Source: an uncultured delta proteobacterium
GTDB lineage: Bacteria; Desulfobacterota; Syntrophia; Syntrophales; Smithellaceae
Assembly (NCBI GenBank): GCA_903904655.1
Contig: CAIVDK010000419.1
Coordinates: forward strand, 1-43,755
Direction of reading: 5' to 3'
DNA length: 43,755 bases
In this document: piece after piece, positions 1-43,755 of the stretch
Position numbering within the stretch: position 1 is the stretch's first letter
Layout: each line of letters opens with the position of its first letter
Made by a program: the position numbers and the translations under genes
Notes under the pieces: generated by a model
Told to the model about the DNA's origin: nothing
The model's database searches: none
The model's input: only the letters and a program-made list of their open reading frames with translations

Positions 1-35
1 AGAAGGTGTCGTGGATAGCCGGAACCGTCTTGATT

Positions 36-1709
36 CTACGACTCAGAACAAACCCTGTCTTTCCCGTTCTTTTTCCCCTGGTACATGAGTTGGTCAATCC
101 GGTGCACGAAAGCCTTCATATCTTCCTGTGGTTTGTACTGGCCAAGCCCGATGCTCACCGTCACATGGACGTCCTGACCGGGCGCCGGGGAAAAGATCTC
201 ATCTCTGAATTCCATCCGGATTCTTTCGGCGGTAACAGCGCCGTCCGCACTTGTCGTCATGGGCAAGAGGATGGTGAACTCCTCGCCGCCATAGCGATAG
301 GCGGAATCGGTCTGGCGCAGGCATCGTTTGACCACCTGGCCAAGTCGCGACAAGACCTGGTCTCCTTCGACATGGCCATAGGTGTCGTTAAATGCCTTGA
401 AATCGTCAAGATCGAGGACCAAGAGGGTCAAGGGCTGTCCGTAACGATCTGCCCGATCCATCTCCATCTTGAGTTGATTATGAAAATATCTGGAATTGTA
501 AAGCGAGGTGAGGTCATCGTTAATACTGAGTTCCCGGTATCTCTGTTCGCTTGCCCTCAGGGCCTCCTCCGCTCTTCTGCGGTCGGTGATGTCGACGGAA
601 AAACCGATGATTCCGATAATCCGCCCTTCTTTATCCCTGTAGGGTATCTTATCGGTTTGAACCCACTTTTTGCCAGTGGCGGTCTCCATGGGTTCGACTA
701 TGCCCGTCTTGGGTTTACCCGATGCGATAATTTCCTTGTCGTCTTCCCAATAGGTCGTCGCCTGGGCGGGATAAATTTCAAAGCCTGTTTTGCCCTCCAC
801 TTCTTTCCTGGACAGGCCTGTTTCCTTGGCAAGCGCCTTATTCACACGAATGAATTTATTTTCACGATCCTTGTAAAAGATCATAGTGGGAGACGTATCC
901 AGAATGGTCTGCAACTCTTCGCGATTCTTTTGTAAATCGTAGAAAATGAGACGGTAAGGATTCTCCAGGCCGGTCACGATGATCGCCCTATAAACGAGAT
1001 AGAAGGCAAATATTTTGAAGTAATGACCGATCAGGTTCGATAAGCCGTAGACGCTGATGTAAAAGGTGAAGGCCAGCTCCGAGACGATCGTGAGGACGAT
1101 CGACCAAACCATCAATCGCAAGATTATTGGATCAAACTTCTCGCTGCGGTGTAACAACAAGGCCAAGGAAAGTAACAGGATCAAGCAAATGACGTACTCG
1201 CTGACAATTTTAAAAAGGGTCAGCCCCTGGCCATCGACAAAGCAATCAGGAAACAGCGTGCCGGAAAAGACGGTCGCCAGCAGCAGAAGGGTTACGGAAA
1301 GATAAAAACCGAAAACAACGCGGACGTTCGGCTTTCGATCAAGAAACCATGGCGCGACAAGGAGAGACAGGCTTTGAAGGTAACGGGCGATGATCCATAG
1401 TTGCGTGGGCAGGTTGGCGTCGAATTCCCGAAAAATCCCCATGCCCTTGTAGGCCAGAGTGTGAACAAAATCGATGAGACCTACAAACAAAAAGGCGATA
1501 CTGAGGAACAAAACATAATTATTGGTTGTCAGGTGACGGGTATTCCAGGCGATCATGAAGAGAGAGAAGGCAATGACGATGGAAAAACTTTCCGCGACAA
1601 TATGAAAGAGAACATAGCTGTAGAAGCTTGTCAGATAAAGCCCCGCACACAGCAAAGTCCACGTGATCAGACTCCGGAAATTTTTTTTCATGATTGATCG
1701 CAATGACAC
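36..1709 (-). CDS. Membrane diguanylate cyclase, MASE3-PAS-GGDEF
   Basis: N-terminal multi-TM region with MASE3-like motifs (YVLFHIVAE, DFVHTLAYKGM, LWIIARY, LIGHYFK); PAS (IFYKDRENKFIRVNKA); GGDEF domain with DLDDFKAFND, RxxD I-site (RQTD) and RYGGEEF. Start is GTG 1709 (GAGG upstream) or ATG 1691. Confidence 0.9.
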   Translation of the reverse strand: MSLRSIMKKNFRSLITWTLLCAGLYLTSFYSYVLFHIVAESFSIVIAFSLFMIAWNTRHLTTNNYVLFLSIAFLFVGLIDFVHTLAYKGMGIFREFDANLPTQLWIIARYLQSLSLLVAPWFLDRKPNVRVVFGFYLSVTLLLLATVFSGTLFPDCFVDGQGLTLFKIVSEYVICLILLLSLALLLHRSEKFDPIILRLMVWSIVLTIVSELAFTFYISVYGLSNLIGHYFKIFAFYLVYRAIIVTGLENPYRLIFYDLQKNREELQTILDTSPTMIFYKDRENKFIRVNKALAKETGLSRKEVEGKTGFEIYPAQATTYWEDDKEIIASGKPKTGIVEPMETATGKKWVQTDKIPYRDKEGRIIGIIGFSVDITDRRRAEEALRASEQRYRELSINDDLTSLYNSRYFHNQLKMEMDRADRYGQPLTLLVLDLDDFKAFNDTYGHVEGDQVLSRLGQVVKRCLRQTDSAYRYGGEEFTILLPMTTSADGAVTAERIRMEFRDEIFSPAPGQDVHVTVSIGLGQYKPQEDMKAFVHRIDQLMYQGKKNGKDRVCSES

Positions 1710-1834
1710 CGGTCTATTGCCTCACATTTCCCCAAAAAGGGAACCGGGAGCTTGTCATGATCCTGTCTCTTCCAGATTAAAACCATTCTCCCGGAAGATC
1801 CGCGTCGATAAGCACTTGCTTCTTTATTGAGAAC

Positions 1835-1863
1835 ATTATAATTATTTCGAGATTTTATGTCAA
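1835..1863 (-). promoter_or_regulatory. Consensus sigma70 promoter for the diguanylate cyclase
   Basis: Minus strand reads TTGACA (1863-1858), 17 nt spacer, TATAAT (1840-1835): a perfect consensus. Confidence 0.8.
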
Positions 1864-1890
1864 TCGAAAACAAGCCATCGAAAACAGGCC
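1863..1890. repeat. 14-nt tandem direct repeat
   Basis: ATCGAAAACAAGCC (1863-1876) followed by ATCGAAAACAGGCC (1877-1890), one mismatch. Confidence 0.75.
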
Positions 1891-1996
1891 ACAGGATGCG
1901 GAGTGCATCACCGATGACCGCGTTCGATGTATTCATCCCATCCTTTATTTTTGTTTCATTCGGAAATCCCCGACAGAAACTTCCTGATTAAAATAA

Positions 1997-2025
1997 TTGA
2001 CAAATCCGGTCCTTAGTAATAATAT
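1997..2025 (+). promoter_or_regulatory. sigma70 promoter for the rfaE1 operon
   Basis: TTGACA (1997-2002), 17 nt, TAATAT (2020-2025). Confidence 0.65.
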
Positions 2026-2109
2026 CCCCCAACTTTTTAAATCAAAAATCTAGCGCATACGGCGCTTTTTTCTTTTTAGGATCTTAATTTTTCAGGAGTT
2101 TTTTGACAC

Positions 2110-3099
2110 GTGCATAAGAGGATCGCGAAAAAAAAAGCTTTGGAAATCATTGCGAATTTCCCGAGTTCCGGTGTGCTGGTCGTCGGAGATGTCATGGTCG
2201 ATCATTTCATCTGGGGTAAGGTAGCGCGAGTTTCCCCGGAGGCGCCGGTGCCGGTGGTCGATGTTCAGAAAGACTCTGTGATGCTGGGCGGCTGTACCAA
2301 TGTGCTCAATACGATCTATGCCATGGGCGGCCAGGTTTTTGTGGCCGGTGTGATTGGCGCTGATGATATCGGCAAGGGTTTAATCAAACAGTTGAGAGAC
2401 CGTGACATCGATACGGGCGGTATTATTGTTGAGAAGGGCAGGCCGACAACGCTCAAAACGAGAATTGTCGCACACGGACAGCAAATCGTTCGGTTTGACC
2501 AGGAAAGCAGAAAGCCTATTCCCAGGGCCAGTTGCGATAAAATTCTTGCCTATGTGAAATCTCTGCGCGGCAAGATCGGCGCCATCGTGGTTTCCGATTA
2601 CAGCAAAGGCGTCGTATCCAGAGAGCTGATTGAAGGTATAAAAAGTATTGCCGGGGATTCAAAGATATTTTTGTGCGTTGATCCGAAGCAAAGCGATTTT
2701 TCGATTTACGCGGGCGCCCATGTCATTACGCCCAATCATCATGAAGCCCAGCGCGCCGCCGGTATGGAGATTATCAGCGGGGATGATCTTTTAACGCTGG
2801 GGGGAATGCTGCTTGCAAAATTTGATTTCCAGGCCCTGCTGGTGACGCGGGGTGAAGAAGGCATGAGCCTGTTCGAAAAGGGGCGTAAGATCGACCACAC
2901 GCATTTTCCGGCGCAAGCGAAAGAAGTTTACGATGTGACGGGCGCGGGGGATACCGTCATCGGTGTGCTGGCGCTGGCGCTGGCTGCGCAGGCGAATCTG
3001 AAGGAGGCAACATCTCTGGCCAATCACGCCGCGGGTATTGTTGTGGGTAAGGTGGGAACGTCCACGGTCTCCAGAGAAGAATTGATCAGCGTATTATGA
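2110..3099 (+). CDS. rfaE1: D-glycero-beta-D-manno-heptose-7-phosphate kinase (RfaE domain I, split HldE)
   Basis: PfkB-family motifs: GDVMVDHF, RVSPEAPVPVV, SDYSKG, TPNHHEA, DVTGAGDT. No C-terminal adenylyltransferase domain. GTG start after AGGAG. Confidence 0.92.
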   Translation: MHKRIAKKKALEIIANFPSSGVLVVGDVMVDHFIWGKVARVSPEAPVPVVDVQKDSVMLGGCTNVLNTIYAMGGQVFVAGVIGADDIGKGLIKQLRDRDIDTGGIIVEKGRPTTLKTRIVAHGQQIVRFDQESRKPIPRASCDKILAYVKSLRGKIGAIVVSDYSKGVVSRELIEGIKSIAGDSKIFLCVDPKQSDFSIYAGAHVITPNHHEAQRAAGMEIISGDDLLTLGGMLLAKFDFQALLVTRGEEGMSLFEKGRKIDHTHFPAQAKEVYDVTGAGDTVIGVLALALAAQANLKEATSLANHAAGIVVGKVGTSTVSREELISVL

Positions 3100-3632
3100 G
3101 CAAACCGACGCAGGCCCTGCCGGTCAAACTGGTCTTCAGCGTTTTTGCCCCGGCGGCCGAGATATTAAACGATACCATCAACAGGCTGTCTGCTCTTTAT
3201 AGTCAGCCTGATTTTGTTAGCGAACAGAACCTCTTTGATTATACGGATTATTATAACCCGGAAATGGGGCAGGTGCTTGTCCGGCGTTTTCTGTCGATGG
3301 AAAAGTTAATCCGGCCGGAAGCATTACCGGATATCAAGCTTGCGACGAATGATATTGAAAAAGAATCGGCCGTTGATGCTCGCAGGCACGTGAACATTGA
3401 TCCCGGTTATCTGTCGCAGGCTCATCTGATTCTGGCCACCGGTAAGGGTTATTCGCACAGGCCTTATTTACGTGATGGAATTTACGCGGATCTGACATTG
3501 ATTTATCAGGGAAAGAAGTTTTGTTCTCTGCCCTGGACGTATCCGGATTACGCAGACGAGAAACAGTTATCCATGTTAAGCGCTATCCGGTCGCGGTATT
3601 TATTGCAATTAAAAATGACTGAGCCGATATAG
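3096..3632 (+). CDS. DUF4416 family protein
   Basis: Motifs TDYYxxEMG, RxVNIDPGY, LATGKGYSHRPYL, LPWTYPDY. Overlaps the rfaE1 stop (ATGA). Confidence 0.8.
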   Translation: MSKPTQALPVKLVFSVFAPAAEILNDTINRLSALYSQPDFVSEQNLFDYTDYYNPEMGQVLVRRFLSMEKLIRPEALPDIKLATNDIEKESAVDARRHVNIDPGYLSQAHLILATGKGYSHRPYLRDGIYADLTLIYQGKKFCSLPWTYPDYADEKQLSMLSAIRSRYLLQLKMTEPI

Positions 3633-3662
3633 AACAAAATAATTTCGCAAGAAGGTTTGAAC

Positions 3663-4541
3663 ATGATTAAAAGTATGACCGGTTACGGCCGGGTGGAAAC
3701 GCTTTGTGACGGCCGGAATATTGTGGTGGAAGCCAAATCCGTCAACCATCGCTTTCTGGAAATTGCCCTCAGAATGCCCGCCGCGATTTACCCGCTGGAG
3801 ATGGAGTATAAAAAGAAAGTAGGGGAAAGATTCAAACGAGGCCGCATTGATATTTCGATCCGGTTGGAAGGAGAGGGCGCCGAAACATCCAGGGTGAATT
3901 TGAATATGGAGGTTGCGCGCAACTACTTTGATGTTTTGCTCCGGCTGAAAAATGAATTCAATATACCCGAGCCGATCAGCCTTAAGAACCTCAGCAGTTT
4001 TCGGGATATTTTCACGCCGCCTGCGGAAACACAGTTGGATGCCGCTTTTTTGAATCAGGTGGAGATGACACTGCAAGAAGCGTTGTCGATGCTGGTCAAC
4101 ATGAGGCAGGATGAAGGAATTGCGTTGTTCTCGGATATGCAAATGAGACTTCGGGCCATTGGCGAGACGATGGAAACCGTTCGGTCGCGTGCGCCGCAGG
4201 TCGTGCTGGAGTATCAGAAGCGCCTTGCAGACAGGATTAAGGAGCTGACGGCGGGATTCGATCTTGACGCTGCCCGTCTGGCTCAGGAAGTGGCGCTTAT
4301 GGCGGATCGATGCGATATCACCGAGGAGATTGTCCGGATGCAAAGCCATATAAGCCAGTTTGAAACTCTGCTGCAAAGCGACGAGGCGGAAGGCAGGAAA
4401 ATCGACTTCCTTCTGCAGGAAATGAACCGTGAAATTAATACGATCGGGTCCAAAGGCAATGATGTGGAAATTGCCCGCCTGGTCATTGACGCCAAAAGTG
4501 AACTGGGCAAGTTGCGCGAGCAGGCGCAGAATATCGAGTAG
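3663..4541 (+). CDS. yicC: YicC/YloC family endoribonuclease
   Basis: MIKSMTGYG, KSVNHRFL, GRKIDFLLQEMNREINTIGSK, REQAQNIE. Confidence 0.93.
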   Translation: MIKSMTGYGRVETLCDGRNIVVEAKSVNHRFLEIALRMPAAIYPLEMEYKKKVGERFKRGRIDISIRLEGEGAETSRVNLNMEVARNYFDVLLRLKNEFNIPEPISLKNLSSFRDIFTPPAETQLDAAFLNQVEMTLQEALSMLVNMRQDEGIALFSDMQMRLRAIGETMETVRSRAPQVVLEYQKRLADRIKELTAGFDLDAARLAQEVALMADRCDITEEIVRMQSHISQFETLLQSDEAEGRKIDFLLQEMNREINTIGSKGNDVEIARLVIDAKSELGKLREQAQNIE

Positions 4542-4545
4542 GAAT

Positions 4546-5160
4546 ATGTCGGATCAGGGATTAATCATCGTGCTGTCCGCGCCTTCAGGGGCGGGAAAAA
4601 GCAGTATTTGCCGAAGGTTGCTTGCGGCATGTCCCGAAATTGAATTTTCCGTTTCCTATACATCAAGGACGCCGCGCCCCAATGAGGGGAACGGAAAAGA
4701 TTATCATTTTATTTCCCGTGAAGATTTTCAGCGACGGATTGATCAGGGTGAGTTTGTCGAATGGATAGAGAATTACGGACACTTTTATGGTACGTCCGGC
4801 AAGGCGATGCATGAAGTTTTAGGCAAAGGAAAAGATTTATTGCTCGATATCGAGCCGCGTGGCGCAAAAGAAATTAAGAAAAAATTTAAAGACGGCGTTT
4901 TTGTTTTTGTGCTCCCCCCCTCTTTAGGCGAGCTTCTGAATCGGCTGAAAAAGCGGGGACATGAAAGCCCGGAAGTGATAAAAACACGATTTACACAAGC
5001 CGAGAGTGAATTAAAAGAAGTTTTGTGGTATGACTACACCGTTCTTAACGAAGATCTGGAAACGGCAGCCCGAGAGCTGATCGCGATTTACCGCGCAGAA
5101 AAATGTAAAACAAACCGTTTACACGGTAAAATTGATCGTTTATTAAATCATGTTAGATAG
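4546..5160 (+). CDS. gmk: Guanylate kinase
   Basis: P-loop SAPSGAGKSS, SVSYTSRTPRPNE, YGT. Start taken at ATG 4546, just after the yicC stop. Confidence 0.95.
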   Translation: MSDQGLIIVLSAPSGAGKSSICRRLLAACPEIEFSVSYTSRTPRPNEGNGKDYHFISREDFQRRIDQGEFVEWIENYGHFYGTSGKAMHEVLGKGKDLLLDIEPRGAKEIKKKFKDGVFVFVLPPSLGELLNRLKKRGHESPEVIKTRFTQAESELKEVLWYDYTVLNEDLETAARELIAIYRAEKCKTNRLHGKIDRLLNHVR

Positions 5161-5184
5161 AGATGTTCAGGAGGTATCAGATTC

Positions 5185-5454
5185 ATGGCAAGAATTACAG
5201 TAGAAGATTCCCTATTGGTGGCCGAAACCCGATTTGGTCTGGTGTCACTGGCTTCCAAGCGGGCGCGCCAGTTGCTCAAAGGCTCCAAACCGCTCATGGA
5301 AAGTAAAAACCGGGAAATTGTTCTGGCGCTAAGAGAAATTGCGTCAGGGAGGGTTGTTTACGCCCATCCTGAATATTTAAAAGGATCCCAGGAAGATTTT
5401 AAACCGATTCCGGATAACACAGAGTTCATTGGCGATGAAGAATATCTCGAGTAG
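5185..5454 (+). CDS. rpoZ: RNA polymerase omega subunit
   Basis: MARITVED...RFGLV..ASKRARQL...ALREIA; follows gmk. Confidence 0.93.
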   Translation: MARITVEDSLLVAETRFGLVSLASKRARQLLKGSKPLMESKNREIVLALREIASGRVVYAHPEYLKGSQEDFKPIPDNTEFIGDEEYLE

Positions 5455-6178
5455 AGAGCCCGCAGATAAGCTGATTTTTGCTTTGGATGCCGCCGGATAC
5501 GAGGAGGCTTTATCCTGGATAGAGCTTCTTTCCGGTCATGTGGGCATGTTTAAAGTCGGCAAGGAATTGTTTACATCTGTCGGGCCGAAGATTGTTGAAA
5601 GCATCAAGCAAAGAGGCAGCCGGGTATTTCTGGATTTGAAATTTCACGATATTCCCAATACGGTGGCCCGCGCCGCTGAAGCTGCCGTTGGATTGAATGT
5701 GGATATGTTCAACATCCATGCGGCGGGCGGCAGCAAAATGATTCGGGAAACCGTCGACGCTGTGGCCGCCTGCGCCGAAAAGCGCGGTATCAAAAGCCCC
5801 GTTGTTCTGGCGGTGACGGTGTTGACCAGTTTGAATAACAGCGATCTTGCGGAAATTGGATTCGAAACCACCACGAGTGATTTGGTGCTTCGCCTGGCGA
5901 AAATGGCGCAAAAGTCGGGGGCGTCAGGCGTTGTGGCCTCGCCCCAGGATATTGTTACGCTTCGACGGAATTTGGGAGAAGATTTTGTTATTGTGACGCC
6001 CGGTATCCGTAGCGCCGACGAGCAGGTTTTAGATGATCAAAAAAGGACGCTCAGCGCCTTTGAGGCGATTCAAGCAGGCGCCGATTACATTGTTGTGGGG
6101 AGGCCCATCCGACAGGCCAAAGATCCGCTCACCGCATGCCGCCGGATCATCCAGGAGATTGCCGACGGTCTGGCTTAG
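5435..6178 (+). CDS. pyrF: Orotidine-5'-phosphate decarboxylase
   Basis: FLDLKFHDIPNTV, VTVLTS, VTPGIR, IVVGRPI. Confidence 0.95.
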   Translation: MKNISSREPADKLIFALDAAGYEEALSWIELLSGHVGMFKVGKELFTSVGPKIVESIKQRGSRVFLDLKFHDIPNTVARAAEAAVGLNVDMFNIHAAGGSKMIRETVDAVAACAEKRGIKSPVVLAVTVLTSLNNSDLAEIGFETTTSDLVLRLAKMAQKSGASGVVASPQDIVTLRRNLGEDFVIVTPGIRSADEQVLDDQKRTLSAFEAIQAGADYIVVGRPIRQAKDPLTACRRIIQEIADGLA

Positions 6179-6223
6179 CAAAACAGCATATGATTATTTC
6201 GTTTTGTGAATAGAAGGCAAAGT

Positions 6224-6979
6224 ATGGAGGTCGTTTACGGCATCAATCCCATTAAGATTCTTCTCGCCCAAGAGGCTTCTCCCCTGAAAAAAATTATTAT
6301 TGCTGATGGTCGCGGCGGTTCGTCCGCCAAAGAAATCATAGATGTCGCCCGTCAAAAGAAAATACCGGTGGAACGGAGAGAACGTCCATATCTTGATGAA
6401 TTGACGGGTGGAACGGATCACCAGGGGGTGGTCGGTTTTCGCGATTCATTTGTGTACGCCGAGTTAGACGACTTGTTGAAAAACCGCAATCCTCATTTAT
6501 CACAAGATCTTATTTTAATACTCGACAGCATACTCGATCCGCAAAATCTGGGATCGATTATCCGCAGCGCTCATTGCCTGGGCGCCAATGGCGTGGTCAT
6601 TCCGACCGATCGCGCGGCCTCGGTGACGCCGGCGGTGATTAAAGTGTCTGCCGGCAGTGCCGAACAGCTGCCCATTGCCCGTGTGACAAATTTATCCCAG
6701 ACGATTGATTATTTAAAAGACAAAGGTTTCTGGATTTATGGCGCTGATGTTCAAGGGGGAAAGAACATCAGAGAACAGAATTTTAACTCTCCTGTGGTCT
6801 TGGTTCTGGGTAGTGAAGCCAAGGGAATACGACCGCTGGTAAAGAAGAAATGTGATTTTTTAGTCACGATTCCGATGGCGGGAAATTTTGACTCCTTCAA
6901 TGTCGCTGTTGCCGCAGGGATCATTCAGTATGAAATCTTTCTTAAGCGATGGGACAAAAAAACGAATGATCAGGCTTAA
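6224..6979 (+). CDS. rlmB: 23S rRNA Gm2251 2'-O-methyltransferase (SPOUT)
   Basis: HQGVV, DPQNLGSIIRSA, LGSEAKG, IPMAG..DSFNVAVA. Confidence 0.9.
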   Translation: MEVVYGINPIKILLAQEASPLKKIIIADGRGGSSAKEIIDVARQKKIPVERRERPYLDELTGGTDHQGVVGFRDSFVYAELDDLLKNRNPHLSQDLILILDSILDPQNLGSIIRSAHCLGANGVVIPTDRAASVTPAVIKVSAGSAEQLPIARVTNLSQTIDYLKDKGFWIYGADVQGGKNIREQNFNSPVVLVLGSEAKGIRPLVKKKCDFLVTIPMAGNFDSFNVAVAAGIIQYEIFLKRWDKKTNDQA

Positions 6980-7019
6980 AGCAGGCCGGAAATAAAAGTG
7001 GTATTTTTAATTTAACTTG

Positions 7020-7048
7020 TTGAAACGACATGGAAGATAGTTTATGAT
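7020..7048 (+). promoter_or_regulatory. sigma70 promoter for pilC
   Basis: TTGAAA (7020-7025), 17 nt, TATGAT (7043-7048). Confidence 0.55.
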
Positions 7049-7092
7049 GCATCCGTCAATAAGCAATTCCTTGAAGAGAAAGGTTGTTAGCG

Positions 7093-8301
7093 ATGCCGGT
7101 TTTTCTTTGGGCGGGAACAACGAAAAAGAACGAAGTCAAAAAAGGCGAGATAGAAGCCGCCGATGAGTTGGCTGCTCGTACGCTCTTGAGACGGCAGGGA
7201 TTTAAGTCCATCGATGTTCGAAAACAGCCGAAAGATCTGATGGAGTATCTTCCTTTCCTGGCAGGGGGTGTGAAAGAAAAAGACGTTGTGGTTTTCTGCC
7301 GGATTTTTTCTACGATGATTAATGCCGGCTTGCCGCTCATTCAATGCCTGGATCTGCTGGCCCAGCAGGAGAAAAATAAGGCTTTTGCCAAAATTATCCG
7401 GTCCGTTAAGGAAAATATTGAGGGCGGCACCAGCCTGACGGATGCACTGAAAAAATATCCGAAAGTATTTGATGAACTGTTTGTCAACTTAATTGCTGCC
7501 GGCGAAGCGGGCGGTATTTTGGACGTTGTTTTGGAACGTCTTTCCAATTATCTGGAAAAAGCGATGAAGTTGAAAAGAAAAGTCAAAAGCGCCATGACAT
7601 ACCCGATAGCGGTCCTTGTCATTTCTGTTGCAGTCGTTGCTTTGCTTCTGATCAAAGTTATTCCCGTATTTCAGAAGATGTTTGAAGGTATGGGTGGTGA
7701 GCTTCCCGGTCCGACGGCGATGATCGTGGCGATGAGCGAGTTTGCCCAGACTTATTGGTGGGTGATCTTTGCTGTGATCGTTGTGCTGGTGATTGCCTTT
7801 AATCGATTTTATAAAACAGAGAAAGGCCGCTGGATGATGGATTCGGCCCTGCTCAAAGCGCCGGTTTTCGGACCGGTGTTTAAAAAAGTGGCCGTAGCCA
7901 AGTTCTCACGGACGATGGCGACCATGATGAGCTCCGGCGTGCCGATTTTAGAAGGATTGAATATCGTCAGTAAAACATCGGGCAATGTGGTGGTTGAAAA
8001 TGCTTTAATGAAAACGCGTCAAAGTATCAGCGAAGGCCAGTCTATAGCCGAGCCGCTGGCTGAAACAGGTATTTTCCCGTCGATGGTTGTCCAGATGATT
8101 GCGGTAGGCGAAGCCACCGGTGCTCTGGACTCCATGCTCAATAAAATTGCTGATTTCTATGATGATGAAGTGGATACGGCAGTGGATGCTATGACATCCC
8201 TGTTGGAACCGGTGATGATGGTTTTCCTCGGAGGGATTGTCGGTGGGATGATTGTCGCCATGTATCTGCCGATCTTCAAGATGGCGTCGGTTGTGGGCTG
8301 A
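7093..8301 (+). CDS. pilC: Type IV pilus inner-membrane platform protein (GspF/PilC family)
   Basis: Two T2SSF repeats: STMINAGLPL, AGEAGGILD, KSAMTYP, VGEATGALD, LLEP, AMYLPIF. Confidence 0.92.
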   Translation: MPVFLWAGTTKKNEVKKGEIEAADELAARTLLRRQGFKSIDVRKQPKDLMEYLPFLAGGVKEKDVVVFCRIFSTMINAGLPLIQCLDLLAQQEKNKAFAKIIRSVKENIEGGTSLTDALKKYPKVFDELFVNLIAAGEAGGILDVVLERLSNYLEKAMKLKRKVKSAMTYPIAVLVISVAVVALLLIKVIPVFQKMFEGMGGELPGPTAMIVAMSEFAQTYWWVIFAVIVVLVIAFNRFYKTEKGRWMMDSALLKAPVFGPVFKKVAVAKFSRTMATMMSSGVPILEGLNIVSKTSGNVVVENALMKTRQSISEGQSIAEPLAETGIFPSMVVQMIAVGEATGALDSMLNKIADFYDDEVDTAVDAMTSLLEPVMMVFLGGIVGGMIVAMYLPIFKMASVVG

Positions 8302-8322
8302 AGATGTAAAAGAAGAAAAAAA

Positions 8323-8399
8323 TGGTCGGGATGGCGCGATTTGAACGCGCGACTCCTGCGTCCCGAACGCAGTGCCCTACCAAGCTGGGCCACATCCCG
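8323..8399 (-). tRNA. tRNA-Pro (anticodon CGG)
   Basis: Reverse complement CGGGATGTGGCCCAGCTTGGTAGGGCA-CTGCG-TTCGGGA-CGCAG-GAGTCGCGCGTTCAAATCGCGCCATCCCGACCA folds to a cloverleaf with encoded CCA. Confidence 0.96.
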
Positions 8400-8413
8400 A
8401 CACGGGCAGGGAC

Positions 8414-8440
8414 ATTATAAAATTTATCGCGAAATGTCCA
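8414..8440 (-). promoter_or_regulatory. Probable tRNA-Pro promoter
   Basis: Minus strand TGGACA, 15 nt, TATAAT, then a GC-rich discriminator (GTCCCTGCCCG). The spacer is short. Confidence 0.45.
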
Positions 8441-8490
8441 CATGTTTTTATTTACGATGATATTATATTAGCAAAGAGAGCACCCGACAC

Positions 8491-8907
8491 GTGATTATTT
8501 ACGATGTGAAATGTGAGAACGGTCATAAGTTTGAAGGCTGGTTTAAAGATCGCCAGGCCTGGATCGAGCAAAACGCGCAGCGGTTGATCTGCTGTCCCGT
8601 TTGTAATAGTTCCAATGTGGAAATAGCGCCTTCCTCCATTACCATCATGGGGAAGGATGCAAAAACGGACGACAAGAATCATGAGAGAGATATTCCCCCG
8701 GGCAAGGCTCTTCAATGGTTGCAGCAGTTTATTGAAAACAACTTTGAAGATGTTGGAAATAAATTTGCCGAAGTGGCGCTGAAAATACACTATGGCGATG
8801 AAGAAAAACGAAACATTAAAGGGACGACGACGTCGCAGGAAGAAGCGAGCTTAAAAGAAGAAGGTATTTCGTTCATAAAAATTCCTCTGCCCAAAATGGA
8901 CAGCTGA
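8491..8907 (+). CDS. DUF1178 family protein (N-terminal Zn-ribbon-like)
   Basis: MIIYDVKCENGHKFEGWF, CPVC, FEDVGNKFAEVALKIHYG, RNIKG, LKEEGI. Confidence 0.88.
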   Translation: MIIYDVKCENGHKFEGWFKDRQAWIEQNAQRLICCPVCNSSNVEIAPSSITIMGKDAKTDDKNHERDIPPGKALQWLQQFIENNFEDVGNKFAEVALKIHYGDEEKRNIKGTTTSQEEASLKEEGISFIKIPLPKMDS

Positions 8908-8997
8908 TCCACCATTTATCCAGAATGATTTTTTGACCCCTTAAGAACCTTTTGTCGAAAAAAGACAGATCTATTATTGATAAACGGGCCGTATTTT

Positions 8998-11313
8998 ATG
9001 ATGAACGCTTATAAAAGTATTATTGATCGTATCGGCAACACGCCTCTTGTGGAAATAACGAGACTCAATCCGAATAAAAAGGTGAAAATTTTTGCCAAGC
9101 TCGAGTCTGCCAATCCGGGCGGTTCCATTAAAGACCGCACCGCCCTGGTTATGGTTGAAAATGCCGAAAAAAGGGGAGACTTAAACCACAATAAGATTAT
9201 TCTGGAGGCAACCAGCGGCAATACCGGCATAGGACTGGCCATGATCGCGGCGGCCAAAGGGTATAAGCTTTGTCTCACAATGTCCGAAGCGGCAAGCGAA
9301 GAACGCAAAAAAATCCTGCGGGCGATGGGCGCAGAACTGCATTTTACCCCGGCGGCGCTGGGAACCGACGGCGCCATTGAAGTTGCCTATCGGATGCTGC
9401 GGGAAAATCCCGACAAGTATTTCGGTACCGATCAATTTAACAACGAAGACAATATTGCCGCCCACTATTTTGGAACGGCCCAGGAAATCTGGGATCAAAC
9501 CGCAGGTCAAGTAACCATGGTCGTAACCACTCTCGGCACGACCGGCACTGCGATGGGTCTTTCCAAGAAACTCAAGGAGTTGAGCGGCCGGATTCGGATT
9601 ATCGGCGTCGAACCTTATTTGCAGCATAAGATTCAGGGGCTCAAAAATATGCGCGAGTCCTACCGCCCGGGGATCTTTGATAAGAAGCGTCTCGATGAAA
9701 AAGTGAACATTCTGGATGAAGACGCTTTTGAGATGTCCCGCAGGCTTGCCCGTGAAGAAGGCATCCTGGCGGGAATGAGTTCCGGGGCGGCCATGTTTGT
9801 GGCCGCCGAGAAGGCCTGCAAAATGGAAGAAGGTCTAATCGTGGTCATTTTTCCGGACAGCGGCGAGCGTTATTTAAGCACGGAGTTATTTGCGGTCAAA
9901 GAAGAATTGGCCACGGTAAATCTTTACAATATTTTGAAACGTCAGAAAACACTTTTCCGGCCGCTGAAATCTGAAGAAGTGTTAATGCGTACCTGCGGCC
10001 CGACCGTCCATGACGTGCCCCACCTGGGAAATTACCGGCGTCTGGTGGTGTCTGACTTGCTGTGTCGTTATCTGACGTTCAAAGGATATAAAGTCAAACA
10101 TGTTCTCGACATCGTTGATTTTACGGATAAGTCGATTAAGGGTTCGGAAAAGGCGGCGATGGATCTGTCGGATTATTCCAATAAATATTTGCAGATTTTT
10201 CTGGACGATGCGCGATATTTAAATATTCGTCCGGGCAATGTTTACGTGAAAGCTTCCGAAAATGTTGATGCCATGCTCAAGATTGTCGAGAAATTAGTTG
10301 ATAAAGGCTATGCATACGAGAAATTGCATTCTGTTTATTTCGATATTTCCAAACTGGCTGATTACGGTCTTCTCTCCAATGTCGATCTGGCAAAAACCAG
10401 ATTAGGCAAATCCATTGACCTCGACGACTATGAAAAAGACAGCCCGGCGGATTTTGCGCTCCTGAAAAGGGCCGGCCTGGGGGAGTTGAAAAGAGGAATT
10501 TATCATAAGACGAAGTGGGGCAATATTCGGCCGGGCTGGCATCTGGAATGCGCGGCCATTTCCCAAAAATATCTGGGAACGGCTTACGATATTCATATTA
10601 GCGGGGCTGATGAAACTTTTCCCCACTGCGAAAATATCGTCGCGATTAACAAGGCGTTTTCCGGCCATAGCGGTGCAAATTACTGGATCGGCGCTGAGCT
10701 GATCCTGGTCGATGGGCGGAAGATGTCACGCTCGCTGAATAATGCGGTAACGATCGCCAATCTGAAGCAAAATGGTTACAGCGGCAGGGATATCCGGTTT
10801 TTTCTGCTGGGGATGAATTACCGCAAACCGATCAGTTATTCTGAGAAGGCCTTGCAGATGGCGAGGAACACCATTAAAAAAATTGATACTTTTATTTACC
10901 GGCTTTACGCAATTGAGGATGATGCTCAAAATTTTCCTGATGTCGATCAACTGATTTACGATCTTCATCATGGTTTTGAGAAGGCCTTAGACGACGATAT
11001 AAATATATCCGGTGCTCTGGCGGCGTTTTTTGATTTTATTGGCAAGATCAACGCGCCTTTGACTGAGGGGAAAATCAGCAGGTCGGATACCCGGAAAATT
11101 GTCAAGGCGCTTGAAAAAATAAATGAAATAGTTGGCATAATGGATTTTGGACAACAAACACTCCATCTCGATATTACAGAACTTATTCAAAAAAGAGAAG
11201 CGGCCAGAAAAGCAGGCCTTTGGCAAGAAGCGGATGTGTTGAGAAATCAGTTGGCAGGGGCAGGCGTTGAGGTTTTGGATAGTCAGCAGGGGACAATCTG
11301 GCGTTTTAAATAG
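8998..11313 (+). CDS. Fusion of a CysM-type cysteine synthase (PLP) with a divergent cysteinyl-tRNA synthetase
   Basis: N-half: IGNTPL, NPGGSIKDR (PLP Lys codon 9130), EATSGNTGIG, GTTGT, FPDSGERYLS. C-half: CGPT, HLGN, DFALLK, RPGWHLEC, DIH, FPH, KMSRS, DD.NISGAL, REAARK...AD.LR...LD...GT.W. One open frame. Confidence 0.92.
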   Translation: MMNAYKSIIDRIGNTPLVEITRLNPNKKVKIFAKLESANPGGSIKDRTALVMVENAEKRGDLNHNKIILEATSGNTGIGLAMIAAAKGYKLCLTMSEAASEERKKILRAMGAELHFTPAALGTDGAIEVAYRMLRENPDKYFGTDQFNNEDNIAAHYFGTAQEIWDQTAGQVTMVVTTLGTTGTAMGLSKKLKELSGRIRIIGVEPYLQHKIQGLKNMRESYRPGIFDKKRLDEKVNILDEDAFEMSRRLAREEGILAGMSSGAAMFVAAEKACKMEEGLIVVIFPDSGERYLSTELFAVKEELATVNLYNILKRQKTLFRPLKSEEVLMRTCGPTVHDVPHLGNYRRLVVSDLLCRYLTFKGYKVKHVLDIVDFTDKSIKGSEKAAMDLSDYSNKYLQIFLDDARYLNIRPGNVYVKASENVDAMLKIVEKLVDKGYAYEKLHSVYFDISKLADYGLLSNVDLAKTRLGKSIDLDDYEKDSPADFALLKRAGLGELKRGIYHKTKWGNIRPGWHLECAAISQKYLGTAYDIHISGADETFPHCENIVAINKAFSGHSGANYWIGAELILVDGRKMSRSLNNAVTIANLKQNGYSGRDIRFFLLGMNYRKPISYSEKALQMARNTIKKIDTFIYRLYAIEDDAQNFPDVDQLIYDLHHGFEKALDDDINISGALAAFFDFIGKINAPLTEGKISRSDTRKIVKALEKINEIVGIMDFGQQTLHLDITELIQKREAARKAGLWQEADVLRNQLAGAGVEVLDSQQGTIWRFK

Positions 11314-11323
11314 AAATAAGCTC

Positions 11324-12145
11324 ATGGAAAAATTAAGAAAATCTATCATAGCCGGTTCCTGGTATCCCGAAGATCCTTCCATTTTGAGGGGTGATATAGC
11401 CAGATACATAAAAAATGTACCTGATAGGGAGCTTACAGGCGATGTTGTAGGCTTAATTGTGCCTCACGCCGGTTATATGTATTCCGGTCAGGTGGCGGCA
11501 CATGCCTATAAGCTGATCCAAGGTAAAAAATATGATGCAGTTATTCTCATCGGGCCAAGTCACAGAGTTGCTTTCGGAGGTGTATCCATATGCAGTCAAG
11601 GGGCTTATGAAACACCTCTGGGCGTGATCCCTGTCGATGAAAATATCGCCTGTGAAATGAAACGCCTCAGCAGCATCATTATCGATCTCCCCGCCGCCCA
11701 TGCGCGGGAACATTCCCTGGAAATTCAACTTCCCTTCTTGCAGATTGCTCTGGGGGCTTTCCCCTTTATTCCGTTAGTGATGGGGGATCAGAATGTTGCG
11801 ACCTGTCGGGAACTCGTTGATGCTGTCTGTCAGGTGGCTAAAGATCGCCATGTATTAATTGTCGCAAGCAGTGATCTGTCCCATTTCCATGATTATAAAA
11901 AGGCAAAAGAGCTGGATGGAATTGTGCTCAGGCATATTCAAGATATCGATGCTGAAGGACTCTTAGACAGTTTGGCTCATGATAAAACCGAGGCCTGCGG
12001 CGGTGGACCAATGGCGGTGACCATGTTGGCCGCACACAAACTGGGCGCCCCTCAGTCGCTGCTTCTGAAATATGCAAATTCCGGGGATGTAACGGGCGAT
12101 AAAAGTTCAGTGGTGGGGTACGCATCAGCCGTTTATTATCGATGA
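11324..12145 (+). CDS. amrB: AmmeMemoRadiSam system protein B (MEMO1 family)
   Basis: AGSWYP, VPHAGYMYSG, IGPSH, EHSLEIQLPFLQ, ASSDLSH, CG, YANSGDVTG..SVVGY. Confidence 0.92.
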   Translation: MEKLRKSIIAGSWYPEDPSILRGDIARYIKNVPDRELTGDVVGLIVPHAGYMYSGQVAAHAYKLIQGKKYDAVILIGPSHRVAFGGVSICSQGAYETPLGVIPVDENIACEMKRLSSIIIDLPAAHAREHSLEIQLPFLQIALGAFPFIPLVMGDQNVATCRELVDAVCQVAKDRHVLIVASSDLSHFHDYKKAKELDGIVLRHIQDIDAEGLLDSLAHDKTEACGGGPMAVTMLAAHKLGAPQSLLLKYANSGDVTGDKSSVVGYASAVYYR

Positions 12146-12160
12146 AAAACAGAGGATAAA

Positions 12161-12709
12161 ATGGAATTAACTGATCAAGAAAAAAAGACGCTTCTGGACA
12201 TAGCCAAAAGAGCGATTATTGCGAAAGCCGGCAATAGAGAATTACCTAAATTAACAATGGATTTACCGATACTTAAGGAAAAAAGAGGCGCTTTTGTCAC
12301 CTTAAAGAAACGGGGGCACCTGCGTGGTTGCATCGGCTATATCAAGGCGGTTAAACCACTGGGAGACACTGTGCAGGAAATGGCTGTTGCTGCAGCCTTT
12401 CATGATCCGCGTTTCCCGTCTCTCAAGGGCGAAGAAATCCGGGATTTGAGCTTTGAAATATCTGTTTTAAGCCCTTTGCGAAAGATTCAAACTATTGATG
12501 ACATTGAAGTGGGAAAACATGGCTTGTATATTGTTCGAGGTTATAATTCCGGTTTGCTCTTGCCGCAGGTGGCCACTGAATATGGCTGGGACAGGGAAAG
12601 TTTTCTAAAAGAGACCTGCTATAAAGCCGGTCTGCCGCCCAAGGCGTGGAAAGATAAAGAAACTGAAATATATATTTTCTCGGCAGATTATTTTAGCGAT
12701 AAGGATTAG
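12161..12709 (+). CDS. amrA: AmmeMemoRadiSam system protein A (AMMECR1 family)
   Basis: GAFVTL..RGHLRGCIG, AAFHDPRF, EISVLSP, GLLLPQVATEYGW, KAG. Confidence 0.92.
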   Translation: MELTDQEKKTLLDIAKRAIIAKAGNRELPKLTMDLPILKEKRGAFVTLKKRGHLRGCIGYIKAVKPLGDTVQEMAVAAAFHDPRFPSLKGEEIRDLSFEISVLSPLRKIQTIDDIEVGKHGLYIVRGYNSGLLLPQVATEYGWDRESFLKETCYKAGLPPKAWKDKETEIYIFSADYFSDKD

Positions 12710-12762
12710 ATTCTCTTTTTATTCTTCTTCCGAATCTTTTTGTGAATAATTTAAAAATTTGC

Positions 12763-12791
12763 TTGACAAAAACAAGCATAAAAATTAGAGT
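12763..12791 (+). promoter_or_regulatory. sigma70 promoter of the tRNA/rpmG/secE cluster
   Basis: TTGACA (12763-12768), 17 nt, TAGAGT (12786-12791); AT-rich UP-like sequence upstream and CCGC discriminator. Confidence 0.7.
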
Positions 12792-12877
12792 CCGCAATTC
12801 GCACGAAGCGGTGTAATTGTTTTTTTGCGTTTAAAGCAAAGAGGGGCTCATGCGAAATGGTTTAAATTAAAGGGTTT

Positions 12878-12953
12878 GCTGGCGTAGCTCAATCGGTAGA
12901 GCAGCTGATTTGTAATCAGCAGGTTGCGGGTTCAAGTCCCATCGCCAGCTCCA
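12878..12953 (+). tRNA. tRNA-Thr (TGT)
   Basis: GCTGGCG...GCTGA-TTTGTAA-TCAGC...TTCAAGT...CGCCAGCTCCA. Confidence 0.96.
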
Positions 12954-12969
12954 GATGAGTAATATCACT

Positions 12970-13054
12970 GGAGGGGTTCCCGAGCGGCCAAAGGGAGCAG
13001 ACTGTAAATCTGCCGGCGGAGCCTACGGAGGTTCGAACCCTCCCCCCTCCACCA
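12970..13054 (+). tRNA. tRNA-Tyr (GTA)
   Basis: GGAGGGG...GCAGA-CTGTAAA-TCTGC, long variable arm, ...CCCCTCCACCA. Confidence 0.96.
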
Positions 13055-13072
13055 GTTTTTATGAATGGGTAA

Positions 13073-13148
13073 GCGGGAGTAGCTCAGGGGCTAGAGCGTC
13101 AGCCTTCCAAGCTGAGGGTCGCGGGTTCGAATCCCGTTTCCCGCTCCA
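13073..13148 (+). tRNA. tRNA-Gly (TCC)
   Basis: GCGGGAG...TCAGC-CTTCCAA-GCTGA...TTCGAAT...TTCCCGCTCCA. Confidence 0.96.
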
Positions 13149-13188
13149 GGTATTTTTTTTAATGCCAGTTTAAAAGTTTAAGAGTCGT

Positions 13189-13264
13189 GCCCACGTAGCT
13201 CAGTTGGTAGAGCACATCCTTGGTAAGGATGAGGTCACCAGTTCAATCCTGGTCGTGGGCTCCA
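13189..13264 (+). tRNA. tRNA-Thr (GGT)
   Basis: GCCCACG...CATCC-TTGGTAA-GGATG...CGTGGGCTCCA. Confidence 0.96.
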
Positions 13265-13277
13265 GTGAAGGAGAATT

Positions 13278-13427
13278 ATGCGAAATAATATTATTTTAGC
13301 TTGTACGGACTGTAAGCAGAGAAATTATACGACGACAAAAAATAAGCGTACCATGCAAAACCGCCTGGAAATGAAAAAATATTGCAAGTTTTGCCGTGGA
13401 CACAAACTGCACAGGGAAACGAAATAG
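13278..13427 (+). CDS. rpmG: 50S ribosomal protein L33 (Zn-binding type); not in the ORF track
   Basis: Manual translation: [49 protein letters not shown]; AAGGAG RBS. Confidence 0.95.
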
Positions 13428-13440
13428 TTAAAATTTGGAT

Positions 13441-13517
13441 AGGCCAGTAGCTCTAATGGATAGAGCGCCGGACTCCAAATCCGGATGCTGGGGGTTCAAG
13501 TCCCTCCTGGCCTGCCA
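13441..13517 (+). tRNA. tRNA-Trp (CCA)
   Basis: AGGCCAG...CCGGA-CTCCAAA-TCCGG...CTGGCCTGCCA; usual position before secE. Confidence 0.95.
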
Positions 13518-13542
13518 GTTTTCCCGAAAAAGGGTTGATGAT

Positions 13543-13746
13543 ATGGAAAAAATAAAGCTGATCATGAATAAGGCAGTACAGTTTATTTCCCAGGCGAAGT
13601 CTGAGTTAAAAAAAGTCACCTGGCCGACCCGGAAACAAACATTAGCGTCCACCGGGGTTGTCATTGTTATTGTTGTGATCATAGCTCTTTATCTGGGAAT
13701 TATTGATTTAATTCTCTCAAAATTAGTCAAGTTTATTTTAGGTTAA
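13543..13746 (+). CDS. secE: Preprotein translocase SecE
   Basis: ELKKVTWPTRK plus one TM helix. Start at ATG 13543; the ORF-track extension overlaps tRNA-Trp. Confidence 0.93.
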   Translation: MEKIKLIMNKAVQFISQAKSELKKVTWPTRKQTLASTGVVIVIVVIIALYLGIIDLILSKLVKFILG

Positions 13747-13750
13747 CTTC

Positions 13751-14281
13751 ATGGCTTTTAAATGGTACGTCGTACATACTTATTCGGGATTTGAGAATAA
13801 GGTAAAGATGAGCCTTCAGGAAAGAATTGAACTGGCCGGTGCTCAGGATTGTTTTTCCGATATTCTTATTCCGGAAGAAGATGTTGTGGAGTTGATTTCG
13901 GGAGAGAAGAAAACATCCAAACGCAAGTTTTTCCCAGGGTATATTCTGGTGCGTATGGAAATGAGCGATGAAAACTGGCATATCGTCAAAAACACACCGA
14001 AAGTAACCGGTTTTATCGGCAGCAAGGATAAGCCGTCACCGATTCCGGACAAAGACGTTGAGAATCTGAAGATAAGAATTGATGAAGGGACACTTAAGCC
14101 GAAACCCAAATTTAAGTTTGATGTCGGTGATCATGTCAAAATTATTGATGGCCCTTTCACCAATTTTGATGGGGTCATTGATGAAGTCCGACCCGAAAAA
14201 AGCAAGCTCAGGGTGATCGTCAGTATCTTCGGCCGTCCGACACCGGTGGAATTGGACTTCATTCAGGTCATGCAAGGATAA
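13751..14281 (+). CDS. nusG: Transcription factor NusG
   Basis: [25 protein letters not shown] domain [16 protein letters not shown]. Confidence 0.97.
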
Positions 14282-14335
14282 GTGATTTCAAGGCGTAAGG
14301 TTAAAGCCTAAAAAATTTTAGATCAGGTGATTGTT

Positions 14336-14761
14336 ATGGCAAAAAAAGTTATTGCGAATATTAAATTGCAGATTAAAGCGGGAAAGGCGACACCATCACC
14401 CCCGATCGGACCTGCGTTAGGGCAGCACGGCGTTAACATTATGGAGTTTTGTAAGGCCTACAATGCTTTGACGCAAAGTCAGGAAGGGATGATTGTTCCC
14501 GTCGTGATTACGGTTTACGCGGATCGGTCATTTACCTTTATTACCAAAACGCCGCCTGCTTCAGTCTTGCTCAAACAGGCGGCCAAAGTTGCCAAAGGTG
14601 CGGCTGATCCCAAGAGGGAAAAAGTGGGAACCGTCACGGCCAAGCAGGTTCAAGACATCGCGCAGTTGAAATTCAATGATTTGAACGCCGTGGATATCGA
14701 AGGTGCGGTCAAGATTATTGCCGGTACGGCAAGGTCAATGGGAATTGAAATAGCAGGTTAA
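14336..14761 (+). CDS. rplK: 50S ribosomal protein L11
   Basis: [30 protein letters not shown]. Confidence 0.97.
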
Positions 14762-14778
14762 TAAAGACGAGGTTTATC

Positions 14779-15480
14779 ATGTTAAGACGAGGCAAACGCA
14801 TAATAGCTGCGAAAGCTAAGGTTGAGCCGACCAAGCGCTATACGCTTAAAGAGGCTACGGAAATAATTGTATCAATGGTTGGGGCCAAATTCGACGAGAC
14901 TGTGGATGCCGCCGTCCGTTTAGGCGTTAACCCGGCACATGCCGATCAGATGGTTCGGGGCAGTGTTGTTCTTCCCAATGGTCTGGGCAAAACGGTGCGA
15001 GTGCTGGTTTTTGCCAAGGGCGATAAAGAAAAAGAAGCGCTGGAAGCCGGGGCGGATTTAGTCGGCAACGATGAAATCATTGAGAAAATTAAAGGCGGAT
15101 GGTTGGATTTTGATCGTGTGATCGCTACGCCGGATATGATGGGTTCCGTGGGCAAGATTGCTAAAATTTTAGGTCCGCGTGGTTTGATGCCCAACCCCAA
15201 AGTTGGAACGGTAACGTTTGATCTTGCCAATGCCGTGAAAGAGCTTAAGGCCGGCAAAGTGGAATTCCGCGTGGAAAAAGCGGGCATCGTTCATTCGCCG
15301 GTCGGTAAAGTTTCTTTTGGCGCTGAAAAATTAAGCGAAAACGTCAATGCACTTTTGGAAACCATCATCAAGTTGAAACCGGCATCCAGTAAGGGAACTT
15401 ATATTAAGAGTATTGCCATATCCAGCACCATGGGTGCGGGCGTGCGAATTGACCCTCTGGAGATTAAGAGCGCAAGTTAA
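14779..15480 (+). CDS. rplA: 50S ribosomal protein L1
   Basis: [28 protein letters not shown]. Confidence 0.97.
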
Positions 15481-15525
15481 AATAGCAAATACGAATTCGC
15501 GCCGCGAATGCGTAGCAGTAGTATA

Positions 15526-15700
15526 GGTCGAAGACAGCAGGTACGGAAGTTTAAACGGAAGATGGCCTGCCGAGACTCGTGGAATAGAAAATAGTTACTG
15601 AATTTTTCGAGGTAATCATTTTTCGGGAAACGGGGATCGGCTTTAGGCGGATAAAACCGTTTTCTATTCTGTATGTGGCTAGATTCTCCGGCCTCAAGTA
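15526..15700 (+). promoter_or_regulatory. Ribosomal protein L10 leader (autoregulatory RNA)
   Basis: GTCGAAGACAGCAGG...TTTAA...CCTGCCGAGAC core (15526-15577) in the rplA-rplJ spacer resembles the L10-leader kink-turn pattern. The 3' boundary is approximate. Confidence 0.75.
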
Positions 15701-15729
15701 AAAAATAATTTTGAAAGGAGGCTGATATA

Positions 15730-16254
15730 TTGGATAGGAGAACGAAAGAACAAATTGTATCCGAGCTTCAGGAGAAACTCAAGCAGGCCAATCTGGGCGT
15801 TTTGACCAGCTTCAACGCGATGACCGTTTTTAAAATGGAAGCCCTGAGAAACGTATTGCGTAAGAACGATGCTGAATTGAAAGTTGTTAAAAATACCCTT
15901 TTGGGCATTGCCTCGAAAGAGACTGACTTCCAAATTCTTTCGGATCATTTCAAATGGCCTGTTGCCGTTGTCTTAAGCTATAAAGACCCGGTAGCACCGA
16001 CGAAAGCTTTGATTGAATTCGCCAAGAAAAATCCTGAACTGGAAATTAAAGTCGGGGTGCTCCACGGCAAGCTATTGACGAAAGCGGATATTAGCGCTTT
16101 AGCCGATTTACCCAGCCGGGAAGTTCTCTTGGGCAAACTGGTTTCAGTTATGGCGGCTGTGCCGACCTCGTTTGTCACTGTTTTGAGCGGTGTTCCGAGG
16201 AGCTTTGTGCAAGTGCTCAATGCCTATTGTGATAAGAAAAAAACTTTAAACTAA
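15730..16254 (+). CDS. rplJ: 50S ribosomal protein L10
   Basis: KVVKNTLL, LADLPSREVLL; TTG start after AAGGAGG. Confidence 0.95.
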   Translation: MDRRTKEQIVSELQEKLKQANLGVLTSFNAMTVFKMEALRNVLRKNDAELKVVKNTLLGIASKETDFQILSDHFKWPVAVVLSYKDPVAPTKALIEFAKKNPELEIKVGVLHGKLLTKADISALADLPSREVLLGKLVSVMAAVPTSFVTVLSGVPRSFVQVLNAYCDKKKTLN

Positions 16255-16284
16255 TAAAATACATACTTAAAGAGGAATAGAAAA

Positions 16285-16671
16285 ATGGCTGATCAAATAA
16301 CGAAAGAAGATGTTGTCACCTTTATTGCAAACATGACCGTGCTGGAGCTTTCCGCTCTGGTGAAAGAACTGGAAGAAAAGTTCGGTGTATCCGCTGCTGC
16401 CCCCATGATGGCTGCTATGCCGGGTGTTGGCGCAGCGCCTGCCGCCGTAGTTGAAGAGCAGACAGAGTTCAATGCTGTTCTCACCAGTTTCGGCGCTGAA
16501 AAGATTCAGGTTATTAAAGTCGTTCGTGCAATTACAGGTTTAGGCCTGAAAGAAGCTAAAGATTTAGTGGAAGGCGTACCAAAGGCGATTAAAGAAGCCG
16601 TCACTAAAGACGAAGCAGCTGAAATCAAGAAGAAAATTGAAGAAGTGGGCGGTACTGTCGAGATTAAGTAA
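16285..16671 (+). CDS. rplL: 50S ribosomal protein L7/L12
   Basis: [32 protein letters not shown]. Confidence 0.97.
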
Positions 16672-16706
16672 TATGATCTCTTATTTTTATTTTATTTAAG
16701 GATATT

Positions 16707-19700
16707 ATGGGCGACTTTAGAAAAAATTTTGGCCGTGTTAAGCAAATACAGGATATTCCCAATCTGATTGAAATCCAGACACGATCTTATGAAAAGTTCC
16801 TGCAAGCCGACGTGCCGCTTGCCAAGCGGCGCAACATCGGCTTGCAGGGCGCTTTCAAGAGCGTTTTTCCCATCTCGGATTTCAGTGGAAAATGTTCACT
16901 GGAGTTTGCGAGCTACAAGATTGGTCATGTCCGGTATGATATGAAGGAGTGTATTCAGAAGAGCATGACCTATGCCGCTCCTTTAAAAATTGTGGTCAGG
17001 CTGGTGGTGTTTGACACCGACCGGCTCGCCGACGGCAAGATCAATCGTGAAGCGGCTGAGACTAAGCCGATCCGCGATATTAAAGAGCAGGAAATTTACT
17101 TCGGTGAAATTCCGCTCATGACAGAAAACGGTACGTTTATCGTCAACGGATCGGAGCGGGTGATTGTCAGTCAGCTGCACCGGTCGCCCGGTATCTTTTT
17201 TGATCATGATAAAGGGAAGACGGTTGCTTCCGGCAAACTGATTTATTCGGCGAGAGTGATTCCTATCCGGGGTTCCTGGCTGGATTTGGAGTTTGATTCC
17301 AAGGATTTGCTCTATGTTAGGATTGACCGTCGTCGAAAAATGCCTGTCACCATTCTGTTGAAGGCTATGGGTAATTCGACGGAATTTATCTTAAACTATT
17401 TTTACAATATTGAAAAAATAACCATCGAAGGCGAAAAGATTTATTTTGCGGTTGACGATTCTCTGTCCGGGCAAAAGGCGCCGGAAGATATTAAATATCC
17501 GAAAAGCGATGAAGTCATCGTTAAAAAAGGCCGTAAACTCACCAAACCTCTGCTCAAAAAAGTATTGGATGCCGGAATTAAGCGCGTGGCTATTCAGGAA
17601 GCTGATTTGGCAGGGAAAGTCCTTTCATCGGATGTTCATGATCCCAGGACCGGAGAGATTCTTTTCCGCTGCAATGAAGTGTTGCCGCTAAATGGACTCG
17701 AGATCGCTGAGGAGAAGGGCGTCAAAGAATTAAAGTTTATTCATATTGATGAAGACCTTGATAACGCCTCCATTCGTGACACGTTGCTGATGGATCGCAT
17801 CGATACCGCAGAAGATGCAATTATGGAGATATACCGTAGGCTTCGCCCCAGCAATCCTCCCACACCGGAGACCGCAGCGAAGTTTTTCAACAGCCTCTTT
17901 TTTGAGCCGGAAACCTACGATTTGTCGGATGTCGGCCGTGCGAAGATGAACTATAAGCTGCGCTTGAATGTTTCGACCGATTTAACTGTGTTGCGTAACG
18001 ATGATATTCTGGCATCCGTTAAATATCTCATTGATTTAAAAAACGGCACCGGCGAGTGCAGTGTTGATGATATCGACCACTTGGGGAACCGACGCGTGCG
18101 TTCCGTAGGCGAACTTATTGAAAATCAGTACCGCATCGGTCTGGTGCGCATGGAACGGGCCATTAAAGAAAAAATGAGTCTGCAGGATATCGAAACCATG
18201 ATGCCGCACGATCTCATCAACGCCAAACCGGTGTCGGCGGTGGTTAATGAATTTTTCGGCTCCAGCCAATTGTCCCAGTTTATGGATCAGACCAATCCGC
18301 TGTCGGAAATCACGCATAAGCGCCGTCTATCCGCTCTGGGACCGGGCGGTTTGACGCGGGAACGCGCCGGATTTGAAGTCCGCGATGTTCATCCGACGCA
18401 TTACGGCCGCATCTGTCCGGTCGAAACACCGGAAGGTCCGAATATCGGCTTGATTGTTTCACTCAGCACTTACGCGCGTGTTAATGAATTTGGCTTCATA
18501 GAAACACCCTACCGCTTGGTCGAACATGGCAAGGTGCTGCAAGATGTGAAATTTATGACAGCCATCGAGGAAGAAAATCAGATTATTGCGCCGGCAGACC
18601 GACCGCTCGATAAAAAAGGTAAATTTGAAGAAGAACTCATTTCGGCCAGAAAAGGCGATGACTTTCTTTCAGTCGTGCCGGAAGATATCAACATGATGGA
18701 TGTCGCCCCCAATCAGCTCGTTTCAGTGGCCGCGGCTCTCATTCCGTTTCTGGAGCATGACGACGCCAACCGCGCGCTGATGGGGTCCAACATGCAGCGT
18801 CAGGCCGTGCCGCTCATGTGTCCCGAAGTGCCGGTGGTCGGTACGGGAATGGAAGCCATTGTTGCCCGTGATTCCGGCGCCGTTGTGGTGGCTAAGCGGC
18901 CGGGTGTTGTCGAAAGTGTGGATGCTTCGCGCATCGTGATTCGCGCCGATAAACCGGAAGAAGATGGCCTGGATACCGGTGTGGACATTTATACTTTATC
19001 CAAGTACCAGCGCTCCAATCAGGACACCTGCTTTAACCAGAAACCGATTATTGCCGTCGGTGACCGTGTCCAGAAGAGGGATATCCTGGCTGATGGTCCT
19101 GCAACGGATAACGGCGAACTGGCCCTGGGGCGCAACGTAATGGTTGCCTTCATGTCCTGGGGCGGATACAACTACGAAGACTCCATTCTGGTCAGTGAAA
19201 GAATCGTCAAGGAAGATGTTTACACATCCATTCATATTGAAGAGTTCGAAACCATGGCTCGCGACACCAAACTGGGCAAGGAAGAAATAACACGGGATAT
19301 TCCCAATGTTGGTGAGGAAGCGCTTCGTAATCTCGATGAAAGCGGTATCATCCGCATCGGCGTCTCCGTAAAGCCTGGAGATATCCTGGTCGGCAAGATC
19401 ACGCCCAAAGGTGAAACACAGTTATCCGCCGAGGAAAAACTCCTTCGGGCGATTTTTGGCGAGAAGGCCAGCGATGTGCGAGACACCTCTTTGCGTGTCC
19501 CGCCCGGTGTGGAAGGAACCGTTATTGACGCCAAGATTTTCACGCGTAAAGGCGCCGACAAAGATTTGCGTTCACAGGCGATTGAAGAAGACGCGATTGA
19601 GCAGTTGACGAAGGATCGTGATGATGAAATCCGTATTCTCGCGGAATCCATCAAGAAGGATATCGCGAAACTTGTGATCGGTAAAATAGCAGCAGGCAAA

Positions 19701-20822
19701 ATTGTCGACGTGAAAAAGAAGACGCTTCTGAAAAAAGGCGACAAAATAACTAAAGAAATCTGGTTGGATATTCCTTTTACGTATTGGAAGGAAATTACCC
19801 TTGCTGAAAATGACGGTTCGGAAGAAAAACTGACGAATCTGCTTTCTATGATGGAAAGAAAAATAGATTTCGTTAAAGCGCATTTCGAAGAAAAGCTCGA
19901 TAAAATTAAAGCCAGCGATGAGCTGCCGCCCGGTGTCATCAAGATGGTGAAAGTCTATATTGCTATTAAAAGGAAATTGTCCGTAGGCGATAAAATGGCG
20001 GGCCGTCACGGCAACAAAGGTGTTTTATCCAGGATTCTTCCGGAAGAAGACATGCCTTATTTTGCAGATGGTTCAACGGTCGATATCATTCTCAATCCGC
20101 TGGGCGTTCCGTCCCGTATGAACATCGGCCAGATTCTCGAAACACATTTAGGCTGGGCGGCAAAATCAATCGGTGAAGGTTTAAATGAATTACTGGAAAA
20201 GAACAATAACCTGAATTCAATCAAAAGCGAATTGAAAAAAACGTATTCTTCCCCCGATTTTGATGAATTTCTGGAAAAAGCATCTGCGGAAGATGTTAAA
20301 CGATTTGTCAGCCGCCTGAAAAAGGGCATGCTGGTGGCCAGTCCCGTTTTTGACGGCTGTCCCGAATCCCAGATCCGCAAAATGCTGGATACGGCGGGTT
20401 TACCTGAAACCGGCCAATCTTTATTATTTGACGGCCGCACCGGTGAACCATTTGATCAGGAAGTGACCGTTGGCATCATTTATATGCTGAAACTGCATCA
20501 TCTGGTTGATAACAAAATTCACGCCCGTTCCATCGGGCCCTATTCACTGGTCACACAGCAACCTTTGGGCGGCAAGGCACAGTTCGGCGGTCAGAGACTG
20601 GGAGAAATGGAAGTCTGGGCCATGGAAGCCTACGGCGCTTCCTATGCCCTGCAGGAATTCTTAACAGTCAAATCTGACGACGTTGCCGGGCGGACGAGGA
20701 TTTATGAATCTATCGTCAAAGGCGAACATACATTCGAGCCGGGTCTTCCGGAGTCCTTCAACGTATTGGTGAAGGAACTTCAGAGTCTCGGATTAGACGT
20801 GGAATTGATTGAGGAAGAATAA
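16707..20822 (+). CDS. rpoB: RNA polymerase beta subunit
   Basis: [52 protein letters not shown]. Confidence 0.99.
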
Positions 20823-20868
20823 ACTTCCAAATTTCACGAAAGCTTTTTTAATAGTAGGAGAATAATCT

Positions 20869-23800
20869 GTGGAAGACGTTTTCAGTTATTTTGAAAAACC
20901 AAGAAATCCGATCAGATTCAGTGCAATAAAGATTTCGATCGCCTCGCCGGAAAAAATTATTTCCTGGTCCAATGGCGAAGTGAAAAAGCCGGAGACGATC
21001 AATTACCGGACATTTAAGCCGGAGCGAGACGGTCTTTTCTGCGCGAAGATATTCGGGCCGGTGAAAGACTATGAATGTCTTTGCGGTCGATACAAGCGCA
21101 TGAAGCACCGTGGTGTTGTGTGTGAAAAGTGTGGCGTCGAAGTCATTCAATCCAAAGTTCGCCGCGAGCGCATGGGGCATATCACGCTGGCCACGCCGGT
21201 TGCTCACATCTGGTTTTTGAAGAGCCTACCCAGTCGTATCGGCAATGTGATGGATCTGACGCTCAAAGAACTGGAAAAAGTTCTCTACTTTGAGTCCTGG
21301 ATCGTACTGGATCCCAAAGACACACCGCTGAAAAAGCAAGAGCTCCTTACGGATGAAGAATATCTTGAGGCGAAAGAACAATACGGAGAAAATGGATTTG
21401 TCGCGGGAATCGGCGCTGAAGCCGTCCGGCAACTGCTCGAAGAAATTAATCTGGAAAAGCTCTACGAAGAACTCCGTGCGGAAGTGGTCACATCGATTTC
21501 CGATACAAAAAAGAAAAAAATTGTCAAACGACTCAAAGTGGTCGAAGCGTTGCGCAAGTCCGGCAATAAGCCTGAATGGATGGTTTTAACGGTCCTGCCG
21601 GTTATTCCACCTGATCTGAGACCGCTGGTTCCGCTCGACGGTGGACGGTTTGCCACGTCTGATCTCAACGATTTGTATCGACGCGTCATTAATAGAAATA
21701 ACCGTTTGAAGCGTCTTCAGGAACTCAACGCGCCGGAGATTATTATCCGCAACGAAAAGCGCATGTTGCAGGAAGCAGTCGATGTCCTTTTTGACAACGG
21801 TCGGCGCGGTCGGGCGATTACCGGCACCAACAAGAGACCGCTGCGATCGCTTTCGGATATGCTCAAAGGCAAGCAGGGGCGTTTTCGTCAGAACCTGCTG
21901 GGAAAGCGCGTGGACTATTCCGGCCGCTCGGTTATTACCGTTGGCCCCGATTTGAGATTGCATCAGTGTGGTCTGCCCAAAAAAATGGCGCTCGAACTTT
22001 TCAAACCATTTGTCTATAACCGCCTGCTGGAAAAAGGGTATGTTACTACGGTGAAGAGCGCCAAGAAAATGGTTGAAAGGGAAACGGCCGAAGTATGGGA
22101 TGCCGTAGATGAAGTTGTTCGTGAATACCCGGTCATTCTGAACCGCGCGCCCACGCTGCACCGTCTGGGTATGCAGGCTTTTGAGCCGGTCCTGATTGAA
22201 GGAAAGGCGATTCGTCTGCATCCGCTGGTGTGTACCGCTTTCAACGCTGACTTCGACGGTGACCAGATGGCCGTGCACGTGCCTCTGTCTGTTGAAGCGC
22301 AGACGGAAGCACGCGTGCTTATGATGTCCACGAACAACATTTTGTCTCCGGCCAACGGCAAACCGATCATTATTCCGAGTCAGGATATCGTTTTAGGAAT
22401 TTATTATATGACGCGGGTGAAGAAGGACGTAAAGGGCGAAGGAATGATTTTTTCCGGGCCCGAAGAAGTGCGCTCAGCCATTGATGCGGGAGCAATTGAT
22501 TTACATGCCAAAATTAAAGTCCGCATCAACGGCGAATTAAAAGAGACAACAGCCGGACGCATCATTCTTTACGAAATCATTCCTGAAGAAATCAGCTTTG
22601 ATGCGATCAATAAGTTGATGAATAAGAAGGAGTTGGCCAATCTGATTGACTATTGTTACCGCCTCTGCGGGGATAAAACAACAGTACTTCTGGCTGACCG
22701 GCTTAAAGACATGGGCTTTAAATATGCCACGATCTCTGGTTTGTCTTTTGCAGTGGGCAATATGATTATTCCCGAAAATAAGAAGACCATCGTTTTGCAG
22801 GCCGACAAGGATGTCCTGAAGATTCAAAAACAATACATGGATGGTCTGATTACCGATGGTGAACGTTACAATAAAGTTATCGATATCTGGGCGCAAGCCA
22901 CTGAAAAAATTGCCTCGGAAATGTTGACCGGCATCAGTACGGAAGAAGTAGCCGGTATGGACGGCAAGAAACGCAAAATTGAAAGTTTCAACCCGATATT
23001 CATGATGGCCGATTCCGGCGCCCGTGGCTCGGGGCAGCAACTCAGGCAATTGGCCGGTATGCGCGGTTTAATGGCCAAGCCTTCCGGGGAAATTATCGAG
23101 ACGCCGATCACGGCGAATTTCCGTGAAGGCTTGACGGTGCTCCAATATTTCATTTCAACGCACGGCGCCCGCAAGGGTTTGGCGGATACGGCTTTGAAGA
23201 CAGCTAATTCCGGTTATCTGACCAGACGCCTGGTGGATGTGGCGCAGGACTGCATCATTACCGAGCAGGATTGCGAAACCGTTGACGGACTCTATGTGTC
23301 TGCGTTGATGGAAGGCGGTGAAATGATTGAAACCGCCGGAGAACGTGTGTTGGGTCGTGTAGCTTTGCGGGAAATTAAGGATCCTTTTACGGATGAAGTG
23401 ATTGTAAAAGCCAATGAAGCCATTGATGAAGCCCTGGCTGAGAAAATCGACCGTTCTGGTGTCGAGAGGGTTAATATCCGTTCCGTTTTAACGTGTCGTG
23501 CCAAGCACGGTGTTTGTGCCATGTGTTATGGCCGCGATCTGGCCCATGGTCACATTGTGAACATCGGTGAAGCCGTCGGCATTGTTGCCGCGCAATCCAT
23601 TGGTGAGCCGGGTACGCAGCTGACCATGCGAACGTTCCATATCGGTGGTACGGCAAAATTTGACGAGCATTCCACGCTCGAGGCGCGTCATGACGGTTTG
23701 ATAAAGTTTGTAAATTTGAATACCGTTAAAACCAGAGAAAACGATTACGTGGTCATGAATCGTCATGGTGAAGTTCATGTTCTCGATGAGCAAAATCGCA

Positions 23801-24963
23801 GCCGCGGTAAATACACCGTGCCTTATGGTGCCCACCTCAAGGTAAGCGATAACAGCTCGATAAAACGCGGGCAGTTGATTGCCGAATGGGATCCTTTCTC
23901 CATACCGATTCTGTCGGAAGTGGATGGTACCATCAAATATGGTGATATCATTGAAGGAAAAACAATGCAGGAACAGGTTGATGAAGTCACGGGGTTGTCC
24001 CGTAAAGTTATTGTCGAATTCAAAGGCGGCGATTTAAGACCACGCGTTTCCCTTAAAGACAGTAAGGGAAAGACAGCTAAGCTGGTCAGTTCAAATTCGA
24101 CAGCCCGTTATTTTCTGTCGGTTGGCGTCAATATTGTTGTTTCCGAAGGAGACGAAGTACGAGCAGGAGATATTCTGGCAAAGATTCCTCGTGAAACAAC
24201 AAAAACGAAAGATATTACAGGTGGTTTGCCGAGAGTTGCTGAGTTATTTGAGGCGCGCAAGCCCAAAGATTTTGCCGTGATCAGTGAAATTGACGGTATT
24301 GTCGCTTTCGGAAAAGATGCCAAGGGCAAACGGAAAATCATTGTTACGCCGGAAGTTGGTGAAGAAAAAGAATACCTGATTCCTAAAGGCAAGCATATCA
24401 GCGTTCAGGAAGGCGATCGGGTGACGCCTGGCGACGCCTTGATGGATGGTGTGAATAACCCCCATGATCTTTTGGCGACTAAAGGCGAAAAAGAGTTGGC
24501 CAGATACCTGGTTGATGAAGTTCAGGAAGTTTATCGTTTGCAAGGTGTTAAAATTAATGATAAGCATATGGAAGTTATTGTCCGCCAGATGCTCCGTCGA
24601 ATCCGGATAACCGATCCAGGTGATGCTGTTTTTATCGCCGATGAGCAGGTTGAACGTTACCGATTCCAGGAAGAAAACGATAAGGTGATAGCTCAGGGTG
24701 GGCGGCCTGCTGTTGGGGATCCTTTGCTACTGGGGATTACCAAAGCATCGCTCAGTACCCAGAGTTTCATATCGGCTGCTTCATTCCAGGAAACGACACG
24801 TGTGCTGACTGAGGCATCGCTTGCCGGTAAAACAGACTACTTGCGCGGCCTCAAAGAAAACGTCATCATGGGTCGTTTAATACCCGCAGGTACCGGCTTG
24901 GTCATGTATCGTAAGCTGGGCATTAAGGTGGAAGCTGACGACGTGGAAGCGATTGCAGAATAA
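20869..24963 (+). CDS. rpoC: RNA polymerase beta' subunit
   Basis: [12 protein letters not shown] catalytic motif, N-terminal Zn ribbon, [17 protein letters not shown]. Confidence 0.99.
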
Positions 24964-24985
24964 ATGAAAAAAAAGAAGAAATTGC

Positions 24986-25014
24986 TTGACAGAAGAGGAT
25001 TGAATTGATAGTTA
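24986..25014 (+). promoter_or_regulatory. Possible str-operon promoter
   Basis: TTGACA (24986-24991) after an A-rich tract; the -10 element is imperfect (GATAGT or TAGTTA). Confidence 0.45.
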
Positions 25015-25065
25015 CCGCAGATTTGCTGCTGCTTGCAAAATGCAGCGAAACGTTCGGGAGGAGAA

Positions 25066-25437
25066 ATGCCGACAATTAATCAACTGGTTCGCAAAGGCAG
25101 AACCCAAATTAAAAGAAAAACAAACGCTCCGGCTTTGGCCGGTTCACCCCAACGCCGCGGGGTGTGTGTGAGAGTTTATACGACAACACCTAAAAAGCCG
25201 AATTCGGCTTTGCGTAAAGTTGCCAGAGTGAGACTGACCAGCGGCTATGAAGTATCATCCTATATTCCTGGTATCGGTCACAACCTGCAGGAACATTCGG
25301 TTGTGCTGGTTCGCGGCGGCAGAGTGAAGGATTTACCCGGGGTACGATATCATATCGTCAGAGGCACTCTGGATGCCGTTGGTGTTGCTGACCGCAAAAA
25401 GAGTCGATCAAAATACGGTGCTAAAAAGCCCAGCTAA
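25066..25437 (+). CDS. rpsL: 30S ribosomal protein S12
   Basis: [29 protein letters not shown]. Confidence 0.98.
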
Positions 25438-25452
25438 ACGAAGGACAGGAAA

Positions 25453-25923
25453 ATGCCTAGAAGACGCGAAGTTGAAAAAAGGGAAGTTTTACCGGATCCC
25501 AAATATAACAATAAACTGGTTGCTAAGTTCGTGAACTCTCTTCTAAAAAGAGGAAAAAAGAGTGTTGCGGAAAGTATTTTATATGGCGCTTTTGACATCA
25601 TTGAAAAGAGAGTCAAGGAGCAGCCGGTTGAATTTTTCGAAAAGGCCGTCAATAACGTGAAACCGGTGATCGAAGTAAAATCACGACGTGTGGGTGGTTC
25701 AACCTACCAAGTGCCCACGGAAGTTGTCCCTGCCAGGCGTACTGCTCTGGCTATCCGCTGGTTGATTTCAAATGCGCAGGAACGCACCGAAAAAACCATG
25801 CGTGAAAAACTGGCGGCTGAATTGATTGACGCGGCAAATAATCGAGGCGGTGCCGTCAAAAAAAGAGAAGCTGTGCATAAAATGGCGGAGGCGAACAAGG
25901 CCTTTGCGCATTATAAATTTTAA
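25453..25923 (+). CDS. rpsG: 30S ribosomal protein S7
   Basis: [28 protein letters not shown]. Confidence 0.98.
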
Positions 25924-25983
25924 AAGAATTGACTACTAAACAACAAGGAAACCAACCATAGAAAGTTAAGGAGGAAAGGTGAG

Positions 25984-27177
25984 ATGGCAAAGAAAAAATT
26001 TGAAAGGACTAAGCCGCATTTAAATATAGGAACAATCGGTCATGTGGATCACGGCAAGACCACATTAACGGCCGCAATTACCAAGCATCTGGCAAAAAAG
26101 GGTTTTGCGGAATTCCGACCTTTCGATTCTATTGATAATGCACCGGAAGAAAAGGAACGTGGTGTTACGATCAATATCTCTCACGTAGAATATGAAACGG
26201 AAACAAGACATTACGCTCACGTGGACTGCCCGGGGCATGCCGACTATATCAAAAACATGATTTCCGGCGCTGCTCATATGGATGCAGCTATTCTGGTTGT
26301 GGCCGCTTCCGATGGTCCGATGCCGCAGACACGCGAGCATATCCTCCTTGCCCGTCAGGTGCAGGTTCCTTTCGTTATCGTTTTCATGAATAAAGTAGAT
26401 CTGGTTGATGACCCCGAGCTTTTAGACCTTGTTGAACTTGAATTAAGAGAGCTTTTAATTGCGTATGAATTTCCCGGAGATGATATTCCCATCATTCGCG
26501 GTTCAGCGCTCAAAGCCCTGGAATCAGAGGATGGCAAGTCTCCCGAGGTAAAATGTATATGGGAACTGCTGGATGCCGTGGATAACTATATTCCTCAGCC
26601 TAAGCGAGATACAGATAAGCCCTTCCTGATGCCGGTTGGCGATGTTTTCACCATTTCCGGTCGTGGAACAGTTGTGACAGGAAGAGTTGATCGTGGTATT
26701 GTTAAGGTTGGCGAAGAAGTGGAAGTCATCGGAATTCGCCCCACCATTAAAACAGTTGTTACAGGTGTGGAAATGTTCCGTAAAACTCTCGATGAAGGTC
26801 GTGCGGGAGACGATGTTGGTTTGTTGATTCGTGGCATCAAACGTGAGGATGTGGAAAGAGGACAGGTTGTGGCTAAGCCCGGTTCGATTACACCCCACAC
26901 AAAATTTGAAGCGGCTGTTTACATTCTGACCAAGGAAGAAGGCGGACGACATACTCCATTCTTCTCCGGTTATCGTCCGCAGTTTTATTTTCGGACAACG
27001 GACGTGACGGGAGTAGCGACGCTTCCCGAGGGTGTGGAGATGGTTATGCCCGGTGATAACGTCAAAATGAATATTGAATTAATTATGCCCATCGCCATGG
27101 AAGAGCAATTAAGATTCGCTATCCGCGAAGGCGGCAGAACAGTTGGCGCAGGTGTCGTAAGCAAGGTTATTGAATAG
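25984..27177 (+). CDS. tuf: Elongation factor Tu
   Basis: [46 protein letters not shown]. Confidence 0.98.
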
Positions 27178-27202
27178 AAACTGGAAATAGGTTATCCGAT
27201 CA

Positions 27203-27511
27203 ATGAAAGAACAAAAGATAAGAATTCGTCTCAAAGCTTACGATTATAAACTGCTGGACCGTTCTGTTGAAGAAATAGTGGACACTGCAAAAAGGACCGG
27301 TGCGCGTGTTGCCGGTCCAATACCTCTTCCTACGGAAATCAATAAATACTGTGTCAATCGTTCACCGCACGTGGACAAGAAGTCCCGGGAGCAGTTCGAA
27401 ATTCGCACACATAAAAGATTGATTGATATTGTTGAGCCGACGCAAGCCACCGTGGATGCATTGATGAAACTGGATCTATCGGCGGGAGTGGATGTTGAAA
27501 TAAAGGCGTAG
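27203..27511 (+). CDS. rpsJ: 30S ribosomal protein S10
   Basis: [29 protein letters not shown]. Confidence 0.98.
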
Positions 27512-27547
27512 GCGTTGAATAACGGCGGTGGAAAGTGGTCTCAAGTG

Positions 27548-27577
27548 TTGACATTTTCCGGATTTATTGAATATCGT
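27548..27577 (+). promoter_or_regulatory. Putative internal promoter between rpsJ and rplC
   Basis: TTGACA (27548-27553), 18 nt, TATCGT (27572-27577). Confidence 0.5.
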
Positions 27578-27606
27578 GGCTCTTTTTATATAAAAGTTGG
27601 ATGATA

Positions 27607-28239
27607 ATGAACAAGGGAATCATTGGAAAAAAATTGGGAATGACGCAGGTATTTGCTGAGGATGGCGCTGCTGTCGGTGTTACGGCCATTGAGGTTGAAC
27701 CGTCAGTTGTTGTTCAGGTGAAGACAAAAGAGAAGGATGGCTATGATGCGATCCAAATCGGATACGGTCGCGTGAAACAAAAGAATGTAACGAAACCGCT
27801 TCAGGGCCATTTCAATAAAGCAAATAAAGGGTTTTTCCGTATTGTTAAAGAACTTCCTGGTGAAGCCGGGAAATACGAAGTCGGGCAGGAAATAGCCTCT
27901 GATATTTTTCAAGGGGGCGACTATGTCGATGTGGTTGGAACATCGAAAGGCAAAGGCTTCCAAGGTGTTATAAAAAGACATGGTTTTCACGGCGGCCGCG
28001 CGACTCACGGTTCCATGTTTCACAGGGCTCCGGGTTCCATTGGCGCCAGCGCTGATCCGGCGCGTGTCTTTAAAGGAACAAAAATGGGCGGTCATATGGG
28101 TGCTGTTCGTAAAACCGTTCAGAATATTCAGATCTGGCAAGTGCGTCCTGATAGAAATTTATTGTTATTGAAAGGTTCCATTCCCGGCAGCAAAAACGGT
28201 TATGTGATCATTAAACAGGCCCGGAAAAAAAGTGCGTAA
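27607..28239 (+). CDS. rplC: 50S ribosomal protein L3
   Basis: GKKLGMTQVF, SKGKGFQGVIKRH, HRAPGSIG. Alternative start at 27601. Confidence 0.97.
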   Translation: MNKGIIGKKLGMTQVFAEDGAAVGVTAIEVEPSVVVQVKTKEKDGYDAIQIGYGRVKQKNVTKPLQGHFNKANKGFFRIVKELPGEAGKYEVGQEIASDIFQGGDYVDVVGTSKGKGFQGVIKRHGFHGGRATHGSMFHRAPGSIGASADPARVFKGTKMGGHMGAVRKTVQNIQIWQVRPDRNLLLLKGSIPGSKNGYVIIKQARKKSA

Positions 28240-28257
28240 ATCAGTGGAGTTATAAAC

Positions 28258-28881
28258 ATGGCAGTGGCAGATGTTTTTGATATTGAAAAGAAGAAGGTTG
28301 CAGAGGTCGAGTTGAACGACACTGTATTTGGCGCTGAAGTCAACGAAGCAACGATCCATGATGTTGTCAAGATGCAACTGGCATCGCGCCGGTCGGGTAC
28401 ATCTTCCACCAAGGGGAGAAGTGATGTCCGTGGCGGTGGGAAAAAGCCCTGGCGTCAAAAAGGTACCGGTCGTGCCCGTTCAGGAACGTCACGATCGCCA
28501 ATCTGGAGAGGGGGCGGTATTGTTTTTGGGCCTCAACCTCGCGATTATTCATACAGCGTTCCTAAAAAAGTGCGGAAAAAAGCTCTTATCTCCGTACTCA
28601 GCATGAAAGTAAAGGAAGAAAAAATGACGGTTCTGCGGAATTTCCCGATGGAAACGATCAGTACGAAAGCTTTCAAGAAAGTGGTCGATCTCTTCGGTCT
28701 GAAAAAAACACTTTTTGTTATCGATCAGGACAATGCTGTTCTGATGAAGTCATCGCGTAATTTAAAAAATATAAAAATGATTCGGTCGGAAGGAATCAAT
28801 GTTTATGATGTATTGAAATATGAACATCTGGTCCTTCTTGAACCCTCTATAAAAAAAATTGAGGGGGCATTGCTGGCATAA
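28258..28881 (+). CDS. rplD: 50S ribosomal protein L4
   Basis: GGGKKPWRQKGTGRAR, GGGIVFGP. Confidence 0.97.
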   Translation: MAVADVFDIEKKKVAEVELNDTVFGAEVNEATIHDVVKMQLASRRSGTSSTKGRSDVRGGGKKPWRQKGTGRARSGTSRSPIWRGGGIVFGPQPRDYSYSVPKKVRKKALISVLSMKVKEEKMTVLRNFPMETISTKAFKKVVDLFGLKKTLFVIDQDNAVLMKSSRNLKNIKMIRSEGINVYDVLKYEHLVLLEPSIKKIEGALLA

Positions 28882-29168
28882 TGGAACTGCATCAGATTAT
28901 TAAAAAGATATTAATTACGGAAAAGAGTAACATGGACCGCGAAGCAGCGAATAAGTATCACTTTGAAGTCAATCGCAAAGCCAACAAAGTTGAGATTGGC
29001 AATGCCGTGGAAAAGTTATTCAAAGTAAAAGTTGCCGATGTCCGTGTCTTACATGTTTTAGGCAAAAAGAAACGAACGGGTAAGGTTACCGGACAGAAGA
29101 GTTCCTGGAAAAAAGCAATTGTGACTTTAGCTGCCGGCAGCCGTATTGAAATAGCCGAAGGCGTATAG
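28881..29168 (+). CDS. rplW: 50S ribosomal protein L23
   Basis: ITEKS, ANKVEI, WKKAIVTL. Confidence 0.96.
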   Translation: MELHQIIKKILITEKSNMDREAANKYHFEVNRKANKVEIGNAVEKLFKVKVADVRVLHVLGKKKRTGKVTGQKSSWKKAIVTLAAGSRIEIAEGV

Positions 29169-29189
29169 AACGATTTAAGGATTAAGCAA

Positions 29190-30011
29190 ATGGGAATTAT
29201 CAAATATAAACCGACATCACCCGGCAGGAGATTTCAGAGTGTCTCGGATTTTGCAGAGATTACATCAGCGGAGCCGGTAAAAAGCCTTTTAAAGCCGATC
29301 AAGAGAACAGGTGGTCGTAACAATTACGGTCGGATCACGGCGCGTTACATTGGTGGCGGTCACAAACGTAGATATCGGATGATTGATTTCTGTCGTAATA
29401 AGACGGACATTCCGGCAAAGGTAGCGACCATTGAATATGATCCAAACCGGTCGGCCAGAATTGCATTGCTCAACTATCGTGACGGTGAAAAGAGATATAT
29501 TGTGGCGCCGGCGCAGATCAATGTTGGTGATGTCCTAATCAGCGGTCCAAAAGCGGATATTAAGCCGGGCAACGCAATCCCCTTGAAGTATATACCGCTG
29601 GGTTCCTTAATCCATAATGTGGAATTAAAAGTAGGTCGTGGAGGGCAACTGATTCGTTCGGCAGGCGCCTATGGCCAGCTGATGGCTAAAGAAGGCACAT
29701 ATGCCCAGGTGAGACTCCCGTCCGGTGAAGTCCGCAAGGTGTTTATTGAGTGCATGGCAACGATCGGTCAGGTTGGCAACAACGATCATGAAAACATCAG
29801 CATCGGCAAAGCCGGAAGGACTCGATGGTTGGGCAAGACGCCCCATGTGCGGGGTGTTGTCATGAACCCAGTGGATCATCCGATGGGTGGTGGTGAAGGT
29901 AAGTCATCGGGGGGCCGTCATCCCTGTACGCCTTGGGGGGTTCCGACAAAGGGACACAAAACAAGGAAGAACAAGAGAACTGATAAATATATCGTCAAGA
30001 GAAGAGGTTAA
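29190..30011 (+). CDS. rplB: 50S ribosomal protein L2
   Basis: [31 protein letters not shown]. Confidence 0.98.
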
Positions 30012-30017
30012 TAAACC

Positions 30018-30299
30018 GTGGCACGTTCGATCAAAAAAGGGCCTTATATTGAAGAAAGTTTGCTCGCCAAGGTCAGGAAAATGGAAGCCGAAAGCAGCAA
30101 GAATGTGATTAAGACTTGGTCGCGGCGTTCAACCGTAACACCAGAATTAATAGGTTTCACGTTTGCTGTGCATAACGGGAAAAAGTTCATTCCGGTTTAT
30201 GTGACAGAGAACATGGTGGGTCATAAATTAGGTGAGTTCGCACCGACGAGGACTTTTTATTCACATTCCGGTGATCGGAAAACGAAGGTTCGCAAGTAA
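30018..30299 (+). CDS. rpsS: 30S ribosomal protein S19
   Basis: [20 protein letters not shown]. Confidence 0.98.
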
Positions 30300-30338
30300 T
30301 ATTTTCGCGCAAGCGGACAGGTTTGGAGTTGATAAGAT

Positions 30339-30671
30339 ATGGAAGCAAAGGCAGTTGCAAAATATATTCGGATGTCGCCGCAGAAAGTCAGATTGGTAGT
30401 TGATCTGATTCGAGGAAAGAAGGTGCAGGAAGCGCGTAATATCCTGCTTTTTACCAGGAAATACTCGGCGGGTATTATCGCCAAGGTGCTGAAGTCAGCT
30501 GTTGCTAACGCGGCACAGAATCCAAATATTGACGAAAATACGCTTTATGTTAAAGAGATATTTGTGGATCAGGGACCGTCGCTGAAAAGATGGCGGGCCA
30601 GAGCCCAGGGAAGAGCGGCGGGAATTAAGAAGAGAACGTCACATATAACCGTTGTCGTGGATGAAAAGTAG
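30339..30671 (+). CDS. rplV: 50S ribosomal protein L22
   Basis: [29 protein letters not shown]. Confidence 0.97.
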
Positions 30672-30683
30672 GGAGGAACGATA

Positions 30684-31331
30684 TTGGGTCAGAAGGTTAA
30701 CCCGGTAGGATTACGATTAGGTTACATTAAAAAGTGGCAGTCTGTATGGTTTGCCGAAAAGAATTATAGTCGAATGCTGCTTGAAGACTTAAAGGTCAGA
30801 AAGTACCTTAAGAAAAAGCTATATCATGCCGGTATTTCGCATATCGAAATTGAGCGGGCGGCGAATAAAGCCAAAGTGAATATTTATGCGGCCCGGCCCG
30901 GAGTCATCATCGGGAAAAAAGGCTCGGAAATAGAAAAGCTTAAGGTGGAAATTGAAAAATTTTCGCAGGCGGAAATTATTATCAATATTTTAGAGGTCCG
31001 AAAACCGGAAACGGATGCCCAGTTGGTGGCCGAAAATGTCGCCATGCAGCTTGAAAGAAGAGTTGCTTTCCGCCGAGCGATGAAAAAGTGTGTTGGTTAT
31101 GCCCTGAAGTTCGGAGCCAAAGGAATCAAAATAACCTGTTCCGGAAGGCTTGGCGGCGCTGAGATTGCCCGATCGGAATGGTATCGTGAAGGTCGTGTGC
31201 CACTACATACCCTGAGGGCCGATATCGATTACGGTTTCATTGAAGCGCATACAGCTTATGGTTTAGTCGGCATTAAAGTGTTAATTTTTCACGGAGAGGT
31301 ATTGCCAACAAAGAACGAAAAACAGTCATGA
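30684..31331 (+). CDS. rpsC: 30S ribosomal protein S3
   Basis: [35 protein letters not shown]; TTG start. Confidence 0.98.
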
Positions 31332-31396
31332 GTCCAGCAAGGGGATTTTTCTCGACCATGAAAGATCGCTGTGAAGGTAAACGGGAGTTATAAATT

Positions 31397-31819
31397 ATGT
31401 TAATGCCAAAACGGGTAAAATATAGAAAATTGCAGAAAAACCGCATGGGAGGAAAAGCGACCAGAGGTGGCACCATTGCCTTTGGCGACTATGGACTACA
31501 AGCGGCTGAATGCGGATGGGTCTCCGCGAGGCAGATCGAGGCAGCGCGTGTTGCGATGACTCGTTATGTGAAGCGAGGCGGTAAAATCTGGATTCGGGTA
31601 TTCCCGCACAAATCCATCACGAAGAAGCCTGCTGAAACTCGAATGGGCAAAGGCAAGGGAGCACCGGAAGGATGGGTGGCGGTGGTCAAACCCGGTTCGG
31701 TTCTCTACGAGATGGAAGGTGTAACGAGAGAAGTAGCCAAAGAAGCATTTCGCTTGGCATCTCATAAACTGGCCATTTCAACAAAGTTTTTAGCAAGGGA
31801 GATATCTGATGAAAATTAG
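31397..31819 (+). CDS. rplP: 50S ribosomal protein L16
   Basis: [18 protein letters not shown]. Confidence 0.98.
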
Positions 31820-32003
31820 TGAAGTCAGAGGTCTCGGTATTAACGAGCTTCAAATAAAAAATAGTGAATTAGTGGAAGAACTGTTTCGGTTGAAGATTAG
31901 GCATTCATCGGGTCAACTCGAATCAACCGCGACGCTGGGCCGCCTCCGTAAGGATATTGCCCGTATCGCAACGGTGCTGAAGGAAAAGGAGGCCGCAGAT
32001 TAA
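31809..32003 (+). CDS. rpmC: 50S ribosomal protein L29
   Basis: ELFRLK, GQLE, RKDIARI; conserved position. Confidence 0.95.
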
Positions 32004-32004
32004 T

Positions 32005-32262
32005 ATGGCTGAAAAAAGCAATAAACGCACGATTAAGGGCGTAGTGATCAGTGATAAGATGGACAAAACCATTGTGGTGAAAGCAGAAAGATTAGTCAAG
32101 CACTCTGTGTTTCACAAATACGTGCGCAGGCATGACAAATACAAAGCCCATGATGAACAGAATCAATGCAAGACGGGGGATAGCGTGTTAATCATTGAGG
32201 CGCGGCCGATGAGTAAGGACAAACGCTGGCGGATGCTGGAAATCCTGGAGAGAGCAAAATAA
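32005..32262 (+). CDS. rpsQ: 30S ribosomal protein S17
   Basis: [27 protein letters not shown]. Confidence 0.97.
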
Positions 32263-32309
32263 AAACTTGGCTTCGTAAGCAAGTGGCTTGTTATAATGGA
32301 GTTTATTTT

Positions 32310-32678
32310 ATGATTCAGATGCAGACAATTCTAAATGTTGCCGACAATTCCGGTGCCAAGAGAGTCGCTTGTATTAAAGTGCTTGGTGGATCGAAGCGGC
32401 GTTACGCCTCCTTAGGCGATGTCATCGTCGTTGCAGTGAAAGAGGCGATTCCGAATTCCAAAGTGAAAAAAGGTGATGTGATGAAAGCGGTCATCGTCCG
32501 CACCGTGAAAGAAGTGAGACGGCCGGATGGTTCTTATCTAAAGTTTGATGACAACTCCGCTGTTCTCATTAGCAATCAGATGGAACCGATCGGGACAAGA
32601 ATTTTTGGACCTGTTGCCCGTGAACTGAGAGCAAAGCAGTTTATGAAGATTATATCTCTGGCTCCAGAGGTTTTATAA
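32310..32678 (+). CDS. rplN: 50S ribosomal protein L14
   Basis: [35 protein letters not shown]. Confidence 0.98.
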
Positions 32679-32700
32679 GCCTGTTTTGAAGAGGGGAAAA

Positions 32701-33024
32701 ATGAGTTTAGGCAGATTGAAAAAAGGAGATATGGTTAAAGTTCTTGCCGGTAAGGACAAAGGGAAGACCGGAAAGATTCTGAAAGCTATACCCGAGAAAA
32801 ACAAAGTGGTCGTCGAGAAGATCAACGTGATCAAGAAGCATAAAAGGCCCGACCAAAAAAGCAAAGGTGGTGTCGTGGAAAAAGAGGCGGCGATGTGTGT
32901 CTCCAAGGTCAGCATCATTTGTGGCAAGTGCAAAGAAGCGGCCAGAATTAGAAGTCGTATCCTCGATGACGGCAAGAAGATTCGTATCTGTAGCAAGTGC
33001 AACGACGTAATCGATGTGGGTTAA
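32701..33024 (+). CDS. rplX: 50S ribosomal protein L24
   Basis: KKGDMVKVLAGKDKGKTG (KOW); C-terminal CGKC/CSKC. Confidence 0.96.
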   Translation: MSLGRLKKGDMVKVLAGKDKGKTGKILKAIPEKNKVVVEKINVIKKHKRPDQKSKGGVVEKEAAMCVSKVSIICGKCKEAARIRSRILDDGKKIRICSKCNDVIDVG

Positions 33025-33030
33025 GAAAAA

Positions 33031-33570
33031 ATGGCAAGATTAAAGGAATATTATTTAAAAACAGTAGTGCCGGCTCTGGTCAAGGAATTTGACTACAAAA
33101 ATCCCATGCAAGTGCCCAAAATGGATAAGATTGTTGTCAATATGGGTTTGGGAGAGGCTGTTTCCAATGTGAAAATCATTGACGGCGCCGTGCAGGAAAT
33201 GGCGATGATCACAGGACAAAAGCCGGTGATCACGAAAGCGAAAAAATCCATAGCGACATTTAAACTTCGCCAGGGCATGCCGATCGGCTGCTCGGTGACC
33301 TTACGAAAAGAAGTCATGTACGAGTTTTTTGATCGTCTGGTGAACGTAGCGTTGCCGAAAGTTAGAGACTTTCGGGGAATATCGCAAAGCGCGTTTGACG
33401 GCAGGGGAAATTATTCCATTGGCCTTCATGAGCAAATCATTTTTCCTGAAATTGAATATGATAAAATCGAAAAGGTCAAGGGAATGAATATTACTATCGT
33501 AACGACGGCTCGGACGGACGAAGAAGCCCGTGTGTTGCTGAAGTTGATGGGTGTCCCCTTCAAGAATTAA
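33031..33570 (+). CDS. rplE: 50S ribosomal protein L5
   Basis: [28 protein letters not shown]. Confidence 0.98.
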
Positions 33571-33596
33571 ACGAGGAAGCTCCGGAGGAATTTCGT

Positions 33597-33782
33597 GTGG
33601 CAAAAAAGTCATTAATAGCAAAAGCAAACAGGAAACCGAAATTTTCGGTCAGGGAGTATAACCGCTGTCAGATTTGCGGTCGGCCCCGAGCGTATTATAG
33701 AAAATTTGAAATGTGTAGAATATGTTTGAGGAAACTTTCCTTACAAGGTGAGCTTCCGGGTATGATAAAATCAAGTTGGTAA
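33597..33782 (+). CDS. rpsN: 30S ribosomal protein S14, type Z (Zn-binding)
   Basis: 61 aa, RCQICGRPR...MCRIC...KSSW. Confidence 0.96.
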
Positions 33783-33803
33783 TTTTAGTTAAGGAGAAAA
33801 AGC

Positions 33804-34205
33804 ATGGGGATGACTGATCCTATTGCCGATATGCTGACAAGGATTCGAAACGGGAATAAAGCTCGTTTCAAAAATGTCAATGTTTACATGTCGCAAATGA
33901 ATATGAATATTGCCAAAGTCTTGAAAGCGGCTGGATATATAAATAACTTTGACGTTATAAAGGATGAAAAGGGTCATCCGATGCTGAAGATCGCCCTTAA
34001 ATATCCGGATGCAAAACGTACGGTGATAACCGACATCAAAAGAGTCAGCAAGCCTGGGCGGAGAGTATATGTTGCCGCTGATAGCATCCCGAAAGTGCTC
34101 AACGGTTTTGGTATTGCCATTCTTTCAACTTCACGCGGTGTCATCACCGATCAAGAAGCCAGAGAATCCAATGTCGGCGGCGAAGTTCTTTGTAATGTTT
34201 GGTAA
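33804..34205 (+). CDS. rpsH: 30S ribosomal protein S8
   Basis: TDPIADMLTRIRN, SKPGRRVY, STSRG, GGEVLC. Confidence 0.97.
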   Translation: MGMTDPIADMLTRIRNGNKARFKNVNVYMSQMNMNIAKVLKAAGYINNFDVIKDEKGHPMLKIALKYPDAKRTVITDIKRVSKPGRRVYVAADSIPKVLNGFGIAILSTSRGVITDQEARESNVGGEVLCNVW

Positions 34206-34238
34206 TTAAACTTATATTTTAAACGGGAGTTCTTGTTC

Positions 34239-34778
34239 ATGTCGAGAATAGGTAAAAAACCGATCACTTTCCCAAAGAATGTAAAAATCAGCCAAAGTGG
34301 CGGTATTGTTAAAGTCGAAGGGCCCAAGGGCACGTTGTCTTCGAAATTGCCCGATGGCATTTCGATGGTCGTTTCCGAAAATAATTTGGACATTGAGCGA
34401 AAATCAGACGATCGTATAGTGCGGTCATGTCATGGCTTAGCCAGAACGTTGATCAACAACATGGTGATCGGTGTCAGTACCGGCTTTGAAAAGGGACTGG
34501 AAATATCCGGCGTTGGTTATCGTGCGGAAGTTACCGGCTCGACCTTAAAAATGGTTTTAGGTTTTTCCAGTCCTGTGCAATACAGCATTCCCAAAGGGAT
34601 CGATGTGAAGGTGGATAAACAGATTAATCTGGTTGTTTCCGGAATTAATAAGGAACTTGTTGGCCGGGTGGCCTCGGAAATTCGGTCGCTGAAAAAGCCT
34701 GAGCCATATAAAGGCAAGGGTATTAAATATGTGGGTGAGTATATTCGGCGTAAGGCCGGTAAGTCGGCGGCTAAATAA
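34239..34778 (+). CDS. rplF: 50S ribosomal protein L6
   Basis: MSRIGKKPI, GVGYRA, PEPYKGKGIKY. Confidence 0.97.
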   Translation: MSRIGKKPITFPKNVKISQSGGIVKVEGPKGTLSSKLPDGISMVVSENNLDIERKSDDRIVRSCHGLARTLINNMVIGVSTGFEKGLEISGVGYRAEVTGSTLKMVLGFSSPVQYSIPKGIDVKVDKQINLVVSGINKELVGRVASEIRSLKKPEPYKGKGIKYVGEYIRRKAGKSAAK

Positions 34779-34815
34779 GAGTTTAAAAATTATATTGCCT
34801 TAAAGAGGTAGAACA

Positions 34816-35181
34816 TTGGCTTCCAAAAAGACACTAAAAATCAGAGATAAAAGAGAGAAGAGAGTAAGGGGCAAACTTACAGGAACATCGGAGCGGCCGC
34901 GTCTTTCTGTTTTTCGTTCGGATAAACACATCTACGCTCAGGTCATCAACGACGCTCAGGCAGCAACCATTGCAACAGCTTCTACTTTGAGCAAAGAACT
35001 GGCCGGTAAACTCAAGGGGATCAAGAAAGTTGATGTGGCCAAGGAGGTGGGCAAGTTGATTGCAATGCGGTTGCAGGCCTTGGGTGTGGAAAAAGTCGTT
35101 TTTGATAGGGGAAGATTTCTCTATCACGGCCGCGTGAAAGCTTTGGCTGATGCTGCGCGGGAAAATGGTCTTAAATTTTAA
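34816..35181 (+). CDS. rplR: 50S ribosomal protein L18
   Basis: [29 protein letters not shown]. Confidence 0.97.
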
Positions 35182-35204
35182 ACCAAGCTTAGTGCATAGA
35201 ATTC

Positions 35205-35702
35205 ATGATAAGGGAAGAATCGTTGGATAAGAAAGAAATGAAAGATGTGGAGCTCCTCGACCGAGTTATAGCCATTAATCGTACGGCAAAAGTCGTTAAG
35301 GGAGGAAGGCGGTTTCGTTTCAGTGCGATCGTAGTTGTCGGTGACGGCAAGGGTTCGATCGGAGCTGGGTTGGGCAAAGCACATGAAGTTCCCGAAGCGA
35401 TCCGCAAGGGGATGGAAATGGCCAAGAAGAACATGGTTAAAGTTGCGGTTGCTAACAAAACAATCCCTTATGAAGTTCTTGGAAAATTCGGGGCGGGTAA
35501 AGTATTGTTGAAACCGGCATCGGAAGGAACGGGGTTAATCGCCGGCGGTGCAGTAAGAGCCGTTTTGGAGGTTGCCGGCGTTCATAATATTTTGACAAAA
35601 TGCTTAGGTTCACACAATCCGCACAATCTGGTCAAGGCTACTGTACAAGGGCTTTGTCAGTTGAAAGATCCGGCGGAAATTGCCGCTCAGAGAGGCAAGT
35701 AA
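35205..35702 (+). CDS. rpsE: 30S ribosomal protein S5
   Basis: [27 protein letters not shown]. Start uncertain (TTG 35223 possible). Confidence 0.96.
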
Positions 35703-35727
35703 AAAAATTGACGAGGGTGTTTATACA

Positions 35728-35916
35728 GTGGGCAAAATGTTAAAAATTAAAATGGTGAAAAGTGTAATTACCCGGCCGGAAAAGCAGAGAAAAATTATCC
35801 GCGGCTTGGGATTGAAAAAATTAAACAGCACGGTGACTCTGGTGGATACCCCGGAGATTCGCGGCATGATTAATAAAGTTATCCACCTTGTTTCTGTGGA
35901 AGAGTCAAAGGAGTAG
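35728..35916 (+). CDS. rpmD: 50S ribosomal protein L30
   Basis: [22 protein letters not shown]; GTG start 35728 (or ATG 35737). Confidence 0.94.
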
Positions 35917-35919
35917 GTT

Positions 35920-36366
35920 ATGGATTTAAGTTCTCTGAAAGCGCCCCCCGGAGCGACAAAGAAAAGAAAAAGAGTCGGCCGTGGTGACGCGTCCGGCCAC
36001 GGAGGAACATCGGGTAAAGGCCATAAGGGCCAGAATGCCCGTTCAGGTGGTTATACAAGAGATGGTTTTGAAGGCGGTCAAATGCCAATGTCGCGGAGAT
36101 TGCCGAAAAGAGGGTTTAGAAATCCCTTCAGAGAAAGTTATGTTGCTATAAATCTGATGGATTTATGTCGTAAATTTGAAAAGGGTTCCATCATTGATGA
36201 AGCGGCAATTTTAGCAAGCGGACTTGTTAAAAAGAAAAGTGACGGTATTAAGATTCTGGCAAAAGGCAATATTGATTTTCCGGTGACTGTCAAAGTAGCT
36301 AAAATTAGTGCAGCAGCGAAAATAAAAATAACCGCCGCAGGCGGATCTGTTGAAGAGGTAATGTGA
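35920..36366 (+). CDS. rplO: 50S ribosomal protein L15
   Basis: [31 protein letters not shown]. Confidence 0.97.
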
Positions 36367-36367
36367 C

Positions 36368-37675
36368 TTGCTAGAGGGATTAGGCGGCGTTTCTAAAATA
36401 CCTGAATTACAGAGAAGAATTCTGTTTACCATGCTTCTCCTGGCGGTTTACCGTGTTGGTGTGTTCATTCCAACTCCCGGAATTGACAATACGGCATTGC
36501 TGGCATTTTTTGACCAAGCCAGAGGGTCTATGCTGGGATTGATGGATTTATTTGCCGGCGGCGCGCTGAGCACATTTTCCATTTTCGCTTTGGGTATCAT
36601 GCCCTACATTACATCGTCGATTATCATCAACCTGCTGACCGTCGCCATTCCCCACTTGGAAAAACTTTCCAAAGAGGGTGAAAACGGACGTAGAAAAATT
36701 ACGCAGTACACTCGCTACGGCACCGTCGGACTGAGTATCGTTCAGGGATTCGGTATTGCCTGGGGATTGCAGCAAATGGCCAGTCCTTCCGGGGCCCCGA
36801 TTGTTTTAAATGCCGGCTGGTCTTTTATATTAATGACTATTATTACGCTCACGTCCGGCACAGCATTTTTGATGTGGCTCGGTGAGACCATTACGGAAAA
36901 GGGTATCGGTAATGGGATATCGCTGATAATATTTGCAGGAATTGTGTGTAATTTGCCTGGGGCAATCGGAAACACTTGGAGTTTGTATTCGTCCGGAGAA
37001 TTACATTTCATAGTTTTGCTTTTGTTAGCGGTATTTATGATCGCCGTGATTGGAGCGATCGTTTATGTGGAAGCGGCGCAAAGAAGAATTCCGGTGCAAT
37101 ATGCAAAGCGCATCGTGGGAAGAAAAATGTACGGCGGACAGACAACCCATTTGCCGCTTAAAATTAATTCTGCCGGTGTTATTCCGCCGATTTTTGCATC
37201 ATCGGTGATCATGTTCCCGGCGACCATCGCTAATTTTGCTCCGCAGGGTTGGATGCAGACTGTAGCCGGACTTTTAAAACCAGGACAGGTTGGGTATGAA
37301 GTTCTTTTTGTGGCGCTGATCTTCTTCTTCTGCTTCTTCTATACGGCAGTCACCATTAAGCCGGATGATATGGCGGAAAATATGAAAAAATATGGCGGTT
37401 ATGTTCCGGGAATTAGGCCCGGTAAGAAGACTGCAGAGTATATCGAAGAAATTCTGGAAAGGTTGACTTTTAGTGGGGCTGTCTATGTTTCCATTATTTG
37501 TGTATTGCCAAGTGTGTTGATTTCTCAATTAAATACACCTTTTTATTTCGGCGGCACATCGCTCCTCATTGTTGTTGGCGTAGCGATGGATACGGCGAGC
37601 CAAATTGAATCACATTTACTAACCCGTCAATATGAAGGGTTTATGAAAAAAGGACACATTGCTCGTAGGCGATAA
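36368..37675 (+). CDS. secY: Preprotein translocase SecY
   Basis: SIFALGIMPYI, KGIGNGISLIIFAGI, GVIPPIFASS, PGIRPG, FGGTSLLIVVGV. Confidence 0.98.
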   Translation: MLEGLGGVSKIPELQRRILFTMLLLAVYRVGVFIPTPGIDNTALLAFFDQARGSMLGLMDLFAGGALSTFSIFALGIMPYITSSIIINLLTVAIPHLEKLSKEGENGRRKITQYTRYGTVGLSIVQGFGIAWGLQQMASPSGAPIVLNAGWSFILMTIITLTSGTAFLMWLGETITEKGIGNGISLIIFAGIVCNLPGAIGNTWSLYSSGELHFIVLLLLAVFMIAVIGAIVYVEAAQRRIPVQYAKRIVGRKMYGGQTTHLPLKINSAGVIPPIFASSVIMFPATIANFAPQGWMQTVAGLLKPGQVGYEVLFVALIFFFCFFYTAVTIKPDDMAENMKKYGGYVPGIRPGKKTAEYIEEILERLTFSGAVYVSIICVLPSVLISQLNTPFYFGGTSLLIVVGVAMDTASQIESHLLTRQYEGFMKKGHIARRR

Positions 37676-37701
37676 AAAATATTATTTTAAGGTTGGGGCT
37701 C

Positions 37702-38451
37702 ATGGTCATTCTGAAGCAGCCGGATGAAATCGATAAAGCCAGAGCAAGTAACCGTATTGTTGCAGAAGTATTGAACGTCCTTCGCGAAAAAGTAAAACCG
37801 GGTGTGACGACCAGAGAGTTGGATAAAATAGCTGAAGGTGTCACTGAAAAAAGAAGAGCAAAACCGGCGTTTAAAGGTTATCGAGGTTACCCATTTTCGC
37901 TTTGTACCTCGGTTAATGATGAAGTGGTTCATGGGATGCCTTCGAATCGTATTTTAGTTGAAGGCGATATTATTGGACTTGATTTTGGCATTTATCATCA
38001 AGGACTTTATGGTGATGCGGCGATAACGCTTCCTGTCGGGAAGATTGACGAGCAGGCGGCCAATCTGATGAGGGTAACTGAGCAGAGTTTATATTCGGCA
38101 ATAAACCAGGTCTGCGCTGGAAACCGTCTTGGAGATATATCGGCGGCGGTTCAGGAAACAGTAGAAGCAGCGGGTTATTCCATTGTCAGGGATTTTGTCG
38201 GTCACGGTGTTGGCAAGAGTTTACATGAAGACCCGCAGATTCCTAATTTTGGAAAAAAAGGACGAGGAATCGAGCTGAAAAAAGGGATGATTTTGGCCAT
38301 CGAACCGATGGTAAATGCAGGGCAATATAAAGTAAAGATTTTATCAGATGGTTGGACGGTGATTACAGCGGATGGGAGTTTATCGGCTCATTTTGAGCAT
38401 TCGGTGGCAATCACTGATAACGGGCCGGAGATATTAAGTAAATTAAATTAA
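37702..38451 (+). CDS. map: Type I methionine aminopeptidase
   Basis: CTSVNDEVVHG, D.G...GD, GHGVG..LHEDP, AIEPM, SAHFEH. Confidence 0.97.
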   Translation: MVILKQPDEIDKARASNRIVAEVLNVLREKVKPGVTTRELDKIAEGVTEKRRAKPAFKGYRGYPFSLCTSVNDEVVHGMPSNRILVEGDIIGLDFGIYHQGLYGDAAITLPVGKIDEQAANLMRVTEQSLYSAINQVCAGNRLGDISAAVQETVEAAGYSIVRDFVGHGVGKSLHEDPQIPNFGKKGRGIELKKGMILAIEPMVNAGQYKVKILSDGWTVITADGSLSAHFEHSVAITDNGPEILSKLN

Positions 38452-38495
38452 TTAGTTTCTTAATTTAAACGGCAGGAATGAAATAGTATAAATGT

Positions 38496-38714
38496 ATGGC
38501 CAAAGAGGAAGCAATAGAAGTTGAAGGTCGGGTTCTCGAGCCCCTGCCGAATGCCATGTTTCGGGTAGAACTGGAAAACGGGCATAAGGTTTTGGCGCAT
38601 ATATCCGGCAAAATGCGAATGCATTTCATTAAAATATTGCCTGGGGACAAAGTGACGGTAGAACTATCCCCATATGATTTGACCCGGGGACGGATCACTT
38701 ACAGGACGAAATAA
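38496..38714 (+). CDS. infA: Translation initiation factor IF-1
   Basis: [28 protein letters not shown]. Confidence 0.98.
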
Positions 38715-38749
38715 AAATATTTTTTTACCGAGGATAAGGAGTTAGCAGC

Positions 38750-38863
38750 GTGAAAGTTAGATCGTCAGTGAAAAAAATATGCGAGAAGTGCAAAATTGTT
38801 AAACGCAAGGGTATTTTGCGTGTTATTTGTGAAAACCCAAAACATAAGCAGCGTCAGGGCTAG
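38750..38863 (+). CDS. rpmJ: 50S ribosomal protein L36; not in the ORF track
   Basis: Manual translation from GTG: [37 protein letters not shown]; AAGGAG RBS. Confidence 0.96.
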
Positions 38864-38888
38864 TTTTAAACATTTCAGGAGGTTATAG

Positions 38889-39257
38889 GTGGCACGAATT
38901 TCAGGTGTTGATTTACCGAAAAACAAGAGAATGGAAGTTGCCTTAACTTATATTTATGGTATCGGCAAGACAAGGGCAAAGCAGATCCTGAAAGATTCGG
39001 GTGTTAGCCCGGATACAAAAACTGACCAGCTCGCCGACTCCGAAATATCGGCGATCAGGGGCATTATCGATAAAGAGGGTAAGGTGGAGGGTGATCTCCG
39101 CCGAGAAATATCCATGTCGATTAAACGCCTGATGGACATTGGCGCTTACCGTGGCTTACGCCACCGTAAAGGACTTCCGACAAGAGGGCAGAGGACACAT
39201 ACCAACGCAAGGACCAGAAAAGGACCGAGAAGAGCAATCGCAGGCAAGAAAAAGTAG
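38889..39257 (+). CDS. rpsM: 30S ribosomal protein S13
   Basis: [34 protein letters not shown]. Confidence 0.98.
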
Positions 39258-39285
39258 CTGGAATTAATTTTCGACCGGAGGAGAA

Positions 39286-39678
39286 ATGGCGAAAGCAGTC
39301 AGAAAGACAGGTAAGAAAAAAGAAAAGAAAAATATCACGGAAGGGGTTGCCCACATTCAATCCACTTTCAATAATACCATAATTACGATTACGGACATGA
39401 CCGGCAACGTCATTTCATGGTCATCATCAGGATTACAAGGTTTCAAGGGTTCACGCAAGAGTACGCCTTTTGCCGCACAGATGGCCGCGGAAGACGCGGT
39501 GCGCAAAGCCAAAGACCAGGGCATGCGACGGGTTCAAGTTTACATCAAAGGTCCGGGCGCAGGACGGGAGTCGGCATTGCGTTCTTTGCAGCTGGCCGGA
39601 TTGACCATTACCATGATACGCGACGTCACGCCTGTTCCGCATAACGGTTGCAGACCGCCGAAGCGGCGCAGGGTATAA
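39286..39678 (+). CDS. rpsK: 30S ribosomal protein S11
   Basis: [33 protein letters not shown]. Confidence 0.98.
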
Positions 39679-39723
39679 GATAAATATTTTTAGAATGATT
39701 GAAGACTAAAGGGAGGCGTTTTT

Positions 39724-40353
39724 TTGGCAAGATATACGGATTCCTCATGCAGGTTGTGTCGCCGGGAAGGCTTGAAGCTTTTTTTGAAGGGCGATCGTTG
39801 TTATTCGGAGAAATGCTCTTTTGAAAGAAGGGGCTTCGCTCCGGGAGATCATGGTCAGTCCCATAAGAAGCAGCAGTCGGACTATGGAACTCAGTTGCGC
39901 GAAAAGCAAAAGCTCAAAAGAATGTATGGGCTTTTAGAAAAACAGTTTCACGGCTACTTTGAAAAAGCCGATCGGCAAAAGGGTATCACGGGTACGAATT
40001 TGCTGGTGCTTCTGGAACGCAGACTGGACAACATGGTTTTTCGCCTTGGTTTTGCCAATTCGAGAGTTGAGGCAAGACAGTTGATCAGCCACAGCCATTT
40101 TCTGATTAACGGCAAAGCGGTCAATATCCCTTCGTACCTGCTGAAAGCTGGTGATGAAGTCACCATTAAAGAAGGCTCTCGTAAGATTAATCGGATACTC
40201 GAAGCAATGGAAACCGTCGCGAGACGTGGTGTGCCACATTGGCTGGGATTGGATAAAGATAACTTTAAAGCGACCATTAAAATGCTGCCGGTTCGTGAAG
40301 ATATAACGATGCCGGTACAGGAACAGCTTATTGTAGAACTTTATTCGAAGTAA
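39724..40353 (+). CDS. rpsD: 30S ribosomal protein S4 (Zn-finger type)
   Basis: [16 protein letters not shown]...[23 protein letters not shown]. Confidence 0.98.
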
Positions 40354-40397
40354 GCAAATAAAATATTTAGTAAACCAGCTAGAGGGTGGGTTTGATT

Positions 40398-41369
40398 ATG
40401 CAGAGAAACTGGTCGAGTTTGATTCGTCCCAAACGTGTTGACGTTGATGAAGCAACGCATACACGGTTCTATGGAGAATTTACAATTCAGCCTCTGGAAA
40501 GAGGATTTGGAGTAACGCTGGGCAACGCGTTAAGAAGGGTGCTTTTGTCTTCCATTCAGGGTGCGGCGATTACTTCCATAAAAATTGACGGTGTCTTACA
40601 TGAATTTTCTACGATTCCTGGAATCAAGGAAGACGTCACAGATGTTATTTTGAATCTGAAGGGTGTTCGCTTTAAACTGGGGGTGGCGGATACAAAAGTC
40701 GTGAGATTTAATGTGATCAGCGCCGGAGTCGTTACAGCAGGCGACATCGTTACGGATGGAACGATTGAGGTTTTAAATGCCGATCATTACATCGCCACCA
40801 TGTCCGGCGGCGGTGCATTTAGCGCGGAAATGGTCGTGAAGATGGGCAAAGGATATACGGCCGCGAGGAAGGAATTGGAATCCGATCAGCCGGAGGGGAC
40901 TATTAATATAGACGCAATTTTTTCACCGATCAAAAAAGTGAACTACGTGGTGTCTCACGCCCGCGTCGGCCAAATCACGGATTATGACAAATTGGTAATG
41001 GAAGTCTGGACGGACGGTAGTTTGAATCCGGGCGATGCCATCGCTTATGCAGCAAAAATATTAAAACAGCAATTGGATGTATTCATTAATTTCGAAGAAG
41101 TTGACGAAGAGATTTTGCCGGAAAAGGAAGATGAAAAAGGAAATGTTAACGAAATTCTGACGAGGTCCGTTGAAGATCTGGAACTTTCCGTTCGTTCAGC
41201 CAATTGCCTGAAAAATGCGGGGATAAATACGATTGGCGAATTGGTGCAGAAGACAGAAGCGGATATGCTTAAAACAAAGAATTTCGGCCGCAAGTCACTC
41301 TCCGAAATAAAGGATATCCTGAACGAATATGGTCTTGTTTTTGGTATGAAGCTGGATATCAATCCGTAA
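40398..41369 (+). CDS. rpoA: RNA polymerase alpha subunit
   Basis: [39 protein letters not shown]. Confidence 0.98.
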
Positions 41370-41457
41370 AAGACAGCAACATGAATCAAGTGGCATGGCG
41401 CAAAACACGATTTGATTAATCATCAGGATTTGACAGTCAGGAAAGGAAAATTTAGCA

Positions 41458-41871
41458 ATGTATCATGGTAAGGCGGGCAGAAAATTAGGACGAACGTCCA
41501 GCCATCGGGAAGCCATGTTTCGCAATATGGTGACATCGATTATAAAACATGAAAGTATTCGGACGACGGATACAATGGCCAAGGAAGTACGTAAGCTGGC
41601 GGATAAGATGATCACGCTGGGCAAAAAAGGCGACCTCCACGCGCGGCGTCAGGCGTTATCGATTATCCGGGATAAAGACATGGTCGGCAAACTTTTCGGG
41701 GAATTGACCGAACGATTCCGTAATCGGGCTGGCGGTTATACACGCATTGTCAAGGTTGGATACCGTTTCGGTGATAACGCACCTGTTTCCATTCTGGAGT
41801 ATCTTCCTGATGAGAAAAAGAAAGAAAAAGCAAAGCCGAAGGCAAAAGCAAAAGTAAAAATGGCTGAATAA
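41458..41871 (+). CDS. rplQ: 50S ribosomal protein L17
   Basis: [30 protein letters not shown]. Confidence 0.97.
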
Positions 41872-41886
41872 CAAATAATATTAAAC

Positions 41887-41920
41887 AAAAAAAGGCAGGG
41901 TGAAAACCCTGCCTTTTTTT
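41887..41920 (+). terminator. Intrinsic terminator of the alpha operon (possibly bidirectional)
   Basis: AAAAAAAGGCAGGGT-GAAA-ACCCTGCCTTTTTTT, a perfect hairpin flanked by A and T tracts. Confidence 0.92.
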
Positions 41921-42069
41921 GTGATTGTTTTTTAAATATAAAAAATGTATTAACTCACAGAACATGAAGTTAGAATTAAGATTCAGTCAAATTGGCCGTA
42001 TGAGAGAAAGGTCATGATTTTCCTGAAAAATACCAATAAATATTCAACTTAGTGGAAGGAAGATTCGTT

Positions 42070-42330
42070 ATGGCAGAAAAAAAAATCGGCGAAGTGGTTA
42101 AATTCTTTGCGAAGCCTTCGGTTGCTGCTGTTCATCTAACGGAAGGTGAATTGAAGGTTGGTGACAGCATTAAATTTTCAGGCCACACCACTGAATTTAT
42201 AGATGTTGTTCAGTCGATGGAAGTGGATAATAACTCAGTGCAAAAAGCTGTTGCCGGTGATTCCATTGGCCTCAAGGTATCAGACCGTGTGCGACCCGGC
42301 GATGAAGTATTTATAGTTATGGCTGATTAG
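42070..42330 (+). CDS. Small beta-barrel protein resembling translation-factor domain II / peptidase-U32 C-terminal domain
   Basis: KIGEVVKFFAKPSVA, GELKVGDSI, VQSMEVD...AVAGDSIGLKV..RVRPGDEV parallel EF-Tu domain II (GIVKVGEEV...VTGVEM...AGD.VG...RG). Confidence 0.72.
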   Translation: MAEKKIGEVVKFFAKPSVAAVHLTEGELKVGDSIKFSGHTTEFIDVVQSMEVDNNSVQKAVAGDSIGLKVSDRVRPGDEVFIVMAD

Positions 42331-42422
42331 TTATCGGCTGGCATTATTGTTTTTGATGGAAGACAGCTCACAATGCCGTTGATGATAATATCTTCAAAAA
42401 TATTGTAATGTGGCTTGTGAAC

Positions 42423-43121
42423 ATGGCGAAAATACTGATAGTGGATGATGAACAGGATATTGTGGAACTCATATCCTACAATCTGGAGAAGGAAGGATTT
42501 ACCACGATCAAAGCTTATGACGGCGGAGACGTTCTCAAAATCGTTAAGACTCAAAAACCAGATCTTATTATCCTGGATCTAATGCTCCCCCACATGAACG
42601 GTCTGGACATCTGCAGAGCTATCCGCAGAGATTTCGAGACAGCGAGCTTGCCGATTATTATGCTTACGGCAAAAGCCGATGAGGTGGATAAGATTATTGG
42701 GTTGGAAATCGGTGCGGATGATTATATAACCAAACCCTTCAGTGTCAAGGAATTGGTGGCGCGAGTGCGGTCGATTTTCCGTCGTATTCAGGAAGGGAAC
42801 AAACAGGCGACCCAGGAAACATTGGAATTGAACGGGCTGGCCATCAACTATATATCCTGCGTAGTGCATGTGAACGGCAGGGCCGTCAATTTGAGTCCCA
42901 CTGAACTTAAACTTCTTTTCTTCCTGTCCCGCAATCCCGGCCGGGTTTATTCGAGAGACCAGATTCTGGATCATGTATGGGGCGATGGTACGTTCATCAC
43001 TGATCGCGCAGTGGATGTTCATGTCCGGAGGTTGCGCAGTCAGATTGAAAAGGATATGGAAGAACCGCGCTATATTTTAACTGTCCGCGGTTTTGGCTAT
43101 AAATTTGCTGAAGTCAAATAA
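42423..43121 (+). CDS. OmpR/PhoB-family DNA-binding response regulator
   Basis: ILIVDDE, LDLMLP (phospho-Asp), IMLTAK, GADDYITKPFS, winged helix RAVDVHVRRLR, TVRGFGY. Confidence 0.95.
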   Translation: MAKILIVDDEQDIVELISYNLEKEGFTTIKAYDGGDVLKIVKTQKPDLIILDLMLPHMNGLDICRAIRRDFETASLPIIMLTAKADEVDKIIGLEIGADDYITKPFSVKELVARVRSIFRRIQEGNKQATQETLELNGLAINYISCVVHVNGRAVNLSPTELKLLFFLSRNPGRVYSRDQILDHVWGDGTFITDRAVDVHVRRLRSQIEKDMEEPRYILTVRGFGYKFAEVK

Positions 43122-43245
43122 ATTCCATGTCCTTGGTGATGATACTAATGTGTTTTTCGATATGAAAATAAACATTAGTTCTTTATTCCTCCAATATGAG
43201 ATTATTGTTCAAAATTTCATATATTGATTACTGACGTGATATTAA

Positions 43246-43283
43246 TAAAAAACCCCGGGAGATTATACTCATCCCCGGGGGTT
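43246..43283 (-). terminator. Intrinsic terminator for the minus-strand beta-barrel gene
   Basis: Minus strand AACCCCCGGGGAT-GAGTATA-ATCTCCCGGGG-TTTTTT, about 35 nt past the stop codon. Confidence 0.75.
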
Positions 43284-43318
43284 GCAGTAAATTAGCACTT
43301 AAACAACATCCTTGTCGC

Positions 43319-43755
43319 TTAGAACGTCAGCGTCAACTTATTGATAACCAAGAAATCGTTGCTCAGTTCATTGGCATCTGAGGTACCTTTATAGTACTTA
43401 CCGGTGAAGAGGTAACCAGCGCCCAGCATATAGGACAGGTTATTGGTGATCTTGTATGTGGCGGTTAAATCAACTTCATAACCATAATCGTTGTTGATGA
43501 ATCCTGCCGGTTTCCTGTCTGCCTGCGCATAGGAAAGGGACGCCCTGATATCCAATTTGGAAATCGGTTTCAGGCCGCCTCTGGCTTGGAAGAAATAACC
43601 GTTAGCCATGGCGGTATCCTGAGCAGCCGCATTATAACCGGCCAAGCCACCTGCCCATTGAGTCCGTTCGTAGTTCCACATAATCAGGCAGGGGCTCCAG
43701 TCACGACCGCCACTGATGATTCCACCTTCGATTTTATCAGTGGTTCCGGGATCAT
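43319..43755 (-). CDS. Outer-membrane beta-barrel (porin-like) protein, 3' part only
   Basis: Frame stays open to the window edge (DPGTTDKIEGGIISGGRDWSPCLIMWNY...). Amphipathic strands GYEVDLTATYKITNNLSYMLGAGYL and C-terminal Phe (NKLTLTF) fit a BamA beta-signal. Confidence 0.72.
   Translation of the reverse strand, partial: DPGTTDKIEGGIISGGRDWSPCLIMWNYERTQWAGGLAGYNAAAQDTAMANGYFFQARGGLKPISKLDIRASLSYAQADRKPAGFINNDYGYEVDLTATYKITNNLSYMLGAGYLFTGKYYKGTSDANELSNDFLVINKLTLTF

Follow-up and report, generated by a model that had tools for sequence, protein, structure and literature searches.

A second, paralogous cysteinyl-tRNA synthetase with a rebuilt catalytic core is fused to a CysM-type cysteine synthase in Smithellaceae

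What does a cysteinyl-tRNA synthetase (CysRS) do when it is joined to an enzyme that makes cysteine and several of its own catalytic motifs have been rewritten? The question is raised by a gene on a 43,755-nucleotide contig (the whole stretch analysed, referred to below as the window) from an uncultured member of the Smithellaceae. A single ORF (8977-11313, + strand) encodes 778 aa from a TTG first codon at 8977; since its relatives are 771 aa long, the ATG at 8998 (residue 8) is the probable true start. The Pfam domains of the 778-aa ORF are PALP (aa 17-294), the CysRS catalytic domain (327-630), DALR_2 (667-721) and CysS_C (730-776). The protein lies narrowly above the cut-off of TIGR00435, the cysteine--tRNA ligase equivalog (358.4 bits against 340), and fused proteins of about 770 residues carry the plain database label 'cysteine--tRNA ligase'; no published description of a cysteine synthase-CysRS fusion was found in the literature searched. 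The stretch in question encodes the catalytic core of an additional CysRS, a paralogue joined to the C-terminus of an intact CysM-type synthase. An earlier note on this DNA had placed the core at 9985-10734, and its coordinates, motif positions included, all proved right on alignment to E. coli CysRS (1LI5). The features are collected in Table 1, in which conservation refers to 115 fused genes of 47 families (19 from Smithellaceae and 96 others) and to 91 canonical CysRS representatives; residue numbers of canonical positions are those of E. coli.

Table 1. Coordinates of the fused gene, its domains and its CysRS motifs in the window
Feature	Position	Strand	Basis and conservation
Whole fused gene, CysM-type cysteine synthase + CysRS paralogue	8998..11313	+	ORF calling, Pfam, NCBIfam
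CysM/CysK-type PLP domain, aa 17-305	9025..9891	+	PALP 4e-69
CysRS-like catalytic core (Rossmann fold + CP insertion), aa 315-630, includes 9985-10734	9919..10866	+	PF01406 7.9e-78
Cys340 = E. coli C28, zinc ligand, kept	9994..9996	+	Alignment; 19/19 Smithellaceae, 73/96 other fused genes
HLGN = HIGH motif, normal form	10021..10032	+	Alignment; 19/19 Smithellaceae, only 8/96 other fused genes
DIVDFTDK = NITDIDDK (N66D, T68V)	10108..10131	+	T68 in 91/91 canonical, 0/19 Smithellaceae
DFALLK = DFxLWK, W to L	10450..10467	+	W in 0/115 fused genes vs 89/91 canonical
GWHLEC: W205, H206, E208 and zinc ligand C209, all kept	10534..10551	+	Alignment
DIHISGADETFPHCENI = DIHGGGxDLxFPHHENE	10588..10638	+	H224 and zinc ligand H234 kept; G225I, G226S, L230E, H235C; zinc ligand E238 to Ile
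YWIGAE = YWxHxG (His to Gly, Gly to Glu)	10681..10698	+	H in 90/91 canonical
KMSRS = KMSKS, second Lys to Arg	10720..10734	+	KMS[KR]S in 19/19 Smithellaceae, 19/96 other fused genes; Lys in 90/91 canonical
C-terminal anticodon-binding part, R740, R744, D753, R756, D768	10975..11304	+	Align to E. coli R423, R427, D436, R439, D451

The N-terminal half resembles CysM (O-acetylserine sulfhydrylase B; PDB 2BHS, 2V03, 2JC3), with all PLP-site motifs present: SIKDR with the PLP lysine at aa 52, TSGNTG as substrate loop, GTTGT as phosphate loop, and GMSSGA. It passed the cut-off of TIGR01136, the CysK/CysM subfamily profile (356.1 bits, cut-off 344.15), and scored 348 bits with the cysM equivalog profile, under its cut-off of 394.2. 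E. coli and Salmonella CysM were among its best solved relatives (245-248 bits), and the predicted model of this half reached a TMt of 0.95 against 2bhs. What sets the fused protein apart from CysM is an extra CysRS-like extension of 470 residues.

This extension has the fold of canonical CysRS (E. coli CysS, 1LI5/1U0B; 8QHP) and the same order of Rossmann fold and CP insertion, helical domain and C-terminal anticodon-binding domain, the catalytic core matching the solved CysRS 8qhp at 316 bits with a TMt of 0.92 for the predicted model. Also shared are HxGN, three of the four protein zinc ligands, W205, H224 and the anticodon contacts R427, D436 and R439. Newberry et al. 2002 reportedly assigned C28, C209, H234 and E238 as the zinc ligands and T68 to the cysteine pocket; here C28, C209 (aa 525, nt 10549) and H234 (aa 550, nt 10624) are kept, whereas Ile takes the place of E238 and Val that of T68. 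The earlier note had read the core in the same way by eye, and alignment to 1LI5 bore out both its kept residues (C28, C209, H234, W205 and H224) and its changed motifs, namely DIVDFTDK with the loss of T68, DIHGGGxDL to DIHISGADE, FPHHENE to FPHCENI (H235C, E238I), WxHxG to WIGAE, DFxLWK to DFALLK and KMSKS to KMSRS. Only the consensus it quoted, NITDVDDK, needs correction, as E. coli reads NITDIDDK; the E. coli counterparts of YWIGAE and DFALLK are YWMHSG and DFVLWK. The positions that depart from canonical CysRS (T68V, G225I, G226S, H235C, E238I, WxH to G, W to L and KMSRS) are held by 89-91 of the 91 canonical representatives, with T68, H235, E238 and G226 each in 91/91, and the changes at T68, H235, E238, G226, DFxLWK, WxH and KMSKS are far beyond chance. 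Loss of the tryptophan in DFxLWK is a marker of the entire fused clade. The state of the HLGN motif, on which the earlier note was silent, is ordinary, HxG[HN] being found in 90/91 canonical representatives.

Unlike a canonical CysRS, the domain sits behind a cysteine synthase and coexists with a canonical copy. The same genome encodes a separate canonical cysS (553.6 bits, against 360.2 for the fused gene) and, elsewhere, a separate canonical cysK (447.6 bits), and Cys-tRNA for translation is probably supplied by the separate canonical CysRS, not by the fused domain. The earlier note had named normal Cys-tRNA-Cys formation by a sole cysS as speaking against its view, and the fused gene is not the only cysS of its genome. 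Of 401 genomes sampled in the phylum, 160 carry the fusion, and 157 of these have at least two TIGR00435 matches; the three exceptions are 62%, 95% and 97% complete. A wider profile scan of genome contigs returned mostly ordinary CysK/CysM, both halves being matched in 19 of the 80 loci listed. The tree groups the CysRS part in a 29-row clade (18 of the rows fused), separated from 91 canonical rows with an SH-aLRT of 99.

The altered domain is under strong purifying selection in the Smithellaceae lineage. Catalytic-region dN/dS was 0.03-0.09 in every pair but the closest (0.03-0.06 for the CysM half) and 0.12 in that closest pair (L016/L017, dS about 0.1); for the stretch 9985-10734 it was 0.04-0.08 in most pairs. 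The comparison of fused with canonical CysRS that the earlier note had proposed revealed fixed substitutions: V68 in 19/19, C235 in 18/19 and a hydrophobic residue at 238 in 19/19 Smithellaceae sequences. With dN/dS well away from 1 and the substitutions conserved, simple decay is contradicted, and it is scarcely credible that the domain is a redundant duplicate drifting to loss. The absence of the HIGH and KMSKS motifs from many relatives would suit such a remnant, as would the failure to find the fused gene in 7/101 Smithellaceae genomes (four of them 94-99% complete), suggesting that the gene is dispensable in some. But the catalytic region is as constrained as the CysM half, the substitutions are not scattered, 84/101 Smithellaceae genomes hold a near-full-length copy whose domain is free of internal stops, and families with dead motifs still show median pairwise identities of 76% (f15) and 75% (f23) across the catalytic-fold region, compared with 80% in Smithellaceae. 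The claim of the earlier note that this is not an ordinary CysRS stands, on the separate cysS, the invariant positions hit, their fixation in the lineage and the purifying selection. Since the altered copy is maintained by selection although an ordinary CysRS is present, its job is probably a different one, tied to the cysteine tRNA.

Could that job still be charging? HLGN together with KMSRS in 19/19 Smithellaceae is as expected were adenylation still selected, and both ATP motifs are intact in neighbouring families of the order as well, so the domain may still bind ATP and perhaps adenylate to some degree. A working second CysRS would be a bifunctional enzyme passing new cysteine to tRNA-Cys, its pocket, with three protein zinc ligands and perhaps Cys551 in place of Glu238, continuing to select cysteine. 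The retained zinc ligands, W205, H224 and anticodon residues, the TIGR00435 score and the low dN/dS are all consistent with it. So are five fused genes (families f9, f13, f25 and f92) that are seemingly competent except for KMSRS, W to L and GG to TS, from which the ancestral fusion may have been a working enzyme, and the precedent of MshC, in which three protein zinc ligands, with no Glu, suffice for the adenylation of cysteine. We nevertheless consider a charging enzyme unlikely: the four positions invariant in canonical CysRS and the second KMSKS lysine are all altered, 157/160 genomes with the fusion also hold a canonical cysS, and at least one ATP motif is lost in 90/115 fused genes with the domain still present, which argues that charging is not what preserves the family.

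The pattern across the family favours a binding role for the CysRS-like domain. The PLP lysine is retained in 115/115 fused genes, each of the five anticodon-domain residues in 114/115 and the zinc triad C28, C209 and H234 in 92/115. Both ATP motifs, by comparison, are found in only 25/115, of which 19 are the Smithellaceae, with at least five state changes on the tree; in dropping these motifs altogether the relatives differ from canonical CysRS. This contrast points to the binding of tRNA and a thiol, rather than adenylation, as what is constrained family-wide. For the Smithellaceae domain itself, a non-catalytic role would be one carried over from these relatives. The C-terminal pattern R..AR...AD.LR...D...GT.W, which the earlier note had described as retained, was recovered by alignment and by Pfam, and its R744, D753 and R756 are the counterparts of the GCA-reading R427, D436 and R439. 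The excerpted texts of PMC4536326 and PMC13449415 list R427, W432, D436 and R439 as anticodon contacts of E. coli CysRS.

We therefore lean, at somewhat less than even chances, towards a module that binds tRNA-Cys and a thiol and is coupled to the synthase. The unchanged anticodon-reading domain would bind tRNA-Cys and the rebuilt zinc pocket a thiol ligand, and through the module the synthase would be linked to the state of tRNA-Cys, of cysteine or of both, either by sensing them or by holding them beside the site of cysteine synthesis. Structure prediction of the fused protein (pLDDT 90.5, pTM 0.77) gave both halves folded as expected, the CysRS half reaching a TMt of 0.83 against the tRNA complex 1u0b. 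When the two halves were predicted as separate chains, ipSAE was 0.41 against 0.00 for the best control, graded 'weak support', on a scale whose mark is reached by 116/157 solved complexes and 2/215 mismatched pairs and, at or below 0.60, by only 18/157 solved complexes plus both of the passing mismatches. Contact agreement across the interface runs was at least 96%, with a partner pLDDT of at least 84.

A precedent for such a module, in its way of working only, is HisZ, a paralogue of HisRS that acts as the regulatory subunit of ATP phosphoribosyltransferase and owes its retention to ligand binding, not charging. Both are aaRS paralogues attached to the enzyme that makes their own amino acid, with regulation being our suggestion here. 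HisZ is a separate subunit of class II without an anticodon-binding domain, whereas the fused domain is of class I, covalently joined and equipped with its anticodon domain. Of the traits expected of a HisZ-type module, the link to the cognate biosynthetic enzyme is there by fusion, whereas the loss of an ATP motif is seen in 90/115 fused genes and not in Smithellaceae, where 19/19 keep both motifs. A bolder form of this idea, which we hold to be possible though doubtful, would make the CysRS-like half a tRNA-Cys-reading control or delivery domain throughout the phylum, by which cysteine synthesis would answer to tRNA-Cys charging as a bacterial counterpart of HisZ and GCN2, with the Syntrophales pocket rebuilt round a new Cys ligand so as to bind or activate a different thiol made next door.

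The rebuilt pocket could also mean an altered specificity, with another thiol (such as cysteine persulfide, selenocysteine, homocysteine or a thiol acid that lacks an amino group) being activated and loaded on tRNA-Cys or on another acceptor. T68 binds the alpha-amino group of the substrate in E. coli CysRS, and its replacement by Val, like the other pocket changes, was frozen in a lineage with intact ATP motifs; H235C, moreover, is limited to this order, its 3/96 occurrences outside Smithellaceae all lying in the sister families f3 and f6. Such a change of substrate appears improbable to us, given that the CysM active-site residues of the Smithellaceae lineage are those of the remaining fused family (invariant columns), with no sign of a different product, that the genome encodes neither SepRS nor SepCysS, and that the sequence names no candidate substrate. 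The tRNA complement tells against it too: among 47 tRNAs found in the fragmented assembly are one ordinary tRNA-Cys (GCA, U73, G1:C72) and one tRNA-Sec.

Two further candidates were rejected. A dedicated second tRNA for the fused CysRS was sought, and only one tRNA-Cys was found in the fragmented assembly and none in 21 loci around fused genes. A PLP half acting as a SepCysS analogue on Sep-tRNA-Cys was dismissed because SepRS and SepCysS are missing from the genome (best match 28 bits) and because the CysM half retains the loop that binds a free carboxylate. The SepRS-SepCysS transsulfursome of methanogens, in which the excerpt of PMC8762117 has cysteine formed on tRNA, resembles the fused protein only in its working, as a physical coupling of cysteine formation to tRNA-Cys; its enzymes, a SepRS of class II and a PLP enzyme of fold type I, are unrelated.

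The earlier note had also entertained an MshC-like ligase, which would join cysteine to a small-molecule amine without tRNA. MshC (cysteine:GlcN-Ins ligase of mycothiol synthesis; PDB 3C8Z, 8HFM) is likewise a CysRS paralogue with a zinc/thiolate pocket and a housekeeping CysRS alongside; it too has three zinc ligands without Glu, and its structures are among the solved relatives (114.8 bits). This option did not hold up and is very improbable: the fused protein scored 174 bits with TIGR03447 against a cut-off of 485.1, the tree puts the fused domain with CysRS-type sequences, no conserved biosynthetic neighbours were seen around it, and it keeps a full anticodon-binding domain (DALR_2 and CysS_C, with R744, D753 and R756). 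MshC, as the excerpt of PMC2922099 presents it, has no such domain and acts without tRNA. Another second CysRS of former delta-proteobacteria with CP-region changes is the CysRS* (cysS*) of Desulfobacterales described by Mukai et al., which, as far as the excerpt of PMC5389517 goes, lies beside the tRNA-Cys gene selC* and downstream of selB*, is unfused and lacks an anticodon-binding domain; the fused protein differs in position, fusion and anticodon domain alike. A further activity of the CysRS body is the cysteine persulfide synthase of CARS, assigned to lysines in two motifs, KIIK and KMSK (Akaike et al. 2017, as relayed in the excerpt of PMC12926118). By alignment, the fused protein retains K385 and K388, counterparts of E. 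coli K73 and K76, and K582 of KMSRS, while the second KMSK lysine is Arg585.

The fused proteins make up a large family of paralogues found among sulfate reducers, syntrophs and related organisms, and most of them lack the motifs that charging requires. If the domain does read tRNA-Cys so as to regulate or assist its synthase, this would provide a fresh example of an aaRS body turned to metabolic sensing and a direct link of cysteine supply to translation in anaerobes. The Syntrophales form, with intact ATP motifs round a rebuilt zinc pocket, offers a natural test case both for surviving catalysis and for the ways in which evolution can re-engineer the zinc-thiolate selectivity of CysRS.

The surroundings of the gene vary. 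Its neighbours in the window are DUF1178, Memo-like and AMMECR1 genes, those across 13 loci are housekeeping or variable (tmk, LptD, NusG-like, MurJ, T2SS E and others), and a Pfam search of 47 flanking ORFs of these loci and 4 ORFs of the window found no conserved partner gene and no clue to function. Four metatranscriptome runs yielded short contigs only, at most a weak hint of transcription as such libraries can contain DNA, and uncovered parts of the gene are uninformative: one matched 9484-9751 identically over 268 nt, a second of 151 nt matched 10303-10453 with 1 difference, and a third of 383 nt, probably from a relative, matched 10590-10972 with 13 differences.

The stretch at 9985-10734 lies within one open reading frame, the true start of which is probably the ATG at 8998, because close relatives are 771 residues long. 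The encoded protein scored 356.1 bits against the NCBIfam cysKM subfamily model (cut-off 344.15) and 358.4 bits against the cysS equivalog TIGR00435 (cut-off 340), and these scores, together with the Pfam domains, mark the protein as a cysteine synthase of CysM type to which a complete CysRS-like body is attached through a short linker. The nearest proteins are named "cysteine--tRNA ligase [Smithellaceae bacterium]" in their source records. An MshC-like ligase, one option raised in the earlier note, was not borne out: the MshC model gave 174 bits against a cut-off of 485.1, and the anticodon-binding domain is present.

Features of the fused gene and its surroundings (nucleotide positions unless residues are stated)
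Feature	Position	Strand	Remarks
T2SSF, type II secretion/type IV pilus platform protein	7084-8301	+	2.1e-67; upstream of fused gene
tRNA-Pro(CGG)	8323-8399	-	just upstream of fused gene
DUF1178 zinc-ribbon protein	8491-8907	+	1.3e-40; upstream of fused gene
Fused ORF	8977-11313	+	778 codons; contains 9985-10734
PLP-dependent domain	residues 17-294		Pfam
CysRS catalytic domain	residues 327-630		Pfam
DALR_2	residues 667-721		Pfam
CysRS C-terminal anticodon-binding domain	residues 730-776		Pfam
Memo-like gene	11267/11324-12145	+	PF01875, 3.4e-66; directly downstream of fused gene
AMMECR1 gene	12161-12709	+	PF01871, 1.6e-58; downstream of Memo-like gene
tRNA cluster Thr-TGT, Tyr-GTA, Gly-TCC, Thr-GGT, Trp-CCA	12878-13517	+	
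176-aa ORF, preceded by a small secE-like ORF	13751-14281		after tRNA cluster

HMMER alignment of fused-protein residues 312-778 with E. coli CysRS (1LI5), whose numbering is used here, reproduced the motif reading of the earlier note, and its motif coordinates matched exactly after conversion. C28 (nt 9994), W205, C209 (nt 10549), H224 and H234 (nt 10624) are kept, as is the C-terminal R..AR...AD.LR...D...GT.W pattern, and the HIGH motif is HLGN, the common form. Altered are the NITDIDDK region (N66D, T68V), DIHGGG.DL (G225I, G226S, L230E), FPHHENE (H235C, E238I), YWxHxG (H and G both replaced), DFxLWK (W to L) and KMSKS (second lysine to Arg, nt 10720-10734). As a control, 91 cluster representatives of canonical CysRS were tabulated (this genome's own cysS and the sequences placed with canonical enzymes in the tree described below): T68, G226, H235 and E238 occur in 91/91 each, W of DFxLWK in 89, and H of WxH, a KMSKS-like motif and HxG[HN] in 90 each; thus the substitutions strike near-invariant positions, which ordinary CysRS essentially never change.

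The same genome (3.8 Mb in 473 contigs, with a marker-gene completeness of 100%) carries a second cysS on contig C306 (553.6 bits) with every canonical residue present. The fused gene is hence not the only cysS and appears not to be the housekeeping CysRS, in keeping with the view in the earlier note that this is no ordinary CysRS. The genome also holds a canonical cysK (447.6 bits), a cysE-like gene (166 bits), one ordinary tRNA-Cys (GCA, U73, G1:C72) and one tRNA-Sec; SepRS and SepCysS were searched for in it and neither was found.

By counts made by eye from the output tables, 84 of 101 Smithellaceae genomes have a match running almost the full length of both halves, 10 have fragments, broken or at contig ends, and 7 have cysS- or cysK-level matches only (4 of these genomes are 94-99% complete). 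Counted in the same way, 160 of 401 genomes drawn evenly from the phylum had a both-halves match (E <= 1e-115); they represent 98 of 254 genera, with 42-64% identity outside Smithellaceae. Scanning the 401 genomes with TIGR00435 gave two or three matches in 157 of the 160, and the best E-value, usually 1e-150 to 1e-183, points to a canonical cysS copy beside the fusion. The remaining three genomes gave one match each and are 62%, 95% and 97% complete; in one, the fused copy lacks KMSKS and therefore cannot be the only CysRS. Named records carrying the fusion include Desulforapulum autotrophicum, Desulfatibacillum, Desulfocapsa, Desulfopila, Desulfobulbaceae, Desulfovibrionaceae, Desulfocurvus and Caldimicrobium, along with a few MAGs labelled Polyangiaceae, Pseudobdellovibrionaceae or Patescibacteria. 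Eight genomes of one family, f56 (G202, G235, G295, G353, G380, G428, G452 and G475), have two or three cysS-family matches and no both-halves match at E <= 1e-115; in them the paralogue may exist unfused or in separate pieces. In the one-contig genome G116 the fused gene lies in two pieces (locus L208, G116:C1:2736754-2739056; residues 12-600 and 597-776) with a TGA at the join, and a match to a separate cysS at G141:C2:129278-130030 has an in-frame TGA; a frameshift, gene breakage or codon recoding might explain either case.

In a tree of 120 CysRS domains, 29 rows (18 visibly fused, several others fragments) split from 91 canonical rows with an SH-aLRT of 99. The fused representative P0124 (768 aa) was placed among the canonical rows, and its CysRS motifs are fully canonical, W and KMSKS included, suggesting that CysM was here joined to a true CysRS on a separate occasion. 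Conservation was compared in 115 fused genes, 19 from Smithellaceae and 96 from 46 other families at roughly one per genus, the latter taken from the both-halves matches of the phylum plus four divergent ones.

Residues and motifs present in fused genes (E. coli CysRS numbering)
Residue or motif	Smithellaceae	Other families
PLP lysine	19/19	96/96
Anticodon-domain residues matching R423, R427, D436, R439, D451 (each)	19/19	95/96
Zinc triad C28+C209+H234	19/19	73/96
E238	0/19	62/96
T68	0/19	68/96
H235	0/19	57/96
Cys at 235	18/19	3/96, all in sister families f3, f6
W of DFxLWK	0/19	0/96
Both ATP motifs (HxG[HN] and KMS[KR]S)	19/19	6/96 (5/46 families)

According to passages in PMC4536326 and PMC13449415, the anticodon is contacted in E. 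coli CysRS by R427, W432, D436 and R439, R427 bonding O6 of G34. On a FastTree tree built from the 115 proteins, the zinc triad needs at least 2 changes of state, T68 and the presence of both ATP motifs at least 5 each, KMS[KR]S 8, E238 9 and H37 13. The CysRS-like domain is kept even in families with the ATP motifs gone, median pairwise identity of the catalytic-fold region being 76% in f15 and 75% in f23 (80% in Smithellaceae). Phylum-wide selection thus maintains the cysteine synthase as a working enzyme, the residues that read the anticodon and, for the most part, the zinc/thiol pocket, but not the ATP motifs, which argues for binding rather than Cys-tRNA production. The simplest common function of the domain would be binding of tRNA-Cys, and probably of a thiol, beside the synthase, with Cys-tRNA production left to a separate enzyme; such binding might regulate the synthase, hand over its product, or do something else.

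The Smithellaceae form departs in the opposite direction, with the ATP motifs intact and the pocket rebuilt, so substantial weight stays on residual or altered catalysis. We consider a working CysRS unlikely, though a serious contender given these motifs, and one of altered specificity distinctly less probable. The earlier note had proposed checking whether the substitutions are fixed, and among the 19 Smithellaceae genes they are: all have Val at position 68, 18 have Cys at 235 and the other has Gly, and 238 is Ile, Leu or Val, while HLGN and KMSRS are invariant. Within the sample, this pocket pattern is otherwise confined to the sister families f3 and f6 of the order. Pairs of family members at dS 0.5-2 had a Nei-Gojobori dN/dS of 0.03-0.06 in the CysM half, 0.03-0.09 in the CysRS catalytic region, 0.06-0.18 in the C-terminal part and 0.04-0.08, not near 1, in 9985-10734; the closest pair (dS about 0.1) gave 0.12 in the catalytic region, and some pairs were saturated. 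Fixed substitutions and low dN/dS exclude simple decay.

An AlphaFold2 model built from a 109-row alignment of fused proteins had a mean pLDDT of 90.5 and a pTM of 0.77, falling below pLDDT 50 only at residues 465-478, a surface loop of the CP insertion. Foldseek matched its N-terminal half to CysM 2bhs (TMt 0.95) and its C-terminal half to CysRS 8qhp (TMt 0.92) and the tRNA complex 1u0b (TMt 0.83). Modelled as separate chains, the halves gave an ipSAE of 0.41 versus 0.00 for the best of three controls, weakly supporting a predicted contact; the ipSAE mark is reached by 116/157 solved complexes and 2/215 mismatched pairs, and at 0.60 or under by 18 of those 157 and both passing mismatches. At least 96% of contacts agreed between the two-chain runs, with partner pLDDT of at least 84.

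Full-text literature searches returned no description of a CysM-CysRS fusion, nor did passages of the papers in which one would be likeliest (PMC2922099, PMC8762117, PMC5389517 and PMC10655014). The cysS* paralogue of Desulfobacterales, as portrayed in passages of PMC5389517, lacks the anticodon domain and adjoins selB*, and so is a different gene.

The longest ORF of the Memo-like gene overlaps the end of the fused gene. In the AmmeMemoRadiSam set, Memo-like and AMMECR1 proteins are the two partners that are not radical SAM enzymes; the pair did not recur next to the fusion in other orders. From a reading of its sequence the 176-aa ORF looks like nusG, and with the tRNA cluster and secE-like ORF presumably forms the usual head of a ribosomal protein region. 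A tRNA-Pro(CGG) also lies just upstream of the fused gene in a sister-family genome (L036, 676-752) and in a Patescibacteria-labelled MAG (L109, 5740-5814), and this shared arrangement hints that the L109 contig was mis-binned or transferred from the order. In Desulfobacterales loci, a same-strand ORF of 320-330 residues with no Pfam match (L050 8285-9256, L051 8272-9264, L060 7749-8711) comes after the fused gene, and a thymidylate kinase gene precedes the fused gene in L047, L050 and L051.
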